DNA of 63,154 nucleotides from Opitutales bacterium (GTDB taxonomy: Bacteria; Verrucomicrobiota; Verrucomicrobiia; Opitutales; T3Sed10-336), in assembly GCA_022565335.1 (NCBI GenBank), contig JAIUMY010000005.1, positions 1 through 63,154 on the forward strand, written 5' to 3'. How positions within the stretch are numbered: the first letter of the stretch is position 1; each line of letters opens with the position of its first letter. The notes under the pieces were generated by a model. It ran no database searches, had not been told where the DNA came from, and saw nothing but the letters and a program-made list of their open reading frames with translations. Position numbers and translations under genes: made by a program. Shown here piece after piece: positions 1-63,154 of this stretch.

Positions 1-346
1 CCAGCGTCCGCTGCACCTGTTCCACCGAATTGGGCGCATAGGCTATCGAACGAGGCGTCTTGCGCAGATGATTGTTCTCCCCGTGCAAATGCCCATACCG
101 CTCCACCAACTCCTCGTCGGTCAGCTCCACCCCCTCCGCAGCGGGCACTTCCACCAGAATATGGAAGTGATTGGCCATCATACAGTAGGTCAAGACCTTG
201 ACCCCTGAAAAGGCCGCCACTTTGTGTAACATTTTGGCAAGAACGGCTTTCTCCTTCTCGCCAAAAATCTTTTCTCCATTCACTGTCCGCGACATCACAT
301 GATAAACCGCCGGACAGTCCGTAAAATGTAAACGTTTTCGTTGCAT
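1..346 (-). mobile_element. RAYT/TnpA(REP)-like Y1 HUH transposase, N-terminal 115 aa, truncated by the window start (not in the ORF track)
   Basis: Manual translation from ATG 346: MQRKRLHFTDCPAVYHVMSRTVNGEKIFGEKEK...AAFSGVKVLTYCMMANHFHILVEVP...LTDEELVERY. Contains the NHFH HUH motif and is collinear with 26978..27982. Confidence 0.9.
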
Positions 347-374
347 ACCCCCAAAAAAGCAAATATTGGCTCGT

Positions 375-405
375 AGTCAATATTTAAGTTCTTAGAACGT
401 AGTTT
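375..405. repeat. Upstream terminal direct repeat of HUH element 1
   Basis: AGTCAATATTTAAGTTCTTAGAACGTAGTTT matches 62524..62554 at 26/31 positions in the same orientation. Confidence 0.7.
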
Positions 406-450
406 TTTCTTTGGGTTTGGCTTTTTTGATTTATTCGTGAGTATGAGAGG

Positions 451-1659
451 ATGGCTTTTAATGATAAACCTTTTGCTTACCATCATGAAATGGAGTTGGA
501 GATCACTTCTTTGACAAATCAAGGTCAAGGTGTTGGTCGGTTAGATAACTGGGTCGTGATGATCCCTTTTACAATTCCCGGGGAACGGGTGAAGGCCAGG
601 ATTTTCCGTAACCATAAAAATTACTCCGAAGCGGACTTGGTGGAGGTATTGGAAGCTTCGCCTCATAGGGTGAGTCCGAAGTGTCCCCTCTTCGGGGAAT
701 GTGGCGGATGCCAGTATCAGCACGTGGAATATGGCGAGCAACTCCAATGGAAAAAGCGACAGGTCAAAGAACTTTTCGCTCATATGGCAGATTTGGAAGT
801 TGAGGTGGAGGAAGCAGTACCTTCCCCGCGGCTTTACGGGTACCGGTCGAAAATCACCCCTCATTATCGCAAACCACGGGACGGCACCATCGAGAGTATT
901 GGTTTTCTGCGACCGGGGCGTCGCAACGCGGTCATTGATGTCCCCCAGTGCCCCTTGGCAACGGAGGCCATTAACGACAAGCTTCCCTCACTCAGAGAAT
1001 CTCTCCGAGCCAAGGCCGGAGAGTTGAAAAAGGGCGGGACTTTGCTTCTGCGGGAAGGATTAGACGGGGTCGAGACCAATCCCCGAAAAATCATTCGGGA
1101 AAAAGTCGGGGATTTGCTGTTCCATTTTCCGGCCGGTGAATTCTTTCAAAACAACCCCTATATTCTTCCCCAAATGGTTCAACACGTCGTCGAACAAGCG
1201 GGTGGACAAGACATCAATTACCTTCTGGACGCCTACTGCGGGTCCGGCTTGTTTGCTTTGTCCGCGGCCTCAAAATTTCAGGAGGTTGAAGGGGTCGAAA
1301 TCAGCGAGGCGTCGATCCGGTGGGCCAGGGAGAACGCTAAGCGAAATGAAATTAAGAATGTGCGCCTAACCGTTGGGGATGCCTCGGAAATTTTTGCGCA
1401 AACGGCTTTTCTCCCGGAAAAAACAACCGTCGTTATCGACCCCCCGCGCAAGGGATCGACTCCGGAATTTTTGCAGCAACTGCTTAATTTCCGCCCACAA
1501 CGGGTGGTCTATGTTTCGTGCAATCCCGCCACGCAAATCCGCGATCTGAAGCAATTGAATGAGGGTGGCTATAAGCTTTCCCGATTGCAGCCATTCGACT
1601 TGTTTCCCCAAACCAAACATCTGGAATGTGTAGCCACGTTGGACTTGCCAAGCACCTGA
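451..1659 (+). CDS. rlmD: TRAM-domain 23S rRNA (uracil-C5)-methyltransferase, RlmD/RumA family
   Basis: N-terminal TRAM domain, CPLFGECGGCQYQH Fe-S motif, FFQNN, DAYCGSG, DPPRKG, YVSCNP, FDLFPQTKHLE. Confidence 0.9.
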   Translation: MAFNDKPFAYHHEMELEITSLTNQGQGVGRLDNWVVMIPFTIPGERVKARIFRNHKNYSEADLVEVLEASPHRVSPKCPLFGECGGCQYQHVEYGEQLQWKKRQVKELFAHMADLEVEVEEAVPSPRLYGYRSKITPHYRKPRDGTIESIGFLRPGRRNAVIDVPQCPLATEAINDKLPSLRESLRAKAGELKKGGTLLLREGLDGVETNPRKIIREKVGDLLFHFPAGEFFQNNPYILPQMVQHVVEQAGGQDINYLLDAYCGSGLFALSAASKFQEVEGVEISEASIRWARENAKRNEIKNVRLTVGDASEIFAQTAFLPEKTTVVIDPPRKGSTPEFLQQLLNFRPQRVVYVSCNPATQIRDLKQLNEGGYKLSRLQPFDLFPQTKHLECVATLDLPST

Positions 1660-1720
1660 GCACCGTTTTACGCAAAACGTTTACGGGAGGATGGATCTCT
1701 TTCCTTCCGCCATTCGTGGA

Positions 1721-1749
1721 TTGACATTCCAGGGCAAAAAAAAAGAATA
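1721..1749 (+). promoter_or_regulatory. Probable sigma70 promoter of the Fur-like gene, likely leaderless
   Basis: TTGACA at 1721, an A-rich spacer and a weak -10-like AAGAAT a few nt before the GTG at 1755; no Shine-Dalgarno sequence. Confidence 0.4.
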
Positions 1750-1754
1750 GAAGA

Positions 1755-2219
1755 GTGAGTATCGAGAAATGCCGGGAAAAGTTTATAGAATTCTTATCAG
1801 CTAAGGATTTACGTGTTACCCAACAAAGGTTGGCAATCTTTGAAGCCTGCCACACTCTGGGGGGGCATTTCACCGCCGAGGAATTGCTTGTCGAGGCCCG
1901 TGGCATTGACCCGAGCGTATCCCGGGCAACCATTTACCGGACCTTACCGATTCTTATCGAGAGTGCTCTTCTGCGGGAGATTGACGTCGGTAAAGATTTC
2001 AAATTTTATTCGATTGCGCCGGAAAACGCTAATGAACAAGCCCAGGTTTTTTGCATCGACTGCGAAAAAATCTATGAGGTGGATGCGCCGTTTCTTGGTT
2101 GGTATGGCAGCACCGTCAGCGCAAAATTCAATTTGCGGCCAATTTCCCAGCGATTACAGATCAGGGCAAAATGCCAACAACTCGAATTATCGGGGACGTG
2201 CCCCAATAAAAGCGCGTGA
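1755..2219 (+). CDS. Fur-family transcriptional regulator
   Basis: LRVTQQRLAI, HFTAEEL, SRATIYRTL winged helix, CxxC (CIDC). Confidence 0.85.
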   Translation: MSIEKCREKFIEFLSAKDLRVTQQRLAIFEACHTLGGHFTAEELLVEARGIDPSVSRATIYRTLPILIESALLREIDVGKDFKFYSIAPENANEQAQVFCIDCEKIYEVDAPFLGWYGSTVSAKFNLRPISQRLQIRAKCQQLELSGTCPNKSA

Positions 2220-2270
2220 AATCTGCTTTTGCGGTTGGCAAAATTCAATTTTTCATTTTTCTCAAATACT

Positions 2271-2537
2271 ATGTCTGACTCCTACAACCCAACCATTTCC
2301 CCTGCGGCAGTGGTCAAAAATCTCATCATCTTTGGGATATTTTTGATAATTGCATTCTTTTCTCTGCGCGGAACCGTTCCCAGTGAGGATCCCCAAATCA
2401 TCGCTCTGGTATCATTTGTCTGCGCCCTACCGATGGCGGTCGTTGCCTGGATTGCTCTGCATATGGTGGTATTGGTACGGAAAGACGACTTGCGCCGCAG
2501 GGCCTTAAAGCACGAGAACACCGAGACGGGAGGATGA
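2271..2537 (+). CDS. Small hypothetical membrane protein (2 TM)
   Basis: Two hydrophobic segments; stop overlaps the ppgK start (ATGA). Confidence 0.65.
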   Translation: MSDSYNPTISPAAVVKNLIIFGIFLIIAFFSLRGTVPSEDPQIIALVSFVCALPMAVVAWIALHMVVLVRKDDLRRRALKHENTETGG

Positions 2538-3274
2538 AGGCTCTCGGCATTGATGTCGGGGGGACCGGGATCAAGGCAGCTCCCGTTGATTTATCGAACG
2601 GTGAATTTGACGCCGAACGTTTGCGGATCCCCACTCCTTCTCTTTGCACTCCGGAGGTCTTGGCCAAGACGGCCAAAGAATTTGTCGGGCATTTCAATTG
2701 GAGTGAGTCTATTGGGGTAGGATTCCCCGGGGTGATTAAGCAGGGCAAAGTACTGACTGCCGCAAACCTCGATGACTCTTGGATTGGGGTGGCCATCGAT
2801 GACCTCTTAAGAGAGGCAACGGGCTGTGAAATACACTCTCTGAATGACGCCGATGCCGCTGGTCTGGCGGAGTTTCATTTAGGCGAAGGGCAAGCACATC
2901 AGGGAATGGTTCTTTTGCTAACCATTGGTACGGGAATCGGCTCGGCCCTTTTTTACCAAGGGAAGCTGGTGCCCAATACCGAACTCGGTCACCTTCCAAT
3001 GAATGGCACGATCGCCGAAAAATACACGTCGCGCAAAGTAAAGAAGGATTTGGATCTAACCTGGAGTGAATGGGTTCCCCGACTTCAGGAATACCTCGCA
3101 ATTATTGAACGCATCATAACCCCCGATCTCATTATTATCGGCGGCGGGGCGAGTAAGAAATTCGAGAAGTTTTCCGCGGATATCAACCTGCAAACCCCCG
3201 TTGTTCCCGCCCGTCACCAACATCACGCGGGAATTATCGGAGCGGCCTTTGCCGCGTCAAACTCCATATTGTAA
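2534..3274 (+). CDS. ppgK: Polyphosphate glucokinase (ROK family)
   Basis: GIDVGGTGIKAA, RIPTP, LNDADAAGLAE, TIGTGIGSALF, PNTELGH. Confidence 0.9.
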   Translation: MKALGIDVGGTGIKAAPVDLSNGEFDAERLRIPTPSLCTPEVLAKTAKEFVGHFNWSESIGVGFPGVIKQGKVLTAANLDDSWIGVAIDDLLREATGCEIHSLNDADAAGLAEFHLGEGQAHQGMVLLLTIGTGIGSALFYQGKLVPNTELGHLPMNGTIAEKYTSRKVKKDLDLTWSEWVPRLQEYLAIIERIITPDLIIIGGGASKKFEKFSADINLQTPVVPARHQHHAGIIGAAFAASNSIL

Positions 3275-3318
3275 CCCCTTTCTCTCTCTTCTTCTCTCTC
3301 AACACCATTGGTATCGTT

Positions 3319-4350
3319 ATGAATAATTCGAAACTTCCCGGAATCACCAACGGATTTTGTGGATCAGTCGGCAACACCCCGCTGATCCGCCTGCATCATT
3401 TATCTGAGGCCACAGGCTGTGAAATCCTCGGCAAAGCGGAATTCATGAACCCCGGCGGCTCCGTCAAGGACCGGGCAGCCCTCGGCATCATTGAGGATGC
3501 GGAAGAAAAGGGGCATCTGAAACCGGGCGGCACCATTGTCGAGGGCACGGCCGGAAACACCGGCATCGGGCTAGCCCTGGTTGGCCATGCAAAAGGTTAC
3601 AAAACTATTATAGTCATCAACAATACCCAAGCCAAAGAAAAGATGGATTTACTCCGTGCGCTGGGCGCGGAGGTGCGGTCGGTCGACCCTGCACCATGGT
3701 CCGACCCCAACAATTACAACCATATCGCCCACCGTTTGGCCGATGAAATGGAAGGGGGGTTCTGGGCCAACCAATTCGACAATACCGCTAACCGCAACTT
3801 TCATTTTAAGACGACCGGGCCAGAGATTTACCAGCAAACCAATGGCGAGATTACGGCTTTCGTGGCCGCAATTGGAACCGGCGGTACACTCGCCGGCACT
3901 GGGCGCTATCTGCAACAGGAAAACAAGGACATTAAAGTTGTTTGTGCCGATCCTTACGGGGCCGCGATGTGGTCATGGTTTACACATGGGCATACCGACA
4001 TCGATGACGGAGATTCCATTGCCGAAGGCATCGGACAGGGGCGGGTTACCAAAAATCTTGAGGGACTGACCTGCGACGATGCTTTTCGCATTCATGACTC
4101 GGTAATGATCAAGATGCTCTATTTCCTTCTGGAAAAAGAAGGCCTTTTCCTTGGCGCCTCGGCTGCTTTAAATGTGTGCGGGGCAGTCAAACAAGCCCTT
4201 GTTGGAGGACCCGGACAAGTGATCACAACCATCCTCTGCGATAGTGGTCAGCGTTACATGTCTAAACTTTTCAACCACGAGGAACTAGCCATGGAGAATT
4301 TGGACCCCGACTACAAAGGTTTGCAATTTTTGGATGATTTAAGAAAATAA
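3319..4350 (+). CDS. cysK: Cysteine synthase (PLP-dependent)
   Basis: GNTPLI, KAEFMNPGGSVKDR, EGTAGNTG, GTGGT. Confidence 0.9.
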   Translation: MNNSKLPGITNGFCGSVGNTPLIRLHHLSEATGCEILGKAEFMNPGGSVKDRAALGIIEDAEEKGHLKPGGTIVEGTAGNTGIGLALVGHAKGYKTIIVINNTQAKEKMDLLRALGAEVRSVDPAPWSDPNNYNHIAHRLADEMEGGFWANQFDNTANRNFHFKTTGPEIYQQTNGEITAFVAAIGTGGTLAGTGRYLQQENKDIKVVCADPYGAAMWSWFTHGHTDIDDGDSIAEGIGQGRVTKNLEGLTCDDAFRIHDSVMIKMLYFLLEKEGLFLGASAALNVCGAVKQALVGGPGQVITTILCDSGQRYMSKLFNHEELAMENLDPDYKGLQFLDDLRK

Positions 4351-4441
4351 AACAAGTTTTTCTTGTCATCGGCTTTTAAATCCAACTAAATGTAAAAGGT
4401 CTTAATTTAAGCGAACCTTATCAATCCACCCCTTATATTCC

Positions 4442-4810
4442 ATGAAAAAAATCCTACTCCTCCTTTCTACCTTTGCCCTACTTACCTTTTTGGCGGGTTG
4501 TGGACAGTCCGGAAGCCCTTCCCAAACGGCGGAAAATTTCTTTGAAGCACTCTCGGAAAAGGATCTCGATACCGCTCGCGAGCTTCTAAAACCAGAATAC
4601 CACGGGTTTCTAGGTATGCTGGAAATGGCTCCTGAAGAGGAGTTGGCAGAAATGAGCGGCGTTCGCGCGGTCAACGAAGAAGTTTACGAGGAAAACGGAC
4701 GAACCTTTGCCACCGTAACGATGAGCCATCCCGAGGAGGAGGATGATGAGGAACTCACTCTTGAGCTCGTTGACGGCGTGTGGCTCGTTGATCTGGGAGA
4801 CATAAAATAA
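4442..4810 (+). CDS. Acidic lipoprotein, NTF2-like/DUF4878-like
   Basis: Lipobox LAGC; SPSQTAENFFEAL; ends LELVDGVWLV. Confidence 0.7.
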   Translation: MKKILLLLSTFALLTFLAGCGQSGSPSQTAENFFEALSEKDLDTARELLKPEYHGFLGMLEMAPEEELAEMSGVRAVNEEVYEENGRTFATVTMSHPEEEDDEELTLELVDGVWLVDLGDIK

Positions 4811-4833
4811 AACTGCCGTTCTCCGCTTTTACG

Positions 4834-4877
4834 AATCCCTGCCGGGCCGTTTTATACAACGGTTGGCAGGGATTTTT
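4834..4877 (+). terminator. Possible intrinsic terminator after the lipoprotein gene
   Basis: AATCCCTGCC...CCGTT/AACGG...GGCAGGGATT stem followed by a T run; overlaps the start region of the next gene. Confidence 0.45.
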
Positions 4878-5442
4878 GATTTTCTGCCTTCTGATCCAAG
4901 GGAGCAATCTTCAGGCCGGGAATCCCCAATCCCCGGACCTTCCCTTGCGGGAAGGTGACGTGGTCGTCCGGTATACCGATTCCGTGCTTTCCCGGATGTC
5001 GGTTAGATTTTCGGAGAATGACCGCCGCTTCAGCCATGTCGGAATCCTATGGCAACATGCTTCGGGAACCTGGGAAGTTACCCACGCACTCCCCCGGGCA
5101 GAGGGAGAACCGGAAGTTTTTTCCGAATCTTTGGAGAGTTTCCTGGAACCCGCTATTCGATACGGTTATTTCCGTTGGAAAACCACCCTGGAAGATTCCC
5201 GGGATCTTGCCCACGCGACAGAGAGAATAGCCGCAGAAGAAAGCCTTCCTTTTGACCGCACCTTCACCCTGGAACGAGAAGGCGCAGTCTATTGCACCGA
5301 GTTGATCTGGCGCATGGCCCTAATGGTGTGGGAAAAAGACATCGTGCCGGAAAAAAGTTTGTTCAACGGACGTCCCTTGATCAGCATGGAAGATCTCCTT
5401 CATTCTCCCTATCTGGAAGAAATTTTCGCTAAACTGCAATGA
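4876..5442 (+). CDS. Permuted papain-like amidase, YiiX/YebB (NlpC/P60) family; start uncertain
   Basis: LREGDVV, FSHVGI (His) before VYCTELI (Cys). Confidence 0.8.
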   Translation: MIFCLLIQGSNLQAGNPQSPDLPLREGDVVVRYTDSVLSRMSVRFSENDRRFSHVGILWQHASGTWEVTHALPRAEGEPEVFSESLESFLEPAIRYGYFRWKTTLEDSRDLAHATERIAAEESLPFDRTFTLEREGAVYCTELIWRMALMVWEKDIVPEKSLFNGRPLISMEDLLHSPYLEEIFAKLQ

Positions 5443-6437
5443 CCTCATCACCTGAAATTCCGCATTCCCTGGACGATGTTTTGCGAGCAGAGATTGGTTC
5501 CCAAGGCCCGCTGCGCTTTGACCGCTATATGGAGCTCGCCTTGTACCATCCCGAATTCGGCTACTATCAACAAAAACGGCAGCGGGTGGGCAAAAATGAG
5601 GAGACTGATTTTTATACGGCCTCAACGCTCACTGACGGATTCACAAGCTTACTCGCGGGAGCCCTTAAGGAGAAGTTGGGAAGTGAACTCTCAAGATATA
5701 CCCTAATCGAATGGGGCACCGAGGGGGGAGGTTTGCCCTGGGAGGCCAATAACCTGAACGTTCAGAAAATTCTTCGTATTCCCTTGGGCGAAGATCCGGT
5801 CTTCCCCTCTCCGGCAATCCATTTTTCAAATGAACTTTTCGATGCGCAACCCTTCCGACGATTGATTTTCACAGATCGGTTCTGGCAGGAAATTTTTGTC
5901 GACTGGGATTCCGAAGGACAGAGATTTTTTGAAGTTTCCCGGCCTTCGGACCCCCTCCCAGCCAACGCCTTGCCCTCCCCTTTGCCTGAAGCCCAAACGG
6001 AAGGTTACTGCATTGATCTGCCCACGGGCGCGAATGCGTTCTTGCAAAACATAGTCAAGCCACCCTGGGAAGGTCTGTTTGTGGCGTTTGACTATGGACG
6101 GACTTGGGAAAATTTGCTGACTGAAACACCTCAAGGGACCCTTCGGGCATATTGCAGGCACAAACAAATTGAGGACCTTTATCAAGCGCCTGGTGCAGTG
6201 GATTTGACCGGTCATATTTGCTGGGACTCCATGGAGAATATTTTGCAACAAAACGGCTTCCGGGAAATTCGGTGCGAACGTCAGGAAAGTTTTTTTGTTA
6301 AAAACGCCCCAGAGACACTGAAGCAAATTCTCACCTCGACCGAAGGTTCCCTGGATCCTCTGCGACGGGAAGTCGCTGCCCTCCTCCACCCCTCGCATTT
6401 TGGCCAAGCCTTTCAAGTTCTAACCGCTGTTCGATAA
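5439..6437 (+). CDS. SAM-dependent methyltransferase, MidA/NDUFAF7 family
   Basis: RFDRYMELALYHPEFGYY, DFYTA, SNELFDA, FDYG, DLTGH. Confidence 0.85.
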   Translation: MTSSPEIPHSLDDVLRAEIGSQGPLRFDRYMELALYHPEFGYYQQKRQRVGKNEETDFYTASTLTDGFTSLLAGALKEKLGSELSRYTLIEWGTEGGGLPWEANNLNVQKILRIPLGEDPVFPSPAIHFSNELFDAQPFRRLIFTDRFWQEIFVDWDSEGQRFFEVSRPSDPLPANALPSPLPEAQTEGYCIDLPTGANAFLQNIVKPPWEGLFVAFDYGRTWENLLTETPQGTLRAYCRHKQIEDLYQAPGAVDLTGHICWDSMENILQQNGFREIRCERQESFFVKNAPETLKQILTSTEGSLDPLRREVAALLHPSHFGQAFQVLTAVR

Positions 6438-6509
6438 AATGACCGATGGTAAAGAGCAAACGGCCATTCGGTATTGCCAGTATTTGCCATTTGATAAAAT
6501 CTGGAAAGT

Positions 6510-7454
6510 ATGACCGATAAAGAGGCAATGATTTCGCGGGCCAAGGGCTGTTTGCTGGGGCAATTGGCCGGGGATGCTTTGGGGAGTTTGGTGGAGTTCC
6601 GTTCACCCGAGGATATTGCCGCCGAATTTCCGGACGGGGTCCGCGAAATGACCGGAGGCGGTTCATTCAACACCATTCCAGGCCAACCGACAGATGACTC
6701 GGAGATGGCTCTCGCCCTCGCCCGCTACTTGGCCAAGGAGAAGAATTACCATGCCTATGAGGTGTTGGCTATTTATCAGGAATGGTTGAACTCCCATCCC
6801 TTTGATTGTGGCCAGACCATCCGCGGGGCCCTGACGGGAGAGCTAAACCCTTCCAGCCAAGCCAACGGCGCCATGATGCGGGTTGCCCCAATAGGAATTC
6901 TGGCCGCTCGCTTCGATCCTTTTCAGGGAATTCAGTGGGCTTTCGAGGATGCCGCCCTCACCCACCCCCATCCAATCTGCGGGCAAGCCAATGCCCTTTA
7001 TGTCCGGGCGATAACCGAGGCCGTTTCCACCGGAACTGCGGGAAGTCCGCTATACCAGAAGATCATGGCCTGGGCGGAGGATATGGCGGTCGATGGAGCC
7101 CTCCTTGCAATCATGGAAAAAGCACCCCGGGAGGCACCGATTTGCCACGGCAAACACCAGGGATGGGTCCTTATTGCCTGGCAAAATGCCCTTTATGAGT
7201 TGTGTCAGGAAAAGACTTTTGAGGAGTCCTTGGTAAAAACCGTGGGGCGCGGAGGTGACACCGACACCAACGCCGCGATCACCGGAGCATTGCTAGGGGC
7301 ATGCTTGGGAGGCGACGCTATACCTGAAAGGTGGCGAAATATTCTTGCCAATTGCCGACCAGCCAGCGAAAAATCCAATTGTCTAAACCCCCGCCCCAAA
7401 GCTTACTGGCCCTACGACGCTGAGAATCTCGCCCAGTCACTGGTCGACTTTTAA
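6510..7454 (+). CDS. ADP-ribosylglycohydrolase family protein
   Basis: GDALG, TDDSEM, NGAMMR, LTH, GGDTDTNAAITGALLGA. Confidence 0.9.
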   Translation: MTDKEAMISRAKGCLLGQLAGDALGSLVEFRSPEDIAAEFPDGVREMTGGGSFNTIPGQPTDDSEMALALARYLAKEKNYHAYEVLAIYQEWLNSHPFDCGQTIRGALTGELNPSSQANGAMMRVAPIGILAARFDPFQGIQWAFEDAALTHPHPICGQANALYVRAITEAVSTGTAGSPLYQKIMAWAEDMAVDGALLAIMEKAPREAPICHGKHQGWVLIAWQNALYELCQEKTFEESLVKTVGRGGDTDTNAAITGALLGACLGGDAIPERWRNILANCRPASEKSNCLNPRPKAYWPYDAENLAQSLVDF

Positions 7455-7516
7455 AAAAATCTCAGTCACCACAAATTGGGAACCAACGACAAACTTTGCC
7501 CTCTAAGCAATCACCG

Positions 7517-9151
7517 ATGAAAAAACTAGGATTGTTACTCCTCATACCCCTACTACTCGCCGAACCACTTTCGGGAAACCGGTTCCAGAGCTATACCAGT
7601 CGAGTCGAATTTGCCCCCTCGGAAGTTATAACGGCCTCATACCTTGGAGGCAGCGGAACCGAATGGCTGGTCGGCGGCGGTTTTCTTGATAATGGAGACA
7701 TCCTTTTGGTGGGGAACGCCTTGGGACCTGAATTCAACATATTTGGGCATGAACCCTTAATATTCGGGCGAAATCGTGCCACGATGAACTTGGCCGCCCC
7801 CGACGCCCCGGAACGCCAACCATTGATGCGGCGGGGTAATGTTCGACGCGACAGCGATGGAAACATTCGGTATGATGACCATTCTTGGGAAAGCCCGAAC
7901 AGCACTGCTTTTCTACTGATTCTGGACGCCAATGCCCAACGTGTCCAAACGGCCCGCCGCTTCCCTTGGATGACCGGTGGAGCCACCAGCGCCCGGGTGG
8001 GGCCCGACGGCTTTTTGTATGTTGCCGGACCAGTCCGGGAAAATGGAGTTTCAAATCTAGGCGGGGAATATCAAAACACTGATATCCGTAGCGACGGTGA
8101 CAAAGGGAGTGTTTTTCTGGCTAAAATCAGAACCGATCTCAGCGAAATTGTCTGGGTTCGGGAAATGCACGGATCCTATGGCGCTCCCGAAGTCAGTTTT
8201 ACCGATAATGGGGAGATTTATTTCACCGGACCGGGGATTCGAGTATTTGACCAGGAGGGTAACTACACTCGCACCGTTTCGGAAGGAAGGACCGGAGTTG
8301 GGCCGACTTCCTCAATCAGCCCGGTTTCCGGATACAATGTCTGGGGCGGTGAAAGGCATTGGCGAACGGGACGGGAACCTTGGCGCTGTCCGCGACTTAA
8401 TGTTCAGGATCAGGATGGTAATCACGTTCTAGAGCTATATTCCTGGCAAGGGCCATTCGTTGGAGTCAACCGGCGGAGACTGGTTTCTGACAGCGCGGTT
8501 CGGGGTGTTATGCACGATCCAGAGGGCAGAATTTATCTACATGCATGGTCAGATGGAGGAAACTCTGTCATGACCCGACAACCCTATGATATTGATGAAA
8601 ATCATGGTGTCTTTTCTGATGGGATGGATTTTAGTATTTGGGGAGCCAACGTCTTGAGCGTTGCCTATATCAAACGCCTCAATCCGGAAACGTACGAGGT
8701 CGAGGCAGGAACGCGCTTTGTCGGTTACAGTCCTAGTGATGGACGTCCGAATGCTCTCAATATCCACACCATGGATATTGCCCAAAATGGCGCGGTTGCG
8801 GTCACCGGAACAACTGCGGCGGCACTCATACAAACGGGCAACAACCTCTTTCCTGGTGACGTTCCCGGGGGTCACTACATCGCCATTTGGGACCGGGATT
8901 TGACCACCCTCATGTTTTCATCCTCCATGCTGGCCATTGGCAAATCCCATGTCGCCACTTCCAGACGACACCAGGTGGTTTCCCGAACGTTTGGCGACCA
9001 AACCCGAATTATGTTTCTTTCGGGAGCCGAAGAATCCGGCAGCTCATATGGAACGACCGGCCCCGCTCCGACGAAAAACGCCATTCAGGAAAATTTTGGA
9101 GGAGGAGAATTGGACGGCTATTTTATCATCATTGACATCCCAACCAGATGA
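7517..9151 (+). CDS. Secreted beta-rich (propeller-like) hypothetical protein
   Basis: Signal peptide MKKLGLLLLIPLLLA; ASYLGGSGTE and AIQENFGGGELDGY resemble beta-propeller repeat ends. Confidence 0.7.
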   Translation: MKKLGLLLLIPLLLAEPLSGNRFQSYTSRVEFAPSEVITASYLGGSGTEWLVGGGFLDNGDILLVGNALGPEFNIFGHEPLIFGRNRATMNLAAPDAPERQPLMRRGNVRRDSDGNIRYDDHSWESPNSTAFLLILDANAQRVQTARRFPWMTGGATSARVGPDGFLYVAGPVRENGVSNLGGEYQNTDIRSDGDKGSVFLAKIRTDLSEIVWVREMHGSYGAPEVSFTDNGEIYFTGPGIRVFDQEGNYTRTVSEGRTGVGPTSSISPVSGYNVWGGERHWRTGREPWRCPRLNVQDQDGNHVLELYSWQGPFVGVNRRRLVSDSAVRGVMHDPEGRIYLHAWSDGGNSVMTRQPYDIDENHGVFSDGMDFSIWGANVLSVAYIKRLNPETYEVEAGTRFVGYSPSDGRPNALNIHTMDIAQNGAVAVTGTTAAALIQTGNNLFPGDVPGGHYIAIWDRDLTTLMFSSSMLAIGKSHVATSRRHQVVSRTFGDQTRIMFLSGAEESGSSYGTTGPAPTKNAIQENFGGGELDGYFIIIDIPTR

Positions 9152-10287
9152 ACTGTACATCCCCCAAAAACCGCCAGGGAGGCCTTCTTTTTTCCCTACT
9201 CTTCATGCTTGTTTTCGGAGCCGCGATTGCCGCTGGAGTGATTTTTTTCATGCTCTACAAGGATGAGCTTTTTCCTCCCGATGAGCCAACTCCTCAAGTA
9301 GTGCAGGAACAGGAAGTACCCGCTCCAGAGCCAGAGCTCGAAGCTGAACCCGCCCCAATTGCCCCCGAACCCGATCCTGAGCCCGAGCCGGAACCTGAGC
9401 CGGAGATTGATCCGCAGGAGGCATTGATGGCCCAAGTCGCAATCATCCGGGAACCGGTGTCCCTCCGGAGCGAAGATGGGCGGACCATTGAAGTCCATAT
9501 TTTGAATCTTGAAGCTGGCGAAATAAAGGTACTTTTGGCAAACGGGCAGGAGATGAGTTTTCCGGTTACCTTGCTAAACGAGGAGTCCCAGGCCTTCGTT
9601 GAGGAACATAAGGAAGCAATCCTTTACTTGGCGGAAGAGCGCCGTCGGAAGGCGATGGAAGAGGCTCGAAGAGCCGCCGCCGCAGGACAAATCACCAGTT
9701 TGCCCCGTTTTCGTCAAGCCACTGATGATGAGCCCGCCTTACCCAACGGCGCACGCCTGAAATACGAGGAACGGGACCCAAGTTACATCGACACGGAGAT
9801 TACCTTCCGGGACGAGAACCGTGAAATGTGGCCAAATTTTGTTATAGGCCGCCCGATTGACAAAGGTTTCTTCACGATAGATCAACAAAATCCTGAATTT
9901 GAAGATATTGGTTGGAGGTTTACCAGTTGGTCCCAGTCCTCCGGCGGCCAAGAACGACGCGTCATGGGCGACCTGTCCCTTGAGGACGGGTATCCCGATT
10001 TTGAAATCAAACTTCAAGACATGGGTAACTTGACCGATGAAGATGAACGAGCTAACGGGCCCTATTACCCCGTATTGCTTTCAATGGAGTTCAACGATCA
10101 CTCGATCAAGGCTCTCGGCCGATTAACTTTTAATCAAATGGGACGCGGACCAGGCCGTGGACTGGTTACCGCAACTCTCCGCTTCAGCATTGAGGGTGCC
10201 GCCATGGGGCTATCAACAGGCACCTCTTCAGGGATGATAGATGTTGTCCTTCATTCGAATGGCAGATTGTTAAACGGCGGGGAATAG
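9148..10287 (+). CDS. Membrane-anchored protein with Pro/Glu linker and SHD1-like domain
   Basis: N-terminal TM, EPEP tract, LRSEDGRTIEV...LLNEESQAFV; ATGA overlap with the upstream gene. Confidence 0.7.
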   Translation: MNCTSPKNRQGGLLFSLLFMLVFGAAIAAGVIFFMLYKDELFPPDEPTPQVVQEQEVPAPEPELEAEPAPIAPEPDPEPEPEPEPEIDPQEALMAQVAIIREPVSLRSEDGRTIEVHILNLEAGEIKVLLANGQEMSFPVTLLNEESQAFVEEHKEAILYLAEERRRKAMEEARRAAAAGQITSLPRFRQATDDEPALPNGARLKYEERDPSYIDTEITFRDENREMWPNFVIGRPIDKGFFTIDQQNPEFEDIGWRFTSWSQSSGGQERRVMGDLSLEDGYPDFEIKLQDMGNLTDEDERANGPYYPVLLSMEFNDHSIKALGRLTFNQMGRGPGRGLVTATLRFSIEGAAMGLSTGTSSGMIDVVLHSNGRLLNGGE

Positions 10288-10512
10288 TTGCACTCTCACC
10301 CTTCGACAGGGCCGGCAAACCTTTTTGCTACTTCACAATGTCGCAAAAAAGTTAAGCGCCACCATCAGCAAAGCTGAATACGAGGTTATGGGACTAAAAG
10401 TATCGGAGAGCTAGGCCCAACCGCAAAGATTCAGCTTGCCGAATCCCGGCTCACTTTTCTGGGGTCCGGACTCTCACGGAGATAAGGAAGGATCCTGGTC
10501 TCGTATTGGGAA

Positions 10513-12693
10513 TCAGGATTCCGGATCATCCAAATCTTCCTCTGATTCGTCCGAAAATTCACTTTCGCCTTCTTCGAGTGATAAGTTGGATTCTTTCTCA
10601 GCAGCACCGGGTGCGGGCAGGTGGGAAAACGATTTTTCAATTTCCGCGATAGAATACTCTACCTTACTGGCATTATTCTTCAGGCGTTCAATTCTTTGCA
10701 ACGTGTTTTCATTCTCTTTAACCCGTTGTTCCATCAAAGGCAGCTTTCGATCCAACTCCTCACGCGCTTTCTCCAAGGCAGAGCGAATGCCTTCGCCAAA
10801 GCCTTCAATGTATTTTTTAACCATACCATCGACCGCCCGGACTGCGAGCGCTGGGAAATTCTCCTCGAGAATATTTTGCAATTGAGACAAAATAGCAGCT
10901 TTCCCAGCATCTCCAAGTTTTGAAATTTTCTTATTTGCCGTAATCGGTTGATCCCATTGCTGATCATTTCCAAAGATCCGCCGCCGGACTCTGTTTTCAG
11001 TCCGAAACAAAATCCAATCCCAGATACTTTTTCGCACCGGAATCGCATTCACCTCGAGGTTCCGTTTCCCCTCCCACGCTCCATCTGGATAGGACAACTC
11101 CGCCGCGGATGTCTCCTGACGAATCGACAATAGAGATATACCCACCTTGTCGAAGGCGCGAATCAAGTCAGGTGAAACATCTACTCCGCCCATAGCTGTG
11201 TTAGTCATTTCCTCCACCTTTTGGCGGCATTGATTGGAAAGATTTTTAAAAGATGCAGCAAAGGTAGGCTCTATTTTTTCATAGAGAAGCTCTCGTAAGC
11301 TCTCATCAGATTCAAACCAAACGGACACCAATTGATTTAATTTGTTTTCGAGCTGTTTCTTCTCTTGCCCGGAAACCTCTTCTGCCGCCGCCTTGGTTCC
11401 CCTCTGGACTTCCCCGAAGACGTTGGTCCAATCCTGCTCGTCCAGGGAACTGACCGCCGACCGTCGGGACCGTTCTTCCTTGAGTTCATATTCCAATGAT
11501 GCCTGGCGTTCATGAAAATCTTTAAGGCTTTCCGCAGAACAATTTTCACGAACTTCGGCAGTGAGAGTTTTGCCTTGCCGCAGGGAATCAAAAATAAAGT
11601 TCAAAAGATAATCGTTACTATTTAGATAATCCGTTAGATCCTGCAGAAAGTTGTCAAAGGGGACTCCTCCGGGTTTGTTCGGCTCCGGCGATTCCTCCAT
11701 TTCGCCGTTGCTCTCCACCCCATCATCGTCGTTCTGCTCTTCCTCCGTTTTTGGGGATTCATCGATCGACAAGGAATTTGACGCCGCATGTAATAGATCG
11801 ATGGGATAAATGTGTAATCTTCCTTCATCAAAGGCATTGCGCATTGGAGCACTCATTGAGAGAGAGCAAAAGGCATCGATAATTTTTTTGGGGTCCTGGC
11901 TCTCCAGACTGGGAATCAAATCACCATTCGGGCCCAAGTCCCTTTTGTTGGCATCGATGTTGACCACCAGGAAAATGCGGGAAAACAGCTTCAACAAATC
12001 ATTAAATTCGTCGAAAACCTGCTCCAAAAATAAATTGTCCGTCTTTACCACGAAAACCGCACAGGCCGCACTATCGCGAAACTCCCGGGTCATCAAGTCA
12101 TAGCCGAATTTCATCCGACTGTACAAACCCGGGGTGTCCACCAGGACCGTGTATGACCCTTCGAGATTTTTCGCGGGCAAGCCAATATCAATTCGTCGAA
12201 TAGCCTCTGGATAGTGGATGCCTGGATCGAACGTTTCCCCACCCTCTTCGATTTTGCGAATATGTGAAGCTAAATGAGCATGATGGTCCGCGATAGCCTT
12301 ACGCATAGTGCTGTTATCGGGAAAGTTTTCCGTTTCCCCGCTAAACTTTTTGGCCACAATGCGCGTCTCGTTATGGTGCCTCACGTGAACCAGGCAGGGA
12401 TAGGCCGGGAGCGAAGTTACTTCACTCACGTAAGCCGCACTGATCGCATTCATTAAAGTGCTTTTTCCACTCTTTAGGGGTCCGAAAATAATTACAAAGG
12501 CTTCCTGATCTTCTACTTTGTCTAAAAGAGTCTTCAACCTGTGGTGCGTGTCCGAAAACCCTGAGATTGAACGCTTCAGGGCGTCAGCATCTTGCTTTTC
12601 ACGGATTTCCGCCAAGCTCTCGCGAAGCGTGGCATCAAAGGGACGGAGAATTTTGGCGTATTCTTGGCAGAATTGAGAGATTTCGGTTTTCAT
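10513..12693 (-). CDS. Bacterial dynamin-like GTPase
   Basis: G1 GPLKSGKSTLMNA, G3 LVDTPG, long helical C-terminal stalk. Confidence 0.8.
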   Translation of the reverse strand: MKTEISQFCQEYAKILRPFDATLRESLAEIREKQDADALKRSISGFSDTHHRLKTLLDKVEDQEAFVIIFGPLKSGKSTLMNAISAAYVSEVTSLPAYPCLVHVRHHNETRIVAKKFSGETENFPDNSTMRKAIADHHAHLASHIRKIEEGGETFDPGIHYPEAIRRIDIGLPAKNLEGSYTVLVDTPGLYSRMKFGYDLMTREFRDSAACAVFVVKTDNLFLEQVFDEFNDLLKLFSRIFLVVNIDANKRDLGPNGDLIPSLESQDPKKIIDAFCSLSMSAPMRNAFDEGRLHIYPIDLLHAASNSLSIDESPKTEEEQNDDDGVESNGEMEESPEPNKPGGVPFDNFLQDLTDYLNSNDYLLNFIFDSLRQGKTLTAEVRENCSAESLKDFHERQASLEYELKEERSRRSAVSSLDEQDWTNVFGEVQRGTKAAAEEVSGQEKKQLENKLNQLVSVWFESDESLRELLYEKIEPTFAASFKNLSNQCRQKVEEMTNTAMGGVDVSPDLIRAFDKVGISLLSIRQETSAAELSYPDGAWEGKRNLEVNAIPVRKSIWDWILFRTENRVRRRIFGNDQQWDQPITANKKISKLGDAGKAAILSQLQNILEENFPALAVRAVDGMVKKYIEGFGEGIRSALEKAREELDRKLPLMEQRVKENENTLQRIERLKNNASKVEYSIAEIEKSFSHLPAPGAAEKESNLSLEEGESEFSDESEEDLDDPES

Positions 12694-12822
12694 AGAAAGT
12701 AAGCTTTGGTTTCAAGGAATGGTTCTATTCTTAGGAAAGACCTCGGAGCAGAGATGTTCAATCTCCAATCATAATTTTAGGGAACCACATTCGGGAAGAG
12801 GCATTTAGAGCAGATTCCATTC

Positions 12823-14463
12823 TCAATCTGCGAGTAAAGGGACAAAGGAGAAGGAACGACCATCAAAAAGGCCCCGGTCGCTGAGCTTAAGGTCAGGAAT
12901 GACGAGCAAGGCCATAAAGGATAAGGTCATAAAGGGCGCTCGGAGAGGACTTCCCAAACGGTGGGCCAGTTGCTCAACTTTCTGATAATCCCTCACCGCA
13001 CCAAAAGCATCCCGGTGACTCATCAGGCCCGCTACCGGCAAGGGGAAGAAGGCCTCTTCGTTTCCCGCATCACAAGCCGCCAAACCACCTCCGTGCTGGC
13101 GAAGAGTTTCTATCGCTTGCAACAGCGACTCGTCATCTACCCCCACCGCAAGAATATTGTGGGAATCGTGCCCTACCGAGGACGCGATCGCTCCGCGTTG
13201 GAGGCCAAACCCTTTGACCAAAGCGACCGCGGGCTTGGCTGGCGCGTAGCGATTATGAACAACCAACTTCAAAAGATCCCTCGCCGAATCAGCCACGATT
13301 TCCTTTGCCCGAACCGCGGGCCGATAAAATTGCTCCCGCGTGACCAATTGGTTTTCCAGAGCCTCTATCACCCGCACTTGCGGGGGCGCTTCCTGGGTAA
13401 AGGTGATGGCTAAATCGGCTTTCCCGACTTCGGCCGCGGCAAATCGGTTAACTGGTTCTTCCTTCACCGAAGGCAAAAGGGATTGCCCCTTTTCAGCGAC
13501 AACCTCACCCCCAAGAATGGTTCGCTGAACATCGAAGGAAACCAGATCGGTCAGTTCAACAAAATCCGCCGGATCACCCTCCCTCAAAAGTCCTACCGGC
13601 AAACCATAGTGTTCAACCGCCTGCACCGAAGCTACCCGCAAAGCAACCAGAGGGTCAACTCCTCCGGCTACCGCCCGTACTACCAGGCGGTTGATATGCC
13701 CCAACTCGAGATTGTCGAGATGCATGTCATCGGTGCAAAATAAACAATCCTCTGGGAATTCTCGCAAGAGCGGCAAAAGCTCATCAAAATTTTTCGCGGC
13801 GGAGCCTTCCCGAATAACGATTTTCATCCCTTTCTCCCTTTTTTCCAAGGCTTCCTCGAGAGTAAAGCATTCGTGATCATTCCGGATTCCAGCCTCAATG
13901 TAACGCTGCAACCCCTGGCCCCGCAGGCCGGGGGCATGCCCATCGACCGGTTTGCCGTACTGACGCGCCAAACGGAGCTTCTCAAGAACCTCCGCGTCGC
14001 CGTTGATCACGCCGGGGAAATTCATCACCTCGCTCAGATAAAGGATCTGGTCCTTTTGCAGGAGTTGCTCTATTTCTGCCACCCCAAGGGAGGCTCCGGC
14101 CGTTTCAAATGGGGTTGCCGGGACGCAGGAGGGCGCCCCGAAGAAGATTTTCAAAGGGGTTTTCGCCGCATTACGCAACATAAACTCAACTCCCTCTAAA
14201 CCAAGAACATTGGCAATCTCATGAGGATCCGAGACCGTAGCCACCGTCCCGTGGAGCACCGCCAGACGGGCAAATTCAGTGGGAATCAACAACGAACTTT
14301 CCACATGCACATGAGCATCCACAAAGCCCGGAGATAAATAGGTGGAGAAAGTCTCATCGACCTCCCTGATCGAGGCGATACATCCCTCCCGAACGGCAAC
14401 TTCCGCGGGGAAGATCCGGCGATTCTCCAAATCAACCAGATTCCCTTGGAAAATCTTTTCCAT
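12823..14463 (-). CDS. ade: Adenine deaminase
   Basis: DAHVHVESS, DPHEIANV, DGHAP, REGS, TDD, SSVGHDSHN, PFMTLSFMALLVIP. Confidence 0.93.
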   Translation of the reverse strand: MEKIFQGNLVDLENRRIFPAEVAVREGCIASIREVDETFSTYLSPGFVDAHVHVESSLLIPTEFARLAVLHGTVATVSDPHEIANVLGLEGVEFMLRNAAKTPLKIFFGAPSCVPATPFETAGASLGVAEIEQLLQKDQILYLSEVMNFPGVINGDAEVLEKLRLARQYGKPVDGHAPGLRGQGLQRYIEAGIRNDHECFTLEEALEKREKGMKIVIREGSAAKNFDELLPLLREFPEDCLFCTDDMHLDNLELGHINRLVVRAVAGGVDPLVALRVASVQAVEHYGLPVGLLREGDPADFVELTDLVSFDVQRTILGGEVVAEKGQSLLPSVKEEPVNRFAAAEVGKADLAITFTQEAPPQVRVIEALENQLVTREQFYRPAVRAKEIVADSARDLLKLVVHNRYAPAKPAVALVKGFGLQRGAIASSVGHDSHNILAVGVDDESLLQAIETLRQHGGGLAACDAGNEEAFFPLPVAGLMSHRDAFGAVRDYQKVEQLAHRLGSPLRAPFMTLSFMALLVIPDLKLSDRGLFDGRSFSFVPLLAD

Positions 14464-14477
14464 CCCTTCGCTGGAAA

Positions 14478-15197
14478 TCAGTCAACGATCTCCAGTAACT
14501 CGACGTCAAAAATCAATAAGGACCCAGCGGGGATTCCAGGAATATCCTGAAATCCATAACCCAAGTGAGGAGGCACATAAAGGGTGGCCTCAGAGCCCAC
14601 CGACAGTTGCTGCAGACCTTCGCGGAAACCATCAATGACTCCCGCCAGAGGGAATTCCGCTGGTTCACCCCGCTGGTGAGAACTGTCAAAAACTTCCCCC
14701 GTAATGAGGGTCCCCTCATAGTGGATTCGAACCGTATCCTCCACCGTTGGCGTCGGTCCATCGCCCTCTTCGGCGATCCGGTAACGCAGCCCACTCTCCA
14801 AGGCAACCACGCCTTCTTCTTCGTCAAGTTCAGCAAAAAATTCCTGGTACTGTTCTTTAGAGATTTCCTCGGCCCGGGCCATAGCTTCCTGCTGACGCGT
14901 TTGCATAAAAACCTGCAAAGCCATATTCATTTCATCCAAATCGTAGGGCAGTTCCTCTTGCAGAATCGCGGTCCGCATTCCCTTCAATAATTGTTCGGCC
15001 TCCGCTTCGTTAAATTCAAAACTCCCCAACCCCAGTTGCTGCCCGGCCAAATAGCCAAGGGCTTCGAGAATTTCATCTTCCGAAAAAACATCATCGGAAT
15101 CCAACATTCCGGGCAGCGGTATTTGGTCTGCGGAAAGAGTTAGGGCGCCGGCCATTAGACCGGAAGAGAGAAAGGCAGTGAACTTATTCATGGTCAA
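14478..15197 (-). CDS. FKBP-type peptidyl-prolyl isomerase (FkpA/Mip-like)
   Basis: SGLRY, HYEGTLITGEVFDSS, VIDGFREGL, LGYG, LIFDVELL. Confidence 0.92.
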   Translation of the reverse strand: MTMNKFTAFLSSGLMAGALTLSADQIPLPGMLDSDDVFSEDEILEALGYLAGQQLGLGSFEFNEAEAEQLLKGMRTAILQEELPYDLDEMNMALQVFMQTRQQEAMARAEEISKEQYQEFFAELDEEEGVVALESGLRYRIAEEGDGPTPTVEDTVRIHYEGTLITGEVFDSSHQRGEPAEFPLAGVIDGFREGLQQLSVGSEATLYVPPHLGYGFQDIPGIPAGSLLIFDVELLEIVD

Positions 15198-15354
15198 AAA
15201 GGTATTTTAAAAGGTCAGAATGTAAACAGACAACAAAAGAGTTTCAAAAGTTCACCCTTTTGGCGAGGAAAAGCTTGTTTTTTCGGCATACCCGGTTGCC
15301 GTAAAAATACCCATGGACAAAAAACGATAAGCTCTGCCCCGGGAGCAGAATCGC

Positions 15355-17991
15355 TCATTTCAGCAGTTTGCGGACTAAAACAAGTCCGGTGCCCAGAGAG
15401 ACCACCATTCCCGCCAAGAGCAATCCTGCGGAAAACAGAGCGATTTCCCCGACCGGAACCGCCCACAAAAGGGTCCACCCAAAGGATTGTTTATTGATCA
15501 CCTCAATCAACAACCACCCCAAACCAAAACTAAAAAGCAGCCCGCCACTCAGTCCGACAATCGTAATCCCTGTTCCCTCAATCGCCGCATTACTGGCAAT
15601 TTCGCCGCTGGTTAGGCCCAAGTTGCGCAGAATTTTCAATTCTTGCACGGCCTCCCGGAATATGGCTACAAGCGTTAGGGCCAAACCTAACAGGGCGACC
15701 AGAAGGGCTATAAATTTCAAAGCATGGGTGATTCCGAAGGTTTGCCGAAAAATCCCCTTAGCGGTCTCCCGTAAGGCCTCGTTGCTACGAAACGCCAATC
15801 CGGGAAATTCTCCGGACCATTTTTCCGCCAAAAGCTCGGGATCCTCCCCTTCCCGCAAAAACAGGGTTAGATTGGTTAAATTCTCCTCGCCCAGCCATTG
15901 GGAAAGCCACCGGCGGTCCACCAGCAGGGCTCCTTGCTCGTTTCCATATTCCGCTTGAATCCCTTTGATCACCACCGATTGCTGACCTTCCTGAGAGGGC
16001 ACTTCAAGAACATCGCCCACTCCAACCCGGAAGCGCTCGGCAAAGGCCTCGTTACTAATCGCCGGAACCAAGCCTTCAGGGGTTCGTTTCAACCAATCCA
16101 CCTCTCCACGGGGTCGCTCAATCCACAAAGGGGTTTGCCATTCATCAAGCAGCGTTAAATCGGAGCTGGTCAAAAAAGTGGTGGTCCCTTCGATCTGAAT
16201 TCGCACGGAGCGGAATGGATCAGCAGCCACAACTTCCGGCCTGTTCGCCAGCGAACGCCACCTCTCAGAGGATATAAAATGATCGCTTTCCGGGCCCTGA
16301 GCACCAAGTGCGTTAATGTAAAGATCCGCGCGGAAACGATGCTCCAACCATCGTTCCACCGTATGCTCAAAACTTCCCACCAGAAGAGTCATCCCTCCGG
16401 CCATACTTACGGCAATGAATAAACCAGCCGCCGCCAAACGGTGACGTGTGGTAGCCCTGTGCAAACGGGAAACCCCTGGACGGAGAACCGGCTTCCATCG
16501 AGTCACCAAATCCCTTCCCCAGCGCCCCAGAGGAGGAAATAGCGTTCCGATCAAAAAGGTTCCTCCAATCAACCAGAGAAAAGCGGTAAGGTACCCGCCC
16601 GCCGGGAAACGGGCCCCTCCATCAAGCACCAAGGGCGGAAAAAAGGTCAGCAAATAGCCTACTCCCACCATAAGTAAACCGGGCCAGGGGCGCCGCAACA
16701 GAGCCAGCCCCGGAGCCTTGTTTCCTTGCATTAGAACTTGCGCCGCAGGCGTTCGCAAAGCATCCCGCAAAGGAATTAACCCGGCCACCAGACTCGCCCC
16801 CACCCCAAGCAAAAAACCACTCAGAATATCAGCTCCGGTCCATTGCACCCGATAGGTCCCCCCACCTTGATATAAGGTGTTGATCGTTTGTCCCACGGCA
16901 CCCACCGTGAGCTGTGCCAGCAATCCTCCCAGCAAGACGCCCAAAGCACTCCCGACCAACCCAAGCAATAAAATCTCCCCCAACCACATTTTACGAAGAT
17001 CACCATCAGTCATCCCCAGCGAGCGTAGTATCCCGATTTCCAAACGCCGCCGGACCACCACCGCATCGAGAGCCTGGGAAATCAGAAAAATCCCGGTTAA
17101 GAGCGCAATAAGCGATAAAATGGTCAAATTCAGACGGAAGGCCGCCGTCATCGAAGCGGTCTCGTTTTCCCGGAATTCCGGAGGACGATACACCCAGGCA
17201 AGGTCATCCCCGGACAACACCCCCGCAAGCCGTTCCTGCCCTTGTAAGGTTAGATGTTCCGCCCCTTGCCAAACCAAATCGATCCGCGACAAGAATTCCT
17301 TCTGCCCGAGCAACCGCATCAACCCGGAAATATCCATGACCATTACATTTTCGGGAGCCGACACTTCCGCCCGTTGTTCCGGGAGGATCCCGGCGATCCT
17401 GAGATCATGATGCTGGTCACGGATCAATAAGGAAATCTCGCTACCGGGATTTTTGTCCAGCCGCCGGGCCAAGGCGCCGGAGATAAATACCTCGGGCGCG
17501 CCGCGCAACCTTTCCCGAAAAACCCCTTCCTCCTCCCCTTCCCCGGGACCGGAGAGAATACGTTCCCCATCGGGAGCGCGCGGATTCAAATTTTGGATAC
17601 CGAGAAGGTCCAACCCTAATAACCGCATTGTCGGGGCGCGCCCGAATTGCCCCTCAACCGCATCCAAGTCTCGTTGCGCCACCGCTGTAGTTTCGAGGAT
17701 TGGGATAGCGTGAACGGCTTTGGGACCCAGTTTTTGTCGCACCTCGCGAAGAGCCTCCAGCGGTAAATTCCCCGACAAGGGTTCAATGGACCCGTCCACT
17801 TGGCCGCGAACGGCTACCGCGAAATCACCAAAGCTCTCCACTGCCGCCCGATTGGCCAGACGGATGGACAGGTACGTCGCTACCCCCAAAGCCAAAATAA
17901 ACAATAACAAAAGAGTTTGCCAGGGGGTTCGACGCCAATGCCGAAGGGTAAAAAGCGTCCATTGACGAACTAAGCCGGGTCCACCCTTCAT
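15355..17991 (-). CDS. ABC transporter permease with two FtsX/MacB-type domains
   Basis: RRRLEIGILRSLG and ELKILRNLG repeats with many TM helices; start overlaps the ATPase stop. Confidence 0.88.
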   Translation of the reverse strand: MKGGPGLVRQWTLFTLRHWRRTPWQTLLLLFILALGVATYLSIRLANRAAVESFGDFAVAVRGQVDGSIEPLSGNLPLEALREVRQKLGPKAVHAIPILETTAVAQRDLDAVEGQFGRAPTMRLLGLDLLGIQNLNPRAPDGERILSGPGEGEEEGVFRERLRGAPEVFISGALARRLDKNPGSEISLLIRDQHHDLRIAGILPEQRAEVSAPENVMVMDISGLMRLLGQKEFLSRIDLVWQGAEHLTLQGQERLAGVLSGDDLAWVYRPPEFRENETASMTAAFRLNLTILSLIALLTGIFLISQALDAVVVRRRLEIGILRSLGMTDGDLRKMWLGEILLLGLVGSALGVLLGGLLAQLTVGAVGQTINTLYQGGGTYRVQWTGADILSGFLLGVGASLVAGLIPLRDALRTPAAQVLMQGNKAPGLALLRRPWPGLLMVGVGYLLTFFPPLVLDGGARFPAGGYLTAFLWLIGGTFLIGTLFPPLGRWGRDLVTRWKPVLRPGVSRLHRATTRHRLAAAGLFIAVSMAGGMTLLVGSFEHTVERWLEHRFRADLYINALGAQGPESDHFISSERWRSLANRPEVVAADPFRSVRIQIEGTTTFLTSSDLTLLDEWQTPLWIERPRGEVDWLKRTPEGLVPAISNEAFAERFRVGVGDVLEVPSQEGQQSVVIKGIQAEYGNEQGALLVDRRWLSQWLGEENLTNLTLFLREGEDPELLAEKWSGEFPGLAFRSNEALRETAKGIFRQTFGITHALKFIALLVALLGLALTLVAIFREAVQELKILRNLGLTSGEIASNAAIEGTGITIVGLSGGLLFSFGLGWLLIEVINKQSFGWTLLWAVPVGEIALFSAGLLLAGMVVSLGTGLVLVRKLLK

Positions 17992-18710
17992 CCAGCCGTT
18001 TCCTCCTCTTTCCTTTCTTCCTCCGGCGGCCCGGCCAAAACACCATCCTCCAGACGCAAAATCCGGTGACAAATCCTGGTTGACCGCTCGTCATGCGTCA
18101 CCATGACCATCGCTACCGCGTGTTTCTCCGAAAGTTGTTCCATTAGGTTTAACACCGCATCACCTGTTTTCCGATCCAGATTACCGGTGGGCTCATCGGC
18201 CAGAAGCAAGGGCGGTCCAACCGCCAGGGCACGCGCTACCGCCACCCGTTGCTGTTCGCCGCCACTCAAGGTCTCCGGGTAAGCCCCCGCCCGATGGCCA
18301 ATTTGGACCTCCTCCAACAACTCCCCTACTCTCTCCCGAATCTTTTCTTGGGACCATCCCGCCAACTCCATCGGGAAACCTATATTTTCTTTTACCGTGA
18401 GCGTTGGTAAAAGATGAAAGAACTGAAAGACGGTACCAATTGTACGGCGACGCAAACCCGCCAGTTCGTCCGCCGAAAGCGTAGCTAAATTGTTACCCGA
18501 TAAAAGAATCTCACCCTGATCAGGTTTCTCTATCCCCCCCAAACAGTTGAGTACCGTTGATTTTCCCGACCCGGAGGGACCCATCAGGGCGATTCGTTCC
18601 CCCTTGGCAACCGTAAAGTCCAATCCCCGAAGAACCACCGTTTCCCCGAAAATCTTGCGTAAACCACGGACGTCGAGAAGGGTTTGGGATTTCTGATTTT
18701 GAAGGCTCAT
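17988..18710 (-). CDS. ABC transporter ATP-binding protein (LolD/MacB type)
   Basis: [30 protein letters not shown]. Confidence 0.93.
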
Positions 18711-18813
18711 GTTGTAAGTTGCTTTAGCTCGCTTCAAAAGCAAGCCATGGTCGAGACCTTTTCAATTTTGACCGGAAACCTATCTGCCCTAATCAACCAA
18801 ACTGGGAACGTTT

Positions 18814-19740
18814 TCACTCTTTATCCGTCAGGGCTTTTTCACAGGCGGTTCGCATAGGAGCTACCGGAACCGGTTCCCCGGTCCAAATTTCCAAGGCCTT
18901 GACCCCCTGCCAAACCAACATCGCCATCCCGTTGGCAGCGGGAATCCCCGCCTCCAGGGCCGCCTGCATGAGCAAGGTCTCTGGTGGACTATAGATCATG
19001 TCATAGATTCCACGACAGGCTGAAAGTTTTCTCGGATCGATCGGCAAGGGATCCTTCACTTGCATCCCCACCGAGGTTGAATTTACCACGAGAGCCCCAG
19101 CCGGGAGGCCTTCGTAAGGGATGTTTTTCAACGAAAAAGTACGTATTCTAGTCTGCGGAGACCACTCTCTCAAGGCTCCTACCAAAGCTTGCAAACGTTC
19201 CTGATTGCGATTGCCAATCCACAAATCGCTCGCCCCTTGCTCCAAACATTGCGCCGCCGCCGCCCTCGCCGCTCCCCCCGCTCCCAGTAAAATCACCGGA
19301 CATTCGGTGAGCGATAGCCCCAGCGTTTCCACCACCGCTTTTTGTAAGCCAAACCCATCCGTGTTGTCGCCAGTGTAGATGTCTCCCTTACGTTTCAATG
19401 TATTAACCGCCCCCTTTCGGCGGGCTCCACCAGTCACTTCGGAAAGAGCCGGCAATACAACCGTTTTATGAGGAATGGTACAATTTAACCCGAGAAACCC
19501 CTTTTCCGCAAATAAAGGCAAACTCTCAATCAGCTTTTCCGGGGGAACTTCAAACTTGTAATATGCCCATTCCCGGTATTGGGGATTTTTACGCGACATC
19601 TCTTGCAGCGCGGCATTGTGCATGGGTGGACTGACCGAATGTTTAACGGGATAGCCGAGCACCGCCAGGGGCGAAGGCCCGAAGTCCATCTTACCCAAAT
19701 CACTTACCTGGTATACTTGCGCCGAATCAGGGTTGGGCAT
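18814..19740 (-). CDS. aroE: Shikimate dehydrogenase
   Basis: HSVSPPMHN, NCTIPHK, AVNT, NTDG, GAGGAARA, DMIY. Confidence 0.92.
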   Translation of the reverse strand: MPNPDSAQVYQVSDLGKMDFGPSPLAVLGYPVKHSVSPPMHNAALQEMSRKNPQYREWAYYKFEVPPEKLIESLPLFAEKGFLGLNCTIPHKTVVLPALSEVTGGARRKGAVNTLKRKGDIYTGDNTDGFGLQKAVVETLGLSLTECPVILLGAGGAARAAAAQCLEQGASDLWIGNRNQERLQALVGALREWSPQTRIRTFSLKNIPYEGLPAGALVVNSTSVGMQVKDPLPIDPRKLSACRGIYDMIYSPPETLLMQAALEAGIPAANGMAMLVWQGVKALEIWTGEPVPVAPMRTACEKALTDKE

Positions 19741-20596
19741 GGCGACGATAGATTTCTGCGAATTCCTTTCGGAATCGCTCAAAAAGCCTGGATTCGTCAA
19801 TTCGTCCCTCCCGGGCAAAGGCCACGTTTAAAGACTGACAATACGTCGTGAGAATCTCTCCCACCGGTGTAGGAGCCAACTCCATCTCCGACACACTGGC
19901 ATCTTCTCTCTGTAAGTTGGCCAGAACTTCCGATCCCCAGCGAAGGGATCCACTCGCGTGAACATCAACAAAAAACGGTTCCTTCCCCTCATAACAACCC
20001 AATAGAAAATGCCCCGGTGCCTTTACGGTCTCCAGTCCCAGACGGCACCGGGTCGCAATAAGCGCATATAAAAGCATCAGCGTGAAAGCCCCCCCCCGCT
20101 TGGTGTAGAGAACTTCTTGCGGAAGGAGCAAGGAAGTATCTTCTTCCTGGCGGCGAACCAGGCGAAATCCATGCTCGTGGAAAAACACCCGGTTCAAAAG
20201 CTGACACTTCTCCCGCACCGACATCGGTGGCGCAAACAGCTCCCGAGCTCGGGCCGCAATTTGGTCAAGTTTGAAACAAAATTCCGAATGGTTCAGTTGC
20301 GGACTGACCGCCCTGGTCAAAATTAACAAACCCGTTTCCAGCTCGTAATTCATCGAACGGATAAAATCAAGCCCCTCCACCGTTGGGTGATCTCTGGCCA
20401 AAGCCTCTAGAAAATGACGAGCTGCAATGGCCTCCCAACGGCCCAAGGTCACTGCTTGATGGTGTAAAAAATCCAAAGCTTCCTCCCCTGCCCCACGCAA
20501 TTCTTCAAGTAAAGCTTCGCGAACCTTCGGGGAAGGATCATCGGCCAAAACTTGAAAAGCTTTGCGGAACTCTGAACTGAGATTGTTCTTTGTCAC
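19727..20596 (-). CDS. SirB1/transglutaminase-like (Transglut_core2) protein; start uncertain
   Basis: LNRVFFHEHGF, VLYTKRG, APGHFLL, FFVD. Confidence 0.7.
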   Translation of the reverse strand: MTKNNLSSEFRKAFQVLADDPSPKVREALLEELRGAGEEALDFLHHQAVTLGRWEAIAARHFLEALARDHPTVEGLDFIRSMNYELETGLLILTRAVSPQLNHSEFCFKLDQIAARARELFAPPMSVREKCQLLNRVFFHEHGFRLVRRQEEDTSLLLPQEVLYTKRGGAFTLMLLYALIATRCRLGLETVKAPGHFLLGCYEGKEPFFVDVHASGSLRWGSEVLANLQREDASVSEMELAPTPVGEILTTYCQSLNVAFAREGRIDESRLFERFRKEFAEIYRRHAQP

Positions 20597-20732
20597 AGGT
20601 GTAGTATGCGCCGTTTTTCCCCTAAATGGCAACCCTCCTCGAAAAAATTCCCCCAAAAAAGAATTTCCTCATTTTCCTATCGGCACCATGCCTGCGTTGG
20701 TATACTTTAAATCCCTTTGTAACGAATTCGCC

Positions 20733-22187
20733 ATGCCTTTGCATCTGCACGACACCTTCACCCGACAACTCAAAGAAGTCCGTCCCCACGACGGACAATC
20801 CCTGCGCTTTTATTGCTGCGGCCCGACCGTTTACGCCCCTGCCCATATTGGAAATTTGCGCACTTTCGTCCTACAGGACGTCTTCCGCCGCACCGTCGAA
20901 GCAAATGGCATATCGGTAAAACATATTCGCAACCTCACCGACGTGGACGACAAAACCATTCGGGCGGCCAACGAACAAAAGCTTCCGTTAGAAGACTTCA
21001 CCCGCCCTTGGATTACCCGCTTTCAAGAAGATTGCCAGTCTCTCAATATGCTCCCTCCAAGTGAGGAACCCGCCGCGACCGCACATATCCCGGAACAAAT
21101 GAAACTAATCGAAACATTGCTCGCCAAAGGCCATGCCTACGCCACCGACGATGGTTCCGTGTATTTTAAAGTCAGTAGTTTTCCTTCCTATGGGAAACTG
21201 TCCCGACTCGACGAACGGGAACTCCAGTCCACTGTCCCGGAGGGCCCCCAGGACGCCGACGAATACGAAAAAGCCGACCGCTCGGACTTTGCCCTCTGGA
21301 AAGGAAGAAAACCAGAGGATGGAGAGGTTTTCTGGGAAACTCCCTGGGGCCGGGGAAGACCAGGTTGGCACCTCGAATGCAGCGCGATGAGTATGGCCGC
21401 GCTAGGCTCAACCCTCGACGTTCACGGCGGCGGGGTCGACCTCGTTTTCCCCCACCACGAGAATGAGATTGCCCAAAGCGAGGCCTGCACCGGACAGCTC
21501 TTCGTTCACCATTGGTTTCACTGCGCCCACCTCATGGTCGAAGGTGAGAAAATGTCCAAAAGCTTGGGGAACATGTACACCCTCGACGATCTTACCAAAG
21601 ATGGCCTCTCTCCGCTGATCGTCCGTTTCGTTCTCCTGTCCGGCCACTACCGCCAACAATTGAATTTCACTTTCAACGCTCTGCATGCCGCCAATGAAGC
21701 CTTGCGAAAATTCAGCCAAACCCTTTTGCGCATTATTCCCCGGGCCGAAATTGATCTCGCCACTTTTCGTCACTGGTGCCGCGCCCCCGGCGATCAAAAT
21801 GAACTCTTTAACGAGTCACCGTTGCAAAATGCCTGGAATCTCCTCTGCCGCGACCTGAACACCTCCGGTGCCTGGGGCCAATTAATGAAACAACGCGGGC
21901 GCTGGGAGAAAGAGAAAGATCCCGGTATCTTGCAACGGGACCTGCAAGCTCTGGCCCACTTACTCTACGCCCTGGGCTTGGAACAGCTTCCCTTCGCCCC
22001 GGAAGAGGAAAAAAGCGAACCCGAAGCTCCTGCGGAAATTCAAACCCTCGCCGAAAAACGCTGGCAAGCCAAAGCGAACCGGGACTTTGCCACCGCCGAC
22101 GAACTTCGCGACAGCCTCAAAAACAAAGGCTGGTTGGTTAAAGATTCCCGCGACGGCTACACCCTCCGCCCCGCAACCAAATCATGA
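20733..22187 (+). CDS. cysS: Cysteine--tRNA ligase
   Basis: CGPTVY, HIGN, DFALWK, GRPGWHLEC, FPHHENE, KMSKS. Confidence 0.97.
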   Translation: MPLHLHDTFTRQLKEVRPHDGQSLRFYCCGPTVYAPAHIGNLRTFVLQDVFRRTVEANGISVKHIRNLTDVDDKTIRAANEQKLPLEDFTRPWITRFQEDCQSLNMLPPSEEPAATAHIPEQMKLIETLLAKGHAYATDDGSVYFKVSSFPSYGKLSRLDERELQSTVPEGPQDADEYEKADRSDFALWKGRKPEDGEVFWETPWGRGRPGWHLECSAMSMAALGSTLDVHGGGVDLVFPHHENEIAQSEACTGQLFVHHWFHCAHLMVEGEKMSKSLGNMYTLDDLTKDGLSPLIVRFVLLSGHYRQQLNFTFNALHAANEALRKFSQTLLRIIPRAEIDLATFRHWCRAPGDQNELFNESPLQNAWNLLCRDLNTSGAWGQLMKQRGRWEKEKDPGILQRDLQALAHLLYALGLEQLPFAPEEEKSEPEAPAEIQTLAEKRWQAKANRDFATADELRDSLKNKGWLVKDSRDGYTLRPATKS

Positions 22188-22681
22188 AGAACACCAACCC
22201 ATACTCCCTCCGCACCGGCCTCGGTTACGACATTCATCGCATGTCCTTCGGTCGGCCCTGTGTCATTGGCGGAGTAACCCTCCCCTTTCCCTACGGACCC
22301 GATGGCCACTCCGATGGAGACGTTCTTACCCACGCAATTTGCGACGCCTTGCTCGGCGCTGCCGGAGAACCCGATATCGGAAACCTTTTTCCCAACACCG
22401 ACCCGCAGTATCAGGGTATCGATTCGCAAAAATTGCTGGGACAGGTAAATCGTCGTTTGCGCGAAAAAAACTTTCAGATCATCAATATCGACGCTACCGT
22501 AGTCGCTCAAAAACCTTCCCTGCAAAAACATCGGGAAACTATCGCCAAAACCCTTTCCCGCACCCTTGGACTGGAACCCGGGCAGGTTAATATAAAAGCG
22601 ACGACCAACGAACAGCTGGATGCCATCGGCCAAGGCCTCGCCATTTCCGCTCAAGCTATTTGCCTGCTGTTTCGAGAATAA
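22184..22681 (+). CDS. ispF: 2-C-methyl-D-erythritol 2,4-cyclodiphosphate synthase
   Basis: GYDIH, GHSDGDVLTHAICDALLGA, NIKATTNE. Confidence 0.95.
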   Translation: MKNTNPYSLRTGLGYDIHRMSFGRPCVIGGVTLPFPYGPDGHSDGDVLTHAICDALLGAAGEPDIGNLFPNTDPQYQGIDSQKLLGQVNRRLREKNFQIINIDATVVAQKPSLQKHRETIAKTLSRTLGLEPGQVNIKATTNEQLDAIGQGLAISAQAICLLFRE

Positions 22682-22787
22682 AAAACGAAGTTCGGCCTTG
22701 CGGGAAATGTTTTTGCTTCCGAACATTGACCATGCAGCATTTTTCGTGCTAGATAGAGAATTAAACAGGATTTTCTGATAATTCTTT

Positions 22788-24248
22788 ATGTCTTCAATTA
22801 GCCAAGGTTTCACGCAATCCCAAAAAATGGCCCAGAACATGGTTCTGGCGCCACAATTGCGGCAATCCTTGAAAATCCTCCAAAGTAGCGCTCTTGAGCT
22901 GCAGACTGTCATCGCCGAGGAACTCGAAGTAAACCCCACCCTGGATGACTCCCCGATTGACTCCGTTAGCATTGAGGAGCCTTTGGCTGACCAAAAAAAT
23001 CAGGACGAGCAGAGCGACAACCACGACTCCTCACCTTCCGACGAATCGTCCGATGAATTCGAGATCCTGCGACAGTTGGATGAGGATTCCCGCGAATTTT
23101 ATCGCGATTCCAATCACACCAACAACTACGACAGCGAAGACGAACGCCGGCGACAGCATTTTTTCGACTCCATGGTCGGAGAAACTTCCCTACAACAACA
23201 CCTCATGGAGCAAGCCAAACTGTCTGGGCTTGATGACCAAGGCTTACAGGCCATGGAGTATTTAATCGGAAGCTTGGACAATAAAGGCTTTCTAACCAGT
23301 CCTCTCAGCGATCTCTCACTCCACTCAAACCTTCCCCTGCGGTCCCTTCAAAAGGCTCTCGAACAATTGCAATCTTTCGATCCTCCGGGAATCGGTGCTC
23401 GCAACCTGCAAGAATGCCTTCTCCTCCAACTGCGAAGCCATCACCACGAGGAATCTTTGCCGGTCCGTTTAGTCAGAGACACTTTTGACCTTCTGATGCG
23501 TCGGCGCGTCCCGGAAATCGCCCGAAAGTTGCAATGCTCCGTTGATGACGTTCAGGAAACTCTCGAAAAGATTTCTGAATGTGATCCAGCTCCGGGAAGA
23601 CGCTTTAGTGATGATGAAAATCGTACCGTCACCGCAGATGTTATCGTCGAATATGAGGAAGGGGAATTTACCGTAACCCTAAACAACGACTTCATCCCAC
23701 GCCTGAGAATTTCCCCAACCTACAAGGAAATGCTGGCCCGGGGGCGCCTCAAAGGGAAAGAGAGGGAATTCATCCGCGAAAAAATACGCTCTGGGAAATT
23801 CTTGATCAGCTCCATAGAGCAAAGACAACAAACATTGGAAAGAATCACCTGGGTAATTATCCGTTATCAAGAGAATTTCTTTAAAGAAGGTGTCTCTAAA
23901 CTACGTCCCCTTACCATGACCCAGGTAGCCAAGGAAGTTGGCGTTCATGAAACTACGGTTTCCCGGGCGATTGCCAATAAATACATAAAAACCCCTCATG
24001 GACTATTCGAAATGAAATATTTCTTTACCCCTGGCTACCAGGGGGAGGACGGCAGTGCCGTTTCCAACAAAAGCATTAAAGACATGATTTCCGCCATGAT
24101 TGACCGGGAACCACCGGAAAAGCCCTTGAGTGACCAAAAGATTGTCAATCTTTTGAACGAAAAAAATATCACCATCGCCCGCCGAACCGTAGCCAAATAC
24201 CGCGAAAGCATGGGAATTTTGCCCGCGAAGCTCCGGCGGCAGTATTAA
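22788..24248 (+). CDS. rpoN: RNA polymerase sigma-54 factor
   Basis: PQLRQSLKILQ, HETTVSR, RpoN box ARRTVAKYRE. Confidence 0.96.
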   Translation: MSSISQGFTQSQKMAQNMVLAPQLRQSLKILQSSALELQTVIAEELEVNPTLDDSPIDSVSIEEPLADQKNQDEQSDNHDSSPSDESSDEFEILRQLDEDSREFYRDSNHTNNYDSEDERRRQHFFDSMVGETSLQQHLMEQAKLSGLDDQGLQAMEYLIGSLDNKGFLTSPLSDLSLHSNLPLRSLQKALEQLQSFDPPGIGARNLQECLLLQLRSHHHEESLPVRLVRDTFDLLMRRRVPEIARKLQCSVDDVQETLEKISECDPAPGRRFSDDENRTVTADVIVEYEEGEFTVTLNNDFIPRLRISPTYKEMLARGRLKGKEREFIREKIRSGKFLISSIEQRQQTLERITWVIIRYQENFFKEGVSKLRPLTMTQVAKEVGVHETTVSRAIANKYIKTPHGLFEMKYFFTPGYQGEDGSAVSNKSIKDMISAMIDREPPEKPLSDQKIVNLLNEKNITIARRTVAKYRESMGILPAKLRRQY

Positions 24249-24381
24249 CCAATAGCAAAAATTTCCCGCTTCAGGGAATAATTCCCACTAAGAATCGTTC
24301 CCATATTACTATAGGCCTCTTTTATCAAATGCCTTAACCACCAATTGTTTCTCTATTCCTCCAACTTAAACCACCTTATTT

Positions 24382-24852
24382 ATGAAAAACCTTGTTTTCG
24401 CCATTCTCGCCGTCGGCCTCGGGGCCTACGCCTTCACTCAATTTGCAGGAGCTAACGAACCTCTCACTGAAGACCAGAAAAGCAGTGCGTGGACCGAAGA
24501 CTACGATGCTGCACTGGCTGCCGCCAAGGAGAAAGATCAAATGATTCTTTTAAACTTCACCGGATCAGACTGGTGCCCGCCCTGCATGCACATGGAATCT
24601 ACCGTCCTTCATGAAGACAATTTCATCTCCGCAATGGAAGGGAATGTGGTCTTGGTCACTCTCGATTTCCCTCGCCGCACCGAACAACCTCAAGATCTAA
24701 AAGAACGCAACCAAGCACTGGCCCAGGAATCGAACGTCAGCGGATTTCCCACTTTCGTTTTGCTTGATAGCGAAGGCAACGAAGTCCGTCGCACCGTGGG
24801 CGCCATGCGCGGCGGACCCGAGGCTTTTATTAAGTGGGTACAAGAGGGCTGA
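24382..24852 (+). CDS. Exported thioredoxin-family protein
   Basis: Signal peptide, FTGSDWCPPC, GFPT. Confidence 0.9.
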   Translation: MKNLVFAILAVGLGAYAFTQFAGANEPLTEDQKSSAWTEDYDAALAAAKEKDQMILLNFTGSDWCPPCMHMESTVLHEDNFISAMEGNVVLVTLDFPRRTEQPQDLKERNQALAQESNVSGFPTFVLLDSEGNEVRRTVGAMRGGPEAFIKWVQEG

Positions 24853-24873
24853 TTATTAACCAGCTGGTTCCCT

Positions 24874-25218
24874 TTACAGCCGCGTATCTTCGGATTCGCG
24901 GCTTTTTTCTTTTCGAGGCGCCAGACTTTTGCGGGAAACATGCGTCAAATTCCACTCCTCAGGAGGGAGATCAATGCCTCCTGGGTGAAAAGGATGGCAT
25001 TTGACGAGCCGTAAGCAAGCCAGGATCACCCCCTTCACAAAACCATGCTTCAGCAAACACTCCTTCGCATAACAGGAACAGGTTGGATAAAAGCGACAAG
25101 TTCCCCCGAAAGCACCTAACAAGAAATTTTTAACCGGCGAGAGCGTTTTTTGGTACACCCAGATAAAAGCTAAAGCCAACAAGCGGGGACCATCTCTTAA
25201 CTTGCGCCAAAATACCAT
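24874..25218 (-). CDS. yidD: Membrane protein insertion efficiency factor
   Basis: YQKTLSP, CRFYPTCSCYA, KCHPFHPGGID. Confidence 0.9.
   Translation of the reverse strand: MVFWRKLRDGPRLLALAFIWVYQKTLSPVKNFLLGAFGGTCRFYPTCSCYAKECLLKHGFVKGVILACLRLVKCHPFHPGGIDLPPEEWNLTHVSRKSLAPRKEKSRESEDTRL
24878..24908 (+). terminator. Intrinsic terminator of the thioredoxin gene
   Basis: AGCCGCG-TATC-TTCG-GATT-CGCGGCT stem with a cUUCGg loop followed by TTTTT. Confidence 0.7.
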
Positions 25219-25219
25219 C

Positions 25220-26332
25220 TCACAGCGGACACTGTTCAGAAATTTCCAAACCATACCCCTCTAACCCCACCACGTGCTTAACCCCACTGGAGGACAGAAG
25301 TCGAATTTTGCGCAGACCCAAAGCCGTCAAAATCTGCGCCCCGATGCCATAATCACGTACATCCATCCCCCCGGGCTCTGGCAGAATTCCACTCAAATTT
25401 TTCTCCAAGAGACCTTTGATGCCTCTTTTTTCCTGGGTTATATACACGAAAGCTCCTTGCCCTTCTTGGGCAATTCGCTGAAGAGCCTTTTCCATACTCC
25501 CGTGATTTTTCCAATCCGTCCCAAGAAATACGTCACTCAGAATATGTTCACTTTGCACCCGCACCAAAAAAGGCTCAGGGCCCGGAGTCCCAAGAGTCAG
25601 GGCAAAATGCAGACGATGGTCGAGCTTACTGCAAAACACCGTCAGATTGAAGTCTCCGTAAGACGTTTGAATGGGCCTTTCCAGTACTTTTTCCACCAAT
25701 TTCTCCCGCTTCCGGCGATACTCAATCAGCGAGGCAATCGATATCATTTTGAGCCCAAAGCGGTCACGGAATTCTATCAATTCAGCCAAACGAGCCATCG
25801 AACCATCCTCGTTCAAAATTTCACAAATTACTCCGCTCGGATGCAAACCCGCCAGAGAAGCCAGATCCACCGAAGCTTCCGTATGCCCGGCACGCTCCAA
25901 GACTCCCCCTGCACGAGCTCTTAAAGGAAAAACATGCCCCGGTTGGACCAAATCCTCTGAAGTTGCCTTCGGATCCGAGAGAATCCGAATAGTTCGCGCC
26001 CGATCATAGGCACTGATTCCCGTCGTAATACCCTCCGCAGCATCCACCGAAACCGTAAAATCCGTTCGGTGGGATTCACGGTTATCCCTGGACATCTGAT
26101 GCACTCCCAAACGCTTCAGCTGATGATCCGTCGTCGGCACACAAATCAGCCCCCGGGCATGACGAATCATCATATTCACTTTCTCCGGCGAAACCTTACT
26201 TGCCGCCATAACCAAATCCCCTTCATTCTCCCGATCCTCATCGTCCGTAACAATCACCAACTCCCCCGCACCAATAGCTAGGATCGCCTCCTCCACCGAA
26301 TCAAAGATACTCTCATCAGAAACTTTCATCAT
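25220..26332 (-). CDS. ribB: DHBP synthase fused to a degenerate GTP cyclohydrolase II domain (RibBX type)
   Basis: DDEDRENEGD, FTVSVDA, PGHVFPL, RAGHTEA; the C-terminal domain has VRVQSEHILSDVF with no Zn cysteines. Confidence 0.88.
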   Translation of the reverse strand: MMKVSDESIFDSVEEAILAIGAGELVIVTDDEDRENEGDLVMAASKVSPEKVNMMIRHARGLICVPTTDHQLKRLGVHQMSRDNRESHRTDFTVSVDAAEGITTGISAYDRARTIRILSDPKATSEDLVQPGHVFPLRARAGGVLERAGHTEASVDLASLAGLHPSGVICEILNEDGSMARLAELIEFRDRFGLKMISIASLIEYRRKREKLVEKVLERPIQTSYGDFNLTVFCSKLDHRLHFALTLGTPGPEPFLVRVQSEHILSDVFLGTDWKNHGSMEKALQRIAQEGQGAFVYITQEKRGIKGLLEKNLSGILPEPGGMDVRDYGIGAQILTALGLRKIRLLSSSGVKHVVGLEGYGLEISEQCPL

Positions 26333-26384
26333 CTCACCATAATCCAAAAAACCTCCCCCGCCAAGCCCCGACAATCCACAACCC

Positions 26385-28038
26385 GTCAATAATAAAAATT
26401 ACCCGGAAATTTATAAGGAAACCTGCCCTGATACCCATATTTTGTAACCTTACTTATGTATTTCCCCATGGGATGGGCTCGAACATTACAAAATACAATC
26501 AATTTACCTCTGCAAGATCGGGCTTAGCGGGTTTTTGCCTTTGATTCCTTCTTATTCCGGATTTCTTCGACACACTTTACACTCTCGTAGATAAAAAGTC
26601 TGTCTCGCACGCCACGATGTCGTGTTTCCTCTTTTTAATTGATTGATGCAAAAAGAGAGCCCCAGGGATTTTGGAGGTCTTTACTTACGATGTTACCCCA
26701 GAAGGCCAATCACTTTTCTGTTTTTCATCCAAGGTAAGCCCCTTGGTGGCCGGCAATAATCTGGTTGACCCACCGTTCGCTTTCTGGAGTCGCAGTAAAC
26801 TGCGGCGTTATTCTATCTTACGTTAGGCCCGATTCTTGTGACCACAGAGGAGAGCAGAAGCAAGCTTTCGCATCAAATAGAGAGGCCACGCCTAAAGTTA
26901 GTCCGCATTCTTTAAATCCTGCATTTTGGCGAGCCCCAAAGCCGCAAAGGTTTCTCAGGATGTTGTCGGCTTCTAATCTATTTTTTCCAAAAGCGCCTTT
27001 TACTACTGCTAACTTCGGCGAAAACACTTTCTTTTGGAGGAGAATTTGTCGCCAAACCCATTTCTCCTGCAAAAGTCTCCCAAACCCCCCGGACGAAATC
27101 TAATGTTCCCACAACAAGGCCCCGGTTAAGAGGAGCTACCATGTGCCGCCAGACGGACTCCTTTTCAGCGGGACGATTGGCTAAAAAGGCACTGAGCTCT
27201 GACAACTCACCGACCGCCCCTTTGCCAGCCTTGGCAATACTGCCACGGCCCAAGAGGAAGTTGCCATACTCTTCCAAAAAGCATGAAACATGACCTGAGA
27301 CATTGGGGTTATATAACTTTATAAGTTCCCGCATGCCTGGTCGAACCGCTTTGTGGCTTTGGGCTTCCCCGTAACCACTAAAAGCATAATTTCCCGGATC
27401 GTCGACCAAACCGGCACGCACCGGATTCAACTCAATATAGGCGGCTACGGTAAGAAGGGCACGACTTCCGGGTTCGACCAGAACACTAACAAATCGCTCG
27501 TTCCAGACTGGGCCAAATCTTTTACGGTGGACATTTAGCCAAATGGCAAAACGCTGTTTAAACGTCTTCATAAATTGGGAAAGATCGTGCATACGCACCA
27601 GAAGACTAGCTCGCATTTTCTCGGCCCGTTCCCCACCCCTTTTAAGGATTTCAGCCACTTCCTCGGGCTCGGGAGGTTCGTATCGAATCGCTCGCTCACT
27701 TTCCCTTAATTCCCGGTCCTCCTTATAAAGAATTCTATAGCGGGCAATCAATTCTTCATCAGTGAGCTTAATTTTACTTTTGTCAGGGACTTTCACCAGT
27801 ACGTGGAAATGATTGGCCATCAGACAGTACGTCAGAATTTCCACACCGGAAAATCCAGCAGCCCTAAAAAGCATTCTTCGCATGACCCCTTTTTCTTTTA
27901 TCCCGAGAAATCTCTCTCCATTCACCGTTCTGGATAAAACATGATACACCCCCTCTCCCTCTTGAATAACAATTCTCTTCATCCCCCCAGCTCAGCAAAT
28001 ATCGATCCATTGTCAACTATATAAATTACCTGCTAATT
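26385..28038 (-). mobile_element. Putative HUH (RAYT-like) element 2, bounded by imperfect direct repeats
   Basis: GTCAATAATAAAAATTACCCGGAAATT (26385-26411) and GTCAACTATATAAATTACCTGCTAATT (28012-28038) match at 21/27 and flank the HUH gene plus ~570 nt of non-coding DNA. Confidence 0.6.
26978..27982 (-). CDS. RAYT/TnpA(REP)-like Y1 HUH transposase (complete)
   Basis: YHVLSRT, YCLMANHFH (HUH), WNERF, AYIELNPVRAGL (catalytic Tyr), YAFSGY. Confidence 0.92.
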   Translation of the reverse strand: MKRIVIQEGEGVYHVLSRTVNGERFLGIKEKGVMRRMLFRAAGFSGVEILTYCLMANHFHVLVKVPDKSKIKLTDEELIARYRILYKEDRELRESERAIRYEPPEPEEVAEILKRGGERAEKMRASLLVRMHDLSQFMKTFKQRFAIWLNVHRKRFGPVWNERFVSVLVEPGSRALLTVAAYIELNPVRAGLVDDPGNYAFSGYGEAQSHKAVRPGMRELIKLYNPNVSGHVSCFLEEYGNFLLGRGSIAKAGKGAVGELSELSAFLANRPAEKESVWRHMVAPLNRGLVVGTLDFVRGVWETFAGEMGLATNSPPKESVFAEVSSSKRRFWKK

Positions 28039-28092
28039 AAAATAATGAATTTTTGCTTGTGGTGGGGGTCTAAATTGGACCAATTTGGAGGG

Positions 28093-28962
28093 GTGTTTGA
28101 GCAAGTGACTATTTTGGGGGCGGGGCTTTTGGGAGCTTCGTTGGGAGAAGCGGCGAAATTGAAGAATTTGGCCGGTAAGGTGCATGTTTGGGCGAGAAGG
28201 AAAGAAATTCGGGAAAAACTGAATGCCGGGGCATCTTGGTGTGATCGGGCTTTTGCCCAACCTGCGGAAGCTGTCAAAGGGGCCGATTTGATCGTCGCAT
28301 GTACCCCTGTGGAGCATATTGTCGAGCTTTTCGCGGACATTCGGGACTCTATTAGAAATGATGCATTGGTTACGGATGTTGGAAGCGTTAAACAACAAAT
28401 TTGTGAAACTGGTCGCGCTTCTTTTTTGGCAAAAGGGGTTTTTATCGGATCTCACCCGATGGCTGGGTCAGAAAAAAGCGGCTTGGAAAACGCCGATCCC
28501 CGACTTTACGAAGGACGGAATTGCTTCGTCACTCCCTTCCCTGATGAGAATATTGACGCAGAGATCACAAAATTGCGAAATTTCTGGGAAAGTCTGGGAA
28601 TGCGGGTCACCCTAACCTCTCCGAGCGACCACGACTTAATCGTCGCGCATATAAGTCATTTACCCCATTTTCTGGCCTCGGCCCTGGCTTATCATTTATC
28701 AAAGAAACCTTCCTCCTGGGATAATTTGTGCGGCGGGGGCCTGAAAGACACCACACGTATCGCCGCGGGGGATCCAGGAATGTGGACGGATATTGCGAAA
28801 CAAAATCGTGGACAAATCCTCTTAGCTTTGGATGAATTCGAAGAATCACTAAAGCATTTGCGTGAACATCTTCATGCAGAAGAGGCCCACGCCATCAAAG
28901 AATTTTTAAAAACCGGTCAAACCTATCGCCGTAGACTGCCTAGCTCCTATGAATCTGACTGA
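28093..28962 (+). CDS. tyrA: Prephenate/arogenate dehydrogenase
   Basis: GAGLLGAS, TDVGSVK, HPMAGSE, SHLPH, DTTRIA; GGAGG precedes the GTG start. Confidence 0.9.
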   Translation: MFEQVTILGAGLLGASLGEAAKLKNLAGKVHVWARRKEIREKLNAGASWCDRAFAQPAEAVKGADLIVACTPVEHIVELFADIRDSIRNDALVTDVGSVKQQICETGRASFLAKGVFIGSHPMAGSEKSGLENADPRLYEGRNCFVTPFPDENIDAEITKLRNFWESLGMRVTLTSPSDHDLIVAHISHLPHFLASALAYHLSKKPSSWDNLCGGGLKDTTRIAAGDPGMWTDIAKQNRGQILLALDEFEESLKHLREHLHAEEAHAIKEFLKTGQTYRRRLPSSYESD

Positions 28963-30292
28963 TCCCTATCCAATTAAGCCCTTTACCTCGCCAGCGCGTG
29001 GCTCAATCACCTTGCCGGGATCGAAATCGATCACCAACCGCGCCATGATTCTGGCAGCTCTGAGCAAGGGCCAAGTCATTCTGGAAAACGCCCTTTTTAG
29101 CGAAGACACGTTGGTCATGATTGAAGCCTTGCAAAAACTAGGTTTCAAGGTTGAAGCGGAAGAGGCGCAAAAGCGGATTGTAGTGGAGGGCAAGGGAGGG
29201 CGAATTCCGAAGAAAAAAGCATCATTGTTTGTGGGCAACGCGGGAACGGCTGCCAGGTTTTTAACGGCCTTTTGCGCCTCTGCCAACAGTGGGCGATATG
29301 AAATAGACGGAGACCCGCAAATGAGGTTTCGGCCGATGAAAGGTCTCTTGCAGTCACTGCAGAATCAAGGAGCAAGAATTACCTCAAGCAACGATTGTTT
29401 CCCCATTGAAATCCAAGCGCACGGATTACGTGGCGGGGATATTTCGATGGATGCCTCGGCCAGTAGTCAATTCATCTCAGCGGTTTTGATGATGGCACCC
29501 TGTGGACAAAGCAATTTACGTCTCCACCTTAAAGGAGAGACCGTTTCAAAGCCTTTCATTAATATGACCCTGTCAATGATGAACCAGTTTGGGCAGCCCT
29601 TATTTGGATGCTCCAAAGACGGGGTTTATGAAGTTTCAGCCGGCAATGGATATGATGGACCAATGGGCGGGGCCTTTCAAATCGAAGGGGACGCAACGGC
29701 AGCAAGTTATTTCCTCACTTTACCGCATTTGGTAGGAGGCGAGGTAGTGGTACCCGGGTTACGTTTTTCCGGACTTCAGGGAGACGTCGATTACAATAAG
29801 GTCCTTCTGCAAATGGGAAGCAAGGTCCTTCCGGAAGCGCAGGGGATGTTGGCGAAAGTAACTGATACCAGTGTTTCACGCAAAGCGCTATCCTATGATT
29901 TTTCTGATATTTCCGACACCTTCCTGACCTTGGCGGCGGTTGCTCCCCTACTCGACGGGACAACACGAATCGAAGGAATAGAGCACACCCGCAAACAAGA
30001 AACCGACCGCGTAAAGGCAATGGCCATGGAGCTAAAACGCCTTGGAATAGAAGTTACCGAGGAAGCCGGGGCGCTTACGATCATTGGCAACCCGGAAAAA
30101 ATAAAAGCGGACACTATAATCCATACGCACAAAGATCACCGCTTTGCCATGAGTTTTGCGATTCTTGGTTGTTATGATTTAAAAGGGGACGGAACCCCTT
30201 GGCTATTTATTAAAGACCCCGGTTGCTGCGCCAAAACCTTTCCAAATTTCTTTGAGGTTTTGGACAAGCTTCATGCCGATTCCCACAAGTAA
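28949..30292 (+). CDS. aroA: 3-phosphoshikimate 1-carboxyvinyltransferase
   Basis: PGSKSITNR, GNAGTAARF, SSQF, QETDR, DHRFAM, KTFPNFF. Confidence 0.95.
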   Translation: MNLTDPYPIKPFTSPARGSITLPGSKSITNRAMILAALSKGQVILENALFSEDTLVMIEALQKLGFKVEAEEAQKRIVVEGKGGRIPKKKASLFVGNAGTAARFLTAFCASANSGRYEIDGDPQMRFRPMKGLLQSLQNQGARITSSNDCFPIEIQAHGLRGGDISMDASASSQFISAVLMMAPCGQSNLRLHLKGETVSKPFINMTLSMMNQFGQPLFGCSKDGVYEVSAGNGYDGPMGGAFQIEGDATAASYFLTLPHLVGGEVVVPGLRFSGLQGDVDYNKVLLQMGSKVLPEAQGMLAKVTDTSVSRKALSYDFSDISDTFLTLAAVAPLLDGTTRIEGIEHTRKQETDRVKAMAMELKRLGIEVTEEAGALTIIGNPEKIKADTIIHTHKDHRFAMSFAILGCYDLKGDGTPWLFIKDPGCCAKTFPNFFEVLDKLHADSHK

Positions 30293-30305
30293 AAGCATCC
30301 TGCAG

Positions 30306-30962
30306 ATGTTTAAAAAGAGGGAAAGGCTGATCAGACTGTTGTTGTTTACGGGGATTTTTCTATTGAGTAGCAATGATGGTGGTGCCAGCGATATTGAGTG
30401 GAAGGGATTTTTCGAACTAGGTGGAACCAAATATTTCAGTCTTTATGACACTTCCACAGAGCGCTCACAATGGATGAACGAGGGTGAAATAGCTGGAGAG
30501 CTAAAAGTCATACGTTATGATCAGGGGACGGGGACTTTGAAGATAAGGAATCAGGGGGAAATACGTTCCCTGACCCTTGGCACCGCCCAACCCAGGCAAT
30601 TTGATCCCGTAGAATTTTTGCAAGATCTGGACAATCCGGAATTTGCCGAATTCATTACGATTTGGATGACCTTGGTTAATGAGGACCGCAACTGGCGCGG
30701 GGAGGAAAGCATTTTCTCCGCCCTACGGGCCCGCGCACGTCTATTGCACAACGAAGGAGGGGCAGAACAACCAAGAATCTCACTTGAGAAGTTACGTGAA
30801 CAACAAGAGGAACTCTATGAGAATTTTCGCCGCAGTCGGGACTTTGCAATGTCCCGTATGTTGGAAGAGGAGGCCTTTTCCGCCTATACTGAAGAAGAGC
30901 TGAAAAGGATGCTTTTATTCAGGGTTTATGGCGGTCGTCCCCTTGCCTTGCCCCAGGAGTGA
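30306..30962 (+). CDS. Exported hypothetical protein
   Basis: N-terminal hydrophobic segment; a short beta domain (FSLYD...QWMNEGE...RSLTL) loosely GspC/PilP-like. Confidence 0.55.
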   Translation: MFKKRERLIRLLLFTGIFLLSSNDGGASDIEWKGFFELGGTKYFSLYDTSTERSQWMNEGEIAGELKVIRYDQGTGTLKIRNQGEIRSLTLGTAQPRQFDPVEFLQDLDNPEFAEFITIWMTLVNEDRNWRGEESIFSALRARARLLHNEGGAEQPRISLEKLREQQEELYENFRRSRDFAMSRMLEEEAFSAYTEEELKRMLLFRVYGGRPLALPQE

Positions 30963-31035
30963 TTCACCGGCAAGCTTGAAAAAACTTCCGCACAATGAGA
31001 AGATGCCATTGTTTCTTTAAACCCAACTTACACCT

Positions 31036-31635
31036 ATGAAAACATTCATCATTAATGGCAGTCACCGCAAAGAAGCGGAGTCGCTCAAAACGGCTAAATT
31101 CATCCAACAGACCCTTTCGGCAATTCTCCCCGAACGGGAGACTTACCTTTTTTCCCTCTCAGAAAACCCCTTGAGCCTTTGGGATGAGACCCAAGGGGGA
31201 CCCAATTCAGAACAATGGGAAGAACCATCCCGCCATCTTAAACAATCCGACAGTCTTATCGTGGTCTGCCCGGAATGGAATGGCATGGTCACTTCCGGAC
31301 TGAAAAATTTTCTACATTTCTGCGGCACCGATTTGGTCGGTCACAAGGCCGGCTACATTGTTACGGTCAGCGCATCTGATAACGGGGCCTACCCCGTGGC
31401 TGAATTGCGCATGAACGGCACCAAGAACAGTCGCCTCTGCTGGATTCCCGAGCATCTGATTGTTCGCCAAGTCAGCGAAGTATTCAACGGACCGGAGGCC
31501 ACTGGAAAGAGCGACACCTATCTCCGTCAACGATTGGAATACGGTTTACGAATCCTCGATGCTTATGCGAAAGCCCTAACGCCTATCCGGGATGGGAATT
31601 TGATTGATCACGAGGCCTTTCCCAATGGAATGTAA
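31036..31635 (+). CDS. NADPH-dependent FMN reductase
   Basis: GSHR, CPEWNGMVTSGLKNF. Confidence 0.85.
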   Translation: MKTFIINGSHRKEAESLKTAKFIQQTLSAILPERETYLFSLSENPLSLWDETQGGPNSEQWEEPSRHLKQSDSLIVVCPEWNGMVTSGLKNFLHFCGTDLVGHKAGYIVTVSASDNGAYPVAELRMNGTKNSRLCWIPEHLIVRQVSEVFNGPEATGKSDTYLRQRLEYGLRILDAYAKALTPIRDGNLIDHEAFPNGM

Positions 31636-31737
31636 AGAGATGGAATAAGGGCTTTTAGACATTACGAACCCGTTCTATCTTCGCACTCATAGCCCTTTTT
31701 GAGTTTTAAGCCCTTCCCCATTCCAACGTTGGCCACC

Positions 31738-32718
31738 ATGAGCATTCCAGATATTTTCACTACGCAACGGGAACGACAGGTAGGTTCCTTAGGGGAGACG
31801 GCAATCCTTCAGCGAATTCGGGAGCGATTGGCAAAGTGTATTCCCTCGGGGTTGGAAGGCCCTTTCGATGACTCTGCCGTTTTGCCGCAAGAAGGAAGCG
31901 ATGGTTTAATAACGGTCGATCCGGTCGTGTTCGGTATGCATTTTGATCAAACCATGCCGCCACGCAAAGTCGGACGAAAACTGGTAAATCGAAATGTCAG
32001 TGACATCGCGGCAATGGGGGGTGAGCCGACCCGAGCCGTTCTCTCTTTGATTCTACCATCTAATGCCTCGGTCGAATGGCTAGACGAATTTCTGCGAGGC
32101 ATAGTGGATGCCGCTCTGGAAGAAAAGGTCTTGATCGTTGGAGGCGACCTTTCTGCCAGCAATCAGGACTGGATGGGCAGCCTAACCCTTCTGGGAAAAA
32201 TCACCAGTCGGGCGATTCCCCGACACGGGGTAAAGCCTAATGACCTTCTCTGGGTCACGGGGCAACTTGGTGGCAGCCTCCACAGTGGGCACCATTTAAA
32301 CTTTACCCCGCGAGTTGCCGAAGGAAAATGGCTCGCTTGCCAGCCAACGGTCCAAACCATGATGGACATCAGTGATGGCTTGGGAAAAGACCTACCGGCA
32401 ATGCTCGAAACTTCTTCCGCCTATCTTGACGAAGCCCAAATCCCTATTTCTCCGGCCGCCCGGGAGTTGGCCAGGAAGTCGGGACAAAGCGCCTTACATC
32501 ATGCGTTTAATGACGGCGAAGATTACGAATTGTTGTTTTCCACTGATGGCGATTTGGACATCGGAGAATTTGTTCGGGAATGGCAAAAAATGTTCTCCAT
32601 ACCGATCAGCAATATTGGAAAGGTTCTCCCCCGCAGCGAAGGCAGCCAATCTGAGCCGATCATTTTCAGGCAAAAAATCGAATCGAGTAATTGGAAGGGC
32701 TATGAGCATCTTTGCTAA
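31738..32718 (+). CDS. thiL: Thiamine-monophosphate kinase
   Basis: DDSAV, NVSDIAAMGG, GGDL, MDISDGL, DGEDYELLF. Confidence 0.92.
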   Translation: MSIPDIFTTQRERQVGSLGETAILQRIRERLAKCIPSGLEGPFDDSAVLPQEGSDGLITVDPVVFGMHFDQTMPPRKVGRKLVNRNVSDIAAMGGEPTRAVLSLILPSNASVEWLDEFLRGIVDAALEEKVLIVGGDLSASNQDWMGSLTLLGKITSRAIPRHGVKPNDLLWVTGQLGGSLHSGHHLNFTPRVAEGKWLACQPTVQTMMDISDGLGKDLPAMLETSSAYLDEAQIPISPAARELARKSGQSALHHAFNDGEDYELLFSTDGDLDIGEFVREWQKMFSIPISNIGKVLPRSEGSQSEPIIFRQKIESSNWKGYEHLC

Positions 32719-33145
32719 ACTGACAGAAGGTTGTGCGACAGGGTCTCCTACGGAAACCAGAAAGCTGGCCGCCGAATTGGCCCGTGCTTTTCCAGCCGAC
32801 CAAGCCTTGTCTCTGCACGGAACATTGGGCGTTGGCAAAACCACCTTTACCAGCGGTTTGGCAGAGGGGTTTGGCATTCAGGCCAAAGTCACCAGTCCAA
32901 CCTTTCAATTTTACAATATTTACGAATCCCCCCGGCGCCAATTGGTCCACCTGGATGCCTATCGATTAGAAAACAGCGATCAAGCGAACGAGTTGTTACT
33001 GGAAGAATTTTTACACTCCCCCTGGTGTCTGGTCGTTGAGTGGCCCGAGAAAATCGAGGAATGGCTACCTGAACCCTGCCAACATATTTACCTCAGCATT
33101 ATGAAGGATAAACGGCATTTCATACGGGGAATTTTCGACTTCTAA
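32702..33145 (+). CDS. tsaE: tRNA t6A biosynthesis ATPase
   Basis: GTLGVGKTT, VTSPTF, HLDAYRL, VEWPE. Confidence 0.92.
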   Translation: MSIFAKLTEGCATGSPTETRKLAAELARAFPADQALSLHGTLGVGKTTFTSGLAEGFGIQAKVTSPTFQFYNIYESPRRQLVHLDAYRLENSDQANELLLEEFLHSPWCLVVEWPEKIEEWLPEPCQHIYLSIMKDKRHFIRGIFDF

Positions 33146-33188
33146 AGAACATTTTCCGATCCCCAGGGTCGACAAAATATCGGCCTTA

Positions 33189-35297
33189 ATGACAAATTCT
33201 TTAAATAAGATATCCCTGCTTTCAATCGTGACCGCTCTATTCTTTTGGAGCGGTCCGGTACTCTGCGCAGGGCAACCATACTCGCTGGAGAATGGTCGTG
33301 TAGTCCCCAAATTGCCGGAAGCTCCTGAATCTCTGCAAAACTCCGATTGGCCCAGTGAAGCTGAAGAAGAAATGCTCGACCGGTTCCAATCGCTTTTGGC
33401 GCAAGCACAAGAGAGAAATCTCTCCTTTCGGAAATACGGGGAGCAAAAATCGCAAACCTTTCCGAATTTGCTCCTGCGGCTGTTTACTTCCGACCAAGAA
33501 AGGGCTCTTCAACTCCTACAAGATGAGGAACTTGACCGAACGGCACACGTTTGGACTGAAGGAATTGATTTTTATTGGAGTGCGATTTTGCCCTATCAAG
33601 TCCGCAAATACTTCTACTTTGGTGAGCTCCTTGACCCAACCTACCAACAACGCATGTACGGCGGTGGCCGCCGGTGGACTGAAGAAGAGCCGCGACCTGG
33701 ATTTGATTTAATCAACCAACTAAATTCTCCCAACGCCAAAGCATCATCTTATGCGGCTGAAATTCTGGATGAAATTTCGAAAAAATGGCCCAACCACTTT
33801 GTCACTCCAGCCCCCCTTGCCGACGGGGAAAAGGACGACTGGATTGCTTGGTGGAAACCATTACTGGCGCGGGGCTGGCAGGTTTACGAAGAAAAGGAAC
33901 GTATTCTAAACCCTTTCCCTCATCCCCGGTTCGACCGGGGCACTGGACCGGTGGGGAGAGAATGGACCCCATCGGCAAGAGGCATGCGGGTTGACCCCAG
34001 AAACACGCAAAACCTACGCACGATGCGGGACACCAGCATTTATCTGATGGCTGAAGAAACCGGAAACGAAAGGGTGCGCCAACTCTATAAGGAAAAAATA
34101 CGCGAACAAATCGCCCTTCTTTATCAGGTAGGCTATGGGGAATGGGATGCTGACTACTACCTAACGGGAATCTTTGCGGCCTACCATAACCTTTATGATT
34201 TTGCCAGGGATGAGAAAGTGATTGCCTTGGCCAAGGCCGCGCTCGACTGGCATTACACGGCCGCCGCCCTTAAATACCGCCGAGGCGTTTTCGGAGGCCC
34301 GGCCAAACGAATAACCACGCGAGAACTAGGTAATTTCCTCGCCTTTCTTTTTGGAAACTACCCGGAGGAGAAAAACATTTCTTACAGCCCGATGGCCCTT
34401 TTCCCGGCAACCAGTGCCTACCGCCCCCCTGCGGCTGTTTTAGCCTTGGCTCGTCAGGAATTCCCAGCTACCGAGATTCTCGCAACCAAACCGTCATATT
34501 CCCCTCATCTGCCGGATCAAAGAACCACGCGGGAAAGTTTCGAGACGTTATTTATAGGGGAAACTTTTACGCTAGGGACAATCAACAGTGATCAATTCAG
34601 TCGAAGTACCAGGCGCTGGCACCTCACCGCCGACCATTCCACTGAAGGAGCGGTCTCCTTTCTTGTCAATTCCGGCAACCATCCGCACCGAACACTCCGC
34701 CCCAAAGATCAGATCGCCCAGGCGGGAGGATCCGCTCTTTGGCTCCGTCCCAACGATGGGCGCAGTTTGTCCTTTAGCATTCCGGCGGGAACGAAGGGTA
34801 GAATTCACCGGGATTTTTGGGTTCTGGAAATCGAAAACACCTGGATTGCCATTCGTCCAATCGGATTGGCGAAAGATGGCTTGCGTCCCTTTCTGCAAAA
34901 CGACGAAGATGCAGATTTTATTTTGCGCCAGGTGCCAACCCTGGAAACGCCCTTCATCGGATTCGCCATGGAGGTGGGCAACCCGGAGTCACACGGTTCT
35001 CTCAGCCGGTTTATAAGCAACATTTCCCAGGTCCAGGAGCTGGATCTTTCGAATTTGTCGGAGGGGAAGGTAGAGATGGTCACGAGCAAAGGGATTGATT
35101 TGAGTTTACATCACCAAGAAGAATCACTCCCGCAAATCCATATCCTTGGGAAACCTCTCGATTGGGATACGGACGAACAATGGATCTCCATTGGTGCCGA
35201 AGGACCGGTTTCCCTGAGTGGATCCCGGGGAGAGCTCGTGGTAAAAGCCGGAGGATACACTTTCCGCCAACAAGTCTCTGTTTCTCAGAAAGAATAG
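33189..35297 (+). CDS. Secreted hypothetical protein, helical domain plus beta domain (possibly polysaccharide lyase/heparinase-like)
   Basis: Signal peptide; GYGEWDADYY; GVFGGPAKR; beta-rich C-terminal half. Confidence 0.55.
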   Translation: MTNSLNKISLLSIVTALFFWSGPVLCAGQPYSLENGRVVPKLPEAPESLQNSDWPSEAEEEMLDRFQSLLAQAQERNLSFRKYGEQKSQTFPNLLLRLFTSDQERALQLLQDEELDRTAHVWTEGIDFYWSAILPYQVRKYFYFGELLDPTYQQRMYGGGRRWTEEEPRPGFDLINQLNSPNAKASSYAAEILDEISKKWPNHFVTPAPLADGEKDDWIAWWKPLLARGWQVYEEKERILNPFPHPRFDRGTGPVGREWTPSARGMRVDPRNTQNLRTMRDTSIYLMAEETGNERVRQLYKEKIREQIALLYQVGYGEWDADYYLTGIFAAYHNLYDFARDEKVIALAKAALDWHYTAAALKYRRGVFGGPAKRITTRELGNFLAFLFGNYPEEKNISYSPMALFPATSAYRPPAAVLALARQEFPATEILATKPSYSPHLPDQRTTRESFETLFIGETFTLGTINSDQFSRSTRRWHLTADHSTEGAVSFLVNSGNHPHRTLRPKDQIAQAGGSALWLRPNDGRSLSFSIPAGTKGRIHRDFWVLEIENTWIAIRPIGLAKDGLRPFLQNDEDADFILRQVPTLETPFIGFAMEVGNPESHGSLSRFISNISQVQELDLSNLSEGKVEMVTSKGIDLSLHHQEESLPQIHILGKPLDWDTDEQWISIGAEGPVSLSGSRGELVVKAGGYTFRQQVSVSQKE

Positions 35298-35386
35298 TTC
35301 CAAGGGTTGATGACCCCGCATAGCCGTAAAGGGCAAACTTTCGCATTGCTCAATCCGGGAAAGTGCCCCATTCTCATTTCAACCTT

Positions 35387-35462
35387 GGGGCTGTAGCTCA
35401 GTTGGAAGAGCGCGTCGTTCGCAATGACGAGGTCGTCGGTTCGATCCCGATCAGCTCCACCA
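35387..35462 (+). tRNA. tRNA-Ala (CGC)
   Basis: 76-nt cloverleaf GGGGCTGTAGCTCAG...; anticodon loop TT-CGC-AA; GTTCGA; encoded CCA. Confidence 0.96.
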
Positions 35463-35510
35463 AAATCCTTTCCGGGTTGCGAAAAAGAGACCTATCCGAA
35501 AGGCTTCTAA

Positions 35511-36056
35511 TCAGAGAACCTTCTTTTTCTGTCGGAAATCCGCCAGAAGACGAACGTGCTTGGTTGTTTGCCAAGCAAGAATCCGGTACACTACATCCAA
35601 CACCGCGGCTACCGCCAGACCAACAATAAAACCACCCATAATGAGCGCGTTAATAGGTCCGACGGGGCCGACACCCAGAAAAGCGAAGACTCCCTTTCCT
35701 ACTTGGTAGGTAGTGTAATAAATCGGCACGGCCGTTAGTGGATTGGTGATGATTTGCAAGAAAACGGCTATCGGCACATTGGAGCGAAACAACAATGCAG
35801 CGAAAAACGAAATCGCAATCTGAAATCCATAAATTGGTAAAAATGCGACAATCGTTCCCGCGTAAATAGAGGGTATAACGTAAGGAACTTTAAAGCACCA
35901 TAAATAGCTCCGGTGGCGGGCCAAACGGGAAAAATAGCGAATTACCGGGTATCGGTCCAAATTACTCTTACGAGGCATCCAGCGCAGGAATTTCTTTACC
36001 CTACGAATACGCGAGTATTTCAGATTGCGAAGTTCCTGTTCATTGATGTCGTTCAT
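35511..36056 (-). CDS. DUF2062 family membrane protein
   Basis: LWCF, FLPIYGFQ, RSNVP, ITNPLT. Confidence 0.8.
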   Translation of the reverse strand: MNDINEQELRNLKYSRIRRVKKFLRWMPRKSNLDRYPVIRYFSRLARHRSYLWCFKVPYVIPSIYAGTIVAFLPIYGFQIAISFFAALLFRSNVPIAVFLQIITNPLTAVPIYYTTYQVGKGVFAFLGVGPVGPINALIMGGFIVGLAVAAVLDVVYRILAWQTTKHVRLLADFRQKKKVL

Positions 36057-36206
36057 GAAAAATGGCAAAGTTTTAAAGTACCAAATTTCGGGCCAATGAC
36101 GAGAGCCTTTGCCGAAAGAGAGAAAAAAATTACGACGTTCAGACCTAAAAAGGAAACATATCCATCGAGACTCTCCCAAGGGGGTCTTCTTTACTGATTT
36201 CAGGTC

Positions 36207-37511
36207 TCAGGAGAATTGTGCGGAAAGAGACAAAACCGCACTAAAGATGGCGTAGGCAACAATTCCGACAAAGATGACCGCAGCAATCAATACTCCCGAG
36301 GTGACAACCCCGGTAAACACCTTCAATTGCTTGCTCAAATAGCCCTCCAGTTGTCTTGAAACCTCCTTAAGCGAAGGGACAATATTTCCAGTATTTTCGC
36401 CCACCCCAATCATATCCAGGACCAGGTCGGGGAAACATTCGGTTTGGGCGAAGGCCCCGGAGATACTCGCCCCATCGGCAACCAGAGGTCGAACCACTTC
36501 AAAGCGTTCTTTGATTCTCCGGTTGGCAATTACGTTTTCACTCATCCGCAGGGCATCGATAGTCGTAACTCCATTTTCCAAAAGAGCCGAGAAGGTTTGG
36601 GTGATAGCCAAAACATCGGAATACAGCAAAAACTTTCCCAACGCGGGCAGGCGGAGAAGAATTCGATCTTTAACCGCCGCCCCCTTGGGGGTCCGGCACC
36701 ATTGCCAAAAGGCCAAAGCGACCATGGCAACCCCCGCAAAAATCCAGATCCCATACACCACCATAAAGGCAGAAAAATCCATGAGAAGCTGCGTTAGGGC
36801 CGGAAGATCAGATCCCAGCGACAGGAGAAGAGCCTCCATCCGGGGAAAGAGAAAATACACACAGAAGACCAAAACCAAATTCGCCACGATGAAAATGAAG
36901 GCCGGATAGGCCAGGGCCATTTTTACGCGGTTAATCAAGGTCTCTCTTTCCTCCAGATAAACCACCAATCGTTTCAAGATCTCCCGCAGGCTCCCTGTAG
37001 CCTCCCCGGCCTGGATCAAATATACGGTCGAAGAGTCGAAAACCCTGGGCATCTGCGCCATGGCATCGGAGACCGACAGCCCCGAAGAAACCCCTTCCCA
37101 AATCTGATGGGCGATTCGCTTCAAAACGGGATCACGGAAACGGGTTCCCAACAAGCGAACGGCATCGCCGATGGGCATTCCGCTGGCAATAAGGTCGGAC
37201 AGGGCTCTTAAAAAAGGAAGGCGATGGGAAGGTTTGAGAGCCCCTCCCCGAAAAGAAAGGCCACTGGGTGGCATATTTTTACGGGCCTCGGCGGGCTTGG
37301 CTTTTCGAGAGGAAGCCTGGCTTTTACTTTCCGTACTTTTTTTACGTGAGGGGGGCCTCGTTTGGGCGGATTTACCGGTTTCACTGACCGATACCGGGGT
37401 GAGCCCCTGCAGGGACAACTTGCGCACCGCCTCCCGACGGGACCCGGCCTCAATCGTTCCCTGGACCGATTTTCCGGTGGCATTGCGGGCGTTATAGGTA
37501 AATTGACTCAT
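36207..37511 (-). CDS. gspF: T2SS/T4P inner membrane platform protein (GspF/PilC)
   Basis: AGEATG, ALAYP, VGENTG. Confidence 0.9.
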   Translation of the reverse strand: MSQFTYNARNATGKSVQGTIEAGSRREAVRKLSLQGLTPVSVSETGKSAQTRPPSRKKSTESKSQASSRKAKPAEARKNMPPSGLSFRGGALKPSHRLPFLRALSDLIASGMPIGDAVRLLGTRFRDPVLKRIAHQIWEGVSSGLSVSDAMAQMPRVFDSSTVYLIQAGEATGSLREILKRLVVYLEERETLINRVKMALAYPAFIFIVANLVLVFCVYFLFPRMEALLLSLGSDLPALTQLLMDFSAFMVVYGIWIFAGVAMVALAFWQWCRTPKGAAVKDRILLRLPALGKFLLYSDVLAITQTFSALLENGVTTIDALRMSENVIANRRIKERFEVVRPLVADGASISGAFAQTECFPDLVLDMIGVGENTGNIVPSLKEVSRQLEGYLSKQLKVFTGVVTSGVLIAAVIFVGIVAYAIFSAVLSLSAQFS

Positions 37512-37527
37512 AGGCAGTGTGGCTCTC

Positions 37528-39216
37528 TCAGCCGTCCATCGACATAACCCGCATAACTTCCTCCATGGTTGTCCGCCCCCGCTGCACCTGCTCCCAACCA
37601 GAGTAACGCAGGTCTTTCATCCCTTCTTTGGAAGCGACTTTACGAAACTCTCGGGCGGACTGCCGATTAACGATTAGATCGTGCAGGCTCTCCCCTACCC
37701 GCAAGATTTCAAAAATCCCCACCCGACCCCGAAAGCCCATATTCCGGCAGACGTCACAACCAACGGGACGTTTGAGTGCTTGCACTTTATCGGCTTCAGT
37801 CGGATCAATGCCCAGATACACTAGATCAGCACGGAGCGCTTGCAAATCGACGGGTTCCTCCCTCGCACATTGTGAACAAAGGCGACGGATCAACCTTTGG
37901 GCCATCACCAGTTCCACGGCGGAGGCGATGAGAAAAGGCTCAATCCCCATATCGGTCAGCCGGGTCAAAGCACTCGGAGCGTCGTTGGTATGTAGCGTAC
38001 TGAAAACCAAGTGGCCGGTCAGGGACGCTCGAATGGAAATGTCCGCAGTCTCCCGGTCGCGAATTTCCCCCACCATGATGACATCAGGATCCTGCCGAAG
38101 AATGTGTCTAAGAGCTCCGGCAAACTCCAGTCCAATCTCCGGGCGCACCTGAATCTGGTTAACCCCGGGAACTTCGTATTCCACCGGATCCTCGACGGTA
38201 AGAATTCGTTTTTCCGGCGAGTTGATTTCCCGAATAAAAGCGTTCAGCGAAGTTGATTTCCCAGCTCCCGTCGGACCGGTTACGAGAATGATGCCATAAG
38301 GAAGATGCAAAACCTGATTGATGACCTTGCGATCTTCGGGTAACAACCCCAACTCCTCCATGGTAAAGGGTTTACTAGACTTGTTCAAAAGCCGCAGGGA
38401 AACGCTCTCCCCATACATGGTGGGAATGGTGGAAACCCGAATGTCCAAATCCGAATCGCGAAACTGGAAATTGATCCGTCCATCCTGTGGAAGCCGCCGC
38501 TCAGAGATATTCATTTTGGACATGATCTTGATCCGCGAAATAATCGCTTCCTGATAGCGCCGCAAATTTTCCGGAACGGGAATGGGGAGGAGAAGGCCAT
38601 CAATACGATAACGAATGCGCAAAAACTCCTCCTGCGGTTCCATGTGAATATCGGTGGCTCCATCCTCAACGGCCTGTCGAACCACGTCGTTGACAAAACG
38701 AACGATAGTCGCAGTTTCGTCTTCCTCATCCTCGTCTTCCTTCTCCTCTAGGATCTCCAATGTAGAATCGTCGAGACTTTCAAAGCCTACCCCCAGTTTC
38801 TGGGTAAGAAAGCCTGCAACTTTATCGGGAGGGGCCAGGGCCCATTCAACCTCCTTACCGCAAACGGCATAGATCCACTCATTCATCTCCTCATCAGGAG
38901 GCCAAACCGTAGTGAGAAACAGGGTACCATTTTCAGCTGGCCGGAAAGGCAAGCATTGGTATTCATATATCAAGCGCGCGGGGAGTTCGGTGATCTCCTT
39001 AAAAGCTTCCTCATCAGGAAGGTTTTGTTCCAAACCAACATTTCTGGCCAGTTCAGTTAAAACCGCGTCTTCACTTTTCCCGGTAGCCAAAGAGAGGGCC
39101 TCCAACCGTTTTTGCCGGGGTTGGGAAAGAATCTCCACGCGTTGCTCTTCAGTAAGAGCCTGCAGCAATTCCGGCAAAGTATTTTCCTTGGACATCTCTT
39201 TCGGCAAATCACTCAT
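37528..39216 (-). CDS. gspE: T2SS/T4P assembly ATPase (GspE/PilB)
   Basis: ERRLPQDGR, GPTGAGKST, EDPVE, RQDPD, TGHLVFSTLHTN, two CxxC pairs. Confidence 0.93.
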   Translation of the reverse strand: MSDLPKEMSKENTLPELLQALTEEQRVEILSQPRQKRLEALSLATGKSEDAVLTELARNVGLEQNLPDEEAFKEITELPARLIYEYQCLPFRPAENGTLFLTTVWPPDEEMNEWIYAVCGKEVEWALAPPDKVAGFLTQKLGVGFESLDDSTLEILEEKEDEDEEDETATIVRFVNDVVRQAVEDGATDIHMEPQEEFLRIRYRIDGLLLPIPVPENLRRYQEAIISRIKIMSKMNISERRLPQDGRINFQFRDSDLDIRVSTIPTMYGESVSLRLLNKSSKPFTMEELGLLPEDRKVINQVLHLPYGIILVTGPTGAGKSTSLNAFIREINSPEKRILTVEDPVEYEVPGVNQIQVRPEIGLEFAGALRHILRQDPDVIMVGEIRDRETADISIRASLTGHLVFSTLHTNDAPSALTRLTDMGIEPFLIASAVELVMAQRLIRRLCSQCAREEPVDLQALRADLVYLGIDPTEADKVQALKRPVGCDVCRNMGFRGRVGIFEILRVGESLHDLIVNRQSAREFRKVASKEGMKDLRYSGWEQVQRGRTTMEEVMRVMSMDG

Positions 39217-39233
39217 AAGCGAAGTTGTCCAGC

Positions 39234-41345
39234 TTAGCGACGTCGGCGAAGCGGTGAGGGTGCAGTTGCTTCTTCTTCATCATCCGAATTTTCCCTGGGT
39301 TCCAAATTAAAAGTCCCCTCTTGCAGAAAAGCCTCCAGAGCTTCCGGTTCCGAAAGGCGCTTGATCATGCGGCTCGCATCGGCGTCAGCGTCCTCTGAAT
39401 TTCGTATCACGTGAGGACGAATGAAAAGCAACAGCTCGGTACGATTCACCTCATTAGTTCGCCCACGGAACAAATTCCCCACTAAGGGAATGCTTCCAAG
39501 GAACGCCACCCGGCTACCGCTATCGCTTTCTTCAATACTTTGCAATCCACCAAGTACGACGGTTTCGGCATCGCGAACACTTACGAAGGAATTGGCTTCC
39601 CGGTTCCCGATGATCGGCTGTTCATTGCCGTCAATAGTAACATTGTCCACCACACTCTCGACCCGCTGTTCAATTTCCATCTCCACCATTCCGTCAGGGG
39701 CAATTCGCGGCAACACCGACAACTGAATTCCGATATCCCGAAACTGAATGCTGGAACGAACCGTAGTGGTCACCGACCCATCGGTTTGCGAAGCGGTAAT
39801 GACGGGCCGTTGCTGGCCGACGATAATCCGTGCCTCACGGTTATGGGTAGTCACGATGGTCGGCACGGAGAGAATATTGACATTGCTATCGCTTTGGGCG
39901 GTTCGTAACAAAGCTTCGATGGCAAAGGGTCGGCGAACGACGTTGAAATCGAATCCGCGGCCATCAACGTCGATTTCAAAATTGTTCTCTTCACTGTTCC
40001 AAATCCCCGAGATGGCATCGATGCCACGCGAATGACGATCGGACAAGGTGACTTCGGCAATAACCACTTCGATCCGCACTTGGGCCAAGAGGACGTCGAT
40101 CTTGTCGATCAGTTGCTGGATCATCTCAATATCCATCCGTGTTCCGGACACCAGAATCGCATTGCTTCGCTCATCAGGGATAATGGTGAGGAGGGAGCTG
40201 AACTCGCTGGACATTTCCTCAACAAAATCCTGAGCAGTATCCCGAATTTCCGGTGGCAAACCATTCTCCGGAGCTGGTGGCTCTGCCGGTTCACCGTCAT
40301 TGCCCCCCGACTCAGGCGTCTCAGGCGTTACGGGGTCTGGCCGTTCGGGTCGATCATTGCGGCGCCCATTGCGGGTTTCGGGAACCCGATCCCTTTCGGC
40401 GGTTTGCCCGGAGACCAATTGGCTCAAGAGCGAAGCAACCTCAGTCGCTTCGGCATGTTTGAGAAAAATCACCTCATTGCGGGTTCTCGGCTCAGAACGG
40501 ACATCTATCCGATCAATTATGTTCTCGAAATAGTCCATATTGCGGGGGTCGGTAATCACAATCACCTGATTGGTTCTCTCATCAGAATCGATCAAGGTGT
40601 TGGAACTCAGAATCCGTTGCATGGGTTCCTGCCTCAAGGCATTAATTCGGGAAATGATGTCGGAGGCGCGGGCATTTTGGATGGTAAAAAAGCGGGTTTC
40701 CAGGTTTTGGTCGCGGGGACGATCGAACTCCTCCAGAAGCGCCTCCAGACGTTGCAAGTTATTGACTGTTTCGGTGATCAAAAGGGAATTGGCCTTCTCG
40801 AAGACGATAATCGAACCGATATTCGGAGTGAGTAAAGAATTCACCTTTTGGACAAATTCCTCCGGACGAAGAAAATTCATCTGATACATCTTGGAGACAA
40901 TGCGACCACTCGGCCGCATCTCCCGGACGGAGTCGGTAATAATCGGTACTCCCTCGGTCATCAACCGGTTCAAAGGAACAACTTTCAAGAACCGATCCCC
41001 CATCGGCGAAACCCCGATTCCATTGATTCGAAGAATGGTTTCCAAGGCTTCAATCGCCTCTTCCACCTTCAAGGATCCACGCGAATCAAAGGTAATGTTC
41101 GGCGTTGGCAAGGCCTCCGGGCGAATGAGCATCCGCCCGGTCAAGCGTTCGAGAAAAACCAGCACTTGATCGACGGATTCATCCCGGAAAACCACCCGAT
41201 CAATCTCCTCCTCCGGGTCGGGGGGGCTACCCTGCCCTTCCAACGGTATGGAAAGAAGGAGGAGCAAAGTGAAGCCCAAGAGGCTGAATCTTTGCCAGGG
41301 TAAGATTTTGCCGGGTCTTAGTATTTTCTTAAAATTTTCTCTCAT
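39234..41345 (-). CDS. gspD: Secretin (GspD family)
   Basis: DERTN/DERSN N-domains, QVRIEVVIAEV, VVLGGL, IPLVGNLF, ELLLFIRP. Confidence 0.92.
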   Translation of the reverse strand: MRENFKKILRPGKILPWQRFSLLGFTLLLLLSIPLEGQGSPPDPEEEIDRVVFRDESVDQVLVFLERLTGRMLIRPEALPTPNITFDSRGSLKVEEAIEALETILRINGIGVSPMGDRFLKVVPLNRLMTEGVPIITDSVREMRPSGRIVSKMYQMNFLRPEEFVQKVNSLLTPNIGSIIVFEKANSLLITETVNNLQRLEALLEEFDRPRDQNLETRFFTIQNARASDIISRINALRQEPMQRILSSNTLIDSDERTNQVIVITDPRNMDYFENIIDRIDVRSEPRTRNEVIFLKHAEATEVASLLSQLVSGQTAERDRVPETRNGRRNDRPERPDPVTPETPESGGNDGEPAEPPAPENGLPPEIRDTAQDFVEEMSSEFSSLLTIIPDERSNAILVSGTRMDIEMIQQLIDKIDVLLAQVRIEVVIAEVTLSDRHSRGIDAISGIWNSEENNFEIDVDGRGFDFNVVRRPFAIEALLRTAQSDSNVNILSVPTIVTTHNREARIIVGQQRPVITASQTDGSVTTTVRSSIQFRDIGIQLSVLPRIAPDGMVEMEIEQRVESVVDNVTIDGNEQPIIGNREANSFVSVRDAETVVLGGLQSIEESDSGSRVAFLGSIPLVGNLFRGRTNEVNRTELLLFIRPHVIRNSEDADADASRMIKRLSEPEALEAFLQEGTFNLEPRENSDDEEEATAPSPLRRRR

Positions 41346-41354
41346 AAATATCCC

Positions 41355-41915
41355 TTAGTTTTCTTCGTCGGAAATCTCTACTGCCGTTATCTCATACCGG
41401 GCTTCCAAATTGCGGGGGTCATTGCGATCAGGTATTAGAATCAACTCGCCCATCGACATATAAGGCGAACGATCCTGAATACTGTCCGTAAAAGCGATGA
41501 TTCGTTCCATCGGTGAACGGCTTAGGCGAACGGTCACGGTATGAAATTGAAAAATTTCCCCTTCCTCGGTACGCGGGGTATCAATGCTAGGGGAGAGATC
41601 CTGGGCTCTGGCCAGGCGGTTGATTTCGGAAAGCAAACGGGTGCGGGTCAAAAGACGATCCCGCTCCAGGCGGCCAATCTCTTCCTCGACCAAACCTCCA
41701 ATCATTTCGGCATTATCGATCCAAACCTGTTGTTGTTCGTAGGTGCGTTCCAGTTGCTGCCAGGTTTGCCAATCCCCCCGACTGCGGTTGAGGAAGTTCA
41801 GTCCCCAAAGCAAAACCATGGTTACCAGAAAGAAAACAACCAGGAATTTTTCCCGCGGGGTCCTTTCCAAAAACGCTTCGTTGGTGACCCGTACGCCTTT
41901 TTTGAACAGCCTCAT
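41355..41915 (-). CDS. GspM/PilO-like assembly protein
   Basis: RTPREK followed by a TM helix and coiled coil; operon position. Confidence 0.65.
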   Translation of the reverse strand: MRLFKKGVRVTNEAFLERTPREKFLVVFFLVTMVLLWGLNFLNRSRGDWQTWQQLERTYEQQQVWIDNAEMIGGLVEEEIGRLERDRLLTRTRLLSEINRLARAQDLSPSIDTPRTEEGEIFQFHTVTVRLSRSPMERIIAFTDSIQDRSPYMSMGELILIPDRNDPRNLEARYEITAVEISDEEN

Positions 41916-43180
41916 TGCTCACCTCCGGGTAAATCGAGTTCTGGTTCCAGCGTTAGAGCCGGGTCCGGCAAGGCGGCGCTGCTGCCCGCAGGAGGACTCC
42001 CGTTGCGAACAAATCTTTCAAACGGCTCTTCGGCGAAAGTCAGACGCATACGAAAGTTGGTTCGTCCTTCGCGAAGGGTTTGATTGAGGATGTCGACGTC
42101 AGCGATTTCCGCGGCCTCGGTTAGGGCACTTTCATAGCGGATCACATCATCGCTGTTGGCCGTTTCCGCGACCACTTCCAAGCGCAAATCGGAAGTCAAT
42201 TCCGCTCTGGTAAAGAAGATCGAATCCGGGCGTACGCGGTTGACCACTTCCAACATGGAAAAAGGTAACAGCTGGTTTTCAGCAATGCCCCGCATGCGCT
42301 GGGCAAAACTTTCCTGTTCCTGAATTTTTTCGACTCTATCCTGACGTTCAGTGACCTCAACCTGTTTGACCTCAAGAAAATAAGCCGCCCCAAAACGCAA
42401 CCCTTCTCCTGCCAGCAAAAACAGTAGCGCCGCCGCACTCACCCAAAGGGCGCGCAAATACCAGGCATTGCGACGCTTTTCCGCTTTTTTGGCGGCGAGC
42501 AGCTCCTTATCCCGAATATCCATGGTAGCCGACGCTGAATGCGAAAGCCCTCCTTTACGAAGAACCGGAGCTTTATCCCCATCTTCCGGGGTAAAGCGGA
42601 ACACCGCCTGTTTATTGTCCCAGCCGAGAAATACCGGCCCGAAAAACCTTTCTTCCCTGCCCTCTTCACGCGTAAGCCCTGCTTTCGAGTAAAGCTTTTC
42701 TACCACGGTCTCTGGGAAGGCCCCCTCTTCTTCCAAAGGCACCAAACGCGAGACGATTTTGACCGGAACCTCCCCGGCTCGGGCCATTTGAATGAGGGAC
42801 AAGCCCTCTCCAAATCGCAAAAGAACCGCTTTATCGTCCAACCCCTCCCCCGGCAAAACAGAGAGCAACGCCGGGGCCACCAAGTCGGCATCATCCAAGG
42901 AGGCCCCCACCAAGTCTTCAATCCGTTTTCGATAAGCCGCAAAGAGAAGAATTTTTCGGCCCCTGACAGGGCGATAATACCCGTAATATACTTGGTGAAC
43001 GGGGAACGGGCTGGTCTGCTCCAGCATCATTTCCAGAAAGGAATCGAGTTCATTGGCCGGCAGATTATCCGGCAATTCCACATTCTTCCAAAAAAAAGGT
43101 TGATCGGGCACCAGCACAACCTCCTCCCACTGCAGGCGGTCATCAGTAAAATCTGGATTGTCGGACTTGGAACTTTTCAC
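41912..43180 (-). CDS. GspL/PilM-PilN-like assembly protein
   Basis: SPFP cytoplasmic domain, central TM, PilN-like RPDSIFFT; operon position. Confidence 0.65.
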   Translation of the reverse strand: MKSSKSDNPDFTDDRLQWEEVVLVPDQPFFWKNVELPDNLPANELDSFLEMMLEQTSPFPVHQVYYGYYRPVRGRKILLFAAYRKRIEDLVGASLDDADLVAPALLSVLPGEGLDDKAVLLRFGEGLSLIQMARAGEVPVKIVSRLVPLEEEGAFPETVVEKLYSKAGLTREEGREERFFGPVFLGWDNKQAVFRFTPEDGDKAPVLRKGGLSHSASATMDIRDKELLAAKKAEKRRNAWYLRALWVSAAALLFLLAGEGLRFGAAYFLEVKQVEVTERQDRVEKIQEQESFAQRMRGIAENQLLPFSMLEVVNRVRPDSIFFTRAELTSDLRLEVVAETANSDDVIRYESALTEAAEIADVDILNQTLREGRTNFRMRLTFAEEPFERFVRNGSPPAGSSAALPDPALTLEPELDLPGGEQ

Positions 43181-43231
43181 AAAAAGAAAAGCTTAAACTA
43201 CGGCTTCTTGGGCGGAAAGTAAACAATATCC

Positions 43232-43948
43232 TCACACCTGAGAGAATCCCTCCGGAGAGGCATGGGGGCTCCCCAAAAGAGGCAAGAGCCTCTGAGATCC
43301 TTCAAGCAGAGACCGCAAATCACCCCCGGTCGGAATACGGAAAGTCACTTGATCAGCGCGGACCTCCCAGATCACCAAAGGATCCGGGCAAACCAGAGTC
43401 AAAAAGCTGCCATCCAAAGGATAATCGAGGTGCGGGCGCAAGCGGGCATCCTCTTCCAAACGGTCGATGACCTTTGCCACGTTAATCGATCGGCGCGGTT
43501 GCCAGATCAGCTCCGAGCAGATTCCCTCCAAAACCTGGACCCATTGGGGAATCAACGCCTCCTCCAAGAGCTTTTCGCCCGAAACCTCGGTCCGCAGCTC
43601 ATAGTTCCCGGGAGTTTCCCCCTGAAGTTCAATCCATACATCCAGGCGACTTTCGGGCAGGCTGATCCGCACCGCCCCCTTCGATAGCTGCAAATTAAAA
43701 TCCCGCCGCCGCAGGGAAAACTCTTTACGCAATCGTTGAAATACAAGGTCCGCGTGATTCCGGACTTCCCTTTCCCCGATGGCTTGAACAAAAGCCTGCG
43801 CCGCTTCGTCGGAGACCTTGGGGACCTGGTGTCCGCGCTCTTTTTGGAAGCCCGAGAGTTGGGGCACCGGACCAACCGCCCGGCCTTGCAAGGTCAAACG
43901 CCCTCCTGAAAATGAATCCTGTTTTTCTGCGGAAGCCAGTCCTGCCAT
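43232..43948 (-). CDS. Hypothetical protein
   Basis: Long ORF filling the gap upstream of the T2SS cluster; no motif recognised. Confidence 0.5.
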   Translation of the reverse strand: MAGLASAEKQDSFSGGRLTLQGRAVGPVPQLSGFQKERGHQVPKVSDEAAQAFVQAIGEREVRNHADLVFQRLRKEFSLRRRDFNLQLSKGAVRISLPESRLDVWIELQGETPGNYELRTEVSGEKLLEEALIPQWVQVLEGICSELIWQPRRSINVAKVIDRLEEDARLRPHLDYPLDGSFLTLVCPDPLVIWEVRADQVTFRIPTGGDLRSLLEGSQRLLPLLGSPHASPEGFSQV

Positions 43949-44100
43949 ACCCAACTCTTTTCCTCTCAACATCCCATGGCAAGAACGGAAACCGGGAAAA
44001 TTTTGACGCCCACCCCACTTGCCCCAGCGGACATAAAGGTTAGATTACTCCCGTTAGAGGAAAGCCCTTACGATCCGGACATTTTTCCGTCTCTCATCCG

Positions 44101-44703
44101 ATGCAAGAAACAAACCATTTTAACCGCGCGAACATCCTTCGCGAAATCATTCGCAACCGCCGCAGCGTGAAGCCACGGCTATTCAATGGCGAGAAGATTC
44201 CTGATACCATCGTTGAGGAAATTCTGGAGGACGCCACTTGGGCCCCTACCCATCATTTGACCCAACCTTGGCGCTTCATCGTCTTCACCGGATCGGCGCT
44301 GCAACGGCTGGCGGACTTTCGCCAGCATTGGTGTCGGATCAGCACTCCCCCGGAGCAATACGATGCGGCCAAGGCCGCTCGCCTGGAAAGCAATTTACTC
44401 AACTCCTCCCATGTAGTCTTTCTCTGTCTGAAACGCCATAAACGCCCCGGATTTCCCGAGGAGGAGGAAGTTGCGGCAGTCGCCTGTGCCGCCCAAAACA
44501 TCATGCTGAGTGCAGAGGCCCACGGGTTTCATGCCTTCTGGGGCAGTGGCGGCGACACCTACAGCGAAGACCTGCATGAGTTTCTCGAATTGGAATCCAC
44601 CGAACGCTGCCTGGGATCACTCTACCTCGGCTATACGGACAAACCCCTACCCCGGCCCCGCCGCCGTCCGCTGAGCGAAGTCATGCGCTGGTATGAGACG
44701 TAA
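44101..44703 (+). CDS. Nitroreductase family protein (YdjA-like)
   Basis: RRSVK, WAPTHHLTQPWRF, AAQNIML, WGSG. Confidence 0.88.
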   Translation: MQETNHFNRANILREIIRNRRSVKPRLFNGEKIPDTIVEEILEDATWAPTHHLTQPWRFIVFTGSALQRLADFRQHWCRISTPPEQYDAAKAARLESNLLNSSHVVFLCLKRHKRPGFPEEEEVAAVACAAQNIMLSAEAHGFHAFWGSGGDTYSEDLHEFLELESTERCLGSLYLGYTDKPLPRPRRRPLSEVMRWYET

Positions 44704-44769
44704 AGGGCCTCCCCTATGAGGCCACCCGTGAATGCCTACGCACCGGGCATACGGATGTGCTGCCTTCAC

Positions 44770-44811
44770 ATCCTGATCGCAATCTTTATCGTCCTGCTAA
44801 TCCTAATCTCG
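44770..44811. repeat. Degenerate 6-nt tandem repeat (ATCNNN-type, 7 units)
   Basis: ATCCTG ATCGCA ATCTTT ATCGTC CTGCTA ATCCTA ATCTCG. Confidence 0.55.
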
Positions 44812-45090
44812 AACCTACTCACTGATTTAAGAGGCCACACGGGCTAAGCCAATTGCCAATTTTCTCCCCCTATTCTCCATCCTCCTTACTCTTTCGAGAA
44901 CCACCTCGCCGGCGAGGGAGACATATCTTCCTTTCAGCGTTTCTATTCCCAACCCTTGCGAAAGCTGCGGGCTACACAAATTTCCATCCTCAATCCCCTC
45001 GCTCACCCCGCTGTTCGGGCGTATCTATGAATTTTTATCGATTCGCGGTTTTACAATTTTGCCCAACCCCAAGGGCCTGCCGCTGACCGA

Positions 45091-45498
45091 CTACCGCTTT
45101 TTTTGTTTCACCAAGAGCTGTGCTTGGTGATAGCGGACCATGGTTTCTAGACGTTCCAACTCTTCGGGCTCCATGTCGACGGCTTCCTTAAGCTTTGCTT
45201 CTGCCTTGGCCATGGCTCTTTCGACTACGGCCGGTTCGATTTGCGCAACGTCAATAGCCGACTCGGTCAAAACACTGATTTTGTCCTGCATCACTTGAGC
45301 AAAACCCGCACTTACCGCAAGATATTCGGTTTTACCACCATGCAGGACCCGCAATTCCCCGGCATCAACTTGAGTCAGTAAAGGCAAGTGACCGGGCAAA
45401 AGCCCCACCTCTCCTTGTTTGGTCGGCAGGATCACCTGATCCACAGGGGATTCATAAGCCTTGCCTTGAGGGGTGACGATCTCGAGATGAAGCGACAT
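45091..45498 (-). CDS. atpC: ATP synthase epsilon subunit
   Basis: LEIVTP, GEVGLLPGHLP; operon position. Confidence 0.95.
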   Translation of the reverse strand: MSLHLEIVTPQGKAYESPVDQVILPTKQGEVGLLPGHLPLLTQVDAGELRVLHGGKTEYLAVSAGFAQVMQDKISVLTESAIDVAQIEPAVVERAMAKAEAKLKEAVDMEPEELERLETMVRYHQAQLLVKQKKR

Positions 45499-45507
45499 GG
45501 TGGGTGA

Positions 45508-46941
<1,434 letters not shown>

Positions 46942-46958
46942 TTATAAATTAAAGTAGA

Positions 46959-47855
46959 TTAATTTGAAAGGGCGGCCGCGGAAATTTCCAGAATTTCCTG
47001 GGTAATCGCCGCCTGACGGGCTTTGTTATATTGCAGAGTGAGATCATCCAACAATGATGACGCGTTATCGGAAGCGGCCTTCATGGCCACCATTCGGGCG
47101 CTGTGCTCGGAGGCTTTGGCCTCGAGTACGAACTGATACACTTGATTATGAATGTAACGGGGCAAAAGTTCCGAGAGAACTTCCGCCGGGGTGGGCTCAA
47201 AAATCATATCGCGTTCTTCCTGCGGCAATTTCCGGGCACCGACCACTTTTCCACCAACCTTTCTGCCCGTCACTTCACTGAGAATATTTTTCAGGTCCAG
47301 AAGGGGTAGTAAGGTATACACCGTCGCCTCCTGCAGGAGAGTGTTTACGAAACGGGGATAGAGAATTTCGATGGTATCGATCTTTCCTTCGATAAACCGC
47401 TCAATCAGGAGTTGGGAAATTTGTCGCACCGGGTTGTAGGCAACTTTATCACCCAACGAAAAATCCGCGACCAAGTTACGACGGGTACGCGAGAGAAACT
47501 GCGCCCCTTTACGTCCCACGACATAATATTCGGCCTCCGTTTTGATTTCAGAAATTTTCTTGAAAAGATTTCCGTTGAGGGGTCCACAAAGTCCTTTATC
47601 GGAGCTTAGAACCAATACGCCACGAGTTTTGACCTCACGACTTTGCAGGAATGGGTGGACAAACTTGCCTTCCACCTTGTCCTCAATGGCGGCCAACATC
47701 GCCGAGAGCAAAGCTGAGTATTCACTCCCTGATAAAGCCTCGTTTTGAGCCTTCTTCATTTTCGAAGCGGCCACCATCTCCATCGCCTTGGTGATCTGCT
47801 TGGTATTCTTAACCGACTTGATACGACGCCGGATATCTCTGGTACTTGAGGACAT
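46959..47855 (-). CDS. atpG: ATP synthase gamma subunit
   Basis: ITKAMEMVAASK, DKGLCG, RQAAITQE. Confidence 0.97.
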   Translation of the reverse strand: MSSSTRDIRRRIKSVKNTKQITKAMEMVAASKMKKAQNEALSGSEYSALLSAMLAAIEDKVEGKFVHPFLQSREVKTRGVLVLSSDKGLCGPLNGNLFKKISEIKTEAEYYVVGRKGAQFLSRTRRNLVADFSLGDKVAYNPVRQISQLLIERFIEGKIDTIEILYPRFVNTLLQEATVYTLLPLLDLKNILSEVTGRKVGGKVVGARKLPQEERDMIFEPTPAEVLSELLPRYIHNQVYQFVLEAKASEHSARMVAMKAASDNASSLLDDLTLQYNKARQAAITQEILEISAAALSN

Positions 47856-47901
47856 GGGTCAATCTATGGTTAGTAGGCGTGGCATTGCGGGAGACCTTGC
47901 T

Positions 47902-49431
47902 TTAAAGGGACTTTTTCCACTCTTCGTAGGCCTTCTTCAAGGTGGCGGCAATTTCGTCGGAGATTTTCCCCTCCTTACGAATCTTGGTTAAGGTGGCATC
48001 CTCACGGGTGGAAAAATACTCCCGGAAGCTGGCCGCGGAGGAGACGATTTCCTTTGCCGGAATATCATCATAATAGCCGTTTTGAATGCCCCACAGAGTC
48101 GCAACCTGCAATTCCATCGGAATGGGGCTGAGAATAGGCTGTTTGAAAATTTCGACAATTCGCGCACCACGATCCAGTTGGGCCTTGGTTTTGGCGTCAA
48201 GGTCCGAACCAAACTGCGCGAAAGCAGCAAGTTCGCGAAACTGCGCCAGTTCGAGTTTGATCTTTCCGGCAACCTGTTTGGTGGCCTTTACCTGGGCGGC
48301 CGAACCAACCCGGGAGACCGACAAGCCGACATTGATCGCGGGTCGAATCCCCTGATTGAACAAATCGGTTTCCAGGAAAATCTGCCCGTCGGTAATGGAA
48401 ATCACGTTGGTCGGAATGTAGGCTGAAACATCACCCGCCTGCGTTTCAATGACGGGCAATGCGGTAAGCGATCCACCCCCGGCCTCGGGCGAGAGACGGG
48501 CCGAACGCTCAAGAAGACGGGAATGCAGATAAAAGACATCTCCCGGGAAAGCCTCACGCCCGGAGGGGCGTTTGAGAATCAAGGAAATCTGACGATAGGC
48601 CACCGCGTGTTTGGACAAATCATCGTACACGATCAGGGCATCCTTGCCGTTCTGCATGAACCACTCGCCGATCGCGGCACCCGCGTAGGGGGCCAGGTAT
48701 TGGTTGGCCGCATTATCGGCCGCCGGGGCGGTTACGATAATCGTGTAATCAAGGGCGCCTTTCTCCCGCAAAGCCTCGATGGTCCGCGCGACATTGGCGT
48801 TCTTTTGGCCAATGATTACGTAAATGGAATACACCGGGCGAAAGTCAGGGTCGCCGGATTCTTCGCCGACGCGATTGATATTCGCCTGGTTAATAATGGT
48901 GTCCACGGCAATGGTGGTTTTCCCAGTTCCGCGGTCACCAATGATCAACTCCCGCTGGCCACGGCCAATAGGGATCATTGAATCAACCGACATTATGCCG
49001 GTCTGCAGGGGCTGATCCACCGATTTACGCTCAATGATGCCGGGGGCGATTTTTTCCAGCGGATAGCGTTCGGAGGAGTCGAGGGGGCCCTTGTCGTCAA
49101 CGGGGGTTCCGATTGAATCCACAACCCGGCCCAACAGACCCATACCGACCGGAATGGACAGCAATTTTCCAGTGGTTTTCACCTCGTCCCCCTGCCGGAC
49201 ATGGCTGGCGTCACCGAGGATGATACAGCCGACTTCCTCTTCCTCCAGATTGAGTGCGATGCCCGTTATGCCACCGGGAAATTCGACCATCTCATTATAC
49301 ATGACTTCCGAAAGTCCGTCCACCTTGGCGACCCCGTCCGCGACGGCGACGACCCGGCCGGTGTTTTGCTTGACGGTCTTGCTCTCAAGCTGGGAGATTT
49401 GTTCTTCAATTTGTTCAATGACGCTGCTCAT
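47902..49431 (-). CDS. atpA: ATP synthase alpha subunit
   Basis: [38 protein letters not shown]. Confidence 0.98.
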
Positions 49432-49453
49432 GGTGATAAATAACTGGGTAAAT

Positions 49454-49861
49454 TCAAATGGTTTGGGAAGCTACCTTGCGCGCAAGTTCTTCGATCTGTT
49501 GGCGCGCGGAATATTCATAGGTGTCGCAACCGACACGGGCGTGAAAGCCTGCTAAAAGTTCTTTGTTTTCTTTGGGGACGATGGTGATGGTGCGACCGTA
49601 GGTGTCGTTGAAAAAGGCCGCCAGTTGTTTTTGCGCCGATTCTTCGAGAGGACCCGCGTGCTCAACAACCGCCTCCCGCTTGGCGACTTCCACTTTTAGA
49701 TAATTGCGGTAAGCGCGGAGAATCGCTTTGTATTCACGCGGCGGTTTTTTATCCAGCGCTTGCAAAACGGCACTGACCCGCTCAGGCACCACACGGTCCT
49801 CTTCGATGCTCATCGCCACCAATTGTCGGGCAAACTTTTTACTGCGGATGCTTTGCGCCAT
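49454..49861 (-). CDS. atpH: ATP synthase delta subunit (short form)
   Basis: Operon position; [14 protein letters not shown]...YEYS C-terminal delta motif. Confidence 0.85.
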
Positions 49862-49867
49862 GGAAAA

Positions 49868-50416
49868 TCAGTTTTTCTGGAGTTCCTCGGTGGCTTTTTG
49901 GGTGTAGCGGGATTTCTCCGCCTCCCCCAGTTCTGAACCAAGAACACGGGTCGAGGTTAACACGACCAGGCGGGCAATTTCCTCCCGTACTTCGGCCAGC
50001 ATTTTCTTCCGTTCCTGCTCGATGGCCTGCTCCGCTTTTTCCATCATTTCGGTGATGCGCTGATTGGTATCGGCGGTTTGTTTCTCCTGGTAGGCTTTGG
50101 CGGCTTGCCGGGCTTCTTCGAGGGTTTGCTTGGCTTCGCGCGAGGCACTATCTATAATTTCCTTTTGCTGGGCCTCGGTTTCCGCCATGCGGACCTTGAT
50201 CTCCTCAGCGTTCTTCAGACTCTCGGCGATTTTATCCTGCCGCAAATCGATGGTTCGCAGGATTGGCCGAATCCCGAAATAGTAAATAACAACCGCGACG
50301 ATCCCGAAATTTACGATCTGCGCAATAAGGGTGTTCCAATAAATACCGAATTCCTGGAAGATGGTCGGAGCGGCATCGGCTTGCGCCAAAAAGAGAGGAA
50401 AAAATTCACCGTTCAT
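49868..50416 (-). CDS. atpF: ATP synthase subunit b
   Basis: AQIVNF TM, RQDKI, long coiled coil. Confidence 0.93.
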   Translation of the reverse strand: MNGEFFPLFLAQADAAPTIFQEFGIYWNTLIAQIVNFGIVAVVIYYFGIRPILRTIDLRQDKIAESLKNAEEIKVRMAETEAQQKEIIDSASREAKQTLEEARQAAKAYQEKQTADTNQRITEMMEKAEQAIEQERKKMLAEVREEIARLVVLTSTRVLGSELGEAEKSRYTQKATEELQKN

Positions 50417-50446
50417 GGAAAGCTTCGGATACTTGGGGGAAAGTGA

Positions 50447-50476
50447 TGAGCCGCCGGTTGGTTTTCCGGCGGCTCA
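50447..50476 (-). promoter_or_regulatory. Strong intercistronic hairpin between atpE and atpF
   Basis: Perfect 11-bp stem TGAGCCGCCGG / CCGGCGGCTCA with an 8-nt loop. Confidence 0.65.
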
Positions 50477-50485
50477 AAGATTCGT

Positions 50486-50740
50486 TTATCCAAGGAAGAT
50501 GACGAAGAAGATAATCGCTTCGGCCAAGGCCATAGCAATAATCGACTGCACCAAAATCGGGGTGGCGGCACCGGGGTTGCGTCCGACGGACTCAACCGCT
50601 TTGTAACCGATCAGACCAATGCCAATAGGAATGGCAAAAGCCGCGACGGCCAATTGGAGATTTCCGGTAATGGCCGCACCGGCGATTTCGACGGTTTCCG
50701 CGTCAACGACTTGGGCGAGAATGAGAGCTGTTTCGAGCAT
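50486..50740 (-). CDS. atpE: ATP synthase subunit c
   Basis: GRNP loop, ALAEA conserved Glu. Confidence 0.95.
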   Translation of the reverse strand: MLETALILAQVVDAETVEIAGAAITGNLQLAVAAFAIPIGIGLIGYKAVESVGRNPGAATPILVQSIIAMALAEAIIFFVIFLG

Positions 50741-50838
50741 GATTTATTAGGTTTTAGGTTTTGTTTAACGGTTATTCCCCGGCGTCCACGTTTTATTGCG
50801 TTCTCTTAAGGAACCATGGTCCCACCGGAAGAAAGTTT

Positions 50839-51681
50839 TTAATGCGCATGGCCCTCCCCTTCAGGATGGTTACAGATCAAGCCAATATAAATGGCTACCA
50901 GCATAGTAAAGACAGCCGCCTGAATAAGCCCCACCATCACCTCAAAAAAGTAGAAGGGAATCGGCACGATCCAAGCGATAAAATTGGTCATCTCCACCAG
51001 GAGATTCTCCCCCCCATACATATTGCCATAGAGACGAAGGGAAAGGGAAACGGGTCGAAAGGCGATGGAAATCAGTTCCACCAACCCAACAAAGAGAAAA
51101 ATCGGCACGAGTAAGATGAAAATCGGCGTGCCTGTTGATTTGCGATCTGCTTTGGTCCCGAAGATATCATAGAGCAACATCTTCGGTCCGGCGTAACGAA
51201 TGCAAAAATACAGCCAGGCGACAAAACTGATGAGCGCCAGCGCCAAGGGCAGACTGAGGTCCGTGTTTCCAGGCCGGACCACTTTGACATCCGGCGCGTC
51301 TTTCAAATAAATCGACCCTACCCCGGGAACCAAACCTGACCAATTGTGGAAAAGAATGAAGAGGAAAAAACAAATCAGCAAAGGAAAGACCGGACGCAGG
51401 ACCTTGTCCCCGACAATGGGTCGCAAAACGTTCATCAACCCTTCAATGATCCCTTCAAGCACCGCTTGGCCGCGATGGGGCACCAGCGAGGGCTGACGCA
51501 CCAACAGGCGAAGCACCAATACCAAGAGGAGGGAAAAGACCCAGGCCGTAACGATCGAGGTGGTCACCGGAAGCCCCAGAAACGTCACCGGGTCGGCTTT
51601 CGGCTCGGCTGCCTGAGCCACCGTCGGAAGAAGGAGGCAAACAGCGATGACCAAAAAACTGAGATGAGAAGAGCGGAACAT
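50839..51681 (-). CDS. atpB: ATP synthase subunit a
   Basis: RPVSLSLRLYGN, LIQAAVFTML. Confidence 0.95.
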   Translation of the reverse strand: MFRSSHLSFLVIAVCLLLPTVAQAAEPKADPVTFLGLPVTTSIVTAWVFSLLLVLVLRLLVRQPSLVPHRGQAVLEGIIEGLMNVLRPIVGDKVLRPVFPLLICFFLFILFHNWSGLVPGVGSIYLKDAPDVKVVRPGNTDLSLPLALALISFVAWLYFCIRYAGPKMLLYDIFGTKADRKSTGTPIFILLVPIFLFVGLVELISIAFRPVSLSLRLYGNMYGGENLLVEMTNFIAWIVPIPFYFFEVMVGLIQAAVFTMLVAIYIGLICNHPEGEGHAH

Positions 51682-51988
51682 AGAGAGGGCTTGTGGTAAA
51701 CAAGGGTGTTTCCCAAATGGGAAAAGAATAATTGCTTGGCCCGTACCCCCGTATAGTCAACCTTGAAATGCAAAATGACCCAAATTTCCCCTTTTTTCTG
51801 AGAAAGTCCCCGCTTCCCCAAAAGGAAGGGCGAAGGCGTGTCCCGATAAGCGAAGGTCCCTCTGAGCTTTCGCGGGGGAATTGCCCAATCCTTCCCCAGA
51901 CGCACCCGCCCAACGGGAGAACAACCGCCAACGAACCCGAACCTCAACCCAACCACTCGAGCTCGGAGAGACCCTCGCCCCCCCGGCA

Positions 51989-52025
51989 CCACTCCACGAC
52001 TCCAATACTCCACCACTCCACTCCA
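51989..52025. repeat. 8-nt tandem repeat (NNACTCCA)x4 plus a partial unit
   Basis: CCACTCCA CGACTCCA ATACTCCA CCACTCCA CTCCA. Confidence 0.8.
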
Positions 52026-52052
52026 AGCGAAGCGAAGCAAAGATCCGGCCAT

Positions 52053-52106
52053 CTCGTCACGCCATAGCCCCGAGGGCGACGGCGGAAGCTTCAGCGAAGG
52101 CGGACC
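52053..52106. repeat. REP-like element
   Basis: CTCGTCACGCCATAGCCCCGAGGGCGACGGCGGAAGCTTCAGCGAAGGCGGACC: two nested imperfect palindromes (GCC.TAGC...GCGACGGC; GAAGCTTC-AGCGAAGGCGG). Confidence 0.55.
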
Positions 52107-52706
52107 CTACGCCCCCGCCTCGTCGAGGAGGCGCAGCGTTTCCCTCAGGGGCAAGCCCATTATATTGAAAAAGGATCCCCGCCAACCCGCCAGGATCTGC
52201 TCCCGCCCCTCCTGAATTCCATAGGCCCCCGCCTTGTCCAGGGGATTCACGAGATCATGGTAGGCCCGCGCCACCACCTCATCGAAACTTTTGAAAATCA
52301 CCTCGCTGCGCGCCACCGCCTCACGGGATACCAGAGCACCATCTGTTCCATGATAGGTTACCACCACCCCGGTGAAGACCTCATGGGTTCGTCCCGCCAG
52401 ACTCAAAAGCATCGCCAATGCTTCCTCGCGGCTTCCGGGTTTGTTCAGAATCCTCCCGCCCTCGGCTACAACCGTATCGGCGGCCAACACCACCGCGCCC
52501 CGATTCTCTTCCCACACCGCCCGGGCCTTTTTCCTCCCATTGAGCAAGGTGAGCTCAGAGGGCGTTTCCGCCGAACGAGCTTCCTCCACTGCCGGCGAAA
52601 TCACCTGGAAGGTTTTTCCCAAACGGGCCAGAATTTGTTGCCGCCGGGGAGAGCCGGAGCCAAGTATAAGGGGTTTTCGCGTATCACGATGAATTTTCTC
52701 TTTCAT
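52107..52706 (-). CDS. maf: Maf-family nucleotide pyrophosphatase
   Basis: LILGSGSPRR, ADTVV, ILNKP, DKAGAYGIQ, NIMGLP. Confidence 0.92.
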   Translation of the reverse strand: MKEKIHRDTRKPLILGSGSPRRQQILARLGKTFQVISPAVEEARSAETPSELTLLNGRKKARAVWEENRGAVVLAADTVVAEGGRILNKPGSREEALAMLLSLAGRTHEVFTGVVVTYHGTDGALVSREAVARSEVIFKSFDEVVARAYHDLVNPLDKAGAYGIQEGREQILAGWRGSFFNIMGLPLRETLRLLDEAGA

Positions 52707-52736
52707 AAAACAAACTGACGGGGCCAATTCCCCACC

Positions 52737-53840
52737 ATGACCAAATTCACCGCCCAGGCAAACTCTTCTCCTTCCCCAAGGAAAATCATTCATATCGATA
52801 TGGATTGTTTCTACGCGGCCATCGAATGCCGCGACGACCCCAGTGTCGCCCACCTTCCGGTCGGCGTCGGCGGGGAAAGCGGCAGGGGCGTCCTGACCAC
52901 CTGCAACTACCGCGCCCGGAAATTCGGTTGCCACTCCGCCATGCCGGTTTTCAAAGCCCGACAACTTTGCCCCCAAATCATTCTCAAACCGGTCCGCTTC
53001 GAAGCCTATCGCGCCGAGGCCCGAAAAATCCGGGCAATCTTCGCCCGCTACACCAAAATCATCGAACCGCTCTCCCTGGACGAAGCTTTTCTGGATGTCA
53101 CCGGTCATCGGGAGTTCGCCTGGAAAATCGCCCACCAAATTCGGCAGGCCATCCGCGAAGAAACCGGCCTAACCGCCAGCGCCGGCATTGCCTCCAACAA
53201 AATGCTGGCCAAAATCGCCAGCGATTGGCGCAAACCGGATGGCCAGTTCGCCGTCCTCCCCAAGGACATCGTCACGTTCATGAAAGATCTGCCGGTCCGC
53301 AAACTTTGGGGAATCGGCCCCAAAAGCGCCGCGCTTTTGGAAGAACAAGGGGTCCATACCTGCGGCGATCTGCAAAAATGGCCAATTCCCCGCCTCATTG
53401 GCGTTTTTGGACAAAAATGGGGAATCACCCTACACGAACTGGCCCGGGGAAAGGATGAGCGTCCGGTAGAGATCCACCGCCCCCGAAAATCTCTTTCCAC
53501 CGAAATGACCCTGCCCAAAAATCTGGAAACCTTCGAAGAGTGCGAGGCCCTCCTGCCGGAATTACTCGAAACCCTGGAAGAGGACATGACCCGCATGATT
53601 GACGGAAAACCATTTCGAAAGATTTTTCTCAAACTGAAATTTGCCGACTTCCGCACCACCACCTGCGAAAGGCCGGCGACCACCCTGGACCGCAGCGCCT
53701 TCGCCGATCTCCTGCGGGAAGCCTTTGGCCGCCACGCTGAGGCGGTCCGCTTGGTTGGCCTGGGGGTTCGCTTTCCCGAAGCGGTCGAGGTGCCGGAGCG
53801 GCAATTGGTTTTCCCTTTTTTTGATAAGAATAAATCATAA
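52737..53840 (+). CDS. dinB: DNA polymerase IV
   Basis: IHIDMDCFYAAIE, NYRAR, SLDEAFLD, KIASDWRKPDG, RLVGL. Confidence 0.95.
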   Translation: MTKFTAQANSSPSPRKIIHIDMDCFYAAIECRDDPSVAHLPVGVGGESGRGVLTTCNYRARKFGCHSAMPVFKARQLCPQIILKPVRFEAYRAEARKIRAIFARYTKIIEPLSLDEAFLDVTGHREFAWKIAHQIRQAIREETGLTASAGIASNKMLAKIASDWRKPDGQFAVLPKDIVTFMKDLPVRKLWGIGPKSAALLEEQGVHTCGDLQKWPIPRLIGVFGQKWGITLHELARGKDERPVEIHRPRKSLSTEMTLPKNLETFEECEALLPELLETLEEDMTRMIDGKPFRKIFLKLKFADFRTTTCERPATTLDRSAFADLLREAFGRHAEAVRLVGLGVRFPEAVEVPERQLVFPFFDKNKS

Positions 53841-53920
53841 TAAAGCGAGTTTTGCATCAGTTTTATTCTTTCTTTACGGGGTTTACCAAGTTTTAATATT
53901 TGTACAACCCATCTATAACA

Positions 53921-54796
53921 ATGACTGACAAACCGACCCCTCCACCCGTTGATAACGAACCGGCCGTAGAGAAACTCTCTTTAGGACCGGATTTCGCGGT
54001 CCAGCTCATCGACCGCTTATTGGGCCTTCTAGGCAAATTTCTGACCGTTTCCCTCTTTCATCAACTACGCGATTTTTCCGGAAAAATCGCCCACTGGGCC
54101 GTCTTGGTCTTTGCCGCTCTGGCTATCATAAGTTCGCTTCTTGCCGCGGTCAAAATGGATTCCTTCGCTCTTTTTGCCGGAGGGTTTGGTCTGCTTGTCG
54201 CAATAATTGTGCTCCAGTACACCTCCGCCAAATTTCTCTATGCGGGCACCAGTCTTATTCGCAGCACACCGACGGGGCTTTCCTCCAAAGCCTTTACCGA
54301 CTGCTTCGCGCTGGTCTTTCTTTTGGCCGCTTTGGGCTCCTTGTTCGGGGGGATCTCCAGTGCTTTTGCAGCGGACGGGCTGGGCCCGGTTATCGCCTTG
54401 GGCGGAGTCGTCGGCTTTGTGGGCTTCGGCCTTCTCTGCTGGCTGTGCCTCCAACCAGAGATCACCAACACCAAGATCGGCAAGGAAGTTTCATCCGGGG
54501 AGGAGGCCATTGGCATCGTTTCCTTCCTTATCAAAGGCCTTCTGGCCCTGGTCCCCTTTATCTTTACCGCACTGGTCACCTTAGGTTCGGTCGCTCTTCT
54601 TCTATATTCCTTTCTCAACCCCGGCGCTTCAAACTTTAGAGAACACGCCGCCGCCGATGCCTATGGCTTGATTGGGGTCCAACTTGGAGTAGGTGGACTG
54701 CTTTTGCCCTTTGTCTCGGTCCTGCTTTTCCTTCTGATCTACCTGATTATCGATATCGTTCGCTCGGTACTGACCATTCCGCACCTCAAAAAATAA
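53921..54796 (+). CDS. Multi-pass membrane hypothetical protein
   Basis: About 6-7 hydrophobic segments. Confidence 0.7.
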   Translation: MTDKPTPPPVDNEPAVEKLSLGPDFAVQLIDRLLGLLGKFLTVSLFHQLRDFSGKIAHWAVLVFAALAIISSLLAAVKMDSFALFAGGFGLLVAIIVLQYTSAKFLYAGTSLIRSTPTGLSSKAFTDCFALVFLLAALGSLFGGISSAFAADGLGPVIALGGVVGFVGFGLLCWLCLQPEITNTKIGKEVSSGEEAIGIVSFLIKGLLALVPFIFTALVTLGSVALLLYSFLNPGASNFREHAAADAYGLIGVQLGVGGLLLPFVSVLLFLLIYLIIDIVRSVLTIPHLKK

Positions 54797-54822
54797 TCTT
54801 TGATGCGGCCTTTAGCCTCCCT

Positions 54823-54851
54823 GGCGGTAGTCTTTGGCTACCGCCTTTTTT
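54823..54851 (+). terminator. Intrinsic terminator
   Basis: GGCGGTAGTC-TTT-GGCTACCGCC followed by TTTTTT. Confidence 0.8.
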
Positions 54852-54898
54852 ATCCGGAAAAGATTTACAGCAAGCGCATCCTGGTTTGTCATTAAAGT

Positions 54899-56053
54899 AT
54901 GAGCATAAACCAACGCCTTTGCGAAACCCCGTCCAACGAAGCCGATTCGATTCGGATTTTCCGTCAGAAATTGCAAACCACCCCTCCCCGCTGGAAAGGG
55001 GTTTGCGGCTTTGATGGTTTCATCGACACCTTTATCCGCTTGGAAGCCCCCGCCTCGATGGCCGAATTCGGTCCCAAGGTGGCCGCCGCCGCCGGCATCG
55101 CCGCCTCCTACCCGGCCCAACACCTGGGGGACAAATTCGGAGGCAACGGTCCCCTCCTCCTGTCCGGGCTTCATGGTCTGCTAAACGGGGAAATTGATCT
55201 CACCTACATTGGCGCCCTCGGCGACCCCGAACCCTTGCCGATCTTCGCCGAAGCCCTGCAGGACAAAACCGCCCACCTATACACTCTCGCCGAACCGGCC
55301 CACAGCGACTGCCTGGAATTTACTGACGGCAAAGTAATGCTCAGCGATCTGCGAGCCTGCGCCGACGTGACCTGGGAACGAATTCTCGAGAAAGTCGGAG
55401 AGGAAACTCTCTCCCAACGGCTCGCCGAAGCGGACTTCATCGGCGCCGTCAATTGGGGAAAACTCATCCATGTGGGGTCCGTATGGGAAGGCTTTGCCGA
55501 AAAACTCGCTGCCCTGGGCCGGCCCGCCAAGGAGGTTCCCTTTTTCATGGATTTGGCCGAATTCGAACAGCGCCCCATGGAAGACCGTCAAGAACTGATT
55601 GCTCTGGTCGAGCGGATCACCGGGCAATGCACCACCATGCTCAGCATGAACCTCAAGGAGGCCTGGCAAATGGCCGATTCCTTTGACGGCGATTTTCACG
55701 GAGCCAAAGAACCCCAAGCCGTAGCCGCATTGGCCGCCTTTCTCAAAGAGCATATTAAGGTCGATAAAATCATTATCCACCCCAATAACGGTGCGGTTTG
55801 CGCCGATGACAACGAAGCCGTCTGGGTGTCCGGACCCTTCTGTAAGGAGCCCTTGGTATCCACCGGAGCGGGCGATCATTTCGGTGCCGGCTGCCTGATT
55901 GGTTCCCTGCTGGGCCTCGACAATTTCGGTATCGCCCTCCTCGGAGTATGCACCAGTGGCTATTTTGTCCGTACCGGCGAGGCCCCGGACTTTCCCAAGA
56001 TTCTGGCCCTACTGGAACGCTGGATGGCGGGTGATTTGCCCGAAAGATTGTAG
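54899..56053 (+). CDS. PfkB/ribokinase-superfamily carbohydrate kinase
   Basis: KFGGNG; C-terminal STGAGDHFGAG anion-hole motif. Confidence 0.75.
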   Translation: MSINQRLCETPSNEADSIRIFRQKLQTTPPRWKGVCGFDGFIDTFIRLEAPASMAEFGPKVAAAAGIAASYPAQHLGDKFGGNGPLLLSGLHGLLNGEIDLTYIGALGDPEPLPIFAEALQDKTAHLYTLAEPAHSDCLEFTDGKVMLSDLRACADVTWERILEKVGEETLSQRLAEADFIGAVNWGKLIHVGSVWEGFAEKLAALGRPAKEVPFFMDLAEFEQRPMEDRQELIALVERITGQCTTMLSMNLKEAWQMADSFDGDFHGAKEPQAVAALAAFLKEHIKVDKIIIHPNNGAVCADDNEAVWVSGPFCKEPLVSTGAGDHFGAGCLIGSLLGLDNFGIALLGVCTSGYFVRTGEAPDFPKILALLERWMAGDLPERL

Positions 56054-56085
56054 ATTCCCCCGGCCACCCTGACGGGCAATAGCCC

Positions 56086-56475
56086 CTATCCTTCCTCCTC
56101 GTCGGTAGAGATCATCCAATCCTCGTAATCCGCCGCCTCATACAGAACCTCCCCCTCCTCCAAAACCATTTCCAGCCACTTGGTGTTGGTCTCCCGCCGG
56201 GAAACAATTTGCTCAGGATTGCCCACCAGCATTTGCAGGGGAAACTCCTTGCCGAATTCCTTTTGCAGCTTTTGCGCCCGTGCAAAGCCCTCCGGAGGAG
56301 TTTCCTCCCGCGCAATGACCAAGATGAAAACATCCGCCTCCAATACCTCCGACGCAAAATCCTGCGCCTCGTCCGCTTCAAAAGCATACGGCCCGGCCAG
56401 CAAAATACGCAGCGGATTCATCGCCTCCAGCAAGGCATGGCTCAACTCTTCAATTTGTTCTCGTGCGTCGTCCAT
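56086..56475 (-). CDS. Minimal nucleotidyltransferase (MNT)-like protein with degenerate motifs
   Basis: PLRILLAGPYA...EADVFILVI...VLEEGEVLYE has the MNT fold pattern. Confidence 0.6.
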   Translation of the reverse strand: MDDAREQIEELSHALLEAMNPLRILLAGPYAFEADEAQDFASEVLEADVFILVIAREETPPEGFARAQKLQKEFGKEFPLQMLVGNPEQIVSRRETNTKWLEMVLEEGEVLYEAADYEDWMISTDEEEG

Positions 56476-56575
56476 GGTTCCACTGTAGCACCATCTTTTG
56501 CCCATGCCATGAAAATTTTCGGAAAAGGCTATTGACGGAACTTCGGAAATATCTTCAGCTATTTCTTTCCACCAC

Positions 56576-56651
<76 letters not shown>

Positions 56652-56691
56652 TCTTAATGAAATTCAGGGTGGTCCCGGAAGCCTCATGCTC

Positions 56692-56794
56692 TCCCGCCTT
56701 CGCTCAGTTGGTGAGTCCCGCAAGGCGGGAAAAATCCTTGTGTCCCCGGTTCGATTCCGGGTCTCGCCACCATCTTAATGAAATTCAGGGTGGT
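56692..56794 (+). repeat. tRNA-Phe-derived chimeric duplicate
   Basis: 56731-56794 is an exact 64-bp copy of 56610-56673; the D-arm fragment GCTCAGTTGGT recurs at 56702. Confidence 0.85.
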
Positions 56795-56953
56795 TACGAA
56801 GGAAGAAGCCTGTAAGAAGTGCCAACCACTCTTCCGGGATTCCTGGGCCACCGGCACCTTGAACTGCGGCAAGCGCTTCGCTTGTTTCCCTCGCGTTGCT
56901 CGGCGGGATTTCGCAAGCTCAACCTGTTTTCCCTGCGCGGAACCCTCCCAACC

Positions 56954-57772
56954 CTAAACCACCGGGCAATCCACCAGGGTTTTGATTTTCCCCTGCCCCA
57001 CCTCGCAGGGACGAAGAACCAATTCCCGAAACTTGTATCCCGGACGGCAATACCGACACCAAATATGATACCATTGCTCCTTCCACTGGAAAAAGCTCCC
57101 GTGGGCATACTCACTTAACCCTTCGCCCTCCGCCACCGGCCCAACCGAATCATAAGGACCGCCCAAACAATCCGAAACGGCGTAATCACGACCCCAACTT
57201 AGATAATAAATCCCCTCATGGCAAAACAGGTAATTCTTGTCCATCCACGGCGGAGCCTCCTCCCATTCCCGCCCCCGGATCGTTATCGGCTTGGGATCTT
57301 CCGCCAACCCCATCATATCCGAACGCAAACGGGCCAACGTATACCCTCCCCTTTCCTTACTGCCACTCACCAACCAAACGGCATCCCTCTCCACCAAGAC
57401 GGTGGGATCATGAGATTTCTTCAGCAAGGGTCTTCCCACCGGATCGCGGAACGGCCCTTCCGGGCGATCCGCCACCATTACCCCAATACTGCGGCTGCGG
57501 TCCGAGAAATAAAAATAGTACCGTCCCTCCCGTTCCGCCACGTCCCCGGCCCAACAATCAGAACTGCCCTCTCCCATATATGAATCGCGAGGCAGAATTT
57601 CCCCTTCAGACCGCCAGTTTTTTAAATCCACCGAAGAAAAAATTCTCCACCGCCGCATCACCCAATCACGGTCCCCGGGATCGTCGTCGGTGCCGGTATA
57701 GAGGTACACCCGACCCTGAAAAACCCGCACATGAGGATCAGATAAGCCCGAAGCCGACGCAAAAGGATTCAT
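56954..57772 (-). CDS. Glycoside hydrolase family 43
   Basis: SDPHV, WAGD, GPFRDP, HDPTV, YYLSW, AHGSFF. Confidence 0.85.
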   Translation of the reverse strand: MNPFASASGLSDPHVRVFQGRVYLYTGTDDDPGDRDWVMRRWRIFSSVDLKNWRSEGEILPRDSYMGEGSSDCWAGDVAEREGRYYFYFSDRSRSIGVMVADRPEGPFRDPVGRPLLKKSHDPTVLVERDAVWLVSGSKERGGYTLARLRSDMMGLAEDPKPITIRGREWEEAPPWMDKNYLFCHEGIYYLSWGRDYAVSDCLGGPYDSVGPVAEGEGLSEYAHGSFFQWKEQWYHIWCRYCRPGYKFRELVLRPCEVGQGKIKTLVDCPVV

Positions 57773-57904
57773 GGAAAAACCTTCGCAACGATTCACCTTT
57801 CCTGTCCAGCCCAATCGCACCAAACCAGATAGAACCGTTCCGCTTTTTGTTTGACGACCTCCCTTCCCTGTCTTGCAATAGTCATCTAACCAACCGGTAA
57901 CGCC

Positions 57905-58618
57905 ATGGACCTAGACTCAATTAAAAAATCCTACCGTTTTTACGCGCCCTTCTACAATTTGGTCTTTGGCCATCGAATCAATTCCGGGCGGAAAAAAGTC
58001 GTCCGGTTGCTCGATCAAAAGCCCGGCTTGCGGGTTCTCGAAATCGGTGTAGGCACTGGCCTCTCCGTTCCTTATTACGATCGCACCGTCGAAATCACCG
58101 GGATTGATGTCAGCACCGAGATGCTCGACGTAGCCCGCAAAAAATACCCCCAGGACAAATTTCCCCAAGTTAAGGAATTCCTCGAAATGGACGCCCAGGA
58201 TTTGCAATTCCCCGATGGCTCCTTTGAGGTGGTCGTGGCCATGTTGGTGGTTTCGGTCGTTCCTGATCCGGAAAAAATGCTTGCCGAGATGGCCCGGGTC
58301 TGTGCGCCAGGAGGCAAAATCATTGTACTCAACCACTTTGCCTCCCAAAAAGGCCCGATGAAAAGAATTGAAAACCTCATCGCTCCCCTTTCCCGCCGCA
58401 TTGGTTTCCGTCCCGATTTCTGCCTCAAAACCTTCCTTACCCTAACCGACCGCAAATTAATTGGCGTCCACAAAGGAGCGATTAACGGCATGTGGAAAAT
58501 GATCGAATTTGAAAACACCCCCTGCCCGAAGAAAGAGCAAGAGGAAAGAGCCAAAGGCAATTCCGAAGGAACCGATGAAGAGCCAACCCCTTCAGAGATT
58601 TCCCTGGGCGCTAAATAA
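57905..58618 (+). CDS. pmtA: Class I SAM methyltransferase, phosphatidylethanolamine N-methyltransferase (PmtA)-like
   Basis: YAPFYNLVFG, LEIGVGTGLS, MDAQ, VVSVVPDP, LNHF. Confidence 0.7.
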   Translation: MDLDSIKKSYRFYAPFYNLVFGHRINSGRKKVVRLLDQKPGLRVLEIGVGTGLSVPYYDRTVEITGIDVSTEMLDVARKKYPQDKFPQVKEFLEMDAQDLQFPDGSFEVVVAMLVVSVVPDPEKMLAEMARVCAPGGKIIVLNHFASQKGPMKRIENLIAPLSRRIGFRPDFCLKTFLTLTDRKLIGVHKGAINGMWKMIEFENTPCPKKEQEERAKGNSEGTDEEPTPSEISLGAK

Positions 58619-58686
58619 TTCCTTGAATCGTTCCCTGCCCTTGACATTGAACATTACAAAGGCCATAACAACAAAACACCATGCAT

Positions 58687-58763
58687 CGGGGCGTAGCTTA
58701 GCCTGGTAGAGCGCCTGCTTTGGGAGCAGGAGATCGGCGGTTCAAATCCGTCCGCCCCGACCA
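58687..58763 (+). tRNA. tRNA-Pro (TGG)
   Basis: 77-nt cloverleaf; anticodon loop TT-TGG-GA; encoded CCA; TTGACA at 58641. Confidence 0.96.
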
Positions 58764-58827
58764 TTTTATTTTCCCACAAAAACCCGCTCGCTCTGGGATC
58801 CCCCAGGCTCTGCTGAGCAAACTTCGC

Positions 58828-59901
58828 CTACGGACGTGGATCCATTTCTTGGTCGTAATTGAATGATTGAAGAATTTTTCCTTCTTTCCAGTAGGCATAA
58901 GAGTTTGCATGAAAAGGATCACCAAAGCTGTTGGAAGACAAATCGGGCAAATGAAGAACAACCCCTCCTCCCATAAGTCGCAAGGCTCCGCCAGTCAGAA
59001 AAAAGAGTTCTTCCCCCTGGGGATTGATGACTATCCACGATTCGCCGTTGAAGTACGCTGAAGAGTCACCGCTAAATGGCAAAGCCCTAAGGCCCTCCTT
59101 GTGAAAAAGTTTTCGGCCCTTGGCGTCATAAAATTTGATGCGGTTACGACTCTGATAGGAAATCCCGATTCCCTCGGAAAACCCCAGAGGTATCGTAAAC
59201 GACGAACTCGGTTCAATGACCATGACCCCCTCTTTATCAATGTATCCATGCTCTCCCTCTTTCCAGACAGGAGCCAATCCCCCGGAAAACTCCCCTGCAA
59301 ATTTCCCATCCACGGCAAAGGTCTCGCCTTCCGGATCCAAAAACTTGTAGCCATCACCAATCGGCATAATTTCATTTAACCAATAATCAGGTTTTCCCTC
59401 ATAGACCAAAGCCCTTTCTTCATGGAAAGAAAAGGCCTCCGTGTATTTCGGAGGAATAAGGATCTCTCCAAAACGATCGGAAAAGCCCCAAAGCCCTTCT
59501 GCTGTTTTTTGGTACGGGAAGAGCCCGTTCCTGCAGGATCCAACGGTTGCGTACTCGCCGATAATTTCCTTATTTCGCACATCCAAGACCCTGACCCGCC
59601 CCCGGCGATCAGTGATCCCTACCAAGTCACAGCCCATGTTTTGCAACTGCGAATACCTCACCTGATGAAGCAACTCTCCCTTTACATCAATGACTCCCGT
59701 TTTCTCCTTTCCGATAGAAACAATTGCCAATCCATCCACAAAAGCCTCAACTCGCTGAAACTCCGGCTCAATCACGAATTCTCCGGTTACGTCGATGTAC
59801 CCCCACTTATCGCCATCTACCGTTGCCGGAAAAAATTCTGAACTCAGCAGTAAAGGAGCGAGAGCAATGCTTAGAAAAGTCAGTGAATATTTAATCATCA
59901 T
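58828..59901 (-). CDS. WG-repeat-containing exported protein
   Basis: KWGYID...FVIEP..F.DGLA, LWGFSD, HGYIDKEG, FSEG repeats. Confidence 0.85.
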   Translation of the reverse strand: MMIKYSLTFLSIALAPLLLSSEFFPATVDGDKWGYIDVTGEFVIEPEFQRVEAFVDGLAIVSIGKEKTGVIDVKGELLHQVRYSQLQNMGCDLVGITDRRGRVRVLDVRNKEIIGEYATVGSCRNGLFPYQKTAEGLWGFSDRFGEILIPPKYTEAFSFHEERALVYEGKPDYWLNEIMPIGDGYKFLDPEGETFAVDGKFAGEFSGGLAPVWKEGEHGYIDKEGVMVIEPSSSFTIPLGFSEGIGISYQSRNRIKFYDAKGRKLFHKEGLRALPFSGDSSAYFNGESWIVINPQGEELFFLTGGALRLMGGGVVLHLPDLSSNSFGDPFHANSYAYWKEGKILQSFNYDQEMDPRP

Positions 59902-60027
59902 CTTGGCTTGCCTCCTGAGACCAGGGTACGATGCTCGTCAATCCAGCGCATTCTTTAATGGTTGAATTGTTTTTCTCTTAGGAACCTTTATTCAATTAGC
60001 CTAGGAAACCTGAAAATCCTATCCGCT

Positions 60028-61200
60028 TCACTCCTCGACCTCTTCCTCCATCGCGGCGAGGGCAGCGGAAACTTCCTCGGCCAAAGACGCGGCGATTTCC
60101 GCAATTCGCCCATACGTGGGAAGAGAAATTCCCAAAATAAATTGCCCGCCCTTGTTGGGATGAAAAAGTGGCGATTCGAAAACCTCCCCATACACCTCTT
60201 CCGCCGGGTCATTAATTCGGTCAAATTCACCCTGCGCCAGAAGAGCAATACGTTCCTGCTGAATCTTCCAAAATCGATTTAACGTGTGATTGGGAAGAAA
60301 CCGATAGGTCAGAATAAAGTGGACGTAAGTTCGCGACATTGCATTCCCGATTTTATCGAGGGTATGCGGGTCTGCTTCGACCACTGAGGCGAGGTTAAAC
60401 AATTCAAATAGATCACCCCCCTCTTCCTCCACCTGTCGAAGGGTCTTTTCCAGAAAGAGAACATCGGTAACCATTCCCCGGCTCAAGGCTTTTGCCCAAT
60501 TGTTCGCAACCTCGGAGAAAACCTCCCGCATTTTAGGGTCTTGGAGGATTATTTCCGGGAATTCGTCCCATAGATCACGAAGTTGGATGACGCTGATCAT
60601 TAAACCAGTTGAGTCTATCGATTGACGATTTATCTCCCCTAGAATCCAGACCAGCGGTCGGAGTATTTTGGCCCGTTCCTCTTCGCTCAGAGAATCTTCA
60701 TGACACCTCACCAAAGCCAGTCTTACGACACTCCTCAGGTGTTGAAAACTGAGGAGCTGATCCAAGGCAGTATCGTCCAGTTCGGCATAAAGCCGGAACT
60801 CGTCCCGTTCCGCCAAATCGGTTATGTTCTCCCACAGTGGTGCGGCTTTTTCCCACAAATTCCCCAGCTCAATCTCAGCCAGATCAAATTCCTCCCGATC
60901 CCGACGGGCCTTTCGTAGGGCTTCGTGCCAAAGTTGGTTAAAAAGGGAAAGCCAAGGCGCAAAATATTCGTCCTTAAAGTCTGGATGGTAAGAAATAAAA
61001 AAATTTTCGAACCTCTCATTTGACCCCTCAATCGAAGCTATCTCGGGAAAAATTTCCCGCAGATCCGTGGAGAAATCCAACTCGGGATCATCCGCGGCCG
61101 AGAGAAGGCTGGCCCAAAGGAGAAAGACAGCCACGAGGCGATAGAGGCTCATTGGAGAATCATCAAAAGTGACATAGGAAGGAGATATCCGGAGATTCAT
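60028..61200 (-). CDS. Exported alpha-helical hypothetical protein
   Basis: Signal-like segment; acidic helical sequence. Confidence 0.6.
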   Translation of the reverse strand: MNLRISPSYVTFDDSPMSLYRLVAVFLLWASLLSAADDPELDFSTDLREIFPEIASIEGSNERFENFFISYHPDFKDEYFAPWLSLFNQLWHEALRKARRDREEFDLAEIELGNLWEKAAPLWENITDLAERDEFRLYAELDDTALDQLLSFQHLRSVVRLALVRCHEDSLSEEERAKILRPLVWILGEINRQSIDSTGLMISVIQLRDLWDEFPEIILQDPKMREVFSEVANNWAKALSRGMVTDVLFLEKTLRQVEEEGGDLFELFNLASVVEADPHTLDKIGNAMSRTYVHFILTYRFLPNHTLNRFWKIQQERIALLAQGEFDRINDPAEEVYGEVFESPLFHPNKGGQFILGISLPTYGRIAEIAASLAEEVSAALAAMEEEVEE

Positions 61201-61311
61201 AGGTGCCTAAAAACAAGATTAGAAACCATGAATGAATACAAATAAAAACTAATTCGGAGATCTACCTGTCAAACGGAATCCACACTGAGAAGGCGTTGCT
61301 ATTTCGAAGGG

Positions 61312-62391
61312 TTAGCGGACGACCGGAATTACGGGCCAACCGGAGCCGGAGCGGGAGAATTCGCGCTCTGCAAATACCCAAATCACCAACTTTTTCCCTT
61401 CCAGGGAATCTCCCCGGCGGGCCAAGGTCATGCGGGAGGCATTGGCACCACTCCCCATGACGGCGGTGATATCGGGCGCAATCCCAAACTGCGCCGCCAA
61501 ATGGTCCCCAAGACCCGCACGGGTGGTCAGCAAATCCCGATGCCCGTACACCAATCCATGACTGTCTCCCATGAGAACGATGGAGCTTTCCTGGTCACCG
61601 CGGACCCGCTCTCCCCCCAAGCTTACCTGATTGACAGTGATGGTCTCCTTCTCCTCGCCAATTTGTGAGGCCAAATCTCCGGTGACCGACAAAGTTGTTT
61701 CATCAAGCGAAACCTCCGCCCGATCCAGTTCCCCGACCCAGTCTTCGTCTTTTACCATCTCGTAGATCTGTGCGGCCACTTTTTCGACGGCCAAGGGGGA
61801 CCAATGCGCATCGGTGCGCATATGCGACAGGTGCCCTTCGGCCCGCAATTCTCCCAACAAATCGGTCGCATCCAGAACTTCCACTCCGGCCTCTGCCAAT
61901 TCTTCCAAGAAAGTCGCCCGAGCCTCATCGGTCCAACCTTCCAAAGTCGGATCCAATTTCTCCGGATACGCCGAGACTTTCGAAGGAACCGGAAGAACGA
62001 TCAAACGCACACCCGCTGCCGAGGCCTGCTCGGCCATGCCAACAATGGCAGGCAAGGGATCGGGGTTTCGCGAGGAAGCCGCCACCTCCGCAGCACGATC
62101 TCCCCAAAAGGGTCCGGCCGCATGATGACGCACGTCATTCAGACCAAACAGCCACCCGTCGACCCCGCGTATAACCACCGCGTTATTGAGCGCTTCCCGC
62201 GCCTCCGCCACGGCTTCGGCATCATCAGCATCGGCCGCCGCGCCCATTCGGGCTTCCGCCTCCTCGACCGCTGCGGCCCCATCCGTTGCCAACTCGGTCA
62301 GTGCGGGCGGCACCGCACCCCAAAGAGGCAAGGCCAAAACACCGACAAAGGCCGTTGAAAGAAACAAGGAAGAGGAAGTGATGAATTTCAT
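61312..62391 (-). CDS. AlgX/AlgJ-like SGNH O-acetyltransferase family protein
   Basis: GVDGWLF, VPSKVSAYPE, RTDAHWS (D-x-H), MGDSH (Ser). Confidence 0.8.
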   Translation of the reverse strand: MKFITSSSLFLSTAFVGVLALPLWGAVPPALTELATDGAAAVEEAEARMGAAADADDAEAVAEAREALNNAVVIRGVDGWLFGLNDVRHHAAGPFWGDRAAEVAASSRNPDPLPAIVGMAEQASAAGVRLIVLPVPSKVSAYPEKLDPTLEGWTDEARATFLEELAEAGVEVLDATDLLGELRAEGHLSHMRTDAHWSPLAVEKVAAQIYEMVKDEDWVGELDRAEVSLDETTLSVTGDLASQIGEEKETITVNQVSLGGERVRGDQESSIVLMGDSHGLVYGHRDLLTTRAGLGDHLAAQFGIAPDITAVMGSGANASRMTLARRGDSLEGKKLVIWVFAEREFSRSGSGWPVIPVVR

Positions 62392-62523
62392 AAAATTAAA
62401 GCGGGGTGAAAGGTTCAATGACCAGTAAAAAAGAATGACCATTCCCCCGTCAAATGGTTCCCTCTAAGGACGCCGCCTTCCCTTTGACCCGCCCCTCATC
62501 AGCTCGAAAGTCCAAAATAACAA

Positions 62524-62554
62524 AGTCAATAATTAAGTTTATAGAACCTATTTT
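62524..62554. repeat. Downstream terminal direct repeat of HUH element 3
   Basis: AGTCAATAATTAAGTTTATAGAACCTATTTT, 26/31 identical to 375..405; lies 33 nt beyond the HUH gene stop. Confidence 0.7.
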
Positions 62555-62587
62555 ACAGCCTTCCCATAATCATCAGTATTTACTTCA

Positions 62588-63154
62588 TTACTTCTGTTCT
62601 TTTGCATCGGTTTTGTTGAAACGGAAGAAATTCGGCGTAAATAATCCGGCCAGCGGAGTCTCAAAAGTTTGACTGGGGCGTCGTACCTTAGGCGAGAGAC
62701 AATTCTTTGCTTCCTTCAATAGTTGCCCGACGAAAGACTCTGATCCGACCACCTGGGCTCTGGTAACCGCCGCAAAGACCTTTTCCCGGGCGCGACGTTC
62801 GCCTTCGTTTTTCGCCTGCTCACGGAGCAAACGGGTAATTTCCTCATGTGCCTCTTGGTCATCAAGGTGGCCCTTGCCTTCCCGCGGCATTCGCCCCTGA
62901 CCCAGTACCAGCATCCGGTAAAACCGCAACACATCACTGCCCGTATCCTTATCTATCGCATCCACAATATACCCCAACTCAGTCATTGGCTCTCCCGTCA
63001 TCACCGACTCACCGTAACCGCTGTACGCATACTTCCCCGGATCTTTCACCAACCCTGCCCGCACTGGATTCAGATCAATATAAGCCGCCACCACCTTCAA
63101 GGCATTGGCCCGCCCCTCCACCAGGACACTCTTGAACTTCTCACTCCACAGCGG
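62588..63154 (-). mobile_element. RAYT-like Y1 HUH transposase, C-terminal part, truncated by the window end
   Basis: PLWSEKFKSVLVEG...AAYIDLNPVRAGLVKDPGKYAYSGYGE is homologous to the C-terminal half of 26978..27982. Confidence 0.9.

Follow-up and report, generated by a model that had tools for sequence, protein, structure and literature searches.

The genome of this Opitutales bacterium encodes a family of Y1-HUH proteins of 300-350 aa (47 tblastn matches), and each family gene carries one short unit 23-31 nt ahead of its ATG. In the unit (35-70 nt), an AT-rich imperfect palindrome or box with C(A/T)G(G) at its centre is followed by approximately 10-12 AT-rich nucleotides, TTGAC, and a G/T-rich tail. 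In clade A of the family and in the single complete gene of the window studied here (copy 2), the unit recurs downstream in direct orientation, and units are also present without a gene, either solo or in tandem arrays. These unit-gene-unit segments may represent ancient IS200/IS605- or REPtron-like elements that are ended by the units and are now fixed and domestication-like, a tentative explanation that stops a little short of probable.

The window, i.e., the whole stretch of DNA that was analysed (63,154 nt), is a complete contig with both ends inside HUH genes, and its first 127 nt are the same as the last 127 nt of another contig, C19. The genes of interest are as follows:

26978-27982, minus strand: complete Y1-HUH gene (copy 2), 334 aa, the sole member of clade C.
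2-346, minus strand: N-terminal part (115 aa) of a HUH gene of clade A, which continues on contig C19.
62588-63154, minus strand: C-terminal part (188 aa) of a second HUH gene of clade A (copy 3), truncated by the contig end.
25220-26332, minus strand: ribBA (DHBP synthase and GTP cyclohydrolase II), next to the copy-2 element on its downstream side.
28045-28962, plus strand: prephenate dehydrogenase gene (tyrA), the divergent neighbour upstream of the copy-2 element.
61312-62442, minus strand: gene of an AlgX-like SGNH hydrolase, lying downstream of the type-A unit of copy 3 and in the same orientation.

All three minus-strand Y1-HUH genes proposed in the initial annotation could be recovered. 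Copy 2 matches the Pfam family PF01797 (Y1_Tnp) with an E-value of 1.7e-7 (31.8 bits against a cut-off of 23), and the N-terminal fragment matches it above the gathering score (E 7.3e-8, 33 bits). The C-terminal fragment has no Pfam match; it was identified by the REP_Tyr_transpos model (5.4e-6) and by 80-85% DNA identity to other copies of the family. Since the contig ends cut genes, the two partial genes belong to two different clade-A elements and are not the two ends of one element. An Rfam search of the whole window returned three tRNAs only, none of them within 26385-28040, and no FMN riboswitch before ribBA.

The repeats around these genes can be described as follows:

28012-28042, minus strand: upstream unit of copy 2, with weak AATTA/TAATT arms around GCAGG, an AT-rich spacer, and TTGAC.
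27983-28011, minus strand: leader of copy 2 from TTGAC to ATG (29 nt), poorly conserved in the same-genus genome G001.
26415-26977, no strand assigned: non-coding spacer from the stop codon of copy 2 to its downstream unit, with no Rfam family.
26385-26414, minus strand: downstream unit of copy 2, with AAATT/AATTT arms around TCCGGGT, an AT-rich spacer, and TTGAC.
26333-26384, minus strand: G/T-rich tail of the downstream unit of copy 2, which is also the region upstream of ribBA (52 nt to the ATG at 26332).
376-403, minus strand: upstream unit of type A (40.0 bits), separated by 29 nt from the ATG at 346.
62525-62552, minus strand: type-A downstream unit (38.3 bits), whose TTGAC ends 63 nt past the stop codon.

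Re-reading of the copy-2 repeats (26385-26411 and 28012-28038) gave the count reported at first, 21 identical positions of 27; the two units share the same orientation, and the upstream one ends 29 nt before the ATG. For the repeats of the partial genes (375-405 and 62524-62554), the reported identity of 26/31 also stood, and the pair turned out to flank two separate clade-A elements. On the minus (sense) strand all four repeats end in TTGAC, which had been taken as the end of every repeat; this holds for the recognisable part, after which the G/T-rich tail follows. In the downstream unit of copy 2 the G+T content reaches 0.88 in the first 40 nt after TTGAC, and the first 17 nt from TTGAC recur without change in the leader of a clade-A copy on contig C29. 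More generally, downstream copies have a G+T content of 0.69 in the 40 nt after TTGAC and solo copies one of 0.64, compared with 0.52 +/- 0.11 at 828 other intergenic TTGAC sites.

Three protein clades correspond to three unit types, one each, with TTGAC as the part common to all types. The earlier suggestion that each nuclease variant is paired with its own repeat agrees with this correspondence, which is not proof of pairing because co-duplication alone would predict it. A type-A matrix yielded 79 matches of at least 12 bits in the genome against 4 in a shuffled genome. The 47 sites of at least 24 bits comprise 21 upstream of a HUH gene and 19 downstream of one, all in direct orientation, as well as 6 solo sites and 1 palindromic site read in reverse; matches on the reverse strand reflect the palindromic core at low scores only. 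In 13 clade-A copies the downstream unit lies 62-76 nt past the stop codon, and this fixed spacing means that it was part of the amplified segment rather than a relic of separate neighbours. Moreover, similarity among clade-A copies stops exactly at the downstream TTGAC, and the dispersed repeat begins at the upstream unit. For clade B (9 genes of at least 250 aa), no strict downstream unit was found, and similarity begins sharply approximately 58 nt before the ATG. Paired repeats, which had been expected in other homologues, are thus a feature of clade A and copy 2, with none in strict form in clade B and few at the loci of other genomes.

A simple alternative is that AT-rich intergenic sequences containing TTGAC resemble each other by chance. 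For copy 2 alone the evidence is modest, as its 21/27 pair has a local alignment score of 25, which is matched by 1 of 200 random 900-nt chunks of the genome. Against chance stand the matrix counts given above and the fact that 40 of the 47 strong type-A sites flank HUH genes. Both copy-2 repeats are also conserved at the orthologous locus of G001, and the copy-2 type pattern (GGTAATT-N4-10-TTGAC) occurs at 9 genome sites, one of which is the upstream unit itself, where about 3 would be expected from a rough base-composition estimate. Chance resemblance was therefore rejected as hardly credible.

Units without a gene include 6 of type A, 20 of type B, and approximately 6 of type C. The arrays run head to tail, the TTGAC-to-TTGAC period being 31-37 nt and the units directly abutting each other, and units of different types adjoin exactly at TTGAC (A beside B on contig C4, C beside A' on contig C6). 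Solo arrays are conserved between this genome and the sister species G001. Among four solo-unit loci compared, those on C18, C23, and C19 are conserved as solo units, and at the locus on C32 the alignment to G001 starts again immediately ahead of the unit, beside a 1.3-kb indel. Some solo units precede co-oriented genes, including an ORF which, named by eye, we take to be PurD-like.

The most serious challenge to a history of mobility is that the unit is simply the promoter or operator of the HUH gene, with TTGAC as the -35 element of a nearly leaderless mRNA, no cutting by the HUH protein, and the remaining copies being leftover or reused promoters of lost tandem paralogs. TTGAC(A) is the canonical -35 sequence, and the DNA ahead of it is AT-rich here. 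Throughout the order, the distance from TTGAC to ATG has been conserved: of 76 loci in other genomes, 46 have a TTGAC whose end lies 15-60 nt ahead of the ATG (median 32 nt), compared with 3.2% of control windows. In most genomes the unit occurs upstream of the gene only. Downstream repeats were found at just 4/67 and 1/37 loci in other Opitutales genomes, and the latter case (L171) is the upstream region of the next tandem paralog, a true tandem pair that mimics a downstream copy. One paralog group in the genome G043 shows TTGAC, 16-17 nt, TAGAA[AG], 8-9 nt, and ATG in 7 of 18 copies. That is the only group to fit, however; a -10-like hexamer at the right spacing was found in 1 of 30 copies here and in 1/76 and 0/19 elsewhere, i.e., it is missing from 29, 75, and 19 copies, respectively. 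The exact abutment of different unit types at TTGAC and the regular spacing of the clade-A downstream units also speak against a promoter origin.

The positions of the units relative to neighbouring genes bear on the same question. The next gene is convergent on 12 of 19 downstream units, with neighbour genes called by a crude longest-ORF method; all six convergent neighbours that were checked are real genes with strong Pfam domains. Among the neighbours scored as "co-oriented", two (100 and 123 aa) appear to be spurious. The array on C18 likewise points into convergent genes or lies antisense between genes. Nor is TTGAC a general upstream signal in this genome, being present in 1245 upstream regions 278 times in sense and 176 times in antisense, without a -10 signal; this bears out the original view that the repeats are not generic AT-rich TTGAC promoters. 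The initial annotation had further proposed that the downstream repeat supplies a -35 sequence to the neighbour. With 12 of 19 neighbours convergent, such a role cannot be general, but it is plausible at ribBA. There, the unit and its tail are conserved in G001, the tail highly so, and no such unit was found upstream of ribBA in 10 other genera, so that, judged from the sequence, a promoter or 5'UTR role for this unit is plausible. The conservation at ribBA and the co-oriented genes behind some solo units would suit a promoter origin of all units as well. Overall, a promoter origin is possible but on balance unlikely, and under the preferred reading of old, formerly mobile elements, some units, such as that before ribBA, now probably act as upstream control sequences of the neighbouring gene.

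The features of the protein are in line with a nuclease of this class. In copy 2 the HUH motif is located at H58-F-H60 and the tyrosine motif at Y182-IELNP, and residues N57, H58, H60, Y182, L185, and N186 are invariant in an alignment of 96 sequences; the motifs of the family can be summarized as NHFH, W[NSA], and YI[ED]LNP. An AF2 model of copy 2 (pLDDT 85.6) has a Y1-HUH fold, for which the nearest structure is Escherichia coli TnpA-REP in complex with a REP hairpin (4er8, E 1.4e-5); the transposases of ISDra2 and IS608 come next, with 2xqc and 2a6o among the PDB matches. PDB searches by sequence, with the profile and with the protein, returned nothing significant. In the model, helices at residues 75-128 are inserted between the HUH strand and the helix 134-152, and a helical region of 130 aa forms the C-terminus.

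It has to be considered whether such proteins could be fully domesticated DNA-binding regulators, for which the box is a double-stranded operator, bound, e.g., via the C-terminal helices, and serves a small regulon. Strong purifying selection, fixed loci, and the long C-terminal helical region are compatible with this, as are units ahead of some housekeeping genes (ribBA and the PurD-like ORF). The conservation across genera of boxes that lack hairpin potential, e.g., GGGACAGG or GCCAGGC, would also suit an operator. On the other hand, the catalytic residues of the HUH and Tyr motifs are invariant, which speaks for a nuclease chemistry that has been kept, many units have no co-oriented gene behind them, and a Pfam search found no DNA-binding domain, neither an HTH nor DnaA_C. 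A further argument comes from the strands. Palindrome mismatches favour the sense strand (57 G.T versus 18 C.A), and for 37 of the 46 copies the strand that is locally rich in G is the sense strand, versus 53% of all genes (p = 1.6e-4, scored by +/-10-kb local skew). Both biases point to single-strand biology, and we infer that the G-rich strand is the lagging-strand template. The orientation bias was not reproduced in the genomes G042 and G043 (12/20 and 10/21), where the skew is weak. A purely regulatory function thus appears quite improbable.

Clade A and copy 2 have, at either end and on one strand, direct units that contain imperfect palindromes; the ssDNA hairpins predicted for them are weak (-0.3 to -0.9 kcal/mol) and no stabler than those of shuffled sequences, the exception being the upstream unit in G001 (-5.7 kcal/mol, z -3.3). 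No double compensatory changes were seen in the type-A palindromes, and across the family the mean best stem is 4.33 versus 3.74 in shuffles, so palindromes are not general.

Compared with RAYT (TnpA-REP) systems, the family is alike in its best structural match, in its best NCBIfam model, and in its tyrosine signature, while its score for the equivalog NF047646 (57 bits) is under the cut-off of 80 bits. A short cognate repeat flanks the gene in both, and its partly clustered occurrence elsewhere between genes resembles that of REPs to some degree; vertical inheritance and purifying selection are likewise shared. The differences are as follows: the flanking repeats are direct here and inverted in RAYT systems, the protein is twice as long, and there are 47 tblastn matches, whereas RAYTs are typically present at approximately one per genome. 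Furthermore, the units number in the tens and REPs typically in the hundreds; the former are AT-rich with a weak hairpin or none and a 3' TTGAC, whereas a REP has a 5' GT[AG]G foot on a G+C-rich stem. No GTAG foot was found in the units. The GT[AG]G tetranucleotide of REP sequences is described in the relevant part of PMC6006769, and the class-2 tyrosine signature Y---NP, to which YIELNP and YIDLNP conform, is defined in Table 1 of the same paper.

With IS200/IS605 elements such as IS608 and ISDra2, the family shares the Y1-HUH fold, the multi-copy state, and a pair of similar end structures that lie on one strand and point the same way. It also shares a short constant oligonucleotide at the putative cut site, which is TTGAT in ISDra2. 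That of IS608 is TTAC, as given in the portion of PMC5027513 on this element, and an orientation bias to the lagging-strand template, such as the strand data of this genome suggest, is reported for IS200/IS605 in the corresponding portion of that paper. By contrast, the tyrosine motif is Y---NP here and Y---Q there, no tnpB is present, copies are fixed at orthologous loci, and the IS200/IS605 model NF033573 scores 19.3 bits, under its 55-bit cut-off. Copies here are 40-96% identical in DNA and not approximately 99%, the value listed for subclass 1.1 in Table 1 of PMC6006769 being 99.4%. In addition, the upstream TTGAC lies 3' of the box here, so that the left unit would stay behind on excision.

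A third comparison is with the long TnpA-Y1 subclasses. NH[YF]H and YIELNP are shared with subclass 2.1 (Bertels group 1, "TIRYT"), as characterized in PMC6006769. With subclass 2.3 (Quentin et al. 2018, PMC6006769) the family shares, on the features tabulated there, a length of approximately 325 aa, a long C-terminal tail, the presence of several diverged copies in a genome, and, between beta3 and alphaC, a helical insertion of approximately 55-60 aa; the NHYH, WE, and YVDLNP motifs of subclass 2.3 are unmatched here, and the motifs fit subclass 2.1 better. In its sections on subclasses 2.1 and 2.3, PMC6006769 reports no REP-like structure near the gene, and terminal inverted repeats with GGGGWSAS are described there for TIRYT, whereas a direct-repeat unit is present here. 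These subclasses are described in the same sections from Proteobacteria and other phyla, Opitutales not being among them, and long RAYT-like Y1 nucleases (2.1/2.3, Bertels group 1) are presented as widespread and without an assigned cognate DNA.

The age of the copies was assessed by comparison with G001. The ortholog of copy 2 there shows 85% protein identity (dN 0.078, dS 1.54), and copy 3 has a positional ortholog with 93% identity over 1865 nt including the flank; the spacer at 26415-26977 is not alignable to G001, which is approximately 300 nt shorter there. The family copies are under purifying selection, clade-A paralogs are old (dS 0.6-0.8), and the non-coding ends of paralogs, 40-79% identical, are less alike than their ORFs. 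Six element loci were compared with G001, where four of them also carry the element (copy 2, copy 3, and those on C26 and C29); the element on C47 is probably at the same locus, and no empty site was found. The locus on C52 was considered as an empty site and set aside, being rearranged rather than cleanly empty. An empty ribB-tyrA allele and circle junctions had been proposed as checks; the locus is occupied in G001, and neither an excision joint nor a circle junction was found in the contigs containing it from 4 DNA runs of one study. No RNA run was listed as containing the locus. As far as these comparisons go, the best reading is that the copies are old, fixed at their loci, and domestication-like.

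On the preferred reading, the unit-gene-unit segment would once have been mobile in the manner of IS200/IS605 elements or REPtrons, and its HUH protein may recognise the box as ssDNA on the sense (top) strand and make a putative nick at or next to TTGAC. Cuts at both units would release a circle with one unit and leave one unit behind, and insertion would take place beside the TTGAC of a unit already there. Like domesticated RAYTs, the copies are now old, remain at fixed loci, and are kept by purifying selection. A bolder variant, which we consider distinctly unlikely, is that these are ancient peel-and-paste elements in which the end unit also serves as a portable control cassette: the nuclease would cut the top strand at TTGAC in units exposed on the lagging-strand template and move both unit-gene-unit segments and bare units of 31-37 nt beside existing units, thereby placing or removing upstream control sequences of host genes such as ribBA. 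If true, the long RAYT subclasses (2.1 and 2.3-like), so far without repeats, would gain a cognate DNA substrate. Independently of this variant, the genome offers a candidate substrate for long RAYT-like nucleases in the form of a direct-repeat box-plus-TTGAC unit with solo and tandem copies.

A search of the literature at the level of article listings found no paper that links Opitutales, Coraliomargarita, or Puniceicoccaceae to IS200, RAYT, or tyrosine transposases. The family extends across Opitutales, with 71 tblastn matches in G042 and 43 in G043. Paired units in one genus and an upstream unit only elsewhere may provide a natural series for the domestication of HUH transposases. In G043 the unit adjoins family genes in 10 of the 11 pattern matches, with essentially no solo units.

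Three genes of the RAYT-like Y1-HUH family were found in the window, which is one entire contig (C5) of an assembly of 196 contigs (3.29 Mb):

26978..27982, minus strand: copy 2, Y1-HUH protein of 334 aa (PF01797, 31.8 bits against a cut-off of 23)
2..346, minus strand: copy 1, N-terminal part of a second HUH copy; the contig start falls within the gene
62588..63154, minus strand: copy 3, C-terminal part of a third HUH copy; the contig end falls within the gene

All four repeats reported in the initial annotation, with TTGAC ends on the sense strand, were recovered (identities of 21/27 and 26/31). Its treatment of the repeats at the two partial copies as one matched pair had to be abandoned: the opening 127 nt of C5 are identical to the closing 127 nt of contig C19, indicating that the partial genes are separate elements split by the assembler. 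Both window ends (1-127 and 63028-63154) lie inside HUH copies. Genome-wide, tblastn gave 47 matches to copy 2, 32 at contig ends and 15 internal (counted from the table), which makes the HUH family a main cause of assembly fragmentation.

The top NCBIfam model for the protein was REP_Tyr_transpos (57 bits, under the 80-bit cut-off), and the IS200 model scored 19 bits. Residues N57, H58, H60, Y182, L185 and N186 are invariant in an alignment of 96 sequences. In the AF2 model (pLDDT 85.6, pTM 0.86), a helical segment is inserted between the HUH strand and the core helix that follows it, and the C-terminal third is also helical. The first-ranking Foldseek match was 4er8, a TnpA-REP with REP hairpin (E 1.4e-5, TM 0.70 on the target), followed by the ISDra2, IS608 and IS200 transposases. 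TnpA-Y1 subclasses 2.1 and 2.3 resemble this protein in NHFH, YIELNP, length, insertion and multi-copy habit; PMC6006769 reports neither with a REP-like structure, whereas the family in this genome possesses a flanking unit.

This unit consists of an AT-rich imperfect palindrome or box, approximately 10-12 AT-rich nt, and TTGAC. The G+T content of the following 40 nt was 0.69 in downstream copies and 0.64 in solo copies, resembling gene leaders, versus 0.52 +/- 0.11 after 828 other intergenic TTGAC sites, and the first 17 nt of the ribBA-proximal tail, counted from TTGAC, also occur in a clade-A leader on C29. In arrays, neighbouring units join at TTGAC with a period of 31-37 nt, and mixed types can adjoin. 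These weak palindromes gave predicted hairpins in ssDNA of -0.3 to -0.9 kcal/mol, which did not exceed shuffles, the sole stronger one (-5.7, z -3.3) being the upstream unit in G001, the genome of a sister species within the same genus. No compensatory double changes were seen in type-A palindromes, and their mismatches comprised 57 G.T versus 18 C.A, implying that the sense strand is favoured.

Nearly all copies having a 5' end are preceded by a conserved unit, with the end of its TTGAC 23-31 nt ahead of the ATG. A type-A position matrix found 79 genome matches of at least 12 bits against 4 in the shuffled genome; among the 47 sites of at least 24 bits, 21 lay upstream of an HUH gene, 19 downstream (62-76 nt or ~290-375 nt past the stop codon) and 6 were solo, the remaining one being a palindromic site read in reverse. 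For type B, 68 matches were found against 12 in the shuffle, with the best 10 all upstream of HUH genes, one downstream (+480) and 20 solo sites of at least 20 bits. The copy-2 type (GGTAATT-N4-10-TTGAC) occurs nine times: two sites flank copy 2, a third adjoins a different HUH gene (on C6), and the remainder, found on C16, C42 and C90, are either solo or arranged in tandem. In a protein tree of 20 copies of at least 250 aa each, three clades match the three unit types, with copy 2 as a lone branch. This agrees with the proposal that each nuclease variant is paired with its own repeat, but co-duplication by itself would also give such a match. A downstream unit was found by regex in 8 of the 11 clade-A members (copy 1 completed by C19) and a strict one in none of the nine clade-B members, related copies being non-independent data points in these and all other counts over the family. 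On C96 (5700-6330), three type-B units occur at spacings of 236 and 299 nt, each followed by a nearly identical stretch of ~60 nt.

Among clade-A copies, alignment similarity breaks off precisely at the downstream TTGAC; the amplified segment extends from unit to unit. Identity is 85-97% at the 5' end of the ORF, ~70% at the 3' end and 40-79% in leader and units, with unrelated flanks. Over the initial ~110 nt of the ORF (for instance, window 237-346 on the minus strand), identity among 18 copies is 90-100% when scored in bins of 10 nt, most synonymous sites included, the adjacent upstream leader being 58-79% identical. This stretch contains an imperfect palindrome resembling the type-B box, CGGACTGTCCG, and its conservation may stem from gene conversion or from a signal at the DNA level. 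Clade-A paralogs showed dN of 0.04-0.12 and dS of 0.6-0.8; the corresponding values against G001 were 0.078 and 1.54 for copy 2 and 0.033 and 1.20 for ribBA. The HUH copies are old genes under selection and do not represent a recent IS burst.

The gene order yidD-ribBA-HUH-tyrA-aroA is kept in G001, where the HUH protein is 85% identical to copy 2 and both copy-2 units are conserved; the ribBA-proximal unit and tail are almost invariant, and the 3' spacer is unalignable and ~300 nt shorter in G001. Positional orthologs were also found for copy 3 and for the elements on C26 and C29, and probably exist for the C47 element; G001 further retains the solo arrays of C18, C23 and C19. The rearranged C52 locus offered no clean empty site against G001. 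At another locus (L116, C32:14600-17700), a 1.3-kb segment (positions 196-1493) encoding two short ORFs of 235 and 112 aa immediately precedes a solo type-B unit, which is followed by an ORF that is PurD-like by eye; the segment is missing at the orthologous G001 site.

The locally G-rich strand is the sense strand for 37/46 HUH copies versus 1159/2176 of all genes (53%; p = 1.6e-4), just 24/46 HUH copies sharing the local gene-majority direction; solo units gave 16/24 (p = 0.15). By standard reasoning, the G-rich strand would be the lagging-strand template. IS608 and ISDra2 use this template, and other IS200/IS605 elements favour it (PMC5027513). No such bias was found in two other Opitutales genomes, G043 (12/20) and G042 (10/21), both with small local skew. 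Although the present genome has strong local GC skew (often 0.05-0.2 over 20 kb), the G-rich strand carries only 53% of crude gene calls.

We tentatively favour, as close to an even call, the reading that these are ancient IS200/REP-like elements with units as their ends, now fixed and kept like RAYTs, because the amplified clade-A segment runs from unit to unit, the units are specific to the HUH family, whose closest relative of solved structure binds a repeat hairpin, units stack head-to-tail at TTGAC, and the HUH genes of this genome show a bias towards one presumed replication strand. The HUH protein would cut at TTGAC, a circle intermediate might form, and insertion would occur beside a pre-existing unit.

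Across the Opitutales, 2958 proteins matched at E <=1e-10; the numbers of matches in G042 and G043 were 71 and 43. TTGAC was found to end 15-60 nt before ATG (median 32) at 46/76 loci versus 173/5424 control windows, the box often being GGGACAGG, GCCAGGC or a longer palindrome. A significant direct downstream copy (no more than 1% of null scores as high) was present at 4/67 loci; in G042 and G043 it occurred at 1/37, where it proved to be the region upstream of a tandem paralog. Paired repeats are seen in clade A and copy 2 and are rare in other genomes. In G042 (C3:1075487-1077896, L171), two members form a direct tandem and each has an upstream unit of its own, showing one route by which a 'downstream copy' can arise. 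In another MAG, a copy-2 relative (72% identical) lies ahead of an ORF that resembles xylose isomerase by eye and is not ribBA; there too TTGAC lies ~65 nt past the stop codon. The unit was absent from ribBA upstream regions in 10 other genera.

The main alternative, a pure promoter region with relic copies, is judged less probable. It accounts for the gene-proximal unit throughout the order (in G043, 10/11 unit-pattern matches are gene-proximal), and the upstream unit may drive its own HUH gene. In one G043 paralog group, 7/18 members (L136, L139, L140, L142, L145, L147 and L149) have a -10-like hexamer, arranged as TTGAC, 16-17 nt, TAGAA[AG], 8-9 nt and ATG; this geometry looks promoter-like, and the mRNA would be nearly leaderless. 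A -10-like hexamer at 16-18 nt was found in 1/30 copies in the present genome and in 1/76 and 0/19 elsewhere. TTGAC is not a general upstream signal in this genome: it occurred in 278 sense versus 176 antisense cases among 1245 upstream regions, with no accompanying -10 pattern. However, the promoter explanation fails on the fixed downstream unit, on mixed arrays and on convergent neighbours, the next gene being convergent for 12/19 downstream units by crude neighbour calls, with strong Pfam domains in 6/6 tested (Aminotran_5, EamA, GFO_IDH_MocA, AIRS, SET and GDSL). Some solo arrays are antisense, between genes, and a plain -35/-10 reading does not explain downstream and solo units. Upstream of ribBA, no Rfam match to an FMN riboswitch was obtained; this region (26333-26414) contains the HUH-type unit and a G-rich tail with several G runs, kept in the sister species.
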